A stretch of 64,000 nucleotides of DNA from Bradymonadia bacterium (GTDB lineage Bacteria > Myxococcota_A > Bradymonadia > UBA7976 > UBA1532). Positions 1 through 64,000 of the stretch are shown here, in pieces (position 1 is the stretch's first letter; each line of letters opens with the position of its first letter). The stretch lies in NCBI GenBank assembly GCA_046290225.1, contig JBKAGE010000043.1, forward strand, positions 39,003 to 103,002, in the 5' to 3' direction. Under the pieces are notes generated by a model. It was not told the origin of the DNA and made no database searches. It was given only the letters and a program-made list of their open reading frames with translations. The position numbers were made by a program, and so were the translations under genes.

Positions 1-3000
1 GCGAAGACCTGCTCCGCCTCTGGCACACGCTCGGCCTCGATGAGGGCCGCCGACAACAGCGTGAGATCTTCCAGGGAGCGACCCTGGTCGGGATAGCGCT
101 CCAGGACCGCCACCGCCTGATCGTACTCACCGCCGCCGATGAGCGCCCGGGCGAGCATTCGGCCGAGCCGCCGATCTTCAGGGCGCTCCTCGGTGATCAG
201 CTTCAAGAACGCGATCTGGTCGAAGTCTCCGCCCGGCTTGATCTCCAGACGGGAGGGTAGAGCGCCTTGCAGTCGTCTGAGACTGCCCTTGAGGGCCATG
301 ATGCCCCGCGGGCTGTACCGCCCATCGGAGACCTCGAGGGTGATCTCGATGCGGGTCTGGCTGCCCTCGCGCTGCTCGCGGATGGAGATGTGTGCCCCTG
401 CCTCATTGAGGGAGATGGAGAGGGGCTTCCACTGAAAACGGTATCCCTCGGGGGCGTCGAGGACGATGGTGCGCTGAAGGGTGCGGGCAGGCAGCTGCTG
501 TGGGCTCACCGTCATTGCTTTGAGCGGAGCGCCCTCAAGCAGATCGACGTCGAGGGTGTAGAACAGGCTGCCGTCGAGCTGTACGCCCACGAGATCGAGA
601 TCTTCGTGGCGGGTGCTGATGGTGACGGGGGCCTCGGGGAAGTCGAGCCCTTCGAGGGTGATGCTGTCGGGGCTCATGGCGCCGCCCAATACAAAGCCCG
701 GTGATCTCAGGTGCGTGTGCCGAGCCACCGGGGCGAGGCGACCCAGGTGCTGTCGAGCTTTGCCAGCGAGATCACCCGTGAGGGCGGTGCGGGCCTCGAG
801 GGTGCCACCACCGGTGGGGGTGAGGACCATCTGTACCTCTTCCACGAGCGTGTGAGCGCCGGGGTCACTCTCCGGTACGTGCTTGAGCGCGCCCCCGTCC
901 CCATCGACGACGAAAGCCAGGCGCCCGCGGAGCATCTCGGGGACGGCGGTGAGGGTGCCCATGCCCGAGGTGGCGTCGAGCCAGAGATCGTGTTGCTCCG
1001 GTGTCTGCGCAGGCACATACAACAACACGTGGCTGAACTGGGCCGGAGAGGGGTGATCCTTCTGCACGAAGCCCGAGTCGCGGGGGCGCACCAGAGCCGG
1101 CAGCGCCTTGATGCCGAGGGTGTCCAACATGGCCACCATGAGGGCAGTCATGTCTTTGCAGTCCCCCGAAGCCCGGGCCAGGGTGCTCACCGCCGGTCGA
1201 GGCTTGTAGGCCCCCACGCCGATCTCGAGGCCCAGATATTGGATCTTGGACTCGACGTAGGCATAGACCGCGGCGATTTTGGCCTCTCGATCCGTAGCGT
1301 TCGCGGTGATTTTCGCCGTGAGTGCCTTCAGCTGTGCATCGACGGCAGTGCTCGGTGAGAACAGGTCGTGGTACCAGGAATCCACAGCTGCCCAGTCCTC
1401 CAAGCTGGAGATGTGCACCGCAGGCACCGGAGGATCAGAAGGCTTGCGTCGAGGCATGTAGCCCGAGAGGTCGTGGGCTTCCCAAATCACCTCTCGTCGA
1501 CCCCCCGTCACCTGCTCCTTGGGCGCCGGTAGGGCAGGGGCGTGGGCGGTGTACTGCGTCTCAGCGGGCAAATCGAGGGTGTAGCGGACCCGTACGGTGG
1601 GCTCGGCGTTGCCGAGCACGTAGCTGTCCCACCATGCGCCGAGATCGACGCTCCTGGGGCGGCCGACCACCACGGTGTAGTCCACGATCGACCCTGGCTC
1701 CACTGCAGGGAACTCCATCCGCAGGCGGCGACCCTCACCGTAGAGCGCTGTGTCGGCGAAGGGGTTCACCGTGGAAATCATCTGAGGGGCTACGGGCACC
1801 ACTGCGCCGTCCGGCGTCAGGGTCCGGGCCTGCACGATCTGTGGAGGGGCGTTCACGTTGAAGGGGATCAACGTCGCCTGGTGACTCTCGACTGCACTTC
1901 GGTGGCGCACGAGCACCGAGCGTACATGAGTGATCTGCATCACTCGCCCACCGTCGACCTTCACTTTCCGTTCGTCCCGCAGCACCACAGCGCCAGGCGC
2001 TTCGTCCACCGACGGCGCCCTGGCTGCGAGGGCCTGGAGCTCAGGATCGACCTGGGCGGCCATGAGACCAGGCTCTTTCACGGCGTGGGGCCCCTCGAGG
2101 GCCGGATCGCGCCGCATCATGGCGTCGAGGATCTGCCGAGCGGCGAGATGATCGGGGTTGCGCACGAGCAGGGCTCTGAGCTGATCCGCTGCCGCCTCGA
2201 GCTGGCCCTGGCGCTGCAGTAAATGGGCGAAGTCGAAGCGCAGGCTCTCGTCGGTGGGTGCGAGCCGTACGGCGTGTTGATAGGCGGCGATGGCCTCACC
2301 TGAACGGTTGAGATCGGCGTAGACCGCCCCGAGCACGGGCATCAGCTCCGGGAGCGGGGCGCCGAGGGCTCGGGCCCGCTCCAGGGCATCTGCGGCGCGG
2401 AGGCTGTCTCCAGCACCATACAACGCCTGGCCGAGGTGCATGTGCAGCCTGGCGTCTGCAGGCCGCTGTACCACCAGCCCCGAGAGCAGCTGCGCCGCCT
2501 CCTGGAACCGGTCCACCGACAGCAACCCGTGGGCGAGCCTCAGGCGAGGTCGGCCGTGCTCGGGGAACCGGGTCACCAGCTGGCGCCAGCGACCGAGGGC
2601 CAGCTCGATCTCGCCATCGAGGAACTCCATACGGGCGAGCTCGTCGGCGTAGTCGGGATCAGTGGGATCGAGCTTGGTGGCCTGAGACATCATGGCTCGG
2701 GCATCGCCTCGACGACCCGCTTCTTCCAGAGCATCGCCCAGGTCGAAGTACAGGATCGCTGCTTTGGGATGATGGTCTATCCCCCGACGGAAGATGGCCG
2801 CAGCCTGCAAGTAGCGCCGCTGGCTGTAGCGCCACCGACCATAACTGCGCCAGGCCGAGAGCAAATCGGGGTGTTTGTCGACGAGGGCGCCGTACTCCAC
2901 CTCGGCCCAGCTCTCGGAGCCTGCGCTGGCGAGGGCCCGAGCCACGAGCAGGCGGCTCTCGCCCTGGCGACGCTCGTCTTCATAGAGGGCCGGGCGCAGA

Positions 3001-4064
3001 GTGAGCGCTTCATCGAGCCGGTTGAGCGTCACCAGAGCCTGGAATTTGAGGGCCAGGGCTTCGTGAGAGAGCGGATCTTTCTTCAGGACCCGATCAGCCC
3101 ACACCAGGGCCGACCGACCATCGTCGGAGAGAAGCAGCGCTCGACCGAGGGCGAGCTGGTGATCGCGATCGTGTGGCTCGGCCTCCACCAGCGCGGTGAA
3201 ATGTGCCGTGGCTCTGGCCCCTTCGCCGAGGCTCACGAGGATGTGGCCCAACACCGCTCGAGCGCGATGGTGCCCGGGGTGGCGCACCAGCACCGACTCC
3301 AGGGCATTCCGTGCCTGGTTGCGATCATTGAGCTCGAGGAACGCCCGGGCCATCAAGAAGTGGGGGGCGGCAGCGTCGGGGTGTAGAGAGACGGCCTTGA
3401 GGCTGAGGCTCATGGCCGCTGCAGGCTGACCGGTGCGCAGCGCCATGAGGCCCTGGGCCATGAAGCTCTCGTAGGCCTGAGGTGCAGCATGGAGCAGGCT
3501 GTCGAGTAGAGGTGCAGCCTCGGAGAATTGCCCTGCCTCGGTGCGCCAGCGGGCGGCGAGGGAGAGCGCGCCGATGTGCTTGGGATCCAGGTCACGGGCT
3601 CGGGCGAGGGTGATCAAGGCTGTGGCTTCGTCACCACGGGCCGCGGCGTGCCGGGCCTGAGAAACGAAGCAGGGGGCCTCGTCGGGGAACTGCTCGGCAC
3701 ATTGCTCCAGAAGAGCGGCGCCGGCCTTCTCGTCCGTCAGCCGCAAGGCTTCGCCTGTAAAAGCCCACACCGCAGATGACTGCGTGTGTTGTTGTCGCAG
3801 CTTCTCCATGGCCTGGGCCAGCCGAGCCCCCTGACCCAGACGCCGGGCTGCCGTGAGCGCGCAGCGGAAGGCCCCCGTGTCAGTGGGGGTGGTTTTGAGC
3901 CGCACCAGGCAGGTCCGCAGACGCCCTTGGACAGTGGCAGGCTGCTTCGCCGGTGTCACGACAGGTGTGGGGGAGGGGGCGGCACCACAGCCAGAGAGGG
4001 GCATACACAACAGGGCGAGGAGCAGGAGAGGGCATCGCCTGAGAACAGAGAACGACGAAGACAT
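1..4064 (-). CDS. Large lipoprotein: TPR repeats + DUF3857-like domain + transglutaminase-like domain + further TPRs (3' end off window edge)
   Basis: Missing from the ORF track because it has no stop in the window; all long + strand shadow ORFs (267, 711, 1542, 2436, 3528, 3786) are in its antisense frame. ATG at 4064 with GGAGAGAGG RBS; N-terminus MSSSFSVLRRCPLLLLALLCMPLSGC (lipobox LSGC); my translation gives ASGDCKDM (1152-1166), AQFSHVLLY and LWLDAT, the transglutaminase Cys-His-Asp motifs. Confidence 0.85.
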   Translation of the reverse strand, partial: MSSSFSVLRRCPLLLLALLCMPLSGCGAAPSPTPVVTPAKQPATVQGRLRTCLVRLKTTPTDTGAFRCALTAARRLGQGARLAQAMEKLRQQHTQSSAVWAFTGEALRLTDEKAGAALLEQCAEQFPDEAPCFVSQARHAAARGDEATALITLARARDLDPKHIGALSLAARWRTEAGQFSEAAPLLDSLLHAAPQAYESFMAQGLMALRTGQPAAAMSLSLKAVSLHPDAAAPHFLMARAFLELNDRNQARNALESVLVRHPGHHRARAVLGHILVSLGEGARATAHFTALVEAEPHDRDHQLALGRALLLSDDGRSALVWADRVLKKDPLSHEALALKFQALVTLNRLDEALTLRPALYEDERRQGESRLLVARALASAGSESWAEVEYGALVDKHPDLLSAWRSYGRWRYSQRRYLQAAAIFRRGIDHHPKAAILYFDLGDALEEAGRRGDARAMMSQATKLDPTDPDYADELARMEFLDGEIELALGRWRQLVTRFPEHGRPRLRLAHGLLSVDRFQEAAQLLSGLVVQRPADARLHMHLGQALYGAGDSLRAADALERARALGAPLPELMPVLGAVYADLNRSGEAIAAYQHAVRLAPTDESLRFDFAHLLQRQGQLEAAADQLRALLVRNPDHLAARQILDAMMRRDPALEGPHAVKEPGLMAAQVDPELQALAARAPSVDEAPGAVVLRDERKVKVDGGRVMQITHVRSVLVRHRSAVESHQATLIPFNVNAPPQIVQARTLTPDGAVVPVAPQMISTVNPFADTALYGEGRRLRMEFPAVEPGSIVDYTVVVGRPRSVDLGAWWDSYVLGNAEPTVRVRYTLDLPAETQYTAHAPALPAPKEQVTGGRREVIWEAHDLSGYMPRRKPSDPPVPAVHISSLEDWAAVDSWYHDLFSPSTAVDAQLKALTAKITANATDREAKIAAVYAYVESKIQYLGLEIGVGAYKPRPAVSTLARASGDCKDMTALMVAMLDTLGIKALPALVRPRDSGFVQKDHPSPAQFSHVLLYVPAQTPEQHDLWLDATSGMGTLTAVPEMLRGRLAFVVDGDGGALKHVPESDPGAHTLVEEVQMVLTPTGGGTLEARTALTGDLAGKARQHLGRLAPVARHTHLRSPGFVLGGAMSPDSITLEGLDFPEAPVTISTRHEDLDLVGVQLDGSLFYTLDVDLLEGAPLKAMTVSPQQLPARTLQRTIVLDAPEGYRFQWKPLSISLNEAGAHISIREQREGSQTRIEITLEVSDGRYSPRGIMALKGSLRRLQGALPSRLEIKPGGDFDQIAFLKLITEERPEDRRLGRMLARALIGGGEYDQAVAVLERYPDQGRSLEDLTLLSAALIEAERVPEAEQVF

Positions 4065-4345
4065 ACCAATACCTCTCTCCGGCGATGCGCCGAGCCAGAA
4101 TCACATGAGCCCACCATTCATCTGAGCCACCTCTCTTCGATCACTGGGGCTGTGATCAGAGATGTCTCAAAGGTCGAAAAGGAAACAGCCTGTCTCTGTG
4201 TGCCTCGAGATTTGGACCGCCCAGGCCAGTGGCTGAATTCACCTCTTATGTGCTCTACGGCGAGATCGAGGCCAGGACTGAAGCCCTCAGGGAGAATTCG
4301 CCGCAGATAAGCGGCAGGGGGTCAGCCTATGCGGCGAGTCTGTGA

Positions 4346-5524
4346 TCAGCGCTCGCCAGAGGTGTCGTATTCAGTGACGATCCAACGGACATGGCTCATG
4401 TTCGCGCTGGGCAGGAGAGGGCCTGCCATGCCCGAGAGGTCCACGAGAAACGCGCCGCTCCGCACATCATCTGCCGGGCCGGACTGTCCGAGGAACAGAT
4501 AGGTGACGGTGCCATCGGCGATCTCGGTCAGAGGCTGGGGCTGGCGCTCGGAGAGCAGGCCCTCCACCCCAGAGGACATGTCGGAGATGAGGGCGTCGGT
4601 GAGGGTGGTGAGAGTGCCTGGAAGCCCGCAGAAGTCGCCGCCATCGAAGATGGCCCGCTGATCGACGTCCATGCGGAACACATCATAGTGCGGTGAGAGG
4701 GGACCATCTTTCTCCGGGACGTGGCGGGCAAAGACCAGGGCACCGAGGTTGGCCGTGAAGGCAGGCTCTCGATCCCCAGCCCACACGTCCCGGCGTTGAG
4801 GATCACCGTCGGTGACCCGGCAGACTGATCCAACGCTCTCGTTGCCCACCCACAGCGTTGAGCGCATCTCACAGGCGTCACCCTCGCAGATCTCCTCGAG
4901 GCGGCTGTAGGCGAAGAGCGGCGTGCCCACCGCTGCGGTGACGTCGCGGGCCTGCACGTCGAGATCCGTGAGGGGCAACATCAGGTCGCGATCCCGGCCG
5001 GTGTTGTCGAAGGCCGACATCCACACACCCTCGGCGCCGTCGGCACACGACATCGAAAAGATGAGCCGGCGATCGTCCCGCCAGCCTACGCCGCCGGCAC
5101 CGGCGTCACAGTCATCGGGGGTGATGGCGTAAGCATCAGCGGCTCGCAGATCAAGCACCCACACCACACCGCGGTCCGAGCGATCGGCCATCTGGTGACG
5201 CACCACCGCCACTCGGCGCCGATCTGGGGCCACGGCATGGGCGCCCCAGAACCCGGCTTCGGTGGTGATCCGCTGTACGTCGGATCCGTCGCCACGCACG
5301 CTGTAGAGGTGCCCGCCGGCATCATCGACGGCGGCATAGGTCAGATCACCAGAGATGTTGCCCACCACCGGTCGCACCTCACCATCGGGCAGATCGACCA
5401 CCTGAGCGTCGGCAGGCACAGCGGCGTCAGGGGCGGTCGTGGCGTCGGCTGAAGTGCTCTCACCTCCGCCGTCATCACACGCCACCAGGGCGGCGAGGCA
5501 GATCCAGTGGGGTCGAATCGGCAT
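4346..5524 (-). CDS. Lipoprotein with TolB/PD40-like beta-propeller
   Basis: Lipobox LVAC; repeats such as HLYSVRGDGSDVQRIT, HAVAPDRRRVAVV, DREPAFTANLGALVFAR. Confidence 0.65.
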   Translation of the reverse strand: MPIRPHWICLAALVACDDGGGESTSADATTAPDAAVPADAQVVDLPDGEVRPVVGNISGDLTYAAVDDAGGHLYSVRGDGSDVQRITTEAGFWGAHAVAPDRRRVAVVRHQMADRSDRGVVWVLDLRAADAYAITPDDCDAGAGGVGWRDDRRLIFSMSCADGAEGVWMSAFDNTGRDRDLMLPLTDLDVQARDVTAAVGTPLFAYSRLEEICEGDACEMRSTLWVGNESVGSVCRVTDGDPQRRDVWAGDREPAFTANLGALVFARHVPEKDGPLSPHYDVFRMDVDQRAIFDGGDFCGLPGTLTTLTDALISDMSSGVEGLLSERQPQPLTEIADGTVTYLFLGQSGPADDVRSGAFLVDLSGMAGPLLPSANMSHVRWIVTEYDTSGER

Positions 5525-5542
5525 GATCTCTCTCAGTCCTGA

Positions 5543-7186
5543 TCAGTCACAGTCATCTCGGGTCTCGTCTTCGTCGAGGGCTCGACGCCATCGAGCAGCC
5601 ACTCGAGCAGCCTCTTCCAAAGCGGGCAGGGCTCGAGTGGAGACAAGATCTGCAGCATCTGCGAGGGCGCTCTGGAGCCGCTCGCGTTTGGGGGTGAGCC
5701 AGTACAACTTCGGCCCTTCGGGGCACAGCTGCTCCAATGTCACCACGATACCCGGTGCGCATACGCCCTTGGCAACCTCAAGGGCCTGCATGGGGATTGG
5801 CCAGGGGGTCACGGCGAAACGGAGCGAAAAGCCATCTCTGGCAGGGCCTCGGACCAGTTCCAGCCGGATACAGGCCCCCTCGACAGATTTCACGAAACCC
5901 AATCGTCGAGCCTCGACTGAGGCCTGGCGATCCACCTCGAAGCCGGGCAGGGCCTGTGGGATGAGCCGCCGTGCATCGATGCCCAGCCAGGCCTCCGGCG
6001 TATCAGCGTGTCCGGCGACGCCGGCCCACCACCGACCGACCGCCGAAGGGACTACAGGCGTGAGATGCGCTGGCAGCACATCGGGGGACGTGTGATCGTG
6101 CAGAGCGTGCATCATCGCCTGCACCAGCGCAGCATATCGACGCCCTGATTCGCTTTCTGCCACGGGCCAGTGATGACGCCAGCCCCCTTCATCCTCGAGA
6201 TGTTTCTGCAGAGCGGGCAGTGGGGACAAAGCCCCGTGAAGCCGCCTCGGATCATCCTCGGGGGTGGTGCACTCGAGCACGTCATCATGACTGCGTCGTT
6301 GTCCTCGGTGAATCAGCGCCTGGGCAGAGAGTTGGCCATCGATCTCTGCTGACGGGTGCAGGCGAGGCCACCACAGGGTCCAATCGTGCATGCCCCGTTG
6401 AAACCGCTGGTGATCCAACAGGCCCTCGTGGATCAAGTCTTCGAGGGCCCCGGGCTGCTGCCGTGTGGAGATGCCCGCCCTGAGCGCCGTGCCAGCCTCC
6501 CGGGCGGACCAAAGGCTCTCCAGTACGTCGAGTGGGCCCATCCACCGCCATCGGCCTCGGGGGCGGCCAGAGAGGGCCTCGGTGGCGATGCTCAGGAGGG
6601 TGGGGCTGATCTCCAGAGGCGCCAAAACCAGCGCCCATGTACCCCGCCGACCGGGCACGAGCTCTCCGGGCATGCCAGCCTCCTCGATGCAGCGCTGTTG
6701 AAGGTGCAGTAACAACTTCGGGGGCGCAGCCTCGGCCTCACCTGTGTGGGGCGAGAAGGGTGGCGTGTCGTGAGAGACTGCCTCGGGGGAGAGGCTCCAG
6801 ATCCAGGGGCGCTGAGCTGTGCCCCCATCCTGATCCCACACTGTCTCTGGGGCGGTGAACACTGAGGGGCCAATGGGGCAGGTGAGCCTCAGCCCCCCAT
6901 CTGCCCCATGACTGATCCATTCCACCTCGCAGGCCACAGCCCGCCGAAGCCACACCGCGGATGCTGTGGGAGAGGTCGGACCATCATCGAGCTCGAGCCA
7001 GTGGCCCTCGAATCCATCTGGAAGGAACGGCGCCAGATCCTTCAGTGGATCGAGCGCGCGCCACGCCACATGGCCTGTGCCGGGACCGGTGAGACCAAGG
7101 TGTTGGAGGGCGGCGAGGGCCAGTGGCCAGCTGCGGCCGAGGCTGCGCGGTCGCCCGAGGAGCGGGCCGCGGTGCACACGGGTCAT
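5543..7186 (-). CDS. Hypothetical protein (547 aa)
   Basis: Long ORF overlapping the ykgJ-like stop by 4 nt and ending 18 nt before the next start; no motif recognised. Confidence 0.6.
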   Translation of the reverse strand: MTRVHRGPLLGRPRSLGRSWPLALAALQHLGLTGPGTGHVAWRALDPLKDLAPFLPDGFEGHWLELDDGPTSPTASAVWLRRAVACEVEWISHGADGGLRLTCPIGPSVFTAPETVWDQDGGTAQRPWIWSLSPEAVSHDTPPFSPHTGEAEAAPPKLLLHLQQRCIEEAGMPGELVPGRRGTWALVLAPLEISPTLLSIATEALSGRPRGRWRWMGPLDVLESLWSAREAGTALRAGISTRQQPGALEDLIHEGLLDHQRFQRGMHDWTLWWPRLHPSAEIDGQLSAQALIHRGQRRSHDDVLECTTPEDDPRRLHGALSPLPALQKHLEDEGGWRHHWPVAESESGRRYAALVQAMMHALHDHTSPDVLPAHLTPVVPSAVGRWWAGVAGHADTPEAWLGIDARRLIPQALPGFEVDRQASVEARRLGFVKSVEGACIRLELVRGPARDGFSLRFAVTPWPIPMQALEVAKGVCAPGIVVTLEQLCPEGPKLYWLTPKRERLQSALADAADLVSTRALPALEEAARVAARWRRALDEDETRDDCD

Positions 7187-7737
7187 TCTGCCGCCGAGGG
7201 CCCTGTGAGGGCGGCCTCCAGTGACAGGCGAGGCTCTGGCTGCTGCCCTACGGGCTGCTCTTGCAGATACATGGTGTTGATGAGGACCAGCATCTTGTTG
7301 AGATGGTCAAGGTTGAGCACGGCTTCCGAGGTGAGGGCCTCAACGACCTGCTCAGGTGACATGTCCTCGAAATTGAGGCCACACCAGACCAGGCCTTCTT
7401 CAGCGGTTTGCACGGCGGGGCCGTGGGTCCGACAGATGACGGGCCGAGCCGGGTAGACGGCGCAGGCACCATCGGCGTCGAGAAACACGCAGCGCTCTCC
7501 GGCCTGGACCGAGGCATCGGTCAACCGAGCGCGCAGGGATTCGCGCAGGGCCTGAGGCTGAGTCGAGAGCCACTGGGCGATGGCTTCGACTTCCACCGCC
7601 CATGCCGTGCGGCGGGTACGACAGCAGCCATCACAGCCGCGTTTGCAATTGAGGTAGGGGCCCTGCAGGCGATCGACCCGGGTATTGAAGGCATCGATCT
7701 GCCCTCGAAGCTGTCCGTAGCGCTCGAGGGCAGACAT
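7183..7737 (-). CDS. YkgJ-family cysteine-cluster (CxxCxxCC, putative Zn/Fe-S) protein
   Basis: CKRGCDGCC ... CVFLDADGACAVYPARPVICRTH. Confidence 0.88.
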   Translation of the reverse strand: MSALERYGQLRGQIDAFNTRVDRLQGPYLNCKRGCDGCCRTRRTAWAVEVEAIAQWLSTQPQALRESLRARLTDASVQAGERCVFLDADGACAVYPARPVICRTHGPAVQTAEEGLVWCGLNFEDMSPEQVVEALTSEAVLNLDHLNKMLVLINTMYLQEQPVGQQPEPRLSLEAALTGPSAAE

Positions 7738-7740
7738 CGA

Positions 7741-9330
7741 TCACTCCTCTGCAGGGGCGCTGGCGGTGAGGTAGACCGTGGAGGCGCCACCGACGACGTT
7801 CGACTCGATGACCAGGGCGGCGATGTGAGAGCGACCCATCTCGGCGGGGCGAGCGAAGGTCACCTCCACCGTGTGGGTGTCGCCAGGGGCCAGGGTGAGA
7901 TCAGCGTCGACGCCACCAGAGGAGATGCTGAACTCGGGATCGCTGCCTACACCCATAGAGACCTCGCCCATGGCGATGCTCGAGATCACCAGATCGGACT
8001 CGCCGGTGTTGCGCAGGGTGACGCTCTGGGCCTGGGACATCCCCAGAGCCACGTCGGAGAAGTCGATGGCGGCGGGATCGACGGTGAGCGAGGCGGGGGC
8101 CTGACCACCAGAAGCCACCAGAGGTACCTCCACGACGGTGCGACGAGCATCGCCGGGGAACTCGGGGTTGTCGGCGCCGTTGTTGGCGTTGGACACCACC
8201 TGGAGCGTGCCGTTGTTCGGCGTGTTCGGATCCGCAGGCTGGTACACCACTTCCACAGAGTCCACGGCCTGGCCCGGCGGGATGGTGAAGCTGGTGGCGG
8301 AGGCGATGCGGTAGCCCTCACCGGTGGTCTTCACGTCGAGGACCTCGAGGTTCTTGGCGCCGGTGTTGCGCAGGGTGACCAGGGTACGGGACATACCCTG
8401 GCCGAGGGCGGGCATGCGGACCGGGTTGGGGCCCACCTCGAGCACCGCGAAGACCGGAGAAGAGGTCACAGTGATGCGCAGGGGGTTGTTCTCGGGATCA
8501 TTGCTGTCCACCACGAGCACCGCTTCATCGGCCACATCGTCGGCGGGCTCGTAGATCACCCGGATCTCCTGAGCGTCCTGCTCGTTCACCACCCAGGGCA
8601 GATCCGGATCGAGCAGCTCGATGCGGTACTCGTCGATGGGGGCGCCGTTCTCGTCTTGAGGCTGCGCGGTGAGGTACTCGAGGCGCACGTCGTACACCTC
8701 GAGGGGGCCGTTGCCGGTGTTCCGCAGCAACAGGGTCTCGCTCCCCATCGCCACCCCGGGGAAGGCCACCACGGTGGGGGCCACGGAGATGCGGGGGCTC
8801 GCCGCCTGAACGTTCAGGCTCACCCGGATCTCCTGCTTGTCCCGGTCGACGACGTTGCTGGTCACCACCAGATCGGTCCCCGCAGGGGGGTTGGTGTCGA
8901 TGGCCTGATAGTAGACGTCGAACTCGATGAAGGACGGATCACCCGTGTCGGTGCCCACGCCCTCGGGAGATAGGGTGAAGGGTACTTCCCGACCAGGGTT
9001 CCAGGCGTAGTAGCACTGCGCCTTCACGTCGGGAGGCAGCTCCTGCACATTGTTCACCCCCTGTTCGAAGAGGTTGCAGGCCTCGTAGCCCTCGATGGTG
9101 ATCCCGGTGACGGTGAGTGGGGTCTCACCGCCTCGAGCGTCGATGGTGATCTTCTCGCCGAGCACCTCACCGGTGCGGTTGGGGCGGTTGAAGAAGAGGC
9201 TCGTGGGGCTGACCTCGATGTCGTTCGACTTGGTCTCTTCGAAGTTGTCGCCGCCGCAGCTCGCCACCAAGCTCGAGAGGAGCAGGAGGCCGAGTGAGAG
9301 ACGCCCGGGGCGGGTTGTGTGTGGAGACAT
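7741..9330 (-). CDS. Lipoprotein with 4 choice-of-anchor D/ASH (ASPM-SPD-2-Hydin) Ig-like repeats
   Basis: ATG 9330 with GAGG RBS; lipobox VASC; repeats begin IEVSPTSLFF, ISVAPTVVAF, LEVGPNPVRM, LTVDPAAIDF, with LRNTG..L.V and SNDP motifs. Confidence 0.82.
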   Translation of the reverse strand: MSPHTTRPGRLSLGLLLLSSLVASCGGDNFEETKSNDIEVSPTSLFFNRPNRTGEVLGEKITIDARGGETPLTVTGITIEGYEACNLFEQGVNNVQELPPDVKAQCYYAWNPGREVPFTLSPEGVGTDTGDPSFIEFDVYYQAIDTNPPAGTDLVVTSNVVDRDKQEIRVSLNVQAASPRISVAPTVVAFPGVAMGSETLLLRNTGNGPLEVYDVRLEYLTAQPQDENGAPIDEYRIELLDPDLPWVVNEQDAQEIRVIYEPADDVADEAVLVVDSNDPENNPLRITVTSSPVFAVLEVGPNPVRMPALGQGMSRTLVTLRNTGAKNLEVLDVKTTGEGYRIASATSFTIPPGQAVDSVEVVYQPADPNTPNNGTLQVVSNANNGADNPEFPGDARRTVVEVPLVASGGQAPASLTVDPAAIDFSDVALGMSQAQSVTLRNTGESDLVISSIAMGEVSMGVGSDPEFSISSGGVDADLTLAPGDTHTVEVTFARPAEMGRSHIAALVIESNVVGGASTVYLTASAPAEE

Positions 9331-9469
9331 GCTCACCTCGATTCAAAACGTGTGTGCAGATGCTGAGCGTTCGAGCACTGAGCGACCGAACGCTTGGCGG
9401 GCAGAAGACCTGCTTCAAGCCCCTGAGATTCACTGAGCTTTGCAGAGCCCCGCGGCCCCGCAGCGGGCA

Positions 9470-12400
9470 TCACTGGCGGCGCTGGAAGCACTCCGCCTCG
9501 TAGTCCACCTGAATGCGACTCCCGGCGGTGGGGATCTGGCCCTCGTTGAAGATCACCGAGTTGCTCTCCTCGTCGTACGCCCAGGCGCCGGGCACCGGGC
9601 GACCGTCCACGGTGACCTCGAGGCTGTCGGCCACCGCAGGGCGGCTCAAGAAGAACTGACGCTGCAGGCCAAAGGCCCGGTTGCCGATCTCCCGCAGGCT
9701 GGTACCGAAGCTGTTGTCGCAGATGCTGTACATCGCGCCGTTGGTGCGATCAGCCACCTCGCCCCAGCGCCGACCGGCAGAGGCGTTCCCGCCTGCGCCC
9801 TCGCAGTCAGAGGGGCGGCCGTTGTCGGCACCCACGATCATGCTGGTGCCCAGCAGTGACTCGTTGCGGAAACCCTTAATGTTCTTCAAGAAGTCGATGT
9901 AGAAGTTCAGCGTGCCTGGGGAGCTGTCGTCCTCGTCGCTGAGGAACACCACCTCGAGGCGGGCCCGCTCGCGCAAGAAGCCGCGGTTGTGACCGCCGCA
10001 GAAGCCGCCGACGCACATATCAGGGGCCACGCAGTCCATGTCGTTGTTGCAGGCGATGCCCGTGTCGAAGGACAAGGGGTTGGACAGCGCCTTCTGAGCA
10101 GCCTCGAGACCCTGCTCGTCACCATCACCACCGGTGCCCACGTCGGCGTTGTTGCCCACGAGGCGGGCCGTGTCGGCGTCTCGGGTCACGATGCGGGGGT
10201 TACCCTGCAGCTTGCCGGACTGGTTCTCGTTGGTCATGTCTGTGGTGATGACACCGATCTGGAAGTTGTTCCGGAACTGATCGGCGCCCCGCAGGAAGTC
10301 GGCGATGCCGTTGCGCAGGTTCTGCTGCTCCTCGCTCATCGAACCTGAGTTGTCGACGACGAGCAGCACGTCGACCTCGCGGCCGCTCACCTGCTCGAAG
10401 ACATCGCTCGTCTCGGCGTCGGGCACACCCTCACCGGTCAGAGGCACGCGGAGCTCCTGGGTGTCGCTGGCGTCGGACTCGAAGACCAGGGCGCACTCGT
10501 CGCCGCCGAGGTTCGCAGGCTCGTACTGCAGCCGCACCTCAGCGGGGATGTTCCGGTTCACCTCGATGCAGCCCTCTTCGTTGGCCACAGGGCGGTCGAC
10601 CACGAAGAACTCGTTGCAGCCGGGGCCGTCGAGGTAGATGTCGGTGATGCAGATGTTGATGATGCCGGTGTTGTAGACCGTCACCCGCTCCTCGCGGCTG
10701 GCGCACTGGCCCGCAGTGACCGCACCGAAGTCGAGCCGCTCGGGAATGACCTCGATGTCGGACTCACCGCTCACGCCCACCAGACGGCCCATGGCCACCC
10801 GCTCCTCCATCAAGTAGGGATCGAAGTAGGTGACGTTGAGCGTGTAGACGTCGGAGTTGAACACCTGCGGGGTGTAGGTGATCTCCACGGGGTTGAAGGA
10901 GCCCGGCCCCACCTGAGGGCCCTGCAGCGGGCGGGTGATGGCGAAGCTCGGAGGGCCGAACATGATGGGGATCAGCGGGGCCACTGTCTGATCGCGGATC
11001 TCGCAGTTCCCGGTGCCCGAGTTCACCACCTCGACCTCGCGGATGCTGAAGCCGCCGCGGCTCACCAGACCGAAGTCGGCGGGGCTCGGCACGATGACGA
11101 GGTTGCAGGTTGGGGCGCCACCACCGACGACGCGGAGGGGCACATCCACCTGGGGCTGCTCAGGATCGTTGTTCTCGATGAGCATGTTGCCCACCGACAC
11201 CTGATTCTCCTGCAAACCCACGTTGTTGTAGAACATGTTGAGCACCAGCAAGCCACGGGGCTCGATGGGATCGTTCACGTTGGCGCCGTCGGCGGCCTCG
11301 AAGCGGAAGTTCGGATCGCCATCGATGGCGACGCTGGAGAGCTCGAGGGGCAGATCGCCACAGTTCACCACGCGGACGGGCACAGGGCCGGCCTCGACAC
11401 CGAGAGCCACCCGGCCGTAGTCGATGGAGCCGGGCTCCACAGAAATGCAGGGGCGCCGCACGCGGCCGCTCACGGGCACGCTGGCGAAGGGGGCCCGTGG
11501 GTCGTTGCTCTGAATCACGATGCCCGAGAGGTGTGTACCGGGCTGCTGAGGGGCGTAGGCCACGGTCATGCGCACTGCGTCGCCGGGCTCGATGGTCAGG
11601 GCGCCCTCAGGCAGGTCGAACTGGAACTGGCCGTTGATCTCGGGGGGGTTGGGCTGAGGGTAGATGCGCTCGATCTCCAGGGGCACGTCGCCGACGTTCT
11701 CCACAAGCACCGTCGCCGGCTCGGTCACTGCGCCGAGATCGACGGCGCCAAAGGCCACCGACTCCGGACTCACCAGAATGCGGGGGCTGGGCTCTTCACC
11801 ACGCAAGGGGATGGTGATGATGGGCAACAGCTCGTCGGTGGTCTCGATGACGAGATCGCCAGAGTCCTGGTTGAGCCCTGTAGGCGTGTAGAGGACCTCG
11901 TAGCTGATCTGGTTCTCGCGATCGAGGGTGGGGCGGGCCTCGAAGTCACCGGTGAGGGTGAAGTCGGGAGAGGTCTCCTCGGTGAGGTAGACATCGACGA
12001 TGTCCACGGGCACTGCACCCAGGTTGATCACCTGCAGCGCCTCCACTGCGCTCGATCCACTCGCCACGGAGCCGAAGAGCAGGCGATCCGGCGCATAGCG
12101 CAGCTCAGCCTGGGCTTCGAGGGCCTGAATGCGGACCACCGTCTCCGGGCGGTCGGGATCATTGCTCTGCAAGACCAGACTGCCGGAGTCTTCACCGGGG
12201 TTGAGCGGGGTGTAGGTCACCATGACCTCTTGAGACTCGCCGGCTTCGAGCACCAGGGGGTACTCGAACTCCGAGAAGCTGAACTCCCGCAAGTCGAGGC
12301 CGTTGGAGGGGGTCATCTCCAAGATGGCGAGCTGGGCGCCGCCCACGTTGGAGATCGTGAAGGCACGGGTCGTGGTCTCATTGAGCGAAATGCCCGAGAA

Positions 12401-12562
12401 CACGATCAGCTCAGGGTCCACCCTGATCTCCGGGAAGTCGGTTTGGGTGAGGTTCCCACCGCCGCCGTCGGAAGAGTCCTCGCACGCAAAGAGCCCAAAG
12501 ACTGCCGAGAGGGACAGCAGAAGGGAGAGAAATCCACGGGATACACCGCTGCAGAGCTGCAT
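9470..12562 (-). CDS. Lipoprotein with 6 choice-of-anchor D/ASH repeats and C-terminal VWA (MIDAS) domain
   Basis: ATG 12562 with GGAGG RBS; lipobox-like GLFAC; six P..(L/I).FG / N.G..(P)L.I / SNDP repeats; VWA motifs VDVLLVVDNSGSM, IGVITTD, EQGLEAA, VVFLSDEDD. Confidence 0.85.
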   Translation of the reverse strand: MQLCSGVSRGFLSLLLSLSAVFGLFACEDSSDGGGGNLTQTDFPEIRVDPELIVFSGISLNETTTRAFTISNVGGAQLAILEMTPSNGLDLREFSFSEFEYPLVLEAGESQEVMVTYTPLNPGEDSGSLVLQSNDPDRPETVVRIQALEAQAELRYAPDRLLFGSVASGSSAVEALQVINLGAVPVDIVDVYLTEETSPDFTLTGDFEARPTLDRENQISYEVLYTPTGLNQDSGDLVIETTDELLPIITIPLRGEEPSPRILVSPESVAFGAVDLGAVTEPATVLVENVGDVPLEIERIYPQPNPPEINGQFQFDLPEGALTIEPGDAVRMTVAYAPQQPGTHLSGIVIQSNDPRAPFASVPVSGRVRRPCISVEPGSIDYGRVALGVEAGPVPVRVVNCGDLPLELSSVAIDGDPNFRFEAADGANVNDPIEPRGLLVLNMFYNNVGLQENQVSVGNMLIENNDPEQPQVDVPLRVVGGGAPTCNLVIVPSPADFGLVSRGGFSIREVEVVNSGTGNCEIRDQTVAPLIPIMFGPPSFAITRPLQGPQVGPGSFNPVEITYTPQVFNSDVYTLNVTYFDPYLMEERVAMGRLVGVSGESDIEVIPERLDFGAVTAGQCASREERVTVYNTGIINICITDIYLDGPGCNEFFVVDRPVANEEGCIEVNRNIPAEVRLQYEPANLGGDECALVFESDASDTQELRVPLTGEGVPDAETSDVFEQVSGREVDVLLVVDNSGSMSEEQQNLRNGIADFLRGADQFRNNFQIGVITTDMTNENQSGKLQGNPRIVTRDADTARLVGNNADVGTGGDGDEQGLEAAQKALSNPLSFDTGIACNNDMDCVAPDMCVGGFCGGHNRGFLRERARLEVVFLSDEDDSSPGTLNFYIDFLKNIKGFRNESLLGTSMIVGADNGRPSDCEGAGGNASAGRRWGEVADRTNGAMYSICDNSFGTSLREIGNRAFGLQRQFFLSRPAVADSLEVTVDGRPVPGAWAYDEESNSVIFNEGQIPTAGSRIQVDYEAECFQRRQ

Positions 12563-12712
12563 CAATCGAACCTCCAGGGGAGAAGCGGCGCAAAACATAG
12601 CAATGGTGCCCGGAGCCCAACAAGGTGAATACAATTTCACCCTGTCGGCGGGCAGACCAGAGAGAGGAAGTGTGGTGCACTCAGGCACCGGATGGACGGC
12701 GGCATGTGCCGA

Positions 12713-14788
12713 TCAGGGGATGACGTATTCCCGCTCGGTGAGCACCTGGTCTTGTGTGGTGATCTCGGGGCACGTGGGGGCGTCGTCGCACCACGCCACG
12801 CTGGCGATCCACCACAACACCCGGTTCTCCTGAATGGGCCGGTCCACCCACTCGGCGAAGAGCTCACCTCGAATGAACAAGCGCACCGTTACATAGGAGA
12901 GGTGATCCATTCGCGGGTCCACCTCAGGGTCATTGAACGTGCTCTGGGCCCGGAAGTAGAGGGCGCCGATGTCGTAGGTCACCCCCACCTCGGGGCTGTC
13001 GAGGTTGATGTTCTCCGGGCCTGCACCGTTGGTGTCGTCGATGTCCAGGGTGGGATCATCCGACTGCTGGCCGGGGATGCCCCAGTCAGGCTGCGTGTTG
13101 CGGAAGTACACCGTCCAGTTGTTGCCTTCCTGGCCCCAACGGCCCTCAGCGTTCTGATGGCGCAGGTGCAAGTCGATGTCGGTGCCGATGTCGTCGGTCT
13201 CGTCGGGATCGTCGGGGGTGGACCACACCATCTGGATGTGCATGTCCCGCTCGGGGATCGCCAGGATGCTCAAGGTGGCCACCGGGGGATCACAGCTGGC
13301 CTGGCCGAGAGCGTCGATGACGCGCAGCTCCAAGGTGTACTCCCCGGCGAGGTCGACGAAGAACAGCGCCTGCGGCGTGGTGTCGTCGTCATCTGGGCCG
13401 CCATCTGCAGGACGGGTGGGGTTCTCGTACGACTCCACAGGCTCGCTCACGCTGCCGTCGGGGCGGGAGACCACCGTCCATTGCCAGCGGCGGACCTCGC
13501 CGTCGGGATCCGTCGACGCCGCACCATCGAGGGTGATGATGTCGAGGGGAGCTACGTTGATCGACTCCTGCCGCACCACGGGGATCGGACAGGCGTTGTC
13601 CACGCCACGGCCGAAGAGGTCGATGCGTAGCGGGCTGGGATCGCCGTTGCTGTAAATGAGCAGAGCGCCGCCGTAGCCGGTGAGCTCCGTGGGCCAGAAA
13701 CCCACCTCCACCAGTTGAGCAGGGAAGTTGCCGTCGGGCCCTGCGGCTGCGAGCTCGAACAAGGTGCCGTCTTCAGCGGGCTCGAACTCCGAGAGCACCC
13801 GGAACACGCCATCTGCCCCTTCGATCTCCATGCGGCTCACCTTGAGCGGGGTGGTGCCACAGCTCTCGATGCTCACCGAGCGCCGGTTGAAGGTCTCGGC
13901 GTCGAGGCTCTCCACCAACAGGGCGGATCCGAAGTCCAGGGTGTCGGGGAGGGCCTGAATACAGGCGGCGGCACCATTCGCCCTCAGCACCACCGTCGCC
14001 ACTGGCTCCACGGCGTCGTTCGACTCGACGAGCAGCTCACCGGCGTCGGGGCCCAGGGTGGGGGGAGAGTAGGTCACCGTGATGGTCTCGGAGGCCAGAG
14101 GCTCGAGCACCAGAGGATCATCAGAGAGATCACCAATGATGTCGCGATCACCGAGGCGAGCCCCAAAGTCGGCGCTGCCGTTGATGGACAGTCGCGTCAC
14201 CGTGAGTACGCCGGTGCCGGCGTTGGAGATCGTGAGCTCCTGCTCCCCCGTCTGGTTCGCCTCCACCTGACCGAAGTCCACGGTGCGCGGCGTCAGCCTG
14301 ATCTCAGCGCCGGACTCGCCGGCGATGATGGGCAGGACGACGTTGCCCCGCTCCGGATCGTTGGTCCGCAGGGTGATGCTGCCAGAGTCCACCACCTCGT
14401 CTTCGGCGGAGTAGGTGACGATGAGGTTCATCGACTCGGCCTGCCCTGGGGCAAGCTCGATGACACCACCGGGCGGGGGCTCGGCGCCGTTGCCCCGGTC
14501 CACCTCCAAGCGGAACTCACCGGCAGACGAGTCGTCGACGAGGGTGATGTCGGCCATCTGCAGCGGCGCGGAGCCAGGGTTGGTCACCGTGATCTCGAGG
14601 ACTCGGGTCTCTCCTGCGGCGAGCCGCGGAAAAGAGAACGAGTCGGGTGAGGCGCTGAACTCGGGGGTGTCACCGGCCTCGATGCTGCTGTCACACCCCG
14701 AGAAGAGGGTGGCCAGCGCGCCGAGCAGGCTCAAAACAATCAATCGTTGCACGTTCAAGACTCCAGGTGTGCTGGAAGGATGATGCAT
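12713..14788 (-). CDS. Lipoprotein with 3 ASH repeats, PKD-like domain and YfaP/DUF2135-like C-terminal domain
   Basis: Lipobox FSGC; LDGAASTDPDG..WQWTVVSRP (PKD-like); DIDLHL ... PTLDIDDTNGAGPENINL (YfaP-like). Start codon uncertain. Confidence 0.8.
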   Translation of the reverse strand: MHHPSSTPGVLNVQRLIVLSLLGALATLFSGCDSSIEAGDTPEFSASPDSFSFPRLAAGETRVLEITVTNPGSAPLQMADITLVDDSSAGEFRLEVDRGNGAEPPPGGVIELAPGQAESMNLIVTYSAEDEVVDSGSITLRTNDPERGNVVLPIIAGESGAEIRLTPRTVDFGQVEANQTGEQELTISNAGTGVLTVTRLSINGSADFGARLGDRDIIGDLSDDPLVLEPLASETITVTYSPPTLGPDAGELLVESNDAVEPVATVVLRANGAAACIQALPDTLDFGSALLVESLDAETFNRRSVSIESCGTTPLKVSRMEIEGADGVFRVLSEFEPAEDGTLFELAAAGPDGNFPAQLVEVGFWPTELTGYGGALLIYSNGDPSPLRIDLFGRGVDNACPIPVVRQESINVAPLDIITLDGAASTDPDGEVRRWQWTVVSRPDGSVSEPVESYENPTRPADGGPDDDDTTPQALFFVDLAGEYTLELRVIDALGQASCDPPVATLSILAIPERDMHIQMVWSTPDDPDETDDIGTDIDLHLRHQNAEGRWGQEGNNWTVYFRNTQPDWGIPGQQSDDPTLDIDDTNGAGPENINLDSPEVGVTYDIGALYFRAQSTFNDPEVDPRMDHLSYVTVRLFIRGELFAEWVDRPIQENRVLWWIASVAWCDDAPTCPEITTQDQVLTEREYVIP

Positions 14789-14869
14789 TGGCCGGGGTCG
14801 GCGCGACCGAAGGCAGGATTAAATTCCGAATGAGTGAACTTGGGGGGCAGGGGCGGGGGGCGCTCCGGA

Positions 14870-16945
14870 TCAGGGGCGCTGGTCGTAGTAGCGGTCGGCG
14901 GTCTCAACCGTGCCGCCCTCGGGGCCCCACTGAATGCGGGCGGCGTCCCAGAAGTGGTCTGCTGCCTGCATCTCCTTCTCGTTCCCGTCGAAGTCCCAGG
15001 CCAGCTCACCCTGAATGAAGATGCGCAGCCGGGCGAAAGAGGCACCGTACTCGAAGTCACCGAGCAGGTCGTTGCTGCGGTAGTAGTGCACACCCACGAG
15101 GTAGGGGGCGCCGAGCAGGGTGGTGTTCTCGGGGTTGTTCAGGTTGATGTTCTCCGGGCCGGAGCCATTGGCGTCGTCCACGTCGAGGACCGGGTTGTCC
15201 GAGGGATCGTCGTTCACGCCCCAGTCGGGCTTGCTGTTCTCGTAGTAGCAGTCGAAGGGCGCCGCGAACCAGCCGTCGGCGAAGGGGTGCACGAGGTGCA
15301 GGTCGAGGTCGGTGCCCCGGCCGTCGGTCTCGTCAGGATCTTCAGGGGTACGCCAGGTCAGCTGCACCAGGATGTCTTCCTGAGGCTCGGCGACGATGGT
15401 CATGCGGCCGGAGGTCTGGCACTGGTCCGAGGACAGCCCGAGGTTGTCGGTGACCCGCAGCTCCACCACGTAGGTCCCAGCGACGTCGATCCAGAGCTGG
15501 GCGAAGGGGGTGGTGGGGTTCTGAGCCGGGCCCATGGAAGGATCAGCGGGGCTGAGTCGATCAGAGGGCTGGCTCACCGAGCCCTCGGGGCGGGAGACCA
15601 CCACCCACTCGTAGAAGGCCGGCTGGCCGCTGGGGCTGTCCTGGTCGATGGAGGGGGAGCCATCGAGGAGCACCACGTCGAGGGGGGAGACGAACAGCTC
15701 GTTCTGCGCGGGGATGGCCTGAGGGCAGGCGTTGGAGACGCCGCGACCCAGAAGGCTGATCTCCTTGATGGGATCAAAGGGATCGTTGGTCTCCACCAGG
15801 ATCACGCCGTTGTGTACGCGCTCTTCGAGGGGGCTGAAGTTCACCTGCAGGGTGCGGGAGGTCCGGGAGCCGTCGTCGGCCACAGGGGGCAGAATCTCCG
15901 GCAGGCCACCGGCGAAGGTCTCGTCGAAGACCGCGGTGTCGAGCTCGAAGGCCTCGTCGGCCCCAGCGTCGAGGTTCACGCTGATGATCTCGAGGGGCTG
16001 GGTGCCGCAGCTCTCCAGGGTGAAAGAGCGGCTGTCGGTGCGGTTCACCAAGCTGGTGCGGAACTCCACTGCTGAGGGCACGGCCTCGAGGCAGGGGATG
16101 GCGCCGTTGGCCCGCAGGTCGATGGAGACAAGGGGTTGAATGGGATCGTTGCTCACGATCTGGATCTCACCGGCGTCGGGACCCTCGGTCACCGGCGCGT
16201 ACTTCACCTTGAGGATGACGGACGCACCAGGGGACAACCCGGGCTCGCCATCTTGATCGGGATCCTCAAGCAGCTCGGTGAACTGACGGATGTCCCGGTC
16301 GAGGAGCAGGGGGGTGAAGTCAGGGGAGCCAGCAGAGCGGATGTCGGAGATGAGCAGGGGCAGCTGACCGCGGTTGCTGATCGAGGCCTCAAGGATCTTC
16401 TCCTGGCCGGCGTCGACGCGCTCGAAGTCGAGGCTGAGGGGGTTGACGCCGATCTCGGGGATGGCGTCGCTGGTGACGACGGGGATGGTCACCGCGGAGT
16501 TGGCGAGGTTGGTCTGAAGCACGATGTCGCCGACGTCGCGATCTTCGTCCGTGGGGGTGTAGACCAGCTTCAAGCGCAGTCGCTCGTCGGTCTGCAGGGC
16601 GATGCGCTCAGTGAGGCTGCTCTGCTCGGCGCCGTCGGGCCCGATGAAGGAGAAGACGAACTCGCCGTTGAGGTTCACGTTGATGCCCTCGATGATCAGC
16701 GCGCCGTCACCGATGGACACCACCTCCACTTCCTGGGTGACGCTGTCGTCGATGTTCACTCTTGGGAAAGTGAACTCACCAGGGTTGATGTCGATCTCAG
16801 GGGTGGTCCCCGACGTGATGGTCTCGCCACAGCCGATGCCGACCATGGCTGCTGCGAGTACCGCGAGGCCAAACCAGGCAATCGGCGCCCGCTGAGAAGA
16901 AGGCTGGGACGAGGACTGGCCAGTGGCGGGTCCGGAACGGAGCAT
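14870..16945 (-). CDS. Paralogous lipoprotein with 3 ASH repeats, PKD-like and YfaP/DUF2135-like domains
   Basis: ATG 16945 with GAGGGG RBS; lipobox-like GIGC; colinear with 12713-14788 (ESCGT.PL, LLGRGVSNACP, DLDLHL, PVLDVDDANGSGPENINL). Confidence 0.8.
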   Translation of the reverse strand: MLRSGPATGQSSSQPSSQRAPIAWFGLAVLAAAMVGIGCGETITSGTTPEIDINPGEFTFPRVNIDDSVTQEVEVVSIGDGALIIEGINVNLNGEFVFSFIGPDGAEQSSLTERIALQTDERLRLKLVYTPTDEDRDVGDIVLQTNLANSAVTIPVVTSDAIPEIGVNPLSLDFERVDAGQEKILEASISNRGQLPLLISDIRSAGSPDFTPLLLDRDIRQFTELLEDPDQDGEPGLSPGASVILKVKYAPVTEGPDAGEIQIVSNDPIQPLVSIDLRANGAIPCLEAVPSAVEFRTSLVNRTDSRSFTLESCGTQPLEIISVNLDAGADEAFELDTAVFDETFAGGLPEILPPVADDGSRTSRTLQVNFSPLEERVHNGVILVETNDPFDPIKEISLLGRGVSNACPQAIPAQNELFVSPLDVVLLDGSPSIDQDSPSGQPAFYEWVVVSRPEGSVSQPSDRLSPADPSMGPAQNPTTPFAQLWIDVAGTYVVELRVTDNLGLSSDQCQTSGRMTIVAEPQEDILVQLTWRTPEDPDETDGRGTDLDLHLVHPFADGWFAAPFDCYYENSKPDWGVNDDPSDNPVLDVDDANGSGPENINLNNPENTTLLGAPYLVGVHYYRSNDLLGDFEYGASFARLRIFIQGELAWDFDGNEKEMQAADHFWDAARIQWGPEGGTVETADRYYDQRP

Positions 16946-17042
16946 GAGATCCCCCTCATACGGTGGGTGAGCGCAAGGCGCAGGACACAGACGCACTATT
17001 GCGCATTACGGCCATCATTCGGAAGACGCCAGAACACCCCAC

Positions 17043-17060
17043 AGTGAAATTTTTTTCACT
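17043..17060. promoter_or_regulatory. Perfect palindrome AGTGAAA-N4-TTTCACT, candidate operator in the divergent promoter region
   Basis: AT-rich 7-bp inverted repeat between the divergent ASH-lipoprotein and glt-like operons. Confidence 0.45.
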
Positions 17061-17213
17061 CGGTGTGCTCGGGAACCTGCCTTTGTAATCCATGGCCGCG
17101 CAAGGCACGTGGGCGCAAGCCTATTCAAGGCGTGCGAGTAGAGTCAAATCGGGCGCCAAGTGTCACTTTGTGAACAAATTTGCCCTGGGCACGACACCCC
17201 ATAAGGAGCCACG

Positions 17214-17243
17214 TTGACACTCAAGTAGGGCACATGCTAGCAA
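17214..17243 (+). promoter_or_regulatory. Candidate sigma70 promoter for the cglB-like/glt operon
   Basis: TTGACA (17214-17219), 18-nt spacer ending in TGn, TAGCAA (17238-17243). Confidence 0.35.
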
Positions 17244-17357
17244 GGCGCGTTCGCTCAGCCGGGTGGCCCTACCCAAGACCCAAGGCGCCTCCAGCACCTG
17301 GGAGAAAACCCTGTGCGATTTGTATCCCCGCGCCGAGCGATTCTCGGAGGAAATATC

Positions 17358-18596
17358 TTGAGAAACAGCATGCGAACGCTCGCCACCCCCATGTTGGTGG
17401 CAGCCGTTGCGGCATCGGCGGCGTGTGACGCCACCGTCGCCCTGGACACGACGCGCCCGACCTTCACTCGGATCCTCTCCGCCGGCGCATGCGCCACCGC
17501 GGACAACCTCTCCGAGTTCGATCACTCCGTGCTCCTCCTCAACAAGGATCAGTTCATCCTGCCCAACCAGCGTCTGCGCAACGAGCGCCAGCCGCTGTCT
17601 GAGGTGATCGAGGCTGGAGACTTCGACTACAACTGTCCCGTGGAGCGCGCCTCCTGCGGTGACGGTGAGGGCGCCGCTCAGTCCGCCAGCAACCCCACCG
17701 ATCAGCAGGTCAACCTGCTGGTCGAAGAGGTGGAGTTCCGCTGGTCCGGCGGCGAAGAGCGCCAGAGCGACGAGCGCCTCGTCATCTTGATGATGGACAA
17801 CTCGGTGAGCCTCATCGGTGGCGATCCGCAGTCGCCCACCATCGACACCAACCGGGCCTCCGACCCCAACCGCGAGCGCATCACGTTCTTCCGCGAGCTG
17901 GTGAGCGACTTCCCCACCGAGAGCAGCAACGGCACCGGTGAGGTGAAGACCTGGGTGTCGGTGATGAAGTTCGACAGCCTGCCCATCATCGAGTCCGACT
18001 GCGCGTCGCCCTCGGTGAGCCGGGACGTCACCAACGACTGTCTCAACAAGTACAGCCGTGGCGAGGATGGCCCCACCAACATGTGGGACGCCCTCAACGA
18101 CGTCTACACCAAGATCATCACCAGCGATGCCGCCGACGGCCTCAACCCCACGGTGATCCTCTTCACCGACGGCAACGAGGGCAACGACGCCTCGGCGACC
18201 AGCATGGCCGACGCCATGCGCCCCTACATCGACAACCAGATCCCAGTGCTCGTCGTGCAGCTCCAGCCGCCTCGCCTCGCCGGCGACGATCGGCAGGGCC
18301 GCACCGCCGACCTCGTCGACTTCGCGTGCGAGACGTCGGGCCAGCACTTCTTCCTCGAGCGCCCCAACGAGTTCAGCGCCCGCCGCGACTTGCGCGTCAT
18401 TCTGCGCAACCGCGTCGCCGGCGCCTGGAACCTCCGGGTGCGTTCTACTCTGGGCAGCAACGACCGATTCCCCGCGGGCAACGAGTTCTTCCTGTCGACC
18501 GAGCTGAGCGGCACTGTGGCCGACATCACGCGAGCGGTCGAGATGTCCCGATCCACCGACACCCTGATCGACAACCGTCTCTGGTTTAACAAGTGA
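17358..18596 (+). CDS. VWA-domain lipoprotein, CglB-like gliding adhesin candidate
   Basis: GGAGG RBS 7 nt before TTG 17358 (alternative ATG 17370); lipobox SAAC; MIDAS motifs LVILMMDNSVS, GPTNMWDAL, VILFTDG; several Cys; first gene of the glt-like cluster. Confidence 0.7.
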   Translation: MRNSMRTLATPMLVAAVAASAACDATVALDTTRPTFTRILSAGACATADNLSEFDHSVLLLNKDQFILPNQRLRNERQPLSEVIEAGDFDYNCPVERASCGDGEGAAQSASNPTDQQVNLLVEEVEFRWSGGEERQSDERLVILMMDNSVSLIGGDPQSPTIDTNRASDPNRERITFFRELVSDFPTESSNGTGEVKTWVSVMKFDSLPIIESDCASPSVSRDVTNDCLNKYSRGEDGPTNMWDALNDVYTKIITSDAADGLNPTVILFTDGNEGNDASATSMADAMRPYIDNQIPVLVVQLQPPRLAGDDRQGRTADLVDFACETSGQHFFLERPNEFSARRDLRVILRNRVAGAWNLRVRSTLGSNDRFPAGNEFFLSTELSGTVADITRAVEMSRSTDTLIDNRLWFNK

Positions 18597-18634
18597 TGGT
18601 TGCACGACCTGGCACGGGCCAAGGCGAGATAAGC

Positions 18635-19435
18635 ATGAGGCGAATGATTCTTTGGGCGCTTGCAGCGCTGTGGTGCACCGGACCGGCTTACGCCCAGGAA
18701 ACCGACACCGAGACCGCAACTGAAGAGGCTGGCGAGGCCGCCGCTGAGGAGACTTCTGGCGAAGCGAGCAGCGCCGCCGAAGCCGACTCGAGCGACAACG
18801 CCACCGCAGGGCAGAAGGCCATCGACGAAGATGCCAAGCTGTTCTGGGCCGAGCGCAGAAAGGTGAACATCGTTCAGCGCCGCCTCTTCGAGAAAGACGG
18901 CAAGCTCGAGCTGACCCCCTACTTCGGCGTCGTGCCCAACGACGACTTCATCGTGTACTACCCGATGGGTCTCCGGGCGGGCTACCACTTCTCCGAGGCC
19001 TTCGCTGTCGAGGCGTCCTTCGCCTACGCTTCGGAGTCCAACTCCGACCTCGCCGACTTCCTCGAGAACGAGATCGGGCTCAACCGCGCCCAGCTGCGTC
19101 AGATCGTGAAGATGTACTACAACGTCAACCTGTTGTGGTCCCCCATCTACGGCAAGATCAGCTTCCTCGGTCAGAAGCTCACCCACTTCGATCTCTACGT
19201 GGGCATCGGCGCCGGGAACACCCACCTGGACGAGTTCACCGAGCTCAACCCCGAGCCCAACAACAAGACCGACAACTTCGGCGGTAACTACATCGTCGGT
19301 TTCCGTTGGTACCTCACCGATCTGATCAACGTTCGCACCGACTTCCGCCACTACTTCTTCCCCAAGGTGGGCGGAGGGATCTCGAAGCTGACCGAGATCA
19401 CTGGCGGTGTTGGCATCCTGTTTGACGCGTTCTGA
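18635..19435 (+). CDS. Outer-membrane beta-barrel protein, GltA/GltB-like
   Basis: Signal peptide AYA|QE; VNIVQRRLFEKDGKLELTP, NDDF, LLWSPIYGKISFLG..THFDLY, typical of myxobacterial Glt barrels; terminal Phe. Confidence 0.8.
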   Translation: MRRMILWALAALWCTGPAYAQETDTETATEEAGEAAAEETSGEASSAAEADSSDNATAGQKAIDEDAKLFWAERRKVNIVQRRLFEKDGKLELTPYFGVVPNDDFIVYYPMGLRAGYHFSEAFAVEASFAYASESNSDLADFLENEIGLNRAQLRQIVKMYYNVNLLWSPIYGKISFLGQKLTHFDLYVGIGAGNTHLDEFTELNPEPNNKTDNFGGNYIVGFRWYLTDLINVRTDFRHYFFPKVGGGISKLTEITGGVGILFDAF

Positions 19436-19481
19436 GGAGTCGCCCCTTATGCCTGCCCATCGATATGCACGAGGGCGACGC

Positions 19482-21389
19482 ATGAAGCGGTGGTTGACCA
19501 CCGCCGCATTGTGGCTCGCCCTCACCGGGGTGGCACACGCCATCTCAGTTGACAACGTCATCAGCATGCACCAGTCGGGGCTGCCCCCCGACGTGATCAT
19601 GCAGACGCTGAAGAGCACCAACTCCAGCTTCAACCTCACCACCGACGATCTCGCCAAGCTCGAGAAGGCCGGTGTGCCCAAGCAGGTCATCGAAGCGATG
19701 ATGACTGCCGGTGGCAGCGGTGACGTGGCGCCGGCTCCCGAGCCTGCCCCCGAGCCCGAGGTCGATCCGCTCGAGAAGATGCGTCAGGAAGAAGAAGACG
19801 CCAAGGCCAAGACTGAGGAGCAGCTCCGCCTCGAGGCCGCGCGCCAGCGCGCCGAGGAAGAGGAGAAGCGCCGCATCGAGGCCGAGCGCAAGCGTCGGAT
19901 CTCCCTGGCACTCGGCGCCGCCAAGGAAGCCTTTGAAGACGGCAACTACCGTAAGGCCGCCCAGCTCTACGACGAGTTCCTCCAGTCCCAGGAAGATCCG
20001 GCGAAGCCCAGCGCTCGCCAGGCTGCTCTGGGTCTCGCCGACTCGCTGTTCCGCCTGGGCCTCTACGGCAACGCCGCGGAGATCTACCAGACCCTGCTCG
20101 GCTATGGCCCGGAGACCGACGTCTTCGAGCCCGCCTTCATGGGGCTGCGCAAGGCCACCAAAGAGATCTCCTACAACCCTGTGACCCTCGAGTCGCTCAC
20201 CGCCCACTTCGTCGGCGGCTTCGACCAGAAGTTCCAGGACGCCTACAACTACTTCCTGGGCAAGTTCTTCTTCGACTACAACCGGTACGAAGAGGCACGC
20301 ACCTACCTGCCCGAGGTCTCCGAGGGCTCAGAAGACTACGCTGGTGCTCAGTACCTGCAGGGTCTGATGATCGTCATGGAGGCCGACGAAGAGGCCGTCG
20401 AAGAGGACAAGTACAAGACCCTCATCGGCGCCTCGGGCAACTTCGAGGGTGCCGCCCGAGCCGGCCTCGCCCGAGGCGACGAGCGCATCGCGCATCTGTC
20501 GTACCTCGCTCTGGGTCGGATCGCCTACACCATCGGCATCAACGACGTGGCCATCTACTACTACCGTAAGGTGCCCACGACCTCGACGAACTACGTCGAC
20601 GCCCTCTACGAGTCTGCGTGGTCGTACTTCCTCAAGGGTGACATCAGCCGTGGTATGGGCCTGTTCCACACCCTCGACGGCCCCGACTGGGAGAGCTACT
20701 TCCTCCCCGACACCCACTTGCTCGAGGCGGCGGCGTTCATGAACACCTGCCACTTCGACTACGCCTACGATGCCATCAACCGCATCGAGAAGAAGTACCT
20801 GGCGCTGAGCAAGCCGATCCAGAACTACCTGGCGGAATACGCCGAGCCCGAAGCCCTCTATGAGGCCTTCGTCGAGGGCAAGGTCCGTCGGGGGGTCGAT
20901 CTGCCCCGTCTGGTGCGTCTCGCCGTGATCTCCAACGTCGAGTTCTACGATCGGTACACCACCGTCATCAGCCTCCGCGACGAGGTGGCCGCCATCAAGG
21001 CTGGCTACGGTGACTTCGGTGGCGATCTCGCCGGCCGCCTCCTCGAGACCGTCGAGGGCCAGGCCAAAGAGGGTCGCATCGCGCTGGGCATCAAGATCAA
21101 CCAGCTGCTTCAGGCCCTCGACGGGCAGATGACCGATCTCGAGGTGCAGGCCGCCGAGATCCGCATCGAGATCGACGAGCTCGCCGCGACCGAGCTCGCC
21201 GAAGACATCGAGTCTGACTACCAGGGCACTGAAGACGAGCAAGCCGCCCAAGATGCTGTGGCTGCTGAGCGGGCCGCCTCTGTCTTCATCGGCAACCAGT
21301 ACCTGCGTTGGCCCTTCGAGGGCGAGTACTGGGCCGACGAGGTCAACAGCTACCGCAGCGAACTCAACGACAGGTGTGCCAAGAAATGA
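19482..21389 (+). CDS. gltC: Adventurous gliding motility TPR protein GltC-like, with N-terminal helical extension
   Basis: Signal peptide AHA|IS; TPRs; C-terminal WPFEGEYWADEVNSYR..C characteristic of GltC; follows the barrel gene. Alternative ATG at 19449. Confidence 0.75.
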   Translation: MKRWLTTAALWLALTGVAHAISVDNVISMHQSGLPPDVIMQTLKSTNSSFNLTTDDLAKLEKAGVPKQVIEAMMTAGGSGDVAPAPEPAPEPEVDPLEKMRQEEEDAKAKTEEQLRLEAARQRAEEEEKRRIEAERKRRISLALGAAKEAFEDGNYRKAAQLYDEFLQSQEDPAKPSARQAALGLADSLFRLGLYGNAAEIYQTLLGYGPETDVFEPAFMGLRKATKEISYNPVTLESLTAHFVGGFDQKFQDAYNYFLGKFFFDYNRYEEARTYLPEVSEGSEDYAGAQYLQGLMIVMEADEEAVEEDKYKTLIGASGNFEGAARAGLARGDERIAHLSYLALGRIAYTIGINDVAIYYYRKVPTTSTNYVDALYESAWSYFLKGDISRGMGLFHTLDGPDWESYFLPDTHLLEAAAFMNTCHFDYAYDAINRIEKKYLALSKPIQNYLAEYAEPEALYEAFVEGKVRRGVDLPRLVRLAVISNVEFYDRYTTVISLRDEVAAIKAGYGDFGGDLAGRLLETVEGQAKEGRIALGIKINQLLQALDGQMTDLEVQAAEIRIEIDELAATELAEDIESDYQGTEDEQAAQDAVAAERAASVFIGNQYLRWPFEGEYWADEVNSYRSELNDRCAKK

Positions 21390-24300
21390 AGCGGACCCTC
21401 TCCCACTCGACCCGTAAGTCGGGGCTCTGGTCTGTGATCCAGGGCCTCATCCTCCTCAGCCTGATGGCGACGCCGTCGCTGGCCCAGAAGAAGCCCAAAG
21501 CGGGCGACGCCCTGGAGACCAACGAGAAGGCGGCGAAGAACACCATCAAGCCCGAGGACAACGTCGACTCCTTGCCCGTGGCAGAAGACGAGGCCAAGGC
21601 CAAGCAGATCGCCAAGAAGGAGAAGAAGCTCTCCAAGGTGCGTCAGCGGCAGATCAAGCAGATGCGGGATATTCTGCGTAAGAACCCGCTCTACAAGAAG
21701 AAAGCCGATCTGCTGTTCCGCATCGCCGAGAAAGAGTGGGACGAGGCCAAGTACCGCTACTTCCTGGAACGCCGGAAGTACGAGAAGCAGATGGAGGCCT
21801 TCTTCAACGAGACCCTGAAGAAGCGCCCCGAAGAGCCCGAGCCCGACTACAGCAAGGCCATCGTCGAGTACAAGAAGCTCCTCAAGGAGTTCCCGAACTA
21901 CAAGCGCCTCGACGAGGTCATGTACTACCTCGGCCGCGGCCTGCTCACCGCAGGGAAGAAGAAGGAAGGCGCCAGCTACATGCTGCGTCTCACCAAGGAC
22001 TTCCCCAACAGCAAGTTCGTGACCCCCGCCTACCTGCAGGTGGCGGAGTACTACTTCGACAACGACCTGCTCTTCGCTGCCAAGACCAACTACCTGAAGG
22101 TGGCCGAGAACAAGAAGGCCAGCGAGTACCCCTACGCCCTCTACAAGCTGGGCTACGTGTACTTCAACCTCAAGGAGTTCCGGGAGTCCATCAACGCCTT
22201 CAAGGGGGTGGTGAAGCTCTCCACCGGCAAGGACAAGCGCAAGATCTACTTCACCAACCAGGCCTTCGACGGCTTGTGCATGAACTACGCCGAGGTGGAC
22301 GAGGGCTGGAAGGAAGCCCGGGACTACTTCAAGGGCATCGGTGACAAGCAGCTCGTGACCGAGCGCCTCGAGAAGATCGCTCGCCTGTACAACAAGCAGG
22401 ACAAGATCTCCGACGAGATCGCCGTCTACGAGTACCTCATCGGGTCGGAGAAGCAGGGCAAGAAGGTGCCGGAGTACGCCGAGTACATCACCGCCGCCTT
22501 CAAGAAGCTCGAGAACATCGACGACATCGACAAGACCATCAACCGGTTCCTGGGCACCTTCGATCCCAAGTCGAGCTGGTACGTCACCAACAAAGAGAAC
22601 GACGAGGCCATGACCCGGGCCAACCAGTACCGCGAGGGCGAGCTGGTCTGGATCACCGACTGGTATCACACCAAGGCCCAGGAGAACGAAGAGAAGCTCA
22701 AGAACCCCGAACTCGCGGACAAGTACTACCGCAAGGCCACGGGGTACTACGAGAAGTACCTCAACGAGTTCCCCGACGCGAAGGATGTGTACGAGCGCGA
22801 GTTCTTCCTCGCCGAGATCTACTTCTACCAGACCAACGACTGGGACAAGGCCATCGACCACTACACCAAGGTGGTCAAGAAGGATGCCAAGGGGAAGTAC
22901 TCCATCGACGCCGCCTACGCTGTCATCCTCGCCGCCGAGGAGAAGATGGCTGCCGCCGGTTTGATCCCCCCTCCGGGCCACGCCAAGGACGCCAAGGTCT
23001 CCAAGAAGAAGAAGAAGACCCAGGGCGCCGAGATCGAGTACACCAAGCGCGGCAACGACAAAGAGTTCAAGCCGATCCCCAAGACCGAGCTGCACGAGAC
23101 CGAGACGGCCTTCGTGAAGGCGTGCGAGAACTACGTCGACACCTATCCCAAGGATAAAGAGGTGCCGGCCGTCTCGTTCCGCGCTGCGGAGATCTACATC
23201 AAGAAGGGGCACTACTCCGAGGGCGTCAAGCGCCTCGAAGTCATCATGGAGTACCACCCCAAGCACCGCTTCGCCGGCTTCGCCGCCGCCACGCTCTTCG
23301 ACTCCAACTACCGCCTGCGTCGTTGGGACCAGATGGAGCGCTGGGCCCGGTACATGCTCGACCGCAAGAACTACAAGGTGCTCAAGAAGAAGCAGCTGCT
23401 CGACGTCATCGCCGTGTCGATCAACGAGTACGCTCAGCAGCTTTCGAAGGAAGGCCAGAAGGACAAGGCCGTCACCGAGATGCTCCGCTTCGTCAACGAG
23501 TTCCCCAAGCACGAGAAGGCCGCCATCGCCCTCTTCAACGCCGCAGCGCTCACCGAGCAGGCCGAGAAGACCGAGCAGGCCGTGGGCCTCTACGAGCGTC
23601 TGATCAAGAAGTACCCCAAGACCACCCAGTCCACCGAGGCCCACTTCGTGCTCGGCGCCCTCTACGAGAGCCAGACCGAGTTCAAGAAGGCCGCGGAGTA
23701 CTTCGAGAAGATGGCCTCGTTCCCCATCGACGGCGACGACGAGAACGCCGCCATCGCCAAGGCCAAGATGTCCGACTCGCTCTACAACGCTGGCGCCATC
23801 CGCGCTGCGCTGCAGGAGTACCCCCAGGCGGTGAGCGCCCTGAGCAAGTTCGTCGCCAAGTTCCCCGAGAAGGAAGAGACCCCCGACGTCTACCTCGAGA
23901 TCGCGCGTCTTTACGAAGAGCAGGGTGATCTCAAGAACGCCGAGAAGACCTACAACACCTTCTTGAAGAAGTTCACCAAGAGCCGTGCCGACAAGGTGCC
24001 CGATCTCTACGTGCGCCGGGCCAAGCTGGCTCAGAAGAAGGGTGGCAAGCGCGCCCGCCGCGACACCGGCCGTCTGCTCGACCAGGCCCTCAAGGCCTAC
24101 AAGCGGCTGCCCGACGACGCCAAGACCAAGCCCGAGGTGCGCCACGCCGCTGCTGAAGCCCGCTTCATGCAGGTGGAGTACACCTACGCCGACTTCAACG
24201 GCGTCAAGCTCGAGTTCCCTGTCTCCAAGCTCCGCCGCGCCCTGGTCAAGAAGGGTAAGCTGCTCAACGAGTGCGAGAAGGGCTACCTCGAGGTGCTCGA

Positions 24301-24883
24301 GCTCAGCGACCACCAGGTGAGTGCCGGTGCGGTGTACCGCATCGGTGAGATGTACCAGGAGTTCGCGCAGTCCATGAAGGATCTGCCCGTGCCCGACGGC
24401 CTCAGCGATGATGAGCTGTTCACCTACGAGGCCATGCTCGACGAGACGATCCAGCCTCTGGAAGAGAAGGGCATCGAGGCCGCCCGTCGCGCCTTGAACC
24501 TCGCTCACCAGAACAACGTCTACAACGAGTGGTCCCGGAAGTCCTCGAAGCTGCTGGTGCGGTTGAGCCCCGAGCTCTTCCCCGTGCTCGGCGACAACGT
24601 GAACGACACCACGCACCCCGTGGCAGCGACCTTCTCCACGAGCTTCATCACCGATCCTGCTGGCAAGCTGGAGCAGATGATCGAGAAGAAGGCCCCGGCA
24701 CCGGCCCCCAAGGCCACCCCCGCCGATGGTGCTGCGCCTGCTGATGGTGCCGCCCCCGCTGGCAAAGAGGGTGACAAGAAGGCTGCGCCCACTGCCGAGC
24801 CTGCTGCCGAGAAGGCCCCTGCCAAGACCACTGACAACGGCACCGAGACCAAGGGTCAGGTTGCCGCCAAGGAGGGCAAGTGA
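21386..24883 (+). CDS. gltD: Large periplasmic TPR protein, GltD/AgmU-like
   Basis: ATG overlaps the gltC stop (ATGA); signal peptide; many TPRs; C-terminal ALNLAHQNNVYNEWS region; position before gltE. Confidence 0.7.
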   Translation: MKRTLSHSTRKSGLWSVIQGLILLSLMATPSLAQKKPKAGDALETNEKAAKNTIKPEDNVDSLPVAEDEAKAKQIAKKEKKLSKVRQRQIKQMRDILRKNPLYKKKADLLFRIAEKEWDEAKYRYFLERRKYEKQMEAFFNETLKKRPEEPEPDYSKAIVEYKKLLKEFPNYKRLDEVMYYLGRGLLTAGKKKEGASYMLRLTKDFPNSKFVTPAYLQVAEYYFDNDLLFAAKTNYLKVAENKKASEYPYALYKLGYVYFNLKEFRESINAFKGVVKLSTGKDKRKIYFTNQAFDGLCMNYAEVDEGWKEARDYFKGIGDKQLVTERLEKIARLYNKQDKISDEIAVYEYLIGSEKQGKKVPEYAEYITAAFKKLENIDDIDKTINRFLGTFDPKSSWYVTNKENDEAMTRANQYREGELVWITDWYHTKAQENEEKLKNPELADKYYRKATGYYEKYLNEFPDAKDVYEREFFLAEIYFYQTNDWDKAIDHYTKVVKKDAKGKYSIDAAYAVILAAEEKMAAAGLIPPPGHAKDAKVSKKKKKTQGAEIEYTKRGNDKEFKPIPKTELHETETAFVKACENYVDTYPKDKEVPAVSFRAAEIYIKKGHYSEGVKRLEVIMEYHPKHRFAGFAAATLFDSNYRLRRWDQMERWARYMLDRKNYKVLKKKQLLDVIAVSINEYAQQLSKEGQKDKAVTEMLRFVNEFPKHEKAAIALFNAAALTEQAEKTEQAVGLYERLIKKYPKTTQSTEAHFVLGALYESQTEFKKAAEYFEKMASFPIDGDDENAAIAKAKMSDSLYNAGAIRAALQEYPQAVSALSKFVAKFPEKEETPDVYLEIARLYEEQGDLKNAEKTYNTFLKKFTKSRADKVPDLYVRRAKLAQKKGGKRARRDTGRLLDQALKAYKRLPDDAKTKPEVRHAAAEARFMQVEYTYADFNGVKLEFPVSKLRRALVKKGKLLNECEKGYLEVLELSDHQVSAGAVYRIGEMYQEFAQSMKDLPVPDGLSDDELFTYEAMLDETIQPLEEKGIEAARRALNLAHQNNVYNEWSRKSSKLLVRLSPELFPVLGDNVNDTTHPVAATFSTSFITDPAGKLEQMIEKKAPAPAPKATPADGAAPADGAAPAGKEGDKKAAPTAEPAAEKAPAKTTDNGTETKGQVAAKEGK

Positions 24884-26259
24884 TGATCATCCGTACCTTC
24901 AAGTATGCGGTCCTCCTCGGCGTCGGTACCGCAGCGCTCTCCGCGTGTGGCGGCGGTGGCAATGGCAAGATCAAGAAAGATCCTGTCAAGCAGGTGGTGA
25001 AGCCCAAGGTTGAAAAGGTCGACGGCATCAAGAAAGAAGCCGTCAACGCCTTCAACGAAGGTGTCGAGGCCCTCAAGAAGAGCCCTGCAGACTTCAACAC
25101 CGCGGCCACAGCCTTCGAAAAGGCCACCAGCATCGAGGCCAAGTACCTCGTCGCCTGGGCCAACCTCGGCTTCAGCTACGAAAAGCTCGGGCGCTACGCC
25201 GACGCCGCCAAGGCGTACCGCAAGGTGCTCGACAACAAGGTCATCGACCGGGGCATGACCCTCGCCCTGGGCCGGGCGCTGCTGCTCTCCGGCGATGCTG
25301 ACCTGGCCATCACCGAGTTCGAGTCCGTGTTGCGCAAGCACCCCGACGATCTCGAGGCCCGGAACAACCTCGCCGCCGCCTACCGGTACAAGAGCGACAC
25401 CGACACCTCGCTGCGCTACGTGAAAGAGGTCCTCGCTGTTCAGCCCAAGAACGTGCCGGCCATCATCAACCTGGGCCTCATCTACCTGGAGCAGTCCAAG
25501 CTGCCCCTGGCCCAGCTGATGTTCACCAAGGCGCTGAGCTACGAAAAAGAGAACCCCAAGGCCATGAACAACCTGGGGCTCACGCTGTACCGCAAGGGGG
25601 ACATCCCCGGTGCCGTGATTCAGTTCCGCAAGGCCCTGATGATCGACCCCACCATGGACGAGGCCCGTCTCAACCTGGCGAGCATCTACCTGGACTACCT
25701 GCACTACGAGAACGCACTGCAGGAGTTCGAGGCGGTCCGCGCCCGGTTCCCCAAGCACTACGCCGCCACGGTGGGTGCCGCGAACTCGTTCTACGGTACC
25801 CAGAAGTTCGAAGAGGCCGCCAAGCTCTACGAGTCCAGCCTCGAGACCCGTAAGGACAACAGCGAGGTGCACCTGCGCCTGGGCAAGATCTACGAAGAGC
25901 AGCTCAACAACCAGGCCAAGGCGCTCACGGCCTTCAAGGCCTACGTCGAGATCGCCAAGCCCCCGCAGGACAACCCCATTCACTCCACCATCAAGTTCCT
26001 CGAGCAGGAGGTGAAGAGTGGTGGCAGCAAGCTGAAGGCCATGGACGACGGGACGAGCGCCGAGGGCGCTGCTGCTGACGGCGCTGCTGCTGACGGCGCT
26101 GCTGCTGATGGCGCTGCTGCCGATGGTGCAGCTGCTCCTCAGGGAGATACGCCTGAAGCTGCCCCTGAGGCGCCCAAGGCTGACGAAGCACCCAAGGCTG
26201 ACGAGGCCCCTAAAGCCGATGAGGCCCCCAAGGCTGACGCTGCCAAGGGTGAGGGCTGA
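24883..26259 (+). CDS. gltE: TPR lipoprotein, GltE/AglT-like
   Basis: Lipobox LSAC; TPRs with NLG motifs and ARLNLASIYLDYLHYENA; low-complexity Ala/Asp tail; lies between gltD-like and gltF-like genes. Confidence 0.7.
   Translation: MIIRTFKYAVLLGVGTAALSACGGGGNGKIKKDPVKQVVKPKVEKVDGIKKEAVNAFNEGVEALKKSPADFNTAATAFEKATSIEAKYLVAWANLGFSYEKLGRYADAAKAYRKVLDNKVIDRGMTLALGRALLLSGDADLAITEFESVLRKHPDDLEARNNLAAAYRYKSDTDTSLRYVKEVLAVQPKNVPAIINLGLIYLEQSKLPLAQLMFTKALSYEKENPKAMNNLGLTLYRKGDIPGAVIQFRKALMIDPTMDEARLNLASIYLDYLHYENALQEFEAVRARFPKHYAATVGAANSFYGTQKFEEAAKLYESSLETRKDNSEVHLRLGKIYEEQLNNQAKALTAFKAYVEIAKPPQDNPIHSTIKFLEQEVKSGGSKLKAMDDGTSAEGAAADGAAADGAAADGAAADGAAAPQGDTPEAAPEAPKADEAPKADEAPKADEAPKADAAKGEG
26065..26245 (+). 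repeat. In-frame tandem repeats in the GltE tail: (GAAAD)x4, 15-nt units, and (PKADEA)x3-4, 18-nt units
   Basis: ggcgctgctgctgac units and cccaaggctgacga units read directly. Confidence 0.8.
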
Positions 26260-26431
26260 GTCCAGCCCCCCTCCAGCCCTTCATCTACAACAGGCACTCT
26301 CAGCGCCTGCTTCCCCCCTCCAGAGTTGTTGTCCCACCTGAATGTGCAGTGAGATGCACTGGTTTCACGACAGGTGCGCTGGAACCATCATCCTCAGACC
26401 GTAACTTCAACGTACGTCGAGAGGAGCCCTC

Positions 26432-26689
26432 ATGAAGAAGGTATGGATCTTGGGACTGCTCACATTGATGGCTATGCCTGTCTCTGCTGTGGCTCAGATT
26501 GACAGTCAAGCTGACGAGAAGGTTCAGTTCTTCCAGTTTGAGAAACAAGACATTGAGGGCGAGAACAACAAGCCGGTGGTCGTATGTACCACCGTCAGGC
26601 AGAAGGCTAAGTTTGCGCGTCTGCTTCACTTGAAGAAGGACTTCCTTTCCCAAGTGAAGGCGACTGGCAGCGACCTCAGCTTGCGCTGA
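26432..26689 (+). CDS. Small secreted GltF/CglF-like protein, divergent copy 1
   Basis: GAGGAG RBS; signal peptide; FQFEKQDIEG..KP...RQKAKFARLLHLKKDFL; colinear with the next gene. Confidence 0.7.
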   Translation: MKKVWILGLLTLMAMPVSAVAQIDSQADEKVQFFQFEKQDIEGENNKPVVVCTTVRQKAKFARLLHLKKDFLSQVKATGSDLSLR

Positions 26690-26741
26690 GCAATGAGATG
26701 TGCTCCTAATCGAGCATTCGGATTCAGTCGAGGTGAACCCC

Positions 26742-26999
26742 ATGAAGAAGATCGTCCTCAGCCTGCTCCTCGCCGCCTTTGTGGCGCCCTCCGTGGCTTC
26801 TGCTCAGGAAGGTGAAGGCGGCGATGTGAAGACCAAGTTCTACAACTTCGATGACCTGCTCATCGATGGTCAGTTCAAGAAGCCCCCGGTGCTGTACACC
26901 GACGCCCGCCAGAAGGTGAAGTTCGAGAAGCTCCTGAGCTTGAAGAAGAACTTCCTGCCCTCGCTCAAGGCCACCGCCAAGGACAACAGCCTGCGCTGA
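26742..26999 (+). CDS. gltF: Small secreted GltF/CglF-like protein, copy 2
   Basis: GAGG RBS, ATG 26742; signal peptide ASA|QE; FYNFDDLLIDGQFKKP...KFEKLLSLKKNFLP resembles the GltF pattern DF....(I/V)EG...KP....F..L...R.NF.P. Confidence 0.72.
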   Translation: MKKIVLSLLLAAFVAPSVASAQEGEGGDVKTKFYNFDDLLIDGQFKKPPVLYTDARQKVKFEKLLSLKKNFLPSLKATAKDNSLR

Positions 27000-27105
27000 G
27001 GTCCTCTTGGTACCCGGGCCGCACTTCGAAAACGCGCCCCTCGCAGATCAAATCCCGGACACTTTCGTTCTGAGAAGGCGTAGTCTTTCCGGGGATGAGC
27101 TGCGG

Positions 27106-27134
27106 TTGCGCCCCCCAGATCGGGGTCATATAAT
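27106..27134 (+). promoter_or_regulatory. Sigma70-type promoter upstream of the gltJ-like gene
   Basis: TTGCGC-N17-TATAAT, with a perfect -10 box in GC-rich DNA. Confidence 0.6.
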
Positions 27135-27179
27135 CACCGCCAGCCTCCCCCCTGCCAGCTGTCCGGGAGAACCGTCCAT

Positions 27180-29000
27180 ATGAGAATCGTCTGCGACAAC
27201 TGCGGCGCGAAGTACCAGATCAGCGACGAGAAGATCCGCAACAAGGTCTTCAAGATCAGGTGCAAGAAGTGCTCACACGTCATCGTGGTCAACGGTAAGG
27301 CCCAGCCTGCCGAGGCTGCGGCGCCCGAGCCGGCCGCTGCACCAGCCCCGGCGCAAGAGGCTGCAGCGTCGGCACAAGAGGCGGCGCCGGCTGCCGCTGC
27401 GGCGGGTGCTGCGACGTGGTACGTGGTGGTGAACCGCGAGCAGGTGGGGCCGCTCACCGAAGATGGGGTGCAAGCCCGCATCGACAGCGGTGACGTCAGC
27501 GCTGATACCTTCGGGTGGCGCGAGGGCATGGGGGACTGGACGCGGCTCGGGAGCATCCCTGAGTTCGCTGGCTTCTTCAGCGCCGCGCCGGCGGCGTCGC
27601 CCTTCAGTGGCGGCAGCGCCCCTGCTGAAGACGATGTCATGGCCTCTGACAATGTCGACGAGGGCGCGGCTCAGTCGCCTGCTGCGACGGCACTGCAGCC
27701 CACCCAGGCACTGCCTCCTGCAGAGGAGGAAGAGCCGAACAACCCGCGCCTCGAAGGCTCCCTACGATCCCAACGCAACGAAAACTCGGTGCTCTTCAGC
27801 CTCGACATGCTGCAGGAGGGCGCCTCCAAGAGCGCGCCCAAACCCGCAGCTGCTGCTGCCGCTGCAGCCCCCGCTCCCGTGAGCATGGGCTCCACCACGG
27901 CGAGCTCTGGCGCCTCGGGCCTCATCGACATCTCGGCGATGATGGGGGGCTCACCTCAGCCCGCCGCAGCTGCTGCCGGTGGGGTGGCGGCCTCAGCCAC
28001 GCCGGCCCCCAGCTTCAACGAGCCTCCGGGTGCCGTCGCGCCGCTGGTGACTCAGCCTCGCTCCAGTGGGAGTAAGTGGGTGGCCATCGCCGCCGTTGCT
28101 TTGTTGCTGCTTGGTGGTGGCGGGTTCGCACTGTGGAAGTTCGTGCTCGACGACAGCGGCAAGACCTCGGGCAACACCGGCGGGACCGCAGTGGCTGCCA
28201 ACAACAACGAGCCCGTAAAGGCCAAGGTGGCCGGTGGGGCCGTGCCTGGTGAGCAGCCAAAGCCAGCGACCCCCGCTGCAGAGCCACCGAAGGCCGAGCC
28301 GCCCAAGCCAGTTGCAGCAGCGGCTACACCTGCAGCCACCGAGGCGGCCAAGCCCGCTGCTGAAAACCCAGAAGGGGAGAAGCCCGTCGAGGCCGCCAAA
28401 CCCCCAGTCGAGGTGGCCAAGAACGGGACGAAGCCTCCCCCCAAGCGCAGTCGCCCACGTCGACGCACCCGCTCCAACACCTCGAAGGTCGAGAGCCCCA
28501 AGACGCAGGCCGAAGATGCACCGCAGCCAGTCGCCGCTGCGCCCAAGCCGCCCAAGCCCCCGGCCCCTGCTCGAAGGACCAAGAAGAAGAACACCAACAC
28601 CGACGAGATCGACGATCTGCTCGGTGGTCTCGATGGCAACAAGAGCAACGCCCGCACAGCATCCCGGCCTGCTGCGGCACCCAAGCGTGCTGCGCCTCCG
28701 CCGCCTGCTGCAGATCCGCTGCTCCCGAAGACGCTGTCGCGCAACGACATCCTCGGCGTGGTGCGGAAGAACGCCAGCCGGGTGAAGGGCTGCAGCGCCC
28801 GTCAGCCCGGTGCCTCTGGTGTGATCAAGGTGGCCTTGCGCATCGGTCGGAACGGTCGAGTCAGCTCTGCCTCCGTCAAAGACGGCAGCAAGTTCAAGAA
28901 CTCTCCCGTGGGCGACTGCGTCGAGAGGCTGACCAAAGCCTTCCAATTCCCAGCCTTTAGCGGTGATCCGATGAAGGTCACCTTGCCCTTTGCGCTCTGA
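27180..29000 (+). CDS. gltJ: GltJ/AgmX-like protein: MJ0042 zinc ribbon, GYF_2 (DUF4339), single TM helix, Pro-rich linker, TonB-C-like C-terminus
   Basis: MRIVCDNCGAKYQISDEKI..KVFKIRCKKC; WYVVVNREQVGP...WREGMGDW; RNENSVLFSL; TM helix; C-terminal domain with two Cys and FPAFSG. Confidence 0.75.
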   Translation: MRIVCDNCGAKYQISDEKIRNKVFKIRCKKCSHVIVVNGKAQPAEAAAPEPAAAPAPAQEAAASAQEAAPAAAAAGAATWYVVVNREQVGPLTEDGVQARIDSGDVSADTFGWREGMGDWTRLGSIPEFAGFFSAAPAASPFSGGSAPAEDDVMASDNVDEGAAQSPAATALQPTQALPPAEEEEPNNPRLEGSLRSQRNENSVLFSLDMLQEGASKSAPKPAAAAAAAAPAPVSMGSTTASSGASGLIDISAMMGGSPQPAAAAAGGVAASATPAPSFNEPPGAVAPLVTQPRSSGSKWVAIAAVALLLLGGGGFALWKFVLDDSGKTSGNTGGTAVAANNNEPVKAKVAGGAVPGEQPKPATPAAEPPKAEPPKPVAAAATPAATEAAKPAAENPEGEKPVEAAKPPVEVAKNGTKPPPKRSRPRRRTRSNTSKVESPKTQAEDAPQPVAAAPKPPKPPAPARRTKKKNTNTDEIDDLLGGLDGNKSNARTASRPAAAPKRAAPPPPAADPLLPKTLSRNDILGVVRKNASRVKGCSARQPGASGVIKVALRIGRNGRVSSASVKDGSKFKNSPVGDCVERLTKAFQFPAFSGDPMKVTLPFAL

Positions 29001-29014
29001 GATTCATCGTAGAC

Positions 29015-29043
29015 TTGATCACTGTGAGATCGGCGACTAGAGT
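29015..29043 (+). promoter_or_regulatory. Sigma70-type promoter of tRNA-Leu
   Basis: TTGATC-N17-TAGAGT, 57 nt upstream of the tRNA. Confidence 0.55.
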
Positions 29044-29100
29044 CTCGCCGCACAGCTCAGAAGGGTGTTGCCGAATCGAGCAACATTCTTCACCGAGCAC

Positions 29101-29184
29101 GCCGGAGTGGCGGAATTGGTAGACGCGCCGGACTCAAAATCCGGTGTCCGCGAGGACGTGTCGGTTCGAGCCCGACCTCCGGTA
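29101..29184 (+). tRNA. tRNA-Leu (anticodon CAA), CCA end not encoded
   Basis: Acceptor GCCGGAG/CTCCGGT, D-loop GGAATTGGTAGAC, anticodon arm CCGGA-CTCAAAA-TCCGG, long variable arm, T-arm GTCGG-TTCGAGC-CCGAC. Confidence 0.96.
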
Positions 29185-29194
29185 CCCTCTTCTT

Positions 29195-29221
29195 TCCCCT
29201 GAGCACGTCTCGCTCAGGGGA
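29195..29221. terminator. 10-bp stem-loop between the convergent tRNA and TPR-YggX genes
   Basis: TCCCCTGAGC-acgtctc-GCTCAGGGGA; no classical U-tract. Confidence 0.5.
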
Positions 29222-29235
29222 TGATCTTCCAGTCC

Positions 29236-29880
29236 CTATTCGTAGACCTTGCCCTCGAAGAGATTCTCGGGAATCGCGAGGAAGTCTTTCATGTACTGGT
29301 CGTAGACTTGCTGCGCCTGAGGATCACCCAGGTCGAGTCGCAGCTCGTTGATCACCTTGACGCTCATTTCCATCCAGTCCTGCCAGCTGTCCTGGGTGAT
29401 GTGGGCCTGGATCCAATCACCCACCTCGTCGGCGAAAGGGTTGAACTGCATCTTCTGGCCGATGCGCCCTGTACGGTGGTCGCGAATCTCGCCTTCCTCC
29501 AGAGGACGATCATCTTCCACCACCGCCTCTACCGGACCGCCGGCGGTGACCTCGGGGATGGGGGCACCCTGGGCCTCGAGGTGGGCTTTGATCTCGTTGG
29601 CAGGCATCAGGTGACCTTGCTTCAGAGCCACCTCGTACCCTTGCTGCCAGATCTCCACCGCCTTGAGATCATCTCCTGAGCCAGCATGTGCCTCACCGAG
29701 GAGCACCCAGGCCTTGCTGAACTCCTCGTTGAGGCGCAGCACGTACTTCAGCGCTCCGATGGCTTCACCAGGACGGTCAGCGTTGAGGAGCGCCTGCCCC
29801 AGAGCAAAGTGGGCAAGCTCGTCTTCGGGGTTGGCCTGAGCCATCTTGCGAAACTCTTCGATCCGCTCCGAGGGGTTCAC
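29236..29880 (-). CDS. TPR + YggX-like (Fe(II)-trafficking / oxidative damage protection) fusion protein
   Basis: GTG 29880 with AGGAGG RBS; N-terminal TPRs; C-terminal PFADEVGDWIQAHITQDSWQDW...VINELRLDL....YMKDFL matches the YggX pattern. Confidence 0.8.
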   Translation of the reverse strand: MNPSERIEEFRKMAQANPEDELAHFALGQALLNADRPGEAIGALKYVLRLNEEFSKAWVLLGEAHAGSGDDLKAVEIWQQGYEVALKQGHLMPANEIKAHLEAQGAPIPEVTAGGPVEAVVEDDRPLEEGEIRDHRTGRIGQKMQFNPFADEVGDWIQAHITQDSWQDWMEMSVKVINELRLDLGDPQAQQVYDQYMKDFLAIPENLFEGKVYE

Positions 29881-30126
29881 GGAGGCCTCCTGATTCACGA
29901 TGTGGGGGCAGAGCGCTCTGCCGGTTGATGTGATGGGGGTTCGATGCCCGTCGTGGGGCGCTGGTCGCGATCCTGATGTCGGACTGGCCACCGGCCCAGC
30001 CACCTGCCCCGGGTCCGGTGACTCCACCGATGGGGCAGGGGGAGTCTACGGCATTGGGGCGATTTTGCCCGCAACCATGGGCTCTACCAGCCTTTTTTGA
30101 TCTCGACCCTACAGGTCCGCACAATT

Positions 30127-30142
30127 GGGCACGCCTCGTGCT
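30127..30142 (+). promoter_or_regulatory. Candidate sigma54 promoter
   Basis: GGGCACG-cctc-GTGCT, with GG-N10-GC spacing, ~70 nt upstream of the lipoprotein gene. Confidence 0.45.
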
Positions 30143-30211
30143 AAATATCATGAGGTGGAGAATTGTGGTCGCTCATCGGCTTTGACATGAACTCGATGGG
30201 CAGAGTCAAAC

Positions 30212-32074
30212 ATGGTGTGGATGATGAACACGAACAGACTCATGCGAAGCCGTTACCTGTGGTTGCTCGGTGCCCTCTTCCTGATGGGCGTCGGCTGTGC
30301 CGATTCGGCAAAGAGCCCCAGTGAGCCCACACCTGATGGTGGGATGATCATCCCTGATCCCGATGCCGCGGTGACGCCTCAGCCCGACATGGGTGAAGGC
30401 CCTGTGGTGCCTGGCAGCCGTGAGCTGGTCATCGATGGTGACATCAACGTCATCGTATTCTACGGCGAGACCCGTCAGCTGCCCGTGTTCTATCGCCGGG
30501 CGGATGGCAGCCCCGTGCCTGCGGCTCGTGTGACCGCCACCATGCTCGACATGAACGGTGCCGAGGCCAACAGCATCGAAGGCAGCCGCCTGCGCACCCT
30601 GTCGGCCACCACAGACGCCAATGGTCGCGCTGTCTTCGATCTGCAGGGCGGCAACCTGCCGGTGGACTTCCAGGTCCGGGCCACAGCCCCCGGGGCCGCC
30701 GACGTCTTCTGGAATGCCTTCGTCAGCCAGCCGGGTCAGGGCACCCTCCAGGTCCGCGTGAACTTCGACGAGGCCAACAGCCGGTATGGCTTCGTCGATG
30801 TGACCAAGACCCGCATCACCTTGTTCGACAACCAGAACTGCGCAGCCCTCGATCGCACGCCCACGGATCTGCTTGGCGCGCTGCTCGAGCAGTTCATCGA
30901 TCCCTTCAACGCCGTGCGCAACCGCGCCACCGTCCGTGAGCTCGGCGACGGCGCCACCTTCGCCGTGGCTGTGCAGGGCCAGACCAGCACCAACGCCACC
31001 ATCACCTTCGGGTGCACCGACAACGTCACCATCGTCGGCGGTGAGGTCACCGACGTCGAGGTGGACCTCAGGGATCTGCCCATCCAATTCAAGGGCCTCT
31101 ACCTCGTGGAGTCGCAGTTCGACCTCACCAGCATCCTCACGAACTCCGAGAACGACACGCTCAACACCGTGGGCACCGTGCTGCGGGTCATCGGCGCCAT
31201 TGGCGGCGGCATCGGCGATGGCGAGTACCCCCGGGGCAACGCCATCATCGATCTCATCTGCGAGTACGCCGACATCGGCGACGGCACCTGCGCCACCATC
31301 CGCGGCTTTGGCGCGCGTCTCATCGACGAGGTCATCAACAACACCATCCCCATGGATGTGTTGAACGTGCTCAACATCATCGGTGACATCTACCGAATCG
31401 TCAGCGAGTTCACCATCGTGGGCGAGTTCGAGTTCATCAACGCGTTCCCCGACGAGAACAACATGCTCGCCGGCAACGATCACCGCTGGCAGGCCTTCCA
31501 GTTCGTGTGGCGCAACAACTGCCCCTTCAACACCCTCGAGGAGTGCACCCGCACCTTCGGGAACCAGGAGCTCGGCCTCGATCGCCGGGCCATCGCTGGG
31601 GTCTTCGACGCTGAGCTCAATGGCGCCGAGATGCACATCATGCCCCACAGCATGACCCTCAAGTACGGTGTCATCATCCTCGGCCTCGCCGAGACCTGGA
31701 TCATCCCCGCGATCCTGAACAGCCAGGGCCCCATCACCCTGGAAGATCTCTTCAACACGCTGATCCCCTGCGAGGATGTGAACGATGCCCTCTCGGGGAA
31801 CCCCCAGAGCGGGCTGTGCGAGGAGGTCTTCGTGCAGGCCCTCAGCGAGCTGCTCGTCGACCAGATCTCCCGTCTGGAGTTCGACCTCGATCAGTTCAAC
31901 CTCGAGGGTTGGGTGACCCCTGCGGACACCACGGGCTCCTTGAGCATCGACAGCATGCCTGATGGTGAGTGGTCGGGCACCGTGACCATTGGTGGCAACG
32001 ATCTCGTCTTCGAAGGCAGCTTCCGCGGTTGCCTCCGTGGTGGTCCCGATCAGCCCTGTGACCTGCCCGAGTAA
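30212..32074 (+). CDS. Hypothetical lipoprotein with N-terminal Ig-like domain and paired cysteines
   Basis: Lipobox GVGC; ATTDANGRAVF Ig-like motif; strong codon bias. Exact start Met uncertain (30212-30242). Confidence 0.75.
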   Translation: MVWMMNTNRLMRSRYLWLLGALFLMGVGCADSAKSPSEPTPDGGMIIPDPDAAVTPQPDMGEGPVVPGSRELVIDGDINVIVFYGETRQLPVFYRRADGSPVPAARVTATMLDMNGAEANSIEGSRLRTLSATTDANGRAVFDLQGGNLPVDFQVRATAPGAADVFWNAFVSQPGQGTLQVRVNFDEANSRYGFVDVTKTRITLFDNQNCAALDRTPTDLLGALLEQFIDPFNAVRNRATVRELGDGATFAVAVQGQTSTNATITFGCTDNVTIVGGEVTDVEVDLRDLPIQFKGLYLVESQFDLTSILTNSENDTLNTVGTVLRVIGAIGGGIGDGEYPRGNAIIDLICEYADIGDGTCATIRGFGARLIDEVINNTIPMDVLNVLNIIGDIYRIVSEFTIVGEFEFINAFPDENNMLAGNDHRWQAFQFVWRNNCPFNTLEECTRTFGNQELGLDRRAIAGVFDAELNGAEMHIMPHSMTLKYGVIILGLAETWIIPAILNSQGPITLEDLFNTLIPCEDVNDALSGNPQSGLCEEVFVQALSELLVDQISRLEFDLDQFNLEGWVTPADTTGSLSIDSMPDGEWSGTVTIGGNDLVFEGSFRGCLRGGPDQPCDLPE

Positions 32075-32193
32075 CACCCCTCAACACCTTCGACCCACCC
32101 CCACACCTCAGCCCAGTTGTTGACACAACCTCTGCTGATCGCTGAAAATCCAAGCGTTTTTCCGTAGTGCTGGTCACTGGAGGGGGTCTCCCC

Positions 32194-33255
32194 GTGGAAC
32201 GCTTGCACATCTCCTTCATCCTCCATCAGCGGCTCCTCGTCGGCGGCATCTGCCTCGGCATGGCGGGGTGTGGCGCAGGGATGACTCAGCGGCAGCAGCA
32301 AACACTCGCCGAGACGCAGTCCCAGCTGCAGCATTTGAAGGATGCCTACACGGCGCAGCGCAAGCGGGTAGACCAGCTCAAGAGTCGTATCTCTCTTCTG
32401 GAAGATCAGCTCGAAGCGCAGCAAACCGTCAGGGGGTACACACCGCCTGCTGTGTCTGCACCTGTGGCGTCGGCCCCCATCTCTCCCAGGGGTAGAGAGG
32501 GCGCACCTGATCTCGCCTCTCCAAGGCCTGTAGCCACCGTGGGGCCATCTGGCCTGCCCGTCGTGCCCGTGACCCCTCAGGCTCGGGGTGGCGTAAGCCC
32601 GTCCTATGCGCCGGCTTCTGTGGGGCAGCCCACACGCACCCGTGTGCTGACGCAGAGAGATCTCGACGCTCTGGACGCGCAATATCAGCCTGCGCCTCCT
32701 CCAGAAGAGAAGAAGTTGCCCAGGCCCTCCAAGACCAGGAGAGTGGCCCGTGGGGCCAAACAGTCGAAGGACAAGTCACCGCGTAAGTCCGTTGCCCGAG
32801 GTGATGATAACGCTCGCTCCGTGAAGGTGCGCAGGGTGGTGCCTCTGCCACAGCGTGCCACCACGTCGCAGACGGGCCCGGTGGAGCGCTACCGCACCGC
32901 CTATGCTGCGTTTCAGCGCGGCGATTTCCAGGTGGCTGCGGTCGGTTTCAACGACTTCCTGGAGAACTGGCCAGATCATGCCTACGCCGAGGGCGCATTG
33001 TTCTGGTTGGCGCATTGTGCTGCTCGAAGAGGCCAGGACGCTGTGGCCATCGAGCGGTTCCGGAAGATGGTGAAGCGATTCCCCAAGGGGGATCATGTGC
33101 CAGAGGCGTTGTTGGAGATCGGCCTCGCCCTTGATCGGCGAGGGCTGTCGAGCGACGCTCGGGAGACTCTGAGTCGTCTTGTGGCAGTGTATCCGCGGAC
33201 CGACGCCGCCAGAAGGGCTACAGCCCGCCTTGAAGAGACCCGAAGTGGCATGTAG
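32194..33255 (+). CDS. CpoB/YbgF-like coiled-coil + TPR lipoprotein
   Basis: GGAGG RBS, GTG 32194; lipobox MAGC; coiled coil; C-terminal YRTAYAAFQRGDF..FLENWPDHAYAEGALFWLA...FPKGDHVPEALL..YP.T.AA. Confidence 0.75.
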   Translation: MERLHISFILHQRLLVGGICLGMAGCGAGMTQRQQQTLAETQSQLQHLKDAYTAQRKRVDQLKSRISLLEDQLEAQQTVRGYTPPAVSAPVASAPISPRGREGAPDLASPRPVATVGPSGLPVVPVTPQARGGVSPSYAPASVGQPTRTRVLTQRDLDALDAQYQPAPPPEEKKLPRPSKTRRVARGAKQSKDKSPRKSVARGDDNARSVKVRRVVPLPQRATTSQTGPVERYRTAYAAFQRGDFQVAAVGFNDFLENWPDHAYAEGALFWLAHCAARRGQDAVAIERFRKMVKRFPKGDHVPEALLEIGLALDRRGLSSDARETLSRLVAVYPRTDAARRATARLEETRSGM

Positions 33256-33286
33256 ACCCCTGGTCGAGAGTTTGAGTGGAGGATTC

Positions 33287-34459
33287 ATGAGAGACTGGTG
33301 TGCACGGCTCGCTCTGTGTCTGACCGTAGGCACTGTGACGGTGGGCGCTGTGACGGTGGGCACCCTGGTCGGGGGCGCGACCGAAGCTGCGGCTCAAGCT
33401 GCGATCTCGGCGAAGGGCACTTCTGGCCCGAGCCGTACAGGTGGCTTGTCGTTCTGGTCTGACCAGCTACAGGGCGATGGTAAGGCGGGCTCGATCAAGT
33501 TCGTCGACGCCGCCCCTGGCACCCTCCTGGGGCCCGACATCTACGTGGTCAAATCCGGGGACACGCTCTGGGACATTTGCGGCGTGGTCTTCAACAACCC
33601 CTTCGTGTGGCCCAAGGTCTGGGCGCTCAACCCACACATCACCAACCCCCACTGGATCTACCCGGGCGACGTTCTCAGGCTGCGCCAGACTCTGCAGGGC
33701 GACACTGTCGTTTCCAGGCAGGGCGACACCCGGCGGCGCCCCGCGCCCTCGATGATCTACGTCAACGCAGAAGAAGATGCTGTGCAGGAGGTCGTGAACG
33801 TCGGCTACCTCGCTGGTGAAGACGAAGAGGAGCCCCTCGGCGACATCATCGCCTCACCGAGTGCCAACCTCTGGCTCGACCAGACCTCGCGGGTCTACGT
33901 GAAGTTCAAGGATCTCTCTCAGGTGCAGCTTGGGCAGCGCTACACGGTCTACACACGTGGCAAAGAGATCACCCACCCCGACTCCGGTAAAGAATTGGGG
34001 AATAAGGTGCGTGTCCGGGGCGTGGTAGAGATCGTTCGCGTGGACGAGAAGGTGGCCACCGGGCGTATGGTGAAGAGCTACACCGAGATCGAGCGCGGCG
34101 CCCTCGTGGGCCCTCTCGAGGAGCACTACCGACGGGTCAGCCCCCAGCAGAACCTCATCGACCTCGACGGCTTCGTCGTCGAGCGCGTCCAGCAGATCAC
34201 CATGTTGGGGCAGTCCGAGCTGCTCTTCATCGATCGGGGCGCAGAAGATGGTGTGCAGGTGGGCAACCGGTTCAAGGTGATCCGTCGGGGAGACGGCAGC
34301 AAAGAGCTGGACGAGGATGTGCTCGAGCTTCTGCCGTGGGAAGAGATCGGCGAGCTGCTGGTGGTGGACACGCGCCCCGGGAGCAGCACCGTTCTGGTCA
34401 CTCGGGCAGAGAAAGATCTCAAGATCGGTGATCGGATTTCCATGCGTCGGAACTACTGA
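33287..34459 (+). CDS. LysM peptidoglycan-binding protein
   Basis: GGAGGA RBS, ATG 33287; YVVKSGDTLWDI...PFVWPKVWALNPHITNPHWIYPGDVL; typical position upstream of dprA. Confidence 0.88.
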   Translation: MRDWCARLALCLTVGTVTVGAVTVGTLVGGATEAAAQAAISAKGTSGPSRTGGLSFWSDQLQGDGKAGSIKFVDAAPGTLLGPDIYVVKSGDTLWDICGVVFNNPFVWPKVWALNPHITNPHWIYPGDVLRLRQTLQGDTVVSRQGDTRRRPAPSMIYVNAEEDAVQEVVNVGYLAGEDEEEPLGDIIASPSANLWLDQTSRVYVKFKDLSQVQLGQRYTVYTRGKEITHPDSGKELGNKVRVRGVVEIVRVDEKVATGRMVKSYTEIERGALVGPLEEHYRRVSPQQNLIDLDGFVVERVQQITMLGQSELLFIDRGAEDGVQVGNRFKVIRRGDGSKELDEDVLELLPWEEIGELLVVDTRPGSSTVLVTRAEKDLKIGDRISMRRNY

Positions 34460-34500
34460 GCCCCAGATCGTCCACGTGGAGGTTTACCCTTCACTGATGG

Positions 34501-35577
34501 ATGATCATGATGCAGCCCGATCCCCAGAGCCCCGCAGAGCGGGCCCTCCTCCTCTCCCTCGCTCCCCAAAAGATTCAACGTCACCTCTGGACTGATTTCG
34601 TACGCAGTGCAGGTGAATGGCCTGAGCATTCTACGACCTGGCTTGCCTTCGAGCAGTGGAGCCAGACTGCCGAAGCATGGGGACACTGGTGCATCGAGCA
34701 AGAGGCCCTTGCCTGCCTCTCGGCGTCGATACTGACGCCGTTGTGTCCTCATTGGCCCATCTCTTTGCCCCCAGAGGGGGTGCTCCGAGTCAAGGGAGTC
34801 ACCCCAAGGGGCCGGGCTGTGGGCATCATCGGCGCACGTCGGGCAGATCGGTATGGCCGAGATCTCGCGAGGCGAGTGGCTGAGGTGGCCTGTGCGCAGG
34901 GGTGGAGTGTCATCTCAGGTGGGGCTGCAGGTGCTGACGCCGCGGCCCACGAAGGTGCTCTGAGCGTCGGTGGCCGAACAGTGTGGTTGATGGGTGGCGG
35001 GCTCGGACAGAGGCTCAGCGCCGATCGCCAGAAGCTCGCGGAGCGCGTCGCTGAGCAGGGCGCCGTCGTGAGCCCTTTCCCGTGCCAGATGCCGCCGAAG
35101 TCCTGGGTATTCCCAGAGCGGAACCGGTGGTTGGCGCACTGGGTGGAACAGCTCGTGGTGGTACAGGCTGATCGTCGATCGGGCTCGATGATTACGGCTC
35201 GAGCGGCCTTGCAGGCCCACCGACCTGTGTGGTCTGCCCCGGGCCCGTTGGATAGCCCGCTGCATCAGGGGTGTCACGCGCTTCTCGAAGAGGGGGCGCG
35301 ATGCCTGAGCGCTGTGGACGCCTGGCTGCCCGAATCGGAGGGGGTGTCTGCAGTCGAGCAGCCAGCAGATCTCTGTCCGAGCGATCCTGTATCCGCGGCG
35401 ATCTGGGCAGCGGCGAGCGTCGAGCCCGAGGGGGTGGCAGCCCTCGCCCGTCGCGCTGGACTGACGGTGGCCCAGGCCGGCGCTGCAGTCATTCTCATGG
35501 AGATGGAGGGGTGGTTGAGCAGCCACCCCGGAGGGCGATACGCTCGCGGTCATCTGGCACAGGAGCAGCCCAGGTGA
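34501..35577 (+). CDS. dprA: DNA-protecting protein DprA
   Basis: VGIIGAR, VISGGAAGADAAAHEGAL, FPERNR, VVVQADRRSGSMITA, C-terminal winged helix. Confidence 0.9.
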   Translation: MIMMQPDPQSPAERALLLSLAPQKIQRHLWTDFVRSAGEWPEHSTTWLAFEQWSQTAEAWGHWCIEQEALACLSASILTPLCPHWPISLPPEGVLRVKGVTPRGRAVGIIGARRADRYGRDLARRVAEVACAQGWSVISGGAAGADAAAHEGALSVGGRTVWLMGGGLGQRLSADRQKLAERVAEQGAVVSPFPCQMPPKSWVFPERNRWLAHWVEQLVVVQADRRSGSMITARAALQAHRPVWSAPGPLDSPLHQGCHALLEEGARCLSAVDAWLPESEGVSAVEQPADLCPSDPVSAAIWAAASVEPEGVAALARRAGLTVAQAGAAVILMEMEGWLSSHPGGRYARGHLAQEQPR

Positions 35578-37319
35578 ACGCTTCGAATCAGCCCCTGATG
35601 ATCGTCGAGTCTCCCCGCACCGCAGAGGTGCTCCGATGGCGGCTCGGGGCGCCCTGGAAGGTGGGGTTCACCCGCGGCAGCCTCATGGAGGCGAACGAGC
35701 TCGGCTGGCGACCGAGGGTGGACAGGCGGTCGGAGATCGAGGCCCTCGTCGAGGCTGCTGCAGAGGCAAGTGATGTCTATGTGGCCACTGACGATGACCG
35801 GGAGGGGGAGGGCATTGCCGGTCAGGTTCGGTGGGCGCTGAGGCACACCCACAGTGACCTCTGGCGACTCCGCACCCCGAGTGTGCTCGATGAGCCAACG
35901 CTGCACGAGGCCCTCGCCGATGCGAAGCCTCTCGGAGCCGATGTGGGAGAGAAGGCCCGGTGGGCCCATCTCGTAGATCGGGCCCTGAGTGCCGAGCTGG
36001 GTCAGCGACTGTCCTCCGTTGGGGGGAGCGCTCCGGGACGGGTGCAGGTGGCGGCCCTGGGACTGATGAGTGGCGCCTTCAAGGACGCATGGCCCATAGA
36101 CGAGCGCCGCTCTCAGCAACCACTGGATACCGCGGGGTTGTGGGTGGCCACTTCACGGCGTCAACTGGAGACACGGGCGGGTCATGTGGTGCGTCATCTC
36201 GGCCGGCCAGAGGTGGAGTCCATCACCCAGCATCTCTATCTCAAGGGCCTGATCAGTTATCCAAGGACGCGCAGCACCTGGATGCCGCCCACATATGTCG
36301 AGCAGGCTAGGGGCGTGCTGTCCAGGCATGGCACGCTCCGAGACTCGCCACTCCAGGCCCCTGCCAGCGCTCATGGTGCCCTGAGGCCGTCGTGGTTCGA
36401 CGACACAGGGCCCCAGGGGCTGCGACAGCTCGTCAGCGCCCCTGATGCCCACACTGTGCTGGCGCTCATCTGGTCACACACTGCAGCCTGCCTCGCAGGG
36501 CCAGAGCATCCATGGGCCCGATGGGGGATCGAGCCCCTCGACGGACCCATGGGGTGGGGCGAGATCGCCGGAAGACTGATCTGGGCCGGGGTGAGCACAC
36601 CGGCGAGCGTAGGGGCATCACTCACCAGGGTGGTGCATCACGGCTGGGTCCATGGGCCATCAACGAGCGCAGAGATTCGGTTGAGCCCGGCAGGTGGTCG
36701 GATCGTCGATCTGCTGGCAGCCCATTGCCCGGAGGCGCTCACGCCGGCCCTCACTGCTCGCGTCGAGACCTGGCTCGCTGATCCTGAAGTCGACCACGCC
36801 TCGGCATTGCGATGGCCCCATGAGGTGGCCAGGTCATTGTTGCGGTGGCGCGTGGGCGTATCGCCCACCCCCTCACCTACATCGAATGATGGGGTGTCGT
36901 GCCCGGACTGTGGTGGCTCGATGAGCATTCGACGGGGCCGACGGGGGCAGTTCTGGGGATGCGACGATTTTCCGCGCTGCAGAGGCACTGCGCCCTTGGA
37001 AACCCCGGGGAGGCTCAGTCGGCAGGCACCCTTCTCGATGGCCTGCCCACACTGTGAAGATGGCCAGGTGACGCCACGGCGTGGGCGAGGCGGGCGATGG
37101 ACCTATCATTGCTCCAATGGAGCACGGTGCGATTTCTTCTGCCGTGATCGCCCAGTGGCTGTAGAGTGCCCCCGTTGTCGACACGGCTACATGGTGGAGT
37201 ACACGCCTCACGCTCGAGGCACCTCTCGCTTCGTGGTGCGACCCTCAGTCCACCCCGACAGCCCCGAGCAGCCGACGCTCTCCTGCCCTGCGTGTCGACA
37301 TCGGATCTCCCGGCGCTGA
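35574..37319 (+). CDS. topA: Divergent, internally deleted type IA DNA topoisomerase (TopA-like) with 3 C4 zinc ribbons
   Basis: GTG overlapping the dprA stop; IVESP, ATDDDREGE, GRVQ, LISYPRT (catalytic Tyr codon 36258), AHGALRP; CPDC..C..FPRC ribbons; dprA-topA-trmFO synteny. Confidence 0.78.
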   Translation: MNASNQPLMIVESPRTAEVLRWRLGAPWKVGFTRGSLMEANELGWRPRVDRRSEIEALVEAAAEASDVYVATDDDREGEGIAGQVRWALRHTHSDLWRLRTPSVLDEPTLHEALADAKPLGADVGEKARWAHLVDRALSAELGQRLSSVGGSAPGRVQVAALGLMSGAFKDAWPIDERRSQQPLDTAGLWVATSRRQLETRAGHVVRHLGRPEVESITQHLYLKGLISYPRTRSTWMPPTYVEQARGVLSRHGTLRDSPLQAPASAHGALRPSWFDDTGPQGLRQLVSAPDAHTVLALIWSHTAACLAGPEHPWARWGIEPLDGPMGWGEIAGRLIWAGVSTPASVGASLTRVVHHGWVHGPSTSAEIRLSPAGGRIVDLLAAHCPEALTPALTARVETWLADPEVDHASALRWPHEVARSLLRWRVGVSPTPSPTSNDGVSCPDCGGSMSIRRGRRGQFWGCDDFPRCRGTAPLETPGRLSRQAPFSMACPHCEDGQVTPRRGRGGRWTYHCSNGARCDFFCRDRPVAVECPRCRHGYMVEYTPHARGTSRFVVRPSVHPDSPEQPTLSCPACRHRISRR

Positions 37320-37362
37320 GGGCGCTTGAGGGGAGAGATGGCGCTGTTGTGAGGAGAGTAAG

Positions 37363-38706
37363 GTGAGCTCGATCAAAGACACGGGCCCGATCAAAGTCAT
37401 TGGGGGTGGTCTCGCCGGGTGCGAAGTGGCCATCCAGCTGGCCCGCCGCGGTGTGGCCGTGGAACTGTACGAGATGAAGCCCGAGCGGCGCACACCGGCG
37501 CAGAAGAGCGACGGTCTCGCAGAGCTCGTGTGCTCCAACAGCTTCCGGAGCGCCAACACATCCAACGCCATCGGGTTGCTGAAGTGGGAGATGCGCCATG
37601 TCGGCAGCCGCATCATGCAGGCCGCCGACAAACACGCCGTGCCTGCAGGGGATGCCCTCGCCGTCGATCGGGACAAGTTCTCTGATGAGATGACTGCCAT
37701 CATCGCAGCAGATCCGCTGATCACCGTGCGTCACGAGGTGGTGACCTCGATCCCCGAGGGGCCCACGGTGATTTGTACCGGGCCCCTCACGGCGACAGAG
37801 CTGGCCCAGGACATCGCCCGCCGCGCCGGACGCGACAGCCTCTACTTCTACGATGCCATCGCCCCCATCATCGACGCCGACAGCATCAACTGGGACATCG
37901 TCTGGCGGCAGAGCCGCTACGACAAGGGCGAGGGCGCCGACTACGCCAACATCCCCCTGAACGAAGAGCAGTACATGGCCTTCGTGCAGGGGGTCGTCGA
38001 TGGCGAGAAGGTGGTGCCCAAAGCCTTCGAAGAGGCGAAGTACTTCGAAGGCTGCCTGCCCATCGAGGTCATGGCAGAGCGGGGGCCGCTCACCCTGGCC
38101 CATGGACCCATGAAGCCCGTGGGCCTCACTGATCCCCGGACGGGCTCTTCATGCTTTGCCGTGGCCCAGCTGCGGATGGAGAATCGCGAGGGCACTGCGT
38201 GGAACATGGTGGGCTTCCAGACGCGCCTCAAGTATCCCGAGCAGCGTCGGCTGTTCCGCAGTATGCCTGGCCTCGAAGGCGCAGAGTTCCTGCGGTTCGG
38301 CAGCGTGCATCGGAACACGTACGTGCACTCACCCAGCCTGCTCAGCGATGACCTGCACTGGCATGACGATGACAATCTCTGGCTTGCAGGGCAGATCACC
38401 GGTGTCGAGGGGTACGTGGAATCCACCGCCTGTGGCCTGCTCATCGCGTGGCATCTACTGGCTCAGCTCAAGGGCGTGACTCTGCCGTCGCCGCCGGCGA
38501 CGACGGCCTTCGGGGCGATGAAGCGCCACCTCAGAGGGGAAGGGGTGTTGTCGGATTACAGCCCGAGCAACCTCAACTGGAGTCTCTTCGCCCCCATCGA
38601 GAAGGTTCGGCGAGAAAAGAAGCGGGATCGCAGAGCGCGTATGTCTGCCCGGGCTCAGACTGACCTGAAGGCCTGGTGGGCTGAGGTGGAAGCGCTGCTG
38701 GGTTGA
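37363..38706 (+). CDS. trmFO: Methylenetetrahydrofolate-tRNA-(uracil-54)-methyltransferase TrmFO
   Basis: VIGGGLAGCE, AELVCSNS, YFYDAIAP, YFEGCLPIE, GPMKPVGL, GQITGVEGYVES. Confidence 0.96.
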   Translation: MSSIKDTGPIKVIGGGLAGCEVAIQLARRGVAVELYEMKPERRTPAQKSDGLAELVCSNSFRSANTSNAIGLLKWEMRHVGSRIMQAADKHAVPAGDALAVDRDKFSDEMTAIIAADPLITVRHEVVTSIPEGPTVICTGPLTATELAQDIARRAGRDSLYFYDAIAPIIDADSINWDIVWRQSRYDKGEGADYANIPLNEEQYMAFVQGVVDGEKVVPKAFEEAKYFEGCLPIEVMAERGPLTLAHGPMKPVGLTDPRTGSSCFAVAQLRMENREGTAWNMVGFQTRLKYPEQRRLFRSMPGLEGAEFLRFGSVHRNTYVHSPSLLSDDLHWHDDDNLWLAGQITGVEGYVESTACGLLIAWHLLAQLKGVTLPSPPATTAFGAMKRHLRGEGVLSDYSPSNLNWSLFAPIEKVRREKKRDRRARMSARAQTDLKAWWAEVEALLG

Positions 38707-38710
38707 TGCC

Positions 38711-39613
38711 TCAGGGGGTCTCCATCAACAGCTCGGTGATGGAGCGATGGCGGCGGTCGAGATCGCTGCGGATCGACTTGAGTCGGGACTGACGGACGCC
38801 GCAGGCGGCGACGACATCGTCCATAGCCATACACAACTTCTGATAGTGCTTCGATGTGTAGGCCTCAAGAGCTCGGCGATCGTCACTCGGAAGCTGTCGC
38901 AGCCCCTCGAGAGGTGCCAGCACATCATCGGAGATGACACAGCGGGCGGCGAGCTCGATGTGATGCTCACTGTAATATGCTCTGAGTTGCTTGACCTGCT
39001 GAGCCATTTTGCGTCGATTGATGTTGGGCAGAAGATCGACAGCGCCGAGGGCGAGCTCTTCCACCGGGTCATCTGTGGCCTTCGTCGGCTTCAGCGACTG
39101 ACCCATTTCGCGCAGGCTCTGACAGACGCCGTGCTGATCTCTCAAGCGTCCCATTTGAATGGAGAGTTCTGACGATTCTTTGATGACCATCTCTCTCTGC
39201 TCCACGAGGGCCGCCACCACTTGCTCTCGGGCCAGATGGTTTTGAGTATCAAGCTTGGCATTCTGGAACAGCAGGAGTACCGTCTGAATGATCAGTACGG
39301 CAGCAGGCAGTATGGCGAAGAGCAGGCCAAAGAGTCCCACGCGGACAAATCGGGCAAAGGCGGCAGAAAAGAAGTCCACCGTCTCGGGTATGGGTGCGTG
39401 CTCGCGCTCGCCTTTTTGCCATGACTCTGCAGCCTCCGACAGGCGTCGGGCCGCCCGATTGAACGACCGCCCCAGCAGCGCCCTCGCCCCCCACCTGAGC
39501 GTGCGCTCCGACACACGCTCCACACGTGCCCTCTGAGCGAGCTGTGTCGTGAGTCTCTGGTTTTCGGCTTCGAGCGCTTCCAGCCTCGCCTTCAGGGCTG
39601 CCTCGTCTGACAT
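38711..39613 (-). CDS. Hypothetical membrane-anchored coiled-coil protein
   Basis: GGAGG RBS before ATG 39613; N-terminal coiled coil, one hydrophobic segment, helical C-terminus with several Cys. Confidence 0.65.
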   Translation of the reverse strand: MSDEAALKARLEALEAENQRLTTQLAQRARVERVSERTLRWGARALLGRSFNRAARRLSEAAESWQKGEREHAPIPETVDFFSAAFARFVRVGLFGLLFAILPAAVLIIQTVLLLFQNAKLDTQNHLAREQVVAALVEQREMVIKESSELSIQMGRLRDQHGVCQSLREMGQSLKPTKATDDPVEELALGAVDLLPNINRRKMAQQVKQLRAYYSEHHIELAARCVISDDVLAPLEGLRQLPSDDRRALEAYTSKHYQKLCMAMDDVVAACGVRQSRLKSIRSDLDRRHRSITELLMETP

Positions 39614-39664
39614 GGGACCTCCTCTGCTCTCCTCGCGCACTCGACCTGCCCGGGCCTCGACTCA

Positions 39665-41161
39665 ATGGGGGTCAACGCCCCGATGAGCGATTTACTGCCC
39701 AAGGTGTTCAAGCACATGTCGGCCCCGGTCTGGGTGCTTAACCTCTCCGATATGGCCTTTACCGAAGCCACCGGGAGTGCGTTGAACCTTTGGGGCTCGA
39801 CCGATCTACAGGCCCTCAACAGCCGACTGAAGGCCCCATCTTCCAAAATGTTCAGGGCCCGGTTGCGCAGCTATTGCGATCGAGTCGCCGACGGCAGAGT
39901 GCTCAAAGAGGCCTGGACCTTCTACCCCGAGGGCCGCCCCGTCAAGCGCGAGGTGACGCTGAGCGGCACGCGGTGCATGAAGGATCAGGTGTTCCTCATT
40001 GGCGAGGTACTCCCCCAAGCCCATGGTGAGCCAAGGGAGGGGGGCAACCTCGTCGCCGCGGTGAGCCATGAGCTGCGTACGCCGATGCATGCCGTGGTGG
40101 GCTTCCTCGATTTGCTCGCCGATGCTGGTCTCGACGAGCAACGTGGGGAGCTGGTGGACACCGCCCGTGGCGCCGCTGAGGGCATGATCGCTCTGCTTGA
40201 TGACTTGCTCGATGCAGCAAAACTCGCCTCAGGGCGCCTCGAGGTCGAGCGGATCCCCATGGACGTCTGGGCCATCTGCAAACGGTGCTGTCAGCTGGTC
40301 ATGCTCAGCGCGCACCGAAAAGGCCTGCGGGTCAATCTGCACATCGACGAAGACGTGCCTCGCTGGATCATGGGTGATCCTACGCGGCTGCAGCAGGTGA
40401 TCATCAATCTGCTCAGCAACGGGGTAAAGTTCACAGAGCGGGGCCGAGTGAGCCTGCATCTTGAGCTGTCAGAGCCCGAGATGGTGGTCTTCAAGGTGCA
40501 GGACACGGGCATCGGTATGAGCCCGCAGGCGGTGGCGCAGATCTTCGAGGCCTTCACTCAGGCTGACCCCACGGTGGCCCGCAGGTTCGGCGGTACCGGC
40601 CTGGGGTTGTCGATCTGCCGCGAGTTGGTGGAGCGGATGAACGGTCAGATCGAGGTGGAGAGCCAGGAGGGGAGGGGGACGCTGTTCTGGTTCACGCTCC
40701 CCGCTGAGCCCGCCGATGGCCTGACCCCGATGCCTGAAGAGTCGCCCCCAGTGGCCGATAAAGCGCTGTCGGTGCTCGTCGCCGAAGACAACCCCGTCAA
40801 CCAGCGGCTGGTTCGGCTGATGCTCGGGCGCATGGGCCATGACTGCACCCTCGTCACCGATGGCATCGCTGCCATCGAGGCATGGCGTGGCGAGGGGTCC
40901 TTCGACGCGATTTTGATGGACGTGCAGATGCCCAAGATGGACGGCCTCACGGCGAGCAGGCTGCTCCGGGAAGAGGGGTGCACTCTGCCCATCGTCGGCG
41001 TGACGGCGAACGCCTCCCCAGAAGAGACGCGCTTGTGCCTCTCAGCGGGGATGAGCGTTGTCCTCGGCAAGCCCTATCGGCTCTCTCAACTCGCTGAGGT
41101 GCTTACGGTGCACGTGGAGGGCGCTGGGACCCGGACCGCGCGCCCGATCTTCGACGACTGA
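39665..41161 (+). CDS. Hybrid sensor histidine kinase/response regulator (PAS-like input, HisKA, HATPase, REC)
   Basis: SHELRTPM, RLQQVIINLLSNGVKFT, DTGIG, GGTGLGL, LVAEDNPVN, ILMDVQMPKMDG. Start may be ATG 39683. Confidence 0.92.
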   Translation: MGVNAPMSDLLPKVFKHMSAPVWVLNLSDMAFTEATGSALNLWGSTDLQALNSRLKAPSSKMFRARLRSYCDRVADGRVLKEAWTFYPEGRPVKREVTLSGTRCMKDQVFLIGEVLPQAHGEPREGGNLVAAVSHELRTPMHAVVGFLDLLADAGLDEQRGELVDTARGAAEGMIALLDDLLDAAKLASGRLEVERIPMDVWAICKRCCQLVMLSAHRKGLRVNLHIDEDVPRWIMGDPTRLQQVIINLLSNGVKFTERGRVSLHLELSEPEMVVFKVQDTGIGMSPQAVAQIFEAFTQADPTVARRFGGTGLGLSICRELVERMNGQIEVESQEGRGTLFWFTLPAEPADGLTPMPEESPPVADKALSVLVAEDNPVNQRLVRLMLGRMGHDCTLVTDGIAAIEAWRGEGSFDAILMDVQMPKMDGLTASRLLREEGCTLPIVGVTANASPEETRLCLSAGMSVVLGKPYRLSQLAEVLTVHVEGAGTRTARPIFDD

Positions 41162-41174
41162 GCGCGCTGCACAC

Positions 41175-41927
41175 TCAGGGCGCTTTTGGCTTGAGGCGCT
41201 TCTTCTTGCCTTTGCCCGCTGTGTCCAAACCACATCGCAGATCCTTGCCTTTGCACATCGCCACGTTGCCCGGCACGCGGAGCTGACCACCCTCGTCTGC
41301 TCGAGCACGGCCGATCAGGGTGACCTGCTGCCCGATCAACGGCCGCCATTTCTCTACGCGTTTGGGCCCTCGAGTCACGGGCCCGATGATGATCTCTGCG
41401 TTGTCTTCCGCCATGTGCATGCGGGCGGTGACTTCGCCCTCGGGGCTGACATCGACGGATTTCAGCGTGCCTTCGTATCGCGACCAGCGACCCAGGCGCA
41501 GCCCGATTTGATGCGCACTCATCACGGTGAAGGGGGTCGGGATGCCATCGACGCTTTCGTTGGGTGTCTGCCAGGGCACCAGCGTGATCGACTCCACCTC
41601 GAAGTGCTCGCCGGTCACGTGCTGCGTCATCGGCGAAGGGGTATAGGGTCGCCCGGTGACTTCCACCCTGCGATTGGCGAACTTGAACTCCTCCGGCACG
41701 GGTCGATAGCTGCGGATGAAGGGACTCAGCCCGGACTCTCGATGCAGGAGCACGGGCTGGAATCGCTTTCCACCGGGCAGAGGTGTGACTTCATAGTCGG
41801 CGACGAAGGTCATCCGCTTGCCGTACGTGGGCGCGTAGGGATCGGGCTCGGCCTGACTGTCGGGCTCACCCGCAGAGGCGGTGAGGGCCACACTGCTGGT
41901 GAGCAGGAAGGCGAGGGGGCGCTTCAT
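41175..41927 (-). CDS. Secreted hypothetical protein, possibly two OB-fold-like repeats
   Basis: GGGAGG RBS; signal peptide ASA|GE; repeated NRRVEVTGR / GQQVTLIGR motif. Confidence 0.6.
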   Translation of the reverse strand: MKRPLAFLLTSSVALTASAGEPDSQAEPDPYAPTYGKRMTFVADYEVTPLPGGKRFQPVLLHRESGLSPFIRSYRPVPEEFKFANRRVEVTGRPYTPSPMTQHVTGEHFEVESITLVPWQTPNESVDGIPTPFTVMSAHQIGLRLGRWSRYEGTLKSVDVSPEGEVTARMHMAEDNAEIIIGPVTRGPKRVEKWRPLIGQQVTLIGRARADEGGQLRVPGNVAMCKGKDLRCGLDTAGKGKKKRLKPKAP

Positions 41928-41989
41928 GATTCCTCCCGGGTTGGGACCTCTTATTTCTGTCTACGGGTGACGAGGGGTAGCATCAGCCC

Positions 41990-42949
41990 ATGCACGATCC
42001 CACCGAACATGATCCCATAGGTGCGTTTCGACGTTACTTGCAGATCGAACGACGAGCCAGTCCCCGCACTGTAGATGGCTACCTGCGCGACGTGGGCCAG
42101 TTCGCACGGTTCCTCGACGGCCTCACGCCGCCGGTACCGGTGCTGAGCGCGGAGCGCGATCATGTGCGCTGGTTCCTCAAGGCGCTCCATGATGGAGGCC
42201 TGTCGGCCACCACGGTCAATCGCAAGGTGTCGGCCATCAAAGCCCTCTACCGTTTTTTGCTGCGAGGTGAGCACATCGAGGTGGATCCCACGGCGCGCAT
42301 CTCCACACCCAAACGCCCACGACAGGCCCCTCGATTCCTCACTGCTGACGACGCCGCCCGTCTGGTGACCTCGCCGGCAGGGGCGACCCCCATGGCTGCT
42401 CGAGATGTGGCGGTGTTGGAGCTGACCTATGGGGCTGGCCTGCGCGTCTCCGAGGTCGCGGGGTTGGACGTGGGCCACGTCGATATCGACCGCGGTCTGG
42501 TGCGTGTGACGGGTAAGGGGGACAAGACCCGGGTGGTGCCCATGGGACGCCACGCTGTGGAGTCATTGTCCACGTGGATGCTGCGGCGACCCGCATTGCT
42601 CGCCAAGGGCACGTCGCCCACCGAGGCGCTGTTCCTGAGCACCCGAGGTCGGCGCTTTGGCCCCAGGGCGATCCAACGCCTGGTGGAGCAACATCGCAGC
42701 GCCTGCGCCGAGGGGGGCGCGACCCCGCACTGGCTGCGTCACGCCTGCGCCACGCACATGCTCTCCAGCGGGGCTGATTTGCGGGCCATCCAGGAGATGC
42801 TGGGCCACGCCTCGTTGTCCACGACGCAGCGGTACACCCACGTCACCGTGGAAGCCCTCATGAAGGCCTATGACCAGGCGCACCCCCGGGCACGACAGCC
42901 CGCAGAGGATCGAGGCCCCGACGTTGACAACCCCAGGGGCGGTGCATAG
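41990..42949 (+). CDS. xerC: Tyrosine recombinase XerC
   Basis: [56 protein letters not shown]; upstream of hslVU. Confidence 0.9.
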
Positions 42950-42987
42950 GGGTTCAGACCTGCACACGCTTCGGAGTCAGCCCCTTC

Positions 42988-43560
42988 ATGTCAGCACACG
43001 CCTCAGGCCCTTCTTCGGCCCCGACGTTCCACGGGACCACCATCCTCGCCGTCCGTCGAGGCCACCAGCTCGTCTTTTGCGGCGATGGCCAGGTCTCCCT
43101 CGGTCAGACCGTGATGAAAGGCAACGCCGTCAAGGTCAGGCGGCTGCCCGAGGGCAAGGTGCTCGTGGGCTTTGCCGGTGCCACCGCCGACGCCTTCACC
43201 CTGCTCGAGAAGTTCGAGGCCCAGCTGAAGAACCACAACCGCAACCTTGTGCGGGCGGCGGTGGAGCTGGCCAAGGAGTGGCGCACTGATCGCTACCTGA
43301 GGCGCCTTGAGGCGCTGCTGCTCATCGGTGATCGCGATCGCACCCTGCTCATCAGTGGCACCGGCGACGTCATCGAGCCCGATGGCGACGCCATCGCCAT
43401 CGGCAGCGGAGGTCACTACGCCCTCGCCGCCGCCAGGGCCCTGCTGGCCCACACCGATCTGGACGCCCGCACCGTGGCCACCGAGGCCATGGGCATCGCC
43501 GCGGGCATCGACATCTATACCAACGGCAACCTTGTGGTGGAGGCCCTCGACATCTCATGA
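42988..43560 (+). CDS. hslV: ATP-dependent protease subunit HslV
   Basis: [45 protein letters not shown]. Confidence 0.97.
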
Positions 43561-44972
43561 GTCAGACCCAACCTGTCTTTACCCCCCGAGAGACCGTCTC
43601 CGAGCTCGACCGCTACGTCGTCGGGCAGCACAAGGCCAAGCGCGCCGTCGCCGTGGCGCTGCGCAATCGCTGGCGGCGACGTCGAGTGCCGGAGGATCTC
43701 CGCGATGAGATCGCCCCGAAGAACATTTTGATGATCGGCCCCACCGGCGTGGGCAAGACCGAGATCGCCCGGCGCCTCGCCAAGATCGGCCAGGCCCCCT
43801 TCATCAAGGTGGAGGCGAGCAAGTTCACCGAGGTGGGCTACGTGGGCCGCGATGTGGAGTCGATGATCCGCGATCTCACGGACATCGGGGTGCAGATGGT
43901 CAAAGCCGAAGAGATGCACAGGGTGGAGACCAACGCCCAGCGGATGGCTGAGGAGAAGCTCGTGGAGCTGCTCGGCGGCGGCGAGACCCAGGCCCCGGCT
44001 CCACAGAACTACTTCTCCGTGGGCCCCGACGGCACCGCCTCACAACAGGGCCAGAGCCTGAGCAAGGATCGCAAGAACGAGCTGCTCAAGCAGCTGCGCC
44101 GCGGCGAGCTGGACGATCAGTACGTCACGCTGCAGACCACCGACACCCAACTGCCCATGATGGAGGTCTTCAGCAGCCCGGGGCTCGAGGGCATGGGCCT
44201 CAACATGAAGGAGATGTTGAGCAACCTCGGCCTGAACCAGATGGGCGGTGGCCGCGCTCAAAAAGAGAAGAAGGTGCCGGTGCCCGAGGCCCTCAAGATC
44301 CTCACCGCCGAGGAGAGCGCCAAGCTCGTGGACATGGACGCGGTGATGGAGAAGGCCCTTGATCGCGTACAGCACAACGGCATCGTATTCCTCGACGAGA
44401 TCGACAAGATCGCCGGTGGCGTCAGTCGCCCTGGGGGCGGGAGCGGCCCCGACGTGAGCCGGGGCGGGGTGCAGCGCGATCTGTTGCCCATCGTCGAAGG
44501 CACCTCGGTGAGCACGAAGCACGGGGTGGTCAAAACGGATCACATCCTGTTCATCGCCGCTGGGGCCTTCCACGTGGCATCGGTGAGCGATCTCATCCCT
44601 GAGCTGCAGGGGCGCTTCCCAATCCGCGTAGAGCTGGAGAGCCTTGGGGAGGAGGAGTTCCTGCGGATCCTCACTGAGCCCCGAAACAGCCTCGTGCGGC
44701 AATACGAGGCACTGCTGGCCACTGAGGGCATCACGCTGGAGTTCACCGACGACGCCCTGCGCCGTCTGGCCCAGGTGGCCTACGAAGCCAACACCCGTCT
44801 GGAAAACATCGGTGCCCGTCGCCTGCACACGGTGATGGAGACCCTGCTCGAGGACATCTCGTTCCGCGCACCTGAGCTCACGGACAAGCACGTGAAGGTG
44901 GACGCTGCTCTGGTGGACGAGCGCCTGGGCAAGGTGCTCGCCGACGAAGATCTGAGCCGATACATCCTCTGA
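43557..44972 (+). CDS. hslU: ATP-dependent protease ATPase subunit HslU
   Basis: [54 protein letters not shown]-terminal DLSRYIL. Confidence 0.97.
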
Positions 44973-45011
44973 GGGCTGTCGCTGGGGGGCGCATGTTCAC
45001 ACGCGATGGCT

Positions 45012-45561
45012 GGTTCGAGTTGGGCTGTGACGAAGGTTGAGGCTGAGCCCTTGTAGGCAGTCGTCGCTTCGCTCCGCCTGCGTAGGCGCCCGGCCTTCGG
45101 CACATCTTCGATGCGCCTCGTCGGTCGCGTACACGTTCGGGCATCCGCTAACGCGGTACCCCTCCGGGTAGGCAGGGTCGCTCAATGCTGACGCATTGTT
45201 TGCTCGCTCCCCTGCGTAAAGAGCTTCTTCTGTATCTTGTTGCTGAACCCCGCCGGAATTCGACCTGCCGCGAACCTGCAAGTCTCTGAGCTTCAGCGTT
45301 CTGCGTAAGCCCCAACAGCATTGGAAACACTCTGGAGCCACACCCAAACTGACTCTTTACGCAGGTGAGCGAGCAAGAAGGGCGAAGCCCTGAGCGACCC
45401 TGCCTACCCGGAGGCCTGCTCGCGCCAGCGAGTACGCCGACGTGTACGCAGCTCCAAGGCGGGCCGAAGGCCGGCCGACAAAGCTGCCTACGCAGGCGGA
45501 GCGCAGCGACGACTGCCTACAAAGACCCAGCCACAGACCCCATCTTTGCCCGATTCGATCC
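45012..45561. repeat. ~550-bp foldback element: two ~210-bp imperfect inverted arms of REP-like GTAGGC hairpin modules around a ~130-bp core
   Basis: 45051-45223 aligns with the reverse complement of 45353-45522 (e.g. TTGTAGGCAGTCGTCGCTnCGCTCCGCCTGCGTAGGC; CCTCCGGGTAGGCAGGGTCGCTCA; TTGCTCGCTCnCCTGCGTAAAGAG); weaker colinear match extends to 45012/45561. Confidence 0.85.
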
Positions 45562-45732
45562 TCGGTGAGCTCTTTATCATCCTGCACAGCTCTCGCATGC
45601 CAGATAGAGCATTCCTAACCACCATCGAAAAGAACTGCCCCCTGGGTCTGTAAAGGCCACCTGGTGGTGCAGGGTTGCTCCCTGCCCATCACCAGATACA
45701 GGCCACCACCGTGGCCGTGGAGGTGGATCGAG

Positions 45733-47334
45733 ATGGGTACGACGACCCGTAGGGGTTTCATGCAGGCGCTGGGCGCGGGGGTGGCCTCCATGGCCCTCCC
45801 GCCCTTCGCTCGAGCTGCGGCGGGCCAGTGGGGGGCGCCCATGCCCGAGATTGGATACGTCGCAGACACACAATACAAAATTCTGGAGGTCTTCCATGTG
45901 GGTGGTCTCTCGTTCTGGGAGACCTTCTGGCTCGAGCAGTCGGTAGAGGGCAGCTCCGGCTTCGTCGACACCTCTGGCAACCCTGTGAGCATCGACGCCA
46001 AGGGGGCAGAGGCCAAGATGCTGGCGCTGCCCTGGAGCTGTGACTCACCCCCTGAAGGCAATCGGGTGAAGTCCTTCGGTCAGGACGAGAGTGGGCGGTC
46101 TGTCTATTGGGGGCCGGCGACACAGCCGCTCTGGGATACGCTGGCCTTTGAGAATTGCCGAATGGTGGCGATGGCCCACACGCTGGATCCACACGACGCT
46201 GCCGTGCCCTTCGCCATCACGGGCAGTACATTGGGGGGGGCGAATTTCGCCGGGCTGGGCGCCGCCCTCGATCGGCGGCATCGCGCCCAACTGGCAGACG
46301 CTGCGGTGAACGATCCGCTCCAGGCAGAGTGGCTCAAGCGACCGTTCTCGTACGTGCTGGCGCCCAACCCCACCCACGCCACTTTTCGCCGAATGTTGTC
46401 TGCCTTCACTGCTACGGGAAGTCATGGAGGGCAACACCGCCCATTGTGGCTGGACATTGGCCCTCAGGGGCTGGGTGACGCGCTCTTGAGTCAGGGGGTC
46501 ACCTCAGCGGCCCGAAACTATCTCGCGAAGCTCCGAGGACAGTATCGACAACAGATGCGCTGGCAGGGGATCGGCGACCATATCCGATCGAAGGGGTACG
46601 AAGACTACAGAGCGGCTCAGGAGATCCTGACCAACGGTGAGGTGCTGCATGGGTTCCTCGGCGGAGACGCCATCGTCGCCAGCCCTGGGGATTCGTGTAC
46701 GGGGGGCAAGGCCAACCTCTCTCTCAACCGCACGACGCATCAGCTCGACCTCGCCGCCATGCTCCTGAACGACGACATCGGCGGCGCTCGTTATGTCTCG
46801 GTCATCGACGGCGGGTTCGAGCAGCCGTTCTTCGCCGGCTATGACACCCACGACGAAGCGATCACGTCGCACACGGCGATCACCTGTGGCGGGGTGCACA
46901 ATGTCGCCCAGAAGCTCGCTCAGCTCATCTCCGATGGCAGCATCGATCTTGAAGACACGATGATCATCATCAACACCGAGTTCGGCCGGTCGGTCAGCTT
47001 CATCCCCGAGACAGATTCGCGGGACTATCACGGCTACCGCGGGTATCTGAATCTGCTGATCGGCGGCCCCATCACGGGCCGGAGCATCGCGGGCAGCCTC
47101 GACGACAACGGTATGGCCCGGACGCCCGGGTACTCAGTCTCTGTTGCAGAAGAAGAAGGCCATTCGCCTGCGGACACGCGGGGGGCGGCGCTCATGGCTG
47201 CGGGCATCAACCCCTTCGCCGAGGGCCTCTTCGCGGTGAGCAGCTTCTCGCCGAGCCTGAGATCTGGCGTCGAGGGGACTGAGCTCGAGGTGGCACAGCG
47301 GATCAGGAGCCGGATCCTGGGGGTGCCCTCATGA
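45733..47334 (+). CDS. Tat-exported DUF1501-family protein
   Basis: GGAGG RBS, ATG 45733; twin-arginine TRRGFMQAL; GYDTH and DTMIIINTEFGRS motifs. Confidence 0.8.
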   Translation: MGTTTRRGFMQALGAGVASMALPPFARAAAGQWGAPMPEIGYVADTQYKILEVFHVGGLSFWETFWLEQSVEGSSGFVDTSGNPVSIDAKGAEAKMLALPWSCDSPPEGNRVKSFGQDESGRSVYWGPATQPLWDTLAFENCRMVAMAHTLDPHDAAVPFAITGSTLGGANFAGLGAALDRRHRAQLADAAVNDPLQAEWLKRPFSYVLAPNPTHATFRRMLSAFTATGSHGGQHRPLWLDIGPQGLGDALLSQGVTSAARNYLAKLRGQYRQQMRWQGIGDHIRSKGYEDYRAAQEILTNGEVLHGFLGGDAIVASPGDSCTGGKANLSLNRTTHQLDLAAMLLNDDIGGARYVSVIDGGFEQPFFAGYDTHDEAITSHTAITCGGVHNVAQKLAQLISDGSIDLEDTMIIINTEFGRSVSFIPETDSRDYHGYRGYLNLLIGGPITGRSIAGSLDDNGMARTPGYSVSVAEEEGHSPADTRGAALMAAGINPFAEGLFAVSSFSPSLRSGVEGTELEVAQRIRSRILGVPS

Positions 47335-50300
47335 AGCATCCAAAGATGAGAGCCAGTCTGCTCAGCGCCTTTGCCGTGGTGATCGCGAGTGCATGTATTC
47401 CGCAGCCCCCGTTTGACGACGCGGGCGATCGCGCCTTTGTGGTGCAGGTTGTGTCCGAGCTGCTCGGCCGGCGCCTCGAGAGTCGAGCAGAGGAAGAGAC
47501 GCTCCTCAAGATCGTCGAGATCGTGGGTCGGGGGCCCCTGGTCGACGCGCTCATGGACACGGACGACTTCACAGAGCATTGGGGTGTCTTGATGCTCGAT
47601 CACTTGCAGGTCCAGCGCTCTGGAGAGCGGGCCGCGGTGAGAGAGTGCTTCGGCGAGGCGAGGCGGAAGGGGAGCGACGGGCAGATCGCCTTCGATGACG
47701 GCGAGCTCGCGCACTTCGTCTCGACACACAATGCAGAGGAGCATCCCTTTGGTGAGGCCCTCGACGAGATCCCCGACTGGGCTGAGGCTGCCGCAGCAGA
47801 CTGGAACATGCGAGATCTCATCTATTCCAGCATCAGGGCCGACAACCTGGCGCCGATCTACGAGGCCTACCTCTACCCGCTCGTGACCCGCACGGGCCAC
47901 GAGATACAGCCCGGTGAGGAGGCGGTGGTGGTGGGCAGCGCCATGGCCAACATCTATCTCAACCGGGAGGTGGGCTGTCTGCAGTGTCACAACGACGCGT
48001 TCAATGTCACCCCGCCGGATCGTTTCTTCCCCTTGAGGCCAGGGCTGGACGAAGCGATCTGGGGGAGCGCCACCGGCCCTGAGCTGCCCACCACCGCGGC
48101 CTTCGACCAGGCGCCCGGTGGCGGCTTCGTTGCCTTCCACCAGAAGATCCTCGGAGGTCCGCTCAAGCCGTGGAACATCAACCCCTGGTGCGCCTCGGGC
48201 AACAACTACGCACCGAGCACGCCAGGATTTCTGCCCCCAGAGCAGGCGCCGTCATACGAGGGGGAGTTGTCCCACTTCCAATCCGCCAACTTCGCGGGGA
48301 TCACGGGGCATCAGGCATCCATCCACGATGTGGCGCGTGCCTTCAGCGCGGGTGTCTCGGGTCTCGAGGCCGACGACAGCCCGCTGAAGGTCGAGGGCGT
48401 GCCGCTGAGCGGCCCTGAGGCCCTGGCCTACATGACCGCAGCCACTGTGGTGGAGAACATTTGGGCCCAGATCATGGGAGAGCGGCTCACCGTGGCCCAT
48501 CGGTTCGCCCGCACCAGCGAGCAGATGATGCTCCACGTCAGCTTGCTCGAAGGCGAGTTCCTGCCTCACCGCTGGTCTCTCAAGAAGGTGGTTCGGGCCA
48601 TTGTGTTGTCCCAGTGGTTCAACCGGCAGTCACCCGCCCACGGCGACGCGGGCCTCGGATCACCCCATCATTTGCCCACAGTGCTCGATCCGTGGAGCAA
48701 GCTGCTTGATCTGGTCGATCTCCCGGATGGTGTCGACGAGAACGATCCCAAGCTGCACTTCAACAGTCAGGGGGCGATCGTGCATCGCCGCCACCCGATG
48801 ACATTGTTAAGGTCGATCAGCGAGGCGCTGCTGTGGCCGACCACCGAAGTCTTCGCCAAGGAGGATGCGCTGACCGGGCCCTTCGGCAGCGGCCGATTCG
48901 CCCACGAGGTTGGGCAGTATCTCTCGGACTACGAGCCCGGCACCACAGGAGTGACCTTTCAAGGCCTGCTCGCCTGGGAGAGAGAGCTCGGCAGCTGCGC
49001 GAAGCCCGAGGCCATGGGCGACGCTCCGGACTGGATCGATCACCTCGTGACTCAGGCTGAGGGCGACGGCTTGCAGCCCTCGGTGAGAGATGCGGTGAAG
49101 GCGCTGAAGTACAGGCTCATCTCTGACAGCTGCATCGACAGCGCCGTAGGGGAAGGCGGCGATGTCTCGGAGGAGGCGCTGATCGAGGCCATCCTCGGTG
49201 TCGACGACCTGGATGGCGAGCTGAACACCCTCGGAGGCAGTGTCGCCGCCTCGACGAAGCTACGGCAGCTGTGTGGGGTGTTCCTCGAGAGCCCACAGTT
49301 CATGCTCGCGGGCCTGCCGCCTGCGCCTACCTGTGACACACCTCCTGGTGTCGAGGTCTGTGTGGAGCCACCATGCACTGTGAAGGATCACTGCGAGCAC
49401 TATCGGGCGCTCCTCAAACTTCATGGGGTTCACATCATGTGCGGACCCCAAGGCCCCGTGCCTGACCCATGGAATGGCGAGGGACCCTCTGAGGTGACCG
49501 AGCTGTGTCCGGCAGACACCTGCGCCCTTGTGGAGGACTTCAGCAAAGACTGTGGGCCGATGTCCACGGCGACATGTGAGACCGAGAAGCTCGCTGGCTG
49601 CAACCCCAGCTGCATCACCCAGGGGTGTTGTGGCCAGATCGAGCACTTCGAACTGCCAGAGCAGATGCCCCCGCTGCCTCGGCCTGCGGTCTTCCTCGCC
49701 AACGGGGAGGGGGCCATCGTCGAGTTGGCTGAGGGGGTGTTGATCCGGCCGGTTCGAGCCCGGGCCTTTGGTCCACTGCGCCCTGGTACGCGCCTCAACG
49801 CTGGAGACAGGCTCATCATCCGCAACGGCGCCCGACTCGAAGTCCGGGGAGAGCGCTTCCGGATGTCGACCCACGGGGCATTGCCTTCTCGCGTGCAGCC
49901 GTACATCGCGCCGCTGGAGCAGTCTCTGTTCGAGGCGGTGTCCCGTAGGGACGCCCGGGCTACGGAGAGGCTGATTGCAGGCGGAGCATGGCTCGATGTC
50001 TTCGATACCGAGGGTCGTACTCCGCTGATGTTCGCTGCCATCAATGGCGATCTTGCCACCGTGCAGGCGCTGGTGCGAGCAGGGGCGAACACAGGTCAGC
50101 GAGATCCGCATCGGATCAGCGCACTGGGGTATGCCCACCTGTATCGACAGCGGAGGGTGTTCGAGTGGCTCAGCAGATACGCTTCTGTGTCTCTGACTCG
50201 GGCGGAATCCAGCCTCAGGGCACTTCCGCCACCGGTTGAGCAGTCATGGCACATGGTGATCACCGGGCCGTCGGCCTGGGTGGATGCCCGCGACTTTGTA

Positions 50301-50366
50301 CGTCGAATGGAGCAGCGTCAGGCTCTGCTCGAGAGCCAGCAGGTGGAGGCGCCTCGCCGCAGGTGA
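47331..50366 (+). CDS. Large lipoprotein with one CxxCH heme motif (DUF1549/DUF1553/DUF1585-like partner of DUF1501), Cys-rich region and ankyrin repeats
   Basis: ATGA overlap with the DUF1501 gene; lipobox ASAC; CLQCH (47976-47990); VENIWAQIMG, WSLKKVVRAIVLS; GRTPLMFAAINGDLATVQALVRAGA ankyrin repeat. Confidence 0.72.
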   Translation: MKHPKMRASLLSAFAVVIASACIPQPPFDDAGDRAFVVQVVSELLGRRLESRAEEETLLKIVEIVGRGPLVDALMDTDDFTEHWGVLMLDHLQVQRSGERAAVRECFGEARRKGSDGQIAFDDGELAHFVSTHNAEEHPFGEALDEIPDWAEAAAADWNMRDLIYSSIRADNLAPIYEAYLYPLVTRTGHEIQPGEEAVVVGSAMANIYLNREVGCLQCHNDAFNVTPPDRFFPLRPGLDEAIWGSATGPELPTTAAFDQAPGGGFVAFHQKILGGPLKPWNINPWCASGNNYAPSTPGFLPPEQAPSYEGELSHFQSANFAGITGHQASIHDVARAFSAGVSGLEADDSPLKVEGVPLSGPEALAYMTAATVVENIWAQIMGERLTVAHRFARTSEQMMLHVSLLEGEFLPHRWSLKKVVRAIVLSQWFNRQSPAHGDAGLGSPHHLPTVLDPWSKLLDLVDLPDGVDENDPKLHFNSQGAIVHRRHPMTLLRSISEALLWPTTEVFAKEDALTGPFGSGRFAHEVGQYLSDYEPGTTGVTFQGLLAWERELGSCAKPEAMGDAPDWIDHLVTQAEGDGLQPSVRDAVKALKYRLISDSCIDSAVGEGGDVSEEALIEAILGVDDLDGELNTLGGSVAASTKLRQLCGVFLESPQFMLAGLPPAPTCDTPPGVEVCVEPPCTVKDHCEHYRALLKLHGVHIMCGPQGPVPDPWNGEGPSEVTELCPADTCALVEDFSKDCGPMSTATCETEKLAGCNPSCITQGCCGQIEHFELPEQMPPLPRPAVFLANGEGAIVELAEGVLIRPVRARAFGPLRPGTRLNAGDRLIIRNGARLEVRGERFRMSTHGALPSRVQPYIAPLEQSLFEAVSRRDARATERLIAGGAWLDVFDTEGRTPLMFAAINGDLATVQALVRAGANTGQRDPHRISALGYAHLYRQRRVFEWLSRYASVSLTRAESSLRALPPPVEQSWHMVITGPSAWVDARDFVRRMEQRQALLESQQVEAPRRR

Positions 50367-50444
50367 GGGGCGGGGCCATCTTGCCCAAAAACCCCAATGA
50401 AGCTACCGTGCCTCGGCGATCACAGCCCTGGGAGCTCAGCCTCA

Positions 50445-51293
50445 GTGAACCCCACCCAGCACAAGGCCGCGGTGCTCGTCGAGGCCCTACCGTACATTCA
50501 GCGGTTTCAGGGATCAGTCTTCGTCATCAAATACGGCGGGCACGCCATGGTGGACCCCGAGGCCGCCCAGAACTTCGCCCGTGACGTGGTCCTGCTCGCT
50601 TCGATTGGCGTACGACCCGTCGTGGTGCACGGCGGTGGGCCGCAGATCAAGGCCACCCTCGCCGAGCTGGGCATCGAGAGCGAGTTCAAGGCCGGTATGC
50701 GGGTCACCGACGCCCGGACCATGGAGGTGGTCCGCATGGTGCTCGTGGGCAAGGTCAACCAGGAGATCGTCTCCATGATGAACCAGGCCGGAGGGCGCGC
50801 AGTAGGGCTCTCGGGGGCCGATGGCAACCTGCTCGTGGGCCGCAAGACCACCGTTGATGGTGAAGACGTCGGTCGGGTGGGCCTCATCGAGCGTGTCGAT
50901 GACGGCGAGTTGAACTTCCTCACGCGGGGTGGATTCATCCCCGTCATCGCCCCTGTGGCCGTCGATGGCCAGGGCCAGCCGCTCAACATCAACGCCGATC
51001 TCGCCGCTGGGGCTGTAGCGGCCCACATCAAGGCCCGTAAGCTTCTGTTGATGACCGACGTCTCCGGCGTGAAAGATCAGAGCGGCGAGACCATCACCCA
51101 TCTGCGCCAGGCCCAGGTGGCTGGTCTCATCGCCGACGGCACCGCCAAGGGGGGCATGATCCCCAAGCTCAAGGCCAGCCTCACCGCCCTCGAAGGCGGC
51201 GTGCGCAAGGTGCACATCGTCGATGGCAGGGTGCTGCACGCCTTGCTGCTCGAAATCTTCACCGATGGGGGCGTCGGCACCGAGATCGTGTAG
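50445..51293 (+). CDS. argB: Acetylglutamate kinase
   Basis: LVEALPYIQRF..FVIKYGG.AM, VVHGGGPQI, NINAD, GGMIPK, EIFTD.G.GT. GTG start inferred. Confidence 0.96.
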   Translation: MNPTQHKAAVLVEALPYIQRFQGSVFVIKYGGHAMVDPEAAQNFARDVVLLASIGVRPVVVHGGGPQIKATLAELGIESEFKAGMRVTDARTMEVVRMVLVGKVNQEIVSMMNQAGGRAVGLSGADGNLLVGRKTTVDGEDVGRVGLIERVDDGELNFLTRGGFIPVIAPVAVDGQGQPLNINADLAAGAVAAHIKARKLLLMTDVSGVKDQSGETITHLRQAQVAGLIADGTAKGGMIPKLKASLTALEGGVRKVHIVDGRVLHALLLEIFTDGGVGTEIV

Positions 51294-51358
51294 TGGACAT
51301 GCAACACGTGCCATCATGTCGATCGAACCTCATCCACCCACACCCATCACGGTGAACG

Positions 51359-51919
51359 TTGTCCAGTCTGCTCATCACCGCCGGCTCTGCCTTCCTCGTC
51401 GTCATCGCCTATTTGCTGTGGCGTTTCTGGCCCCTGATCCTCGGCGTAGCCCGAAAGGGTGACTCCTCGAGCAAGCGGCTGCAGCGCTGGAACAGCTATG
51501 TGGTGCCGTTCCTGCCCAAACTGATGGAGATGGACATCGCCATCGGCACCGGCGGCACGTTCACGAACGGCCACACTGGTGAAGAGCACTCCATCGCCAC
51601 ATGGTCCCTCACGCCAACGTTGCTGCCCGACGTCGAGTATCTCGCCCTGGCTCGCCCTGATGGCGACACCATCGAGATCAAGGCCATCGGCAGCGCCCGG
51701 GCGATCAGGGCCATCATCGAAGATTCTGTTGTGGAGCGGGTGCTCTGGGGGCACCGCACCTTCCTGTATGTATGGCCGCGAGAGATCGACCTCGACGAGT
51801 TCGCTCAGCAGCTGCACACCGTCGAGGGCTTCAAGGCCGAGCAGGGCCTCGAGCTCGACGCCTCTCTCGACATGCCCCCAGCCTCCGCCCCCGAGCCTGA
51901 TTCACCGGAGAAGTCATGA
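51359..51919 (+). CDS. Hypothetical single-pass membrane protein
   Basis: N-terminal hydrophobic helix, GC-biased codons, stop overlaps the argD start (ATGA). Confidence 0.65.
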   Translation: MSSLLITAGSAFLVVIAYLLWRFWPLILGVARKGDSSSKRLQRWNSYVVPFLPKLMEMDIAIGTGGTFTNGHTGEEHSIATWSLTPTLLPDVEYLALARPDGDTIEIKAIGSARAIRAIIEDSVVERVLWGHRTFLYVWPREIDLDEFAQQLHTVEGFKAEQGLELDASLDMPPASAPEPDSPEKS

Positions 51920-53136
51920 TTCAGATCGAAGAGCCGATCACGACCCGCATTGCCCGGGCCAAGCAGATCCTCACCCCCAACTACCGCCCCGCAGAGGTGA
52001 TCTTCATCCAGGGTGAGGGGGTGCACCTCATCGACAAGGACACCAAGAAGTACCTCGACTTCGCCGCGGGCATCGCTGTGAACGCTTTGGGCTACAACCA
52101 CCCGGCGCTCACCACCGCCATCGCTGAGCAGGCTCGGTCGCTGCTGCACGTGAGCAACCTCTTCGTGAACGAGCCCCAGCTCGAGCTCGTGGAGAAGCTC
52201 CTCGACATCAGCTTTGGCGACAAGGTGTTCCTGTGCAACAGCGGCGCCGAGGCCAACGAGGCGGCGTTGAAGCTCGCCCGGCGCTACATGCAGAAGGTCC
52301 GCGGTGAGAAGCGCTACAAGTTCATCTGCACCCACGGCGGCTTCCACGGGCGCTCCTTCGGTGCCCTGAGTGCTACGGGCAACCCCAAGTACCACGATGG
52401 CTTCGAGCCCATGCTCCCAGGCTTCGTGCATGTGCCCTTCGATGATCTCGATGCCATGGCCGGGGCCATCGACGATGAGACCTGCGCCATCTTCGTAGAG
52501 CCGGTGCAGGGTGAGGGGGGTCTGCGGGTACCTGATCCGGGCTACCTGCCTGGTCTGCGGAAGATCTGCGACGACGCCGGCATCTTGCTGATCCTCGACG
52601 AGGTGCAGTCGGGCATCGGCCGTACTGGCAAATGGTTCGGTTACCAGCACTCCGAGGGGGTGGCACCGGACATCATCAGCGTGGCCAAGGGCCTCGGCGG
52701 TGGGGTGCCCATCGGCGGCATCATCTGCAACAACACCGTGGCCGAGGGGTTCCAGCCCGGGACCCATATGACCACCTTCGGCGGCAACCCACTGGCGTGC
52801 CGTGCGGCCCTCACCGTGCTCAAGGTCATCGAGCAGGAAGGCCTGCTCGATCATGTGGAGCGCATGGGCCACTACCTCATCGAGAGCCTTCAGGCGCTCT
52901 CGGAGAAGCACGAGGTGGTGCACGGCGCTCGAGGCCAGGGCCTCTGGGCGGGGCTCGTCGTCGATCCCGAGCGCATCGATCGGCCCACCTTCCGCAAGAT
53001 CGCCTTGGAGAAGGGTTTGATCCTGACCCAGGCAGGCAAGGACACCCTGCGTTTCTCGCCGCCTCTCATCGTCGGCCGCTCTCACATCGATGCTGCTGTG
53101 GAGATTGTGGACGCTGTGCTCGGAGAGATGGCGTGA
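51916..53136 (+). CDS. argD: Acetylornithine aminotransferase
   Basis: YLDFAAGIAVNALG, CNSGAEANEAA, FHGR, EPVQGEGG, DEVQSGIGRTG, AKGLGGG, TFGGNP. Confidence 0.95.
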   Translation: MIQIEEPITTRIARAKQILTPNYRPAEVIFIQGEGVHLIDKDTKKYLDFAAGIAVNALGYNHPALTTAIAEQARSLLHVSNLFVNEPQLELVEKLLDISFGDKVFLCNSGAEANEAALKLARRYMQKVRGEKRYKFICTHGGFHGRSFGALSATGNPKYHDGFEPMLPGFVHVPFDDLDAMAGAIDDETCAIFVEPVQGEGGLRVPDPGYLPGLRKICDDAGILLILDEVQSGIGRTGKWFGYQHSEGVAPDIISVAKGLGGGVPIGGIICNNTVAEGFQPGTHMTTFGGNPLACRAALTVLKVIEQEGLLDHVERMGHYLIESLQALSEKHEVVHGARGQGLWAGLVVDPERIDRPTFRKIALEKGLILTQAGKDTLRFSPPLIVGRSHIDAAVEIVDAVLGEMA

Positions 53137-54059
53137 GCAAACGGGATCTGCTGACCCTCGCGGCGCTCACCGAAGAAGAGCTGCTTGGACTCATCGAGCG
53201 CGCCCAGGCCCTCAAGGCCATGCGCAAGGCCGGGGGCCACACCTACTCTCTGAGAGGCCGGGCCCTGGCCATGGTCTTCGAGAAGGCCAGCACGCGGACC
53301 CGGGTCAGCTTCGAGGTGGGCATGAACCAGCTCGGAGGCCACGCCGTGGTCATGGCTCGCCGCGACATCCAAATCGGCCGAGGAGAGACCATCGCCGACA
53401 CCGCCAAGGTGCTCAGCCGGTATGTTGACGGCATCATGATGCGCACCCACGCTCACGAGGTGCTCACCGAGCTGGCCACCCACGCCGACGTGCCGGTCAT
53501 CAACGGGCTCACCGATCTGGCGCATCCGTGTCAGGTGCTCGCGGATCTGCTCACCTGCAGCGAGGTCTTCGGCGATCTGCGTCCGCTGAAGGTGGCCTAC
53601 GTGGGCGACGGCAACAACATGGCTCACTCGTGGATCAACGCCGCTCGGGTGTTGGGCTTCGAGCTCAACCTGGCCTGCCCCGAGGGCTACGATCCTGATC
53701 GGGCCGTGCTCCACGAGGCCCTCAAGGATGACGCGAAGATCAAGGTGGTGCGAGATCCCGTCGAGGCCACCGAGGGGGTGCACGTGGTGAACACCGACGT
53801 GTTCACCAGCATGGGGCAGGAAGAAGAGACCGAGACCCGTAACTCGGCCTTCCAGGGCTACCAGGTCAACGATGCGGTGATGGCAGTGGCCCGTCCAGAG
53901 GCCATCTTCCTCCACTGTCTGCCGGCCCACCGCGGCGAGGAGGTCACGGCCTCGGTCATCGACGGCCCTCAGTCGAGGGTGTTCGACCAGGCCGAGAATC
54001 GCCTGCACGCACAAAAAGCTGTCTTGGACTGGTTGATGGGCGGTCACGCCATCGCGTGA
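53133..54059 (+). CDS. argF: Ornithine carbamoyltransferase
   Basis: GTG overlapping the argD stop; FEKASTRTRVSFE, HPCQ, GDGNNM, HCLPAHRGEE, QAENRLH. Confidence 0.96.
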   Translation: MSKRDLLTLAALTEEELLGLIERAQALKAMRKAGGHTYSLRGRALAMVFEKASTRTRVSFEVGMNQLGGHAVVMARRDIQIGRGETIADTAKVLSRYVDGIMMRTHAHEVLTELATHADVPVINGLTDLAHPCQVLADLLTCSEVFGDLRPLKVAYVGDGNNMAHSWINAARVLGFELNLACPEGYDPDRAVLHEALKDDAKIKVVRDPVEATEGVHVVNTDVFTSMGQEEETETRNSAFQGYQVNDAVMAVARPEAIFLHCLPAHRGEEVTASVIDGPQSRVFDQAENRLHAQKAVLDWLMGGHAIA

Positions 54060-54096
54060 GCCCGGGGCAGGGGATCGACGCCGTCGAGGGGCGTGA

Positions 54097-56862
54097 TCAG
54101 GCGGGGATGACCTCGCTCTCCTGCTCTGCCTCTTTCTCGAGACTCACAGGATCGTCTGACTGCTCGACCTTTGGCGGATCGTCTTCGGGATCATCATAGA
54201 GATCATTCCGGCCTTGTCCGATCAGATCGAACAGCATGAGCAGCACGCCGACGAGCATCAACATCGACTCGAATGTGTATTGCTCGTCGTACCAGCCCAC
54301 GTTCAAGAAGATGATCTGCCCCACCACCGCCGTGGAGATATAGGCCGCCAGTCTGAGCGGCGATCTGCCCACCAGCGGTGCGAACAGAATCATGAACACA
54401 TAATAGTAGCTCGTGAGTTCGAATATCCCGAGCACCATGATGGCGCTCGCCGAGGCCACCACCCAGTCTTCCTTGAACCGCTGGCTGATGATGGCCAGCA
54501 AGCCCACGAAGAGCCCCAGCAGGCCGATGTAGATGCCACGACGCCACCAGAGCTTGCGGGTCTTGATGCGCTCCACCTTCCAGACCTTCCAGGGGTCTTG
54601 CAGGTTGCCCTTGCGCAGCTCCCGGCCCACCTTGTCGGGGTGGTACGACATGATGGTGGGCAGACCCATGTGGTTGGTCAGCGGCGTGGCCACGTGCTTC
54701 TGGGAGTTCTCCCAGAATTCTTTGTACGATCCGAGGCCGTCGTTGCTCGGCAGGCTCAGGGTGACCAGCACGGCGATGGCGGCGAAGGTGCCCGTGATCA
54801 ACCGCTGATGCTTGGGCTGGATACGATCGATGAGGCCCTTGAGGGGCCCCATGAACGCAGCCACCTTCGACAGGGGGCGCCCGGGCTGGTTCTGCTCGGC
54901 GGCGATGGTCTCTGCGTCGCGACCACGGATCATGTCGATGAGGATCTTCACGGCGAGGCCGACGATGAGCCCGCCAGGGAAGGCTCTGAGCAAGAGTGAC
55001 CACATCAAGAAGAAGCCGCCGACAAAGTGCTTCTTCTTCTTCAAGAAGCAGATGCCCGCCACCGCGGTGAACAGCCAGGGGATGCGCATATACGCCCCCC
55101 CGGTCCAGAAGTAGGCCCAGGGGTAGCCTGCCCCCCAACACAGCGCCGCCACGGCCATGACCCGCCAGCCGAAGGCCCAGCCGAAGAGGATGAACACCGC
55201 GGCGTACAACAGGCCATCGATGAGGGCCAGGCGTTGGATCATGACGTCCATCGCCGTGTTGCGCTCTTTGGTCAGGCTGTTGAACTCCCGGAACTCCTTG
55301 CCCGGTAGCTTGCCATTCGCAGCGAGTTTTTTACTCAGCTCGAGCAGCCTGGGCTCGATGGGGACATGGGCGATGTCGGCAAAGAGCTTGCCGGTCATCG
55401 TCCAGACCGGGCTGGCGTTGTAGCCGTGATCACCGAAGATCTTGTCCCAGTACTTCGACCCCATGTTGCCGCGGAAGTAGCGCAGGTCGGCCTTGAACAT
55501 CTCCCAGCGTTCATTCGAGGTGAAGGCCTCGGTGCAGATCTCCGGGCGGGTGGTCACCCGCTCGCTGGGCCCGAGAGAGTTGTCCACGAGATCGCGGATC
55601 TTGCGCTTCTTCACCTGGGCCTTGCGGCCGTCTTCGAGCTCGGCGATGGCGGCGCAGTGGTACAGCTTAGTGTACCGGTTCTCGGGGAAGTACTTGGCGC
55701 CCATGTAGTAGTGGAAGGTGTCGTGCATGTGCACGGCGCGCCAGCCGTGGAAGGTCCAGAAGTTGGTCCAGGCGAGGGTGGCCATCACCGTGAGCACGCC
55801 CATCAGGATCGGGCGCTGCAGCCGATCGAAGGTCGGCCGATGGAACTTGCGACCTGTGGAGAGCCAGAGGCCCAGCATGGCGATGATGCCCAGGGCGGCG
55901 GCGATGAGGGGCCAGGGCAGCTCGTCGTTGCGATCTTCTGCGTGGTAGGTGAACCACAGGGCCACGCCGGTGGCCAGAGTGATGCCGATCTCGAACCACG
56001 GGGACAACTGGTTCTTGAGCAACAACGCCCCCGCCAGATAGACCACCCCGAGCCAGGCCGCGACACTCAGCGGCCACAGCATGAAGGCTTTGGGATCGGG
56101 CCCTTCGATCATGAAGAACAGGCTGACGAAGACGATGACGCCGAGGACCCCCTCGACGAAGGGGGCGAGGTTGCCCAGAGGTCCGTCGCCCTTCTTGCGG
56201 ACCGAGAAGCTGATCAACAGCATGAAGAAGCCGAGCACCCCGATGCCGGCCTTCCACTTCGCCAGCCGCCGCAGCCGCAGCTTGCCGGGATCAGCCTTGG
56301 CCTTGCCCTTCTTGCGCTCGAGGGCTGGGGGCCACTGCGCTGGGGTCTTACAGAAGACCTGCATCTCGCCGATGCTGTACGACTTGTCGCCGCCGCTGGC
56401 CTTCACCCGCAGGTAGCGCCCCTCACCGAGCAGATCCTTCGCCGAGCGGGTGCGCATGCCCGCCTGGGGAACGGGCTGGGCTGCCCAGAGGGTCTGCCAG
56501 GTGTCACCGTCGTTGGAGACCTCGATGGTGTAGACGTCGTTGTTGTCCGCCTGCACCAGGGCTGCGGTGAATTGCGTCACGGCCCCGAGATCGTAGGTGA
56601 CCTCCGACTTCGCGTTGTTGAGGATGGCGCTCAGCTGGGTGTTCCAGGGATCCCCCTCGTTGCTGGCCACGCCATCAGCGATGCGCTGAGTGGAGCTGGC
56701 CCGAGACGACTTCGCCTTGATGTCTTTGAGTACATTGCCTTCAGGGCAAGCCTGAGCACCAGCAGGGGACCACTGCAGACAGAGCAGCATCAGACACATC
56801 GCCGTCGCCCAGAGGCGGCGACTGATCATGAAAGGTGTGCGCGCGGTGGCGGGGTGATTCAT
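54097..56862 (-). CDS. Polytopic membrane protein with N-terminal discoidin (F5/8 type C) domain and GT-C (GT87-like) glycosyltransferase-type body
   Basis: Signal peptide AQA|C; VTYDLG...YTIEVSNDG..W...GRYLRV..YSIGEMQVF; more than 10 hydrophobic segments; HDTFHYYMG, DHGYNASPVW. ATG 56862 with GGAG RBS. Confidence 0.65.
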   Translation of the reverse strand: MNHPATARTPFMISRRLWATAMCLMLLCLQWSPAGAQACPEGNVLKDIKAKSSRASSTQRIADGVASNEGDPWNTQLSAILNNAKSEVTYDLGAVTQFTAALVQADNNDVYTIEVSNDGDTWQTLWAAQPVPQAGMRTRSAKDLLGEGRYLRVKASGGDKSYSIGEMQVFCKTPAQWPPALERKKGKAKADPGKLRLRRLAKWKAGIGVLGFFMLLISFSVRKKGDGPLGNLAPFVEGVLGVIVFVSLFFMIEGPDPKAFMLWPLSVAAWLGVVYLAGALLLKNQLSPWFEIGITLATGVALWFTYHAEDRNDELPWPLIAAALGIIAMLGLWLSTGRKFHRPTFDRLQRPILMGVLTVMATLAWTNFWTFHGWRAVHMHDTFHYYMGAKYFPENRYTKLYHCAAIAELEDGRKAQVKKRKIRDLVDNSLGPSERVTTRPEICTEAFTSNERWEMFKADLRYFRGNMGSKYWDKIFGDHGYNASPVWTMTGKLFADIAHVPIEPRLLELSKKLAANGKLPGKEFREFNSLTKERNTAMDVMIQRLALIDGLLYAAVFILFGWAFGWRVMAVAALCWGAGYPWAYFWTGGAYMRIPWLFTAVAGICFLKKKKHFVGGFFLMWSLLLRAFPGGLIVGLAVKILIDMIRGRDAETIAAEQNQPGRPLSKVAAFMGPLKGLIDRIQPKHQRLITGTFAAIAVLVTLSLPSNDGLGSYKEFWENSQKHVATPLTNHMGLPTIMSYHPDKVGRELRKGNLQDPWKVWKVERIKTRKLWWRRGIYIGLLGLFVGLLAIISQRFKEDWVVASASAIMVLGIFELTSYYYVFMILFAPLVGRSPLRLAAYISTAVVGQIIFLNVGWYDEQYTFESMLMLVGVLLMLFDLIGQGRNDLYDDPEDDPPKVEQSDDPVSLEKEAEQESEVIPA

Positions 56863-57049
56863 CGGGGCTCCCCAGGGGTAGGCAGTCACTTGGACGAAGC
56901 AGGCACTTGGGCGAAACGGGCGGCAGACTCTACGTAATCCGAGGGTCAGATGCAATTGAAGCTGCTGCCGCAGAGCGTGGGGGGAGGATGGTGGGGATCA
57001 AGGCCGCCTCCAAGGCGCTGGAACGGCCCCTGAGATCGCTTCGAGGGTG

Positions 57050-60000
57050 CTACTGGATGTTGGAGTAGTCAGCGACGTCTTCGTCGATCTCCACACCATC
57101 ACCAATGGTCACCTGACCGTGGCGATTGCCGATGTTGCGCGGGGTGTCGGGGGCGCCACTGTTGCGGATGACGACGTTGGCGCCGATGTCGGCCGAGTAG
57201 TAAATGATGGTGTAGTCCTCGATGACAGTGCCATCGCCGATGGTGGTTCGCCCGAGGATGATGCAGTCCTGGCCGATGGTGACGTTGGCCCCAATGGTGC
57301 TCCGGGAATACACGCGGGTGCGGGCACCGATGTTGGAGCCGTCACCCACGAGCGTGCCGTTGTCGATCTGGGCTTCGTCGCCGAGGGTGACATTGTTGCC
57401 GACTGTAGCCCGGTAGTTGAGGGTGACGTTGTTGCCGAAGTTGGCGTTGTCGCCCACCGTCACCCGTGAGCCTGTTGTCAGGCCGTCACCAATGGTGCCG
57501 TTGGCGCCAATGACGTCCAAACTGCGCATCGACAGGTTGTTGCCGATTGTGGTGCCGGTGCCGATGGTGGTTCGACCGCGGACGTTGGCGTTGGTCCCGA
57601 TGGTCACGCCGTCTTCCACGACCCCGCCGATGTTGCTGTTGGCGCCGACGCTGATGTCATTGCCGAAGCGAGCACCGTAGCGAATGCTCGTGTTGTCGCC
57701 GAGGGCGACGTTGTCGCCAATCTCGACATAGTCGGCCACGGTGACACCGCTGCCGAAGTTGGCATCGTTGCCCACCTCGGAGTTGGCCCGGATCTGGGTG
57801 TTGTCACCGACCACCGAGTTGTCGCCCACGCTGCTGTTGGGCTGAATCTCGACGTTCTCGCCCACATCAGCGTTGGCGCCCACAGAGGATCCATTACCCA
57901 CCACGGCGCCAGCGCCCACACGGGCGTCATTGCCCACCTGAGCACCGAATCGAAGCTCCGCGGGGTTGTCGCCGCCCTCGATGACGGCGCGATCCCCGAT
58001 GTCGGCGTCCTGGCCGATCTGCACGCCATCACCGATCTGAACGTCGTTGCCCACGTTGACGAAGTCCCCGGCGTTGACACCATTGCCCACCTGGGCGTTT
58101 TCGCCGAGATCGAAGTCACGGCCCACGGCGACATCGTCACCGATCTGGGCATTGTTGCCGAGATCCACGGCGTTGCCGAAGTCGGCGTTGTCGCCGATCT
58201 CCACGTTGTCGCCGATGCGGCCGTCATTGCCGAGATCAGCGTTGGCGCCCACGGCCACACCCTCACCGACCTCGCCGCGGAGGCCGAAGTCTGCGGAAGG
58301 ATCGACGCAGGCGTCGCCATGGCCATCGCCGTTGTCGTCCACCTGGCCCGGGTTGGCGTGGCGGGGGCAGTTATCGACGTCACCACACACACCATCACCA
58401 TCGACGTCGTTGTTTGCGTCGAAGATGCAGGCGTCACAGGCGTCACCGAGGCCGTCACCGTCAGTGTCGGACTGGTCGAGGTTGGCGTCGTTGGGGCAGT
58501 TGTCCTCGACGTCGGGCACAAGGTCGCCGTCAGCGTCGGAGTCACACGTGATGGCGAAGGTGCCATCAGTGACGTCGCTGGCTTCACCACCGCCAGCATC
58601 GCGAGCGGTGAAGGTCACGAGGTAGTCGCCATCGTCGAAATCGCCGGGGTTGAAGTTGATGGAGCCGCCCACAGAAGAGCCGTCATCGGGGGTATCTACA
58701 TCGACGCGGCCAATCTCCTGACCACTCATGGTGGCGATGACGGTGACGATGTCACCCTCGGGATCACTGACGTTAAAGGTGGCCTGGGTCTGGCCGCAGA
58801 TGCGCAGGCCTGCCTCGGGACCGAGGGCCTCCACGGAAGGGGGCGGCTCGGTCTGCACCTGGATCAAGACCTGGGCGTCGGCGGTGAGGCCACCTTCGTC
58901 AGTGACCTGGACCCGGACAACCTGGGAGAGGCCAGGGGCCCAGTTGGGGTTGGTGTAGCCTTCGACAACAGGCCCATCAGCGTCGTCATACTGGCCGTCG
59001 CCGTCGAGATCCCACGCGTAGCTCACGATGCTGTCACAGGGCGCGTTGGCGTCGAAGGAGCCGCTGGCGTCGAGCCTGACGGGGACCGGGTTGTCGTTGA
59101 TGATCGCCGTCTGGTAGGGGCCCCCTGCATCGGCAGAAGGTGCAACGTTGTCCACGGAGAGCGTGACGGTGACGGTATCGATGTCAGTGTTACCCTGGGT
59201 GTCGGTCACCCGCAACGCCACGGTGTGAACGCCGGGGCTCGTGAACGTGTGCGAGGGGCTCTGGCCGATGAGATCGACATCGAAGCTGTTGCCGTCGTAG
59301 TCGAGGTCCCACTGGTAGCTGTTGATGCTGCGGCGGGGGTCCTGGTGGTAGGTGCCGGCAGAACTGAAGGTCACAGGCGTTTGGCAACCCACGTTTGCCT
59401 GGTCCACACCAGCATTGGCCACGGGCTCGGTGCCGTAGACCGTCAGCGTCGTGCTGATGAGATCGCTCACGCCCTGACCATCCACCACTGTGAGATTCAC
59501 GGTCATCTTGGGCTCCCCAGTAGAGGGGTTCGCCACCGCGAAGGCATCGAGGTTGGAGAGGGGGCCAAAGCCGTAGATCCCATTGGCGTTGGGGCCGGCG
59601 TATTCAGCCACCCCATCACCATCGAAGTCCCACTCATAGCGCGTGATGGTGTCGCCGCAGTTTCCATTGGGATCCGAGGACCCACTGCCGTCGTAGCTGA
59701 GGTCTTCGCCCACGTTGATCGTAAAGGGCCCGTTCGTTGCCGCCACGGGGGCCTGGTTGCCCCCGCGGACGATGACCGTGTACGTCGCGCTGTGGCTGCG
59801 ATCCGTGTCGTCGGTGACGGTGAGGGTCACTGTGTAGTCACCAAAAGCAGGGTACAAGAAGCTGCCTGAGGCCTGGGCCGAGTCGGCGACCCCGTCGCCG
59901 TCGAAGTCCCACTCATAGCGCGTGATGACACGGTCCGGGTGCTGATGGTAGCTCTCAGCGGCGCTGAAGTTCACAGGGGCACCACACCCCGCCTGCTCTC

Positions 60001-63000
60001 CATCTGCGCTGATGATGGCCACGGGATCCACACCGTGCACCGTGAGGGTGGTGGTGTCGGTCGAGCTGAGGCCGATGCTGTCCCGGGCGCGGAGCGTGAC
60101 GACATAGTCGCCCGGGCTGTCGATGCCGAAGCCGGCGAGGTCCTGGGCCGTGAGCGCCAGGGTCATCTGAAGATCGTCAAAACCGCTGGCCCGGGTGAAG
60201 CTGTAGTCGTAGGTGCCATCGCCGTCGATGTCCCACTCCATGGTCTTCACGTAGTCGTTGAACTCCACGAGATCGGGATCGGTGGTGTTGCTGCCGTCGA
60301 AGGTCACCCCCTGGCCAAGATCGATGGTGTAGCCATCCTCGGGCAGGTCGTCATCGGGGTCAGCATCGGTGCTGGGAGGCGTCGGGGGGGGCTTGTAGGC
60401 CGCCTGGAAGGTCGTTGTGGCCTGAGTACCTGCGTTGTCGGTGACGGTCAGGCGAATCGTCCGGGTCACCTGACCATCGGGCATCTCGGGGAAGAAGATC
60501 GGGATGTTGGCGCTGGCGCCATTGGCATCAATGCTGCCGTCGTCATCAACATCCCAAGCCCACTGTACGATGCCCCGGTTCGGGTTCTCGTGATACGAAC
60601 GAGTGCCGTCCAACAGTACAACCGCGACGCCAGCGATGTTGGGGTCGAAGTCTTCGATCAGAATGGCCCCCACCTCAGGGTCCTGGATGCCCACGGCGAT
60701 GGGGTTCGAGCCGTACAGCGTCAAGATGGCCACGTCTTCGTTGGTGGCGCCGAGGCTGTCGGTGACCCGCACTCGAATCTCGTGCTTGGGCAAGCCCGTG
60801 CGTGGGTTGGCGCGCTCCAGGCCGAGGGCGAGCAGAGCGTTGCCACTGACGGTGGGGTTGGGGCCGACAGCATCGTCGTACTGGCCGTCACCGTCGAGGT
60901 CCCACTCATAGCTCACGATGCTGTCACCACAGGCCCCATCAGGATCCGAGGAGCCAGCAGCGGAGAAGATGAAGTCCGATTCTGTGAAGTCTGTGTAGGG
61001 GCCATTGGCCCTGGCCGCCGGGGCGCTGTTGCCCTGATCCACAGTGATGACTGCGTAGAACACGTCGACGGTGCCCCAGCCATCAGTGGTGCGCAGGCCC
61101 ACGTTGAGCTCGCCAAAGGCGTCGGGTGTGAGCTGCCTGAGCGCGCCCTCGGCATCATCAAAGTTGCCGTCGCCGTCGAGATCCCACTCAAAACTCACGA
61201 GCTCCCCATCCGGGGCGAGGTGGCTCGAGCAGCCAGCGTCGAGGGTGATGGCCTGACCGCAGGCGCCGCGGTTGGGATTGGCGTTGAAGCACGACACAGG
61301 GCGGTTGTTGAAGATCGTCAGCGTCGTGTCCGAATCAGTCGAAGCGCCGCTGCTGTCCGTCACTCGCAGCGAAATCGGCAGCGCCTCACCACGGGCGAGG
61401 CCGCTCAGTACACCCGCGCCGACGGTGGGGGTGAGACCCACTGCGTCGTCGTACTGGCCGTCGTTGTCGAGGTCCCAGGCTGCGTTGATGCTGTCACCAC
61501 ACGTCGTGTTGGGATCAGAGCCTGTACCTGCCAGGGTGAGGTCATCGCCTTCGTTGACTGTGTAGGGGCCATTGGCGTTGGCCGACGGAGGCAGGTTCTC
61601 TGCCGCCTGGACTGTGACCACCACCGAAGTGAGATCGTTGCCCGGCTCGGGCTCCGTGGCGTCGACCACTCGGAGCGTGGCGTTGTACGAGCCGCGACCA
61701 GCATAGGTATGATCGAAGGTCTGATTCAGATCGGCGGTTTGGAAGTCGGCCTGGGCGCCTGTGTCCCACCAGAGACCGTCAGAGGCATCTACATCCCACT
61801 GATAGGCCACGATCTGGTTGTCGGGATCAGGATGGAAGCTGTTCGAGTGGTCGAATGTCACTGCACCGGCGCCAGCACCAGCGCATCCTTCGATCACCGT
61901 GCTCGGGGTGGCGGAGCCCAAGGCCTCGGGGCGCGGGTCGAACAGCGTGGGGGTGAGGATGAAGACACCATATGCGGTGCCGAGATCCCAGCTGACATAG
62001 TTCTGGGAGATGTAGGAGTCGTAGCTCAGCCAGTAGCCGTTGTTGTGCTGAGCGCGAATCAGATAGACGCTGAACTCCCTGAACCAGTCATGATCTCCAT
62101 AGGCTGCCAGCTCGGGCACCATGGCCCGTGCACCCTTCTGGGTACTGAACATCGAGTACATCTTGCCGCAGGTGGTGCAGCCAGAGTTGTAGTTGTTGTC
62201 GGTCCAGTGACCGGTCCAGTTGTCGTCGAGGAACGTGTAGAAGTCGTCGTAAATCTCGCGGGCTTCACAGCGGGTCACTGTGGTGTAGGGCTGATAGAGC
62301 TGCTCGTTGGGATCAATGCCGTTGCTGCCATCGCAGTTGAACTGGTCCGTGTCGTTCCATCCCAGCAAACCAGCAGCGACCAAACCACCACCAGTGAGGT
62401 TCCAGTGCCCGTTGTTGTAGGGGGCGCTCGTGTTGGTGTATCGCACAGCACCGTCGAGCCAGTTGTTGGAGTGATAGACCGTGTAGCGCAGGTTGTTGGC
62501 GATGCGCTTTTTCACGTGCTCGTTCAAGATGACCCCATAGGGGGCCATGGCGCGCCACGCACCCTCCACGCCGATGTAACCCCACATGGCCAGTGAGCCA
62601 TATGCCTGGGATGCCCCCGAGCGGTTGGGATAGTACGACCAGGAGCCCATCCCGTTGACGTCTGCGTTGCCGTCCATCTGGGCAAAGACCAGCCAGTCCA
62701 TCATCTGCTGCACGATGAAGGGCCAGGTCTTGCCCTCGACATAGTTGTCGTCGCCGATCTGGGTCACGGTCCCTACGAGGTGCACTGTGCCCACGGCGAT
62801 CCCGCCGATGGCATGGGGGCTGGGGTAGACGGGGCCGCGGTTACCATTCCAGTAGAGGCCAACCCCATCGTTGGTGCCGGCGATGGGGGCCTCGCCGTCA
62901 TCGCTCTCGTCGATGTCGGGGATGTTGGTCTCCACCGCCATGGTGTTGAGCAGGTGGTTGATGCACCGCATGGCATCTTCTGCGTAGGGGGAGTTGTTCC

Positions 63001-63691
63001 ACAGTGTGTTGTTCTGAGAGACCCAGTCGGCGGTCTCGGGCCCCTGGTAGGTCCCAGGCGGGTAGGCGGCATAGTGGCCGTTCAGGGCGAGGGTCCAGAT
63101 GAAGGCGCCGTTGAAAGCCACATCACCATCGGTACCCGAAGAGCTACCAGCTGTCTTATCGACCATCCCAGTCAGATCGGCGCCGTTGCCCGACCGGTTC
63201 GTCATCTGGAGGTGCATCAACCACAAGGCGCGGCTGATGGCCCGGGTGCGCAGGATGTTCAGCTGATCTGCATTGGCCGAGTTCGCGTTGGCGATGCTCG
63301 GTACATCCGCATAGATCTGAACAGGGAAACTGCCGAATGCCGTGGCGCCGGTGCTGTCCACCACCCGAATGTTGGCGACGAACAGCGTGTCGTTGGCCTG
63401 GTTGGGGTACGTGTAATCCGAAGACAGATTGTAAGCGTCATTGGTATTGAAGGTCGTGTCCCACGTGCCATTGCCGTCGAAGTCCCACGACACTGTATAG
63501 GGCGCCGTTCCATCGCGTACGATGGCCATGAAGCGTGTCGACTCTCCATTGACCGCCACACTTGGCACAGTGGTGTCCAGCGGGTTGCGCGCCACTGTCA
63601 CCACGTCAAGTGCATGGCTCATTGTGGGGGCAAACAGGCACCCAGCAATGAGCAGGGGCAGTGCCCCAAACTTCTTGTCCCAAAACTTCAT
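57050..63691 (-). CDS. 2213-aa secreted/surface protein: prenyltransferase-like alpha/alpha barrel, ~9 PKD-like Ca-binding repeats, TSP type-3 repeats, ~410-aa hexapeptide left-handed beta-helix
   Basis: Signal peptide (SHA|LD; also IAGC lipobox-like); QW-like motifs DWLVFAQ..GSWSY and YLIRAQHNNGYW; repeated P.A.ANGPY..S.DP..YEWDLDGDGQYDDA; DGDLVPDVEDNCP..DTDGDGLGDACD; [IV]GxNxx repeats at ~57060-58300. Confidence 0.88.
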   Translation of the reverse strand: MKFWDKKFGALPLLIAGCLFAPTMSHALDVVTVARNPLDTTVPSVAVNGESTRFMAIVRDGTAPYTVSWDFDGNGTWDTTFNTNDAYNLSSDYTYPNQANDTLFVANIRVVDSTGATAFGSFPVQIYADVPSIANANSANADQLNILRTRAISRALWLMHLQMTNRSGNGADLTGMVDKTAGSSSGTDGDVAFNGAFIWTLALNGHYAAYPPGTYQGPETADWVSQNNTLWNNSPYAEDAMRCINHLLNTMAVETNIPDIDESDDGEAPIAGTNDGVGLYWNGNRGPVYPSPHAIGGIAVGTVHLVGTVTQIGDDNYVEGKTWPFIVQQMMDWLVFAQMDGNADVNGMGSWSYYPNRSGASQAYGSLAMWGYIGVEGAWRAMAPYGVILNEHVKKRIANNLRYTVYHSNNWLDGAVRYTNTSAPYNNGHWNLTGGGLVAAGLLGWNDTDQFNCDGSNGIDPNEQLYQPYTTVTRCEAREIYDDFYTFLDDNWTGHWTDNNYNSGCTTCGKMYSMFSTQKGARAMVPELAAYGDHDWFREFSVYLIRAQHNNGYWLSYDSYISQNYVSWDLGTAYGVFILTPTLFDPRPEALGSATPSTVIEGCAGAGAGAVTFDHSNSFHPDPDNQIVAYQWDVDASDGLWWDTGAQADFQTADLNQTFDHTYAGRGSYNATLRVVDATEPEPGNDLTSVVVTVQAAENLPPSANANGPYTVNEGDDLTLAGTGSDPNTTCGDSINAAWDLDNDGQYDDAVGLTPTVGAGVLSGLARGEALPISLRVTDSSGASTDSDTTLTIFNNRPVSCFNANPNRGACGQAITLDAGCSSHLAPDGELVSFEWDLDGDGNFDDAEGALRQLTPDAFGELNVGLRTTDGWGTVDVFYAVITVDQGNSAPAARANGPYTDFTESDFIFSAAGSSDPDGACGDSIVSYEWDLDGDGQYDDAVGPNPTVSGNALLALGLERANPRTGLPKHEIRVRVTDSLGATNEDVAILTLYGSNPIAVGIQDPEVGAILIEDFDPNIAGVAVVLLDGTRSYHENPNRGIVQWAWDVDDDGSIDANGASANIPIFFPEMPDGQVTRTIRLTVTDNAGTQATTTFQAAYKPPPTPPSTDADPDDDLPEDGYTIDLGQGVTFDGSNTTDPDLVEFNDYVKTMEWDIDGDGTYDYSFTRASGFDDLQMTLALTAQDLAGFGIDSPGDYVVTLRARDSIGLSSTDTTTLTVHGVDPVAIISADGEQAGCGAPVNFSAAESYHQHPDRVITRYEWDFDGDGVADSAQASGSFLYPAFGDYTVTLTVTDDTDRSHSATYTVIVRGGNQAPVAATNGPFTINVGEDLSYDGSGSSDPNGNCGDTITRYEWDFDGDGVAEYAGPNANGIYGFGPLSNLDAFAVANPSTGEPKMTVNLTVVDGQGVSDLISTTLTVYGTEPVANAGVDQANVGCQTPVTFSSAGTYHQDPRRSINSYQWDLDYDGNSFDVDLIGQSPSHTFTSPGVHTVALRVTDTQGNTDIDTVTVTLSVDNVAPSADAGGPYQTAIINDNPVPVRLDASGSFDANAPCDSIVSYAWDLDGDGQYDDADGPVVEGYTNPNWAPGLSQVVRVQVTDEGGLTADAQVLIQVQTEPPPSVEALGPEAGLRICGQTQATFNVSDPEGDIVTVIATMSGQEIGRVDVDTPDDGSSVGGSINFNPGDFDDGDYLVTFTARDAGGGEASDVTDGTFAITCDSDADGDLVPDVEDNCPNDANLDQSDTDGDGLGDACDACIFDANNDVDGDGVCGDVDNCPRHANPGQVDDNGDGHGDACVDPSADFGLRGEVGEGVAVGANADLGNDGRIGDNVEIGDNADFGNAVDLGNNAQIGDDVAVGRDFDLGENAQVGNGVNAGDFVNVGNDVQIGDGVQIGQDADIGDRAVIEGGDNPAELRFGAQVGNDARVGAGAVVGNGSSVGANADVGENVEIQPNSSVGDNSVVGDNTQIRANSEVGNDANFGSGVTVADYVEIGDNVALGDNTSIRYGARFGNDISVGANSNIGGVVEDGVTIGTNANVRGRTTIGTGTTIGNNLSMRSLDVIGANGTIGDGLTTGSRVTVGDNANFGNNVTLNYRATVGNNVTLGDEAQIDNGTLVGDGSNIGARTRVYSRSTIGANVTIGQDCIILGRTTIGDGTVIEDYTIIYYSADIGANVVIRNSGAPDTPRNIGNRHGQVTIGDGVEIDEDVADYSNIQ

Positions 63692-63738
63692 GAAAATCTC
63701 CCGAACGAAACCTCAGCGCTCTCCTGGGGATTTTCATG
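63689..63738 (-). promoter_or_regulatory. 5'-UTR inverted repeat sequestering the RBS and start codon of the 2213-aa gene
   Basis: Minus-strand arms CATGAAAATCCCC and GGAGATTTTCATG pair at 12 of 13 positions. Confidence 0.6.
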
Positions 63739-63801
63739 TTTTGGTAAGCGAATGTAAACGAGTGTCTGACTGTTTCTCGTCAACTCTCTGAAAGGGGAAG
63801 G

Positions 63802-63824
63802 TTGGGTAACAGGGGGTTACCCAA
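63802..63824. promoter_or_regulatory. Perfect palindrome TTGGGTAAC-N5-GTTACCCAA (operator or stem-loop)
   Basis: 9-bp perfect inverted repeat in the intergenic region between the tandem paralogs. Confidence 0.45.
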
Positions 63825-63885
63825 GAGGGACAGGTGGGATCAGTAGGTGAGGCCCCATAGATCAGGGCCTCTCCGTCAATACAGC

Positions 63886-64000
63886 CTACTGGATGTTGGC
63901 AAAGTCAGCGACATCCTCGTCAATGTCGACGCCGTCACCGATGGTGACCTGGCCGTGACGGTTGCCGATGTTGCGGGGGGTGTTGGGGGCGCCACTGTTG
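63886..64000 (-). CDS. C-terminal end of a tandem paralog of the 2213-aa beta-helix protein (partial, continues beyond window)
   Basis: Translates to NSGAPNTPRNIGNRHGQVTIGDGVDIDEDVADFANIQ*, versus NSGAPDTPRNIGNRHGQVTIGDGVEIDEDVADYSNIQ* ending at 57050. Confidence 0.9.
   Translation of the reverse strand, partial: NSGAPNTPRNIGNRHGQVTIGDGVDIDEDVADFANIQ

Follow-up and report, generated by a model that had tools for sequence, protein, structure and literature searches.

The four-domain core of type IA topoisomerases is likened to a padlock: domain II makes up most of the cavity and mediates opening of the gate, a step that is called unresolved in the available text of the reviews concerned (PMC9960139, PMC7587558). 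In E. coli, according to the accessible part of the literature, this core is able to cleave and rejoin DNA but passes no strands without the C-terminal domains. Linkage of topA to dprA is described as widespread in the portion of PMC5817196 that was available. Titles and the opening lines of abstracts, a body of text in which subscription journals are largely missing and supplements absent, contained no natural type IA protein devoid of domain II, and there was none in the accessible part of a phylogenomic review (PMC2647321).

The window considered here, a stretch of 64,000 nucleotides from a Bradymonadia bacterium, contains a dprA-trmFO locus in which the intervening gene encodes a reduced, arch-less relative of TopA. 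The upstream dprA gene (34501-35577, forward strand) encodes a protein of 358 amino acids, ordinary for its family, identified by the Pfam domains DNA_processg_A and DprA_WH and by alignment with relatives. The arch-less gene (35574-37319, forward strand) is a single open frame of 581 amino acids without an internal stop in translation, as the original prediction had it. Its GTG start shares four bases (GTGA) with the TGA stop of dprA, and an AGGAG ribosome-binding-like site lies 8 bases 5' of the start, site and overlap together spanning 35561-35577. The third gene (37363-38706, forward strand) encodes a flavoprotein that Pfam itself calls GIDA; it is presumably trmFO, the name proposed in the original prediction. 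A promoter and terminator scan returned matches at chance level only.

Other features of the window may be recorded here. Between trmFO and a XerC-like recombinase gene, 38711-41927 encodes proteins of 309 and 250 amino acids, both without a Pfam match, together with a hybrid histidine kinase; in most relatives the trmFO and XerC-like genes are adjacent or nearly so. On the reverse strand, 29236-30027 encodes TPR repeats fused to a Fe(2+)-trafficking (Iron_traffic) domain in one protein.

The 581-residue protein is shortened at two places. From the GRVQ glycine (Gly155) to the catalytic Tyr229 there are 74 residues, against 125 in TopA of E. coli K-12, and from Leu298 of the LIW helix to the equivalent of G492 there are 43, against 99; both spacings agree with those first reported, the second of which had been put at about 43 versus roughly 100. 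Among 270 proteins in which the GRVQ-to-Tyr distance could be measured it is 118-224 (median 134) in 224, and in 73 measurements from 80 viral loci it is 117-158. The remaining 46 of the 270, at 58-82, comprise the 581-residue protein, its homolog cluster and a second arch-less family discussed below. Relative to 78 full-length proteins the first site lacks a median of 6+20+34 residues and the second one of 49+9+6, or about 60 and 64, some 124 together. By alignment, short linkers of roughly 10-25 residues replace the two segments, at 36069-36131 and 36489-36563 on the forward strand, and both junctions are in frame.

By the domain boundaries in E. coli TopA numbering, the missing segments are assigned to domain II, an assignment backed by a structure model and its superposition. 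Predicted from an 80-row alignment (pLDDT 83.6, pTM 0.76), the model has no beta-arch, and residues 166 to 430 are without extended strands; its confidence leans on full-length relatives, as prediction from two sequences alone gave a pLDDT of 44.5 and was unusable. It aligns with the E. coli covalent complex (3px7_A) with a Z score of 30.8 and an rmsd of 3.3 for 389 residues, over E. coli residues 2-579. A superposition of this kind had been proposed as a check; it revealed no compact but complete domain II, and the claim that the arch is wholly missing is borne out. The match to an isolated domain II-III fragment (1cyy_A; Z 16.0, rmsd 2.5, 127 residues aligned) begins only at residue 280. All full-core matches among solved structures possess domain II.

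What is left of the enzyme can be followed domain by domain along the forward strand. Pfam recognises Toprim and Zn_ribbon_Top1, and the best stretch of Topoisom_bac covers only positions 145-250 of 411. Domain I (35574-35933) keeps the Toprim acids E12, D73, D75 and E77 (E. coli E9, D111, D113 and E115), with T16 at the position of K13. The first half of domain IV (35934-36083) keeps D135-R136 and GRVQ, and the equivalents of R168, R169 and Y177 are changed. Domain III (36114-36503) retains the catalytic Y229 (codon 36258-36260), the arginine two residues on (R231) and the His365 equivalent (H267); M320 is replaced by proline and the D323 equivalent is lost. In the second half of domain IV (36549-36854), alignment and model show GRPST eroded to STPAS and the last helix degenerate. 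A segment of domain I and a 9-residue insert of domain III are also lost or eroded. The GRPST arginine, whose loss had been pointed out, has given way to threonine, as in the Topo III of the same genome (GLGTPATR). Three four-cysteine zinc ribbons follow (36894-37307). As full-length orthologs carry four, one has been lost; the three that remain are intact, as first described.

A single homolog cluster, P0004 (572 amino acids, five members), is 40% identical over its full length and carries both deletions, with spacings of 58 and 41 residues. This family, hereafter family A, consists of two independent sequences only: protein clusters at 90% or 50% held no further members, contigs from genomes or metagenomes gave zinc-ribbon matches only, and 112 genomes of the class and 400 of the phylum yielded none either. 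In E. coli numbering, K13, R169, Y177, W184, D323, E366, R493, R507 and D551 are changed in both proteins. K13 has become threonine, Y177 alanine and R169 histidine or glutamine in the two, and R168 is alanine in the 581-residue protein only. Of ten residues in the G-strand groove (K13, R168, R169, D172, R173, Y177, G194, R195, Q197, R507) five are kept in the 581-residue protein and six in P0004, a count to be read alongside Topo III, which itself differs at some of them.

The 581-residue protein is a derivative of TopA and not a member of that family, since it fails both the structural and the family-score tests: it lacks the four-domain toroid with its arch, and it scores 64.9 bits on the TopA model TIGR01051 (cut-off 456.4), where a full ortholog scores 842. 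On the curated TopB family model it reaches 25.9 bits against 515.75. Nor is it a bare set of ribbons, given its 430-residue core, or a pseudogene, its gene showing neither a broken frame nor signs of neutral divergence. With zinc-ribbon TopA (TIGR01051; E. coli structures 3px7 and 4rul) it shares the fold and order of domains I, III and IV, the Toprim acids, GRVQ, Tyr-x-Arg and His365, the C-terminal ribbons and the place after dprA; it differs in its missing domain II and lower score, in having one ribbon fewer than its orthologs, and at K13, R169, Y177, M320, D323 and R493. Like Topo III it has proline after the catalytic tyrosine, threonine at the R493 position and other residues at 169 and 177, but Topo III has a full domain II, and the 581-residue protein scores higher on TopA models and has ribbons of the TopA type. 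E. coli YrdD offers a further parallel, in that TopA-type ribbons persist in the gene cluster of dprA (smf) and a complete TopA is encoded elsewhere; YrdD, however, consists of ribbons only (180 amino acids), whereas the 581-residue protein retains the cleavage core.

A second family without domain II was reached through P0004. A search with this cluster led to P0160, and a search with P0160 to 26 clusters lacking both domain II segments, 25 of them near-complete (P0160-P0184). These 25 are 426-484 amino acids long and 61-86% identical to P0160, with GRVQ-to-Tyr distances of 73-82 and linkers that are rich in Pro, Ala and Gly and variable in length. The family shares with the 581-residue protein the loss of both segments, a YPR(T/S) motif and the loss of D323, which is always absent, and M320 is always proline. 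It differs in its shorter length, in having zinc ribbons in none of its clusters and in its better kept groove residues. D111, D113, R168, R169, D172, R173, G194, R195, Q197, Y319, R321, R493, T496 and D551 are invariant in 25 of 25, but only 13 retain H365 and 14 K13. The nearest full-length relatives carry the source name Anaeromyxobacteraceae, and full-length relatives with domain II already have the proline and a tryptophan six residues on. The family was not found among plasmids, phages or viral contigs, nor in 401 genomes of the phylum or 301 of the order, searches in which only 4-5 candidates were scored per genome.

Several proteins lie at the margins of this set. In P0170, P0171 and P0173, members of the second family, domain III has lost more of its length, the His365 loop included, yet the catalytic Tyr and Arg are kept. 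P0198, P0216, P0188, P0029, P0044 and P0063 are fast-evolving full-length TopA proteins with proline after the catalytic tyrosine, and may be secondary copies that are moving the same way and still have the arch. ESM Atlas Toprim/TopA clusters of 439 and 455 amino acids (68 and 65 members, most commonly Balneolota; TM 0.72 and 0.68), known by structural rather than sequence match, are possibly a third arch-less family.

The genome that carries the 581-residue protein is 99.4% complete and encodes two further complete type IA enzymes: a 928-residue TopA with C-terminal repeats, which exceeds the TIGR01051 cut-off and answers the original suggestion to look for a second full-length topA, and an 841-residue Topo III, which exceeds that of PRK07726. 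No separate domain II gene was found in this genome, a weak result, as the search also missed the domain II of the second TopA itself. Among 30 relatives in the order, 23 with dprA and trmFO on one stretch were counted and the other seven left out. In seven of the 23, forming one clade, a full zinc-ribbon TopA (758-781 amino acids) lies between the two genes, in the dprA-topA-trmFO order that had been taken as ancestral. In the other 16 there is no topA at the locus, and dprA and trmFO abut with a gap of -22 to 102 bases; topA remnants were sought at 27 loci without the gene, and none was seen. TopA with C-terminal repeats is present in 13 of these 16, against none of the seven. The other three are two incomplete genomes in which only a Topo III was seen and one in which TopA is broken by a contig end. 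The 20 extracted proteins of the C-terminal repeat type form one clade in which the copy from this genome is deepest; the species tree of the relatives, made with FastTree, has a weak backbone. We infer that the two TopA types were present side by side in the early history of the order, that kin retained one or the other, and that, of the lineages searched, only this one held on to both, one of them reduced.

Individual loci add some detail. In L220 and L221 (G014 and G022; one genus; 89% and 77% complete) the only type IA gene seen is of the Topo III type, and TopA may be lost or unassembled. In L101 (G021:C11:90979-93059) the C-terminal repeat TopA is split over several frames, possibly through assembly errors.

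The proximity of the reduced gene to dprA had raised the prospect of a DprA-coupled protein. This is unsupported, because the adjacency is inherited and DprA is kept, and looks much the same, whether a relative has a full topA or has lost it, alignment with relatives revealing no co-variation of DprA with the state of topA. The spacing is no looser in many relatives without topA, where dprA runs directly up to trmFO or into it. The genome also has a ComEC-type gene. The prediction of a complex with DprA scored 0.00, which counts neither for nor against. Beyond inheritance, nothing links the reduced protein to DprA.

Whether the two arch-less families share an origin was addressed with several kinds of data. 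In favour of one origin, trees nest family A within the second family, LG+G4 rejects a grouping of the 581-residue protein with its local orthologs (p-AU 0.00014), and ten columns are common only to the 581-residue protein and the second family, against two shared only with the orthologs. Recoding, however, lifts the rejection (p-AU 0.48, 0.15 and 0.06), Gly, Ala, Arg and Pro abound in both families, and when the second family is removed the 581-residue protein joins an unrelated long branch. Its gene also occupies the orthologous locus. In a ranking of 241 proteins by their ribbons, four of the seven orthologs come 2, 3, 5 and 6 and the other three 64-81, and its ribbons are without the CxxxC and CxxxxC spacings found in the full-length kin of the second family. 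On the whole, separate origins appear marginally the more probable.

As to function, the economical reading of intact domains I, III and IV joined by short linkers is cleavage and resealing of single-stranded DNA without efficient passage. In this scheme a second TopA, with C-terminal repeats and encoded elsewhere in the genome, would have freed the topA of the ancestral locus from supercoil control; most kin would then have dropped it, and this lineage would have retained a reduced form. With two short linkers in place of domain II, domains I, III and IV could still close into a cleavage site, without a rigid cavity. Single-stranded DNA would be bound through the domain IV groove and the zinc ribbons, cut by way of a 5'-phosphotyrosine on Y229, the Toprim metal site taking part, and then resealed, with relaxed sequence preference and little or no strand passage. 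The role may lie in repair or recombination, where single-stranded or gapped DNA would be nicked and closed. Such a retained nicking-closing enzyme, suggested by sequence and model, has a little under an even chance of being correct.

Several groove positions on which cleavage by E. coli TopA depends carry other residues in the 581-residue protein, though nicking-closing remains plausible. In the accessible text of PMC5983628, K13A and K13R substitutions greatly reduce cleavage; in that of PMC7587558, Y177S abolishes it, R168 is required and R169A lowers relaxation 150-fold, yet Topo III, with other residues at 169, 173 and 177, still cleaves. Proline after the catalytic tyrosine is common in other type IA enzymes, as the available part of PMC2241903 has it. 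The changes at K13, R169 and Y177, and at R168 in the 581-residue protein, keep alive a rival, in which the protein is a dead or nearly dead single-strand binder or scaffold, kept for its ribbons and DNA groove as a larger counterpart of YrdD. YrdD is reported to bind single-stranded DNA in the accessible portion of PMC4678816, and its gene is found two genes downstream of smf in E. coli. Conservation between the two family A proteins is highest in the ribbons, on short branches, and H365 is eroded in the second family. Against this, all seven chemistry residues (E9, D111, D113, E115, Y319, R321 and H365, taken from the review PMC7587558 but chosen after the alignment was seen) are kept in both family A proteins, where half of comparably conserved positions have changed: of the 66 near-invariant core columns that neither protein lacks, 33 are kept in both, the seven among them (hypergeometric P 0.0055). 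The second family, moreover, is wholly without ribbons, and yet none of its 25 near-complete clusters has lost Y319, R321 or either of the acidic pair. A dead binder is a live rival, albeit an unlikely one.

Less likely still is a minimal true topoisomerase, in which domain III, still joined covalently to domain IV through a pair of flexible linkers, swings out so that one single strand, not a duplex, passes the break into a slack loop. The chemistry residues are intact, the linkers have a suitable length, and those of the second family have the composition and variability expected of tethers; partial-opening and sliding models of the gate are published, in the available text of PMC9960139 and PMC7587558. 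The same text of PMC9960139 nevertheless makes domain II responsible for opening the gate and for the greater part of the cavity, and that of PMC13338365 describes a gate tuned by salt bridges between domains II and III. No genome was seen to rely solely on an arch-less copy, this one having two complete type IA enzymes, and the second family is without the C-terminal domains in whose absence the E. coli core passes no strands.

That a redundant gene is decaying slowly, under weak selection and on course for loss as in most relatives, is much harder to sustain. The branches are very long, codon adaptation is low (15th percentile among 3525 long frames, with dprA at the 11th and trmFO at the 67th), 16 of 23 relatives no longer have the gene at the locus, and 400 other genomes of the phylum have no close match. 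The gene and P0004, however, are open frames with matching ends, about two changes per site apart, and conservation is gathered at functional columns: the two proteins share a residue at 49 of the 72 near-invariant columns but at only 58 of the 198 variable ones (p 2e-8). In one sequencing run (X1), a single metagenome contig piece of depth 2.5 over 35718-35929, in the Toprim part, has seven differences, and all six of those listed are synonymous (P about 0.003). The gene is apparently kept under selection, as originally proposed, and not decaying at random; a 40%-identical homolog with the same two deletions and all seven cleavage and religation residues also shows that it is neither an artefact nor a recent pseudogene. 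An assembly error or a deletion private to this genome can practically be dismissed, for although one DNA run gave pieces only, with no independent read or contig across either junction, both junctions are in frame and the independent cluster misses the same segments.

Returning to the retained nicking-closing enzyme, natural and selected proteins of this kind would separate cleavage chemistry from strand passage, and so allow a direct test of the role of the arch. Arch-less genes would represent a middle stage, in which a displaced housekeeping gene is reduced instead of lost, and they are hidden in databases as plain "DNA topoisomerase I", the automatic annotation that the second family carries. 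It is possible, though we would wager against it, that type IA enzymes without the arch make up an active class that has arisen repeatedly, comprising family A, the family of 25 clusters and perhaps the 439- and 455-residue Atlas clusters, and that they either pass a single strand through a tethered gate or are dedicated to breaking and joining single-stranded DNA or RNA. If such an active class with a tethered gate exists, domain II would be dispensable for topoisomerase action.
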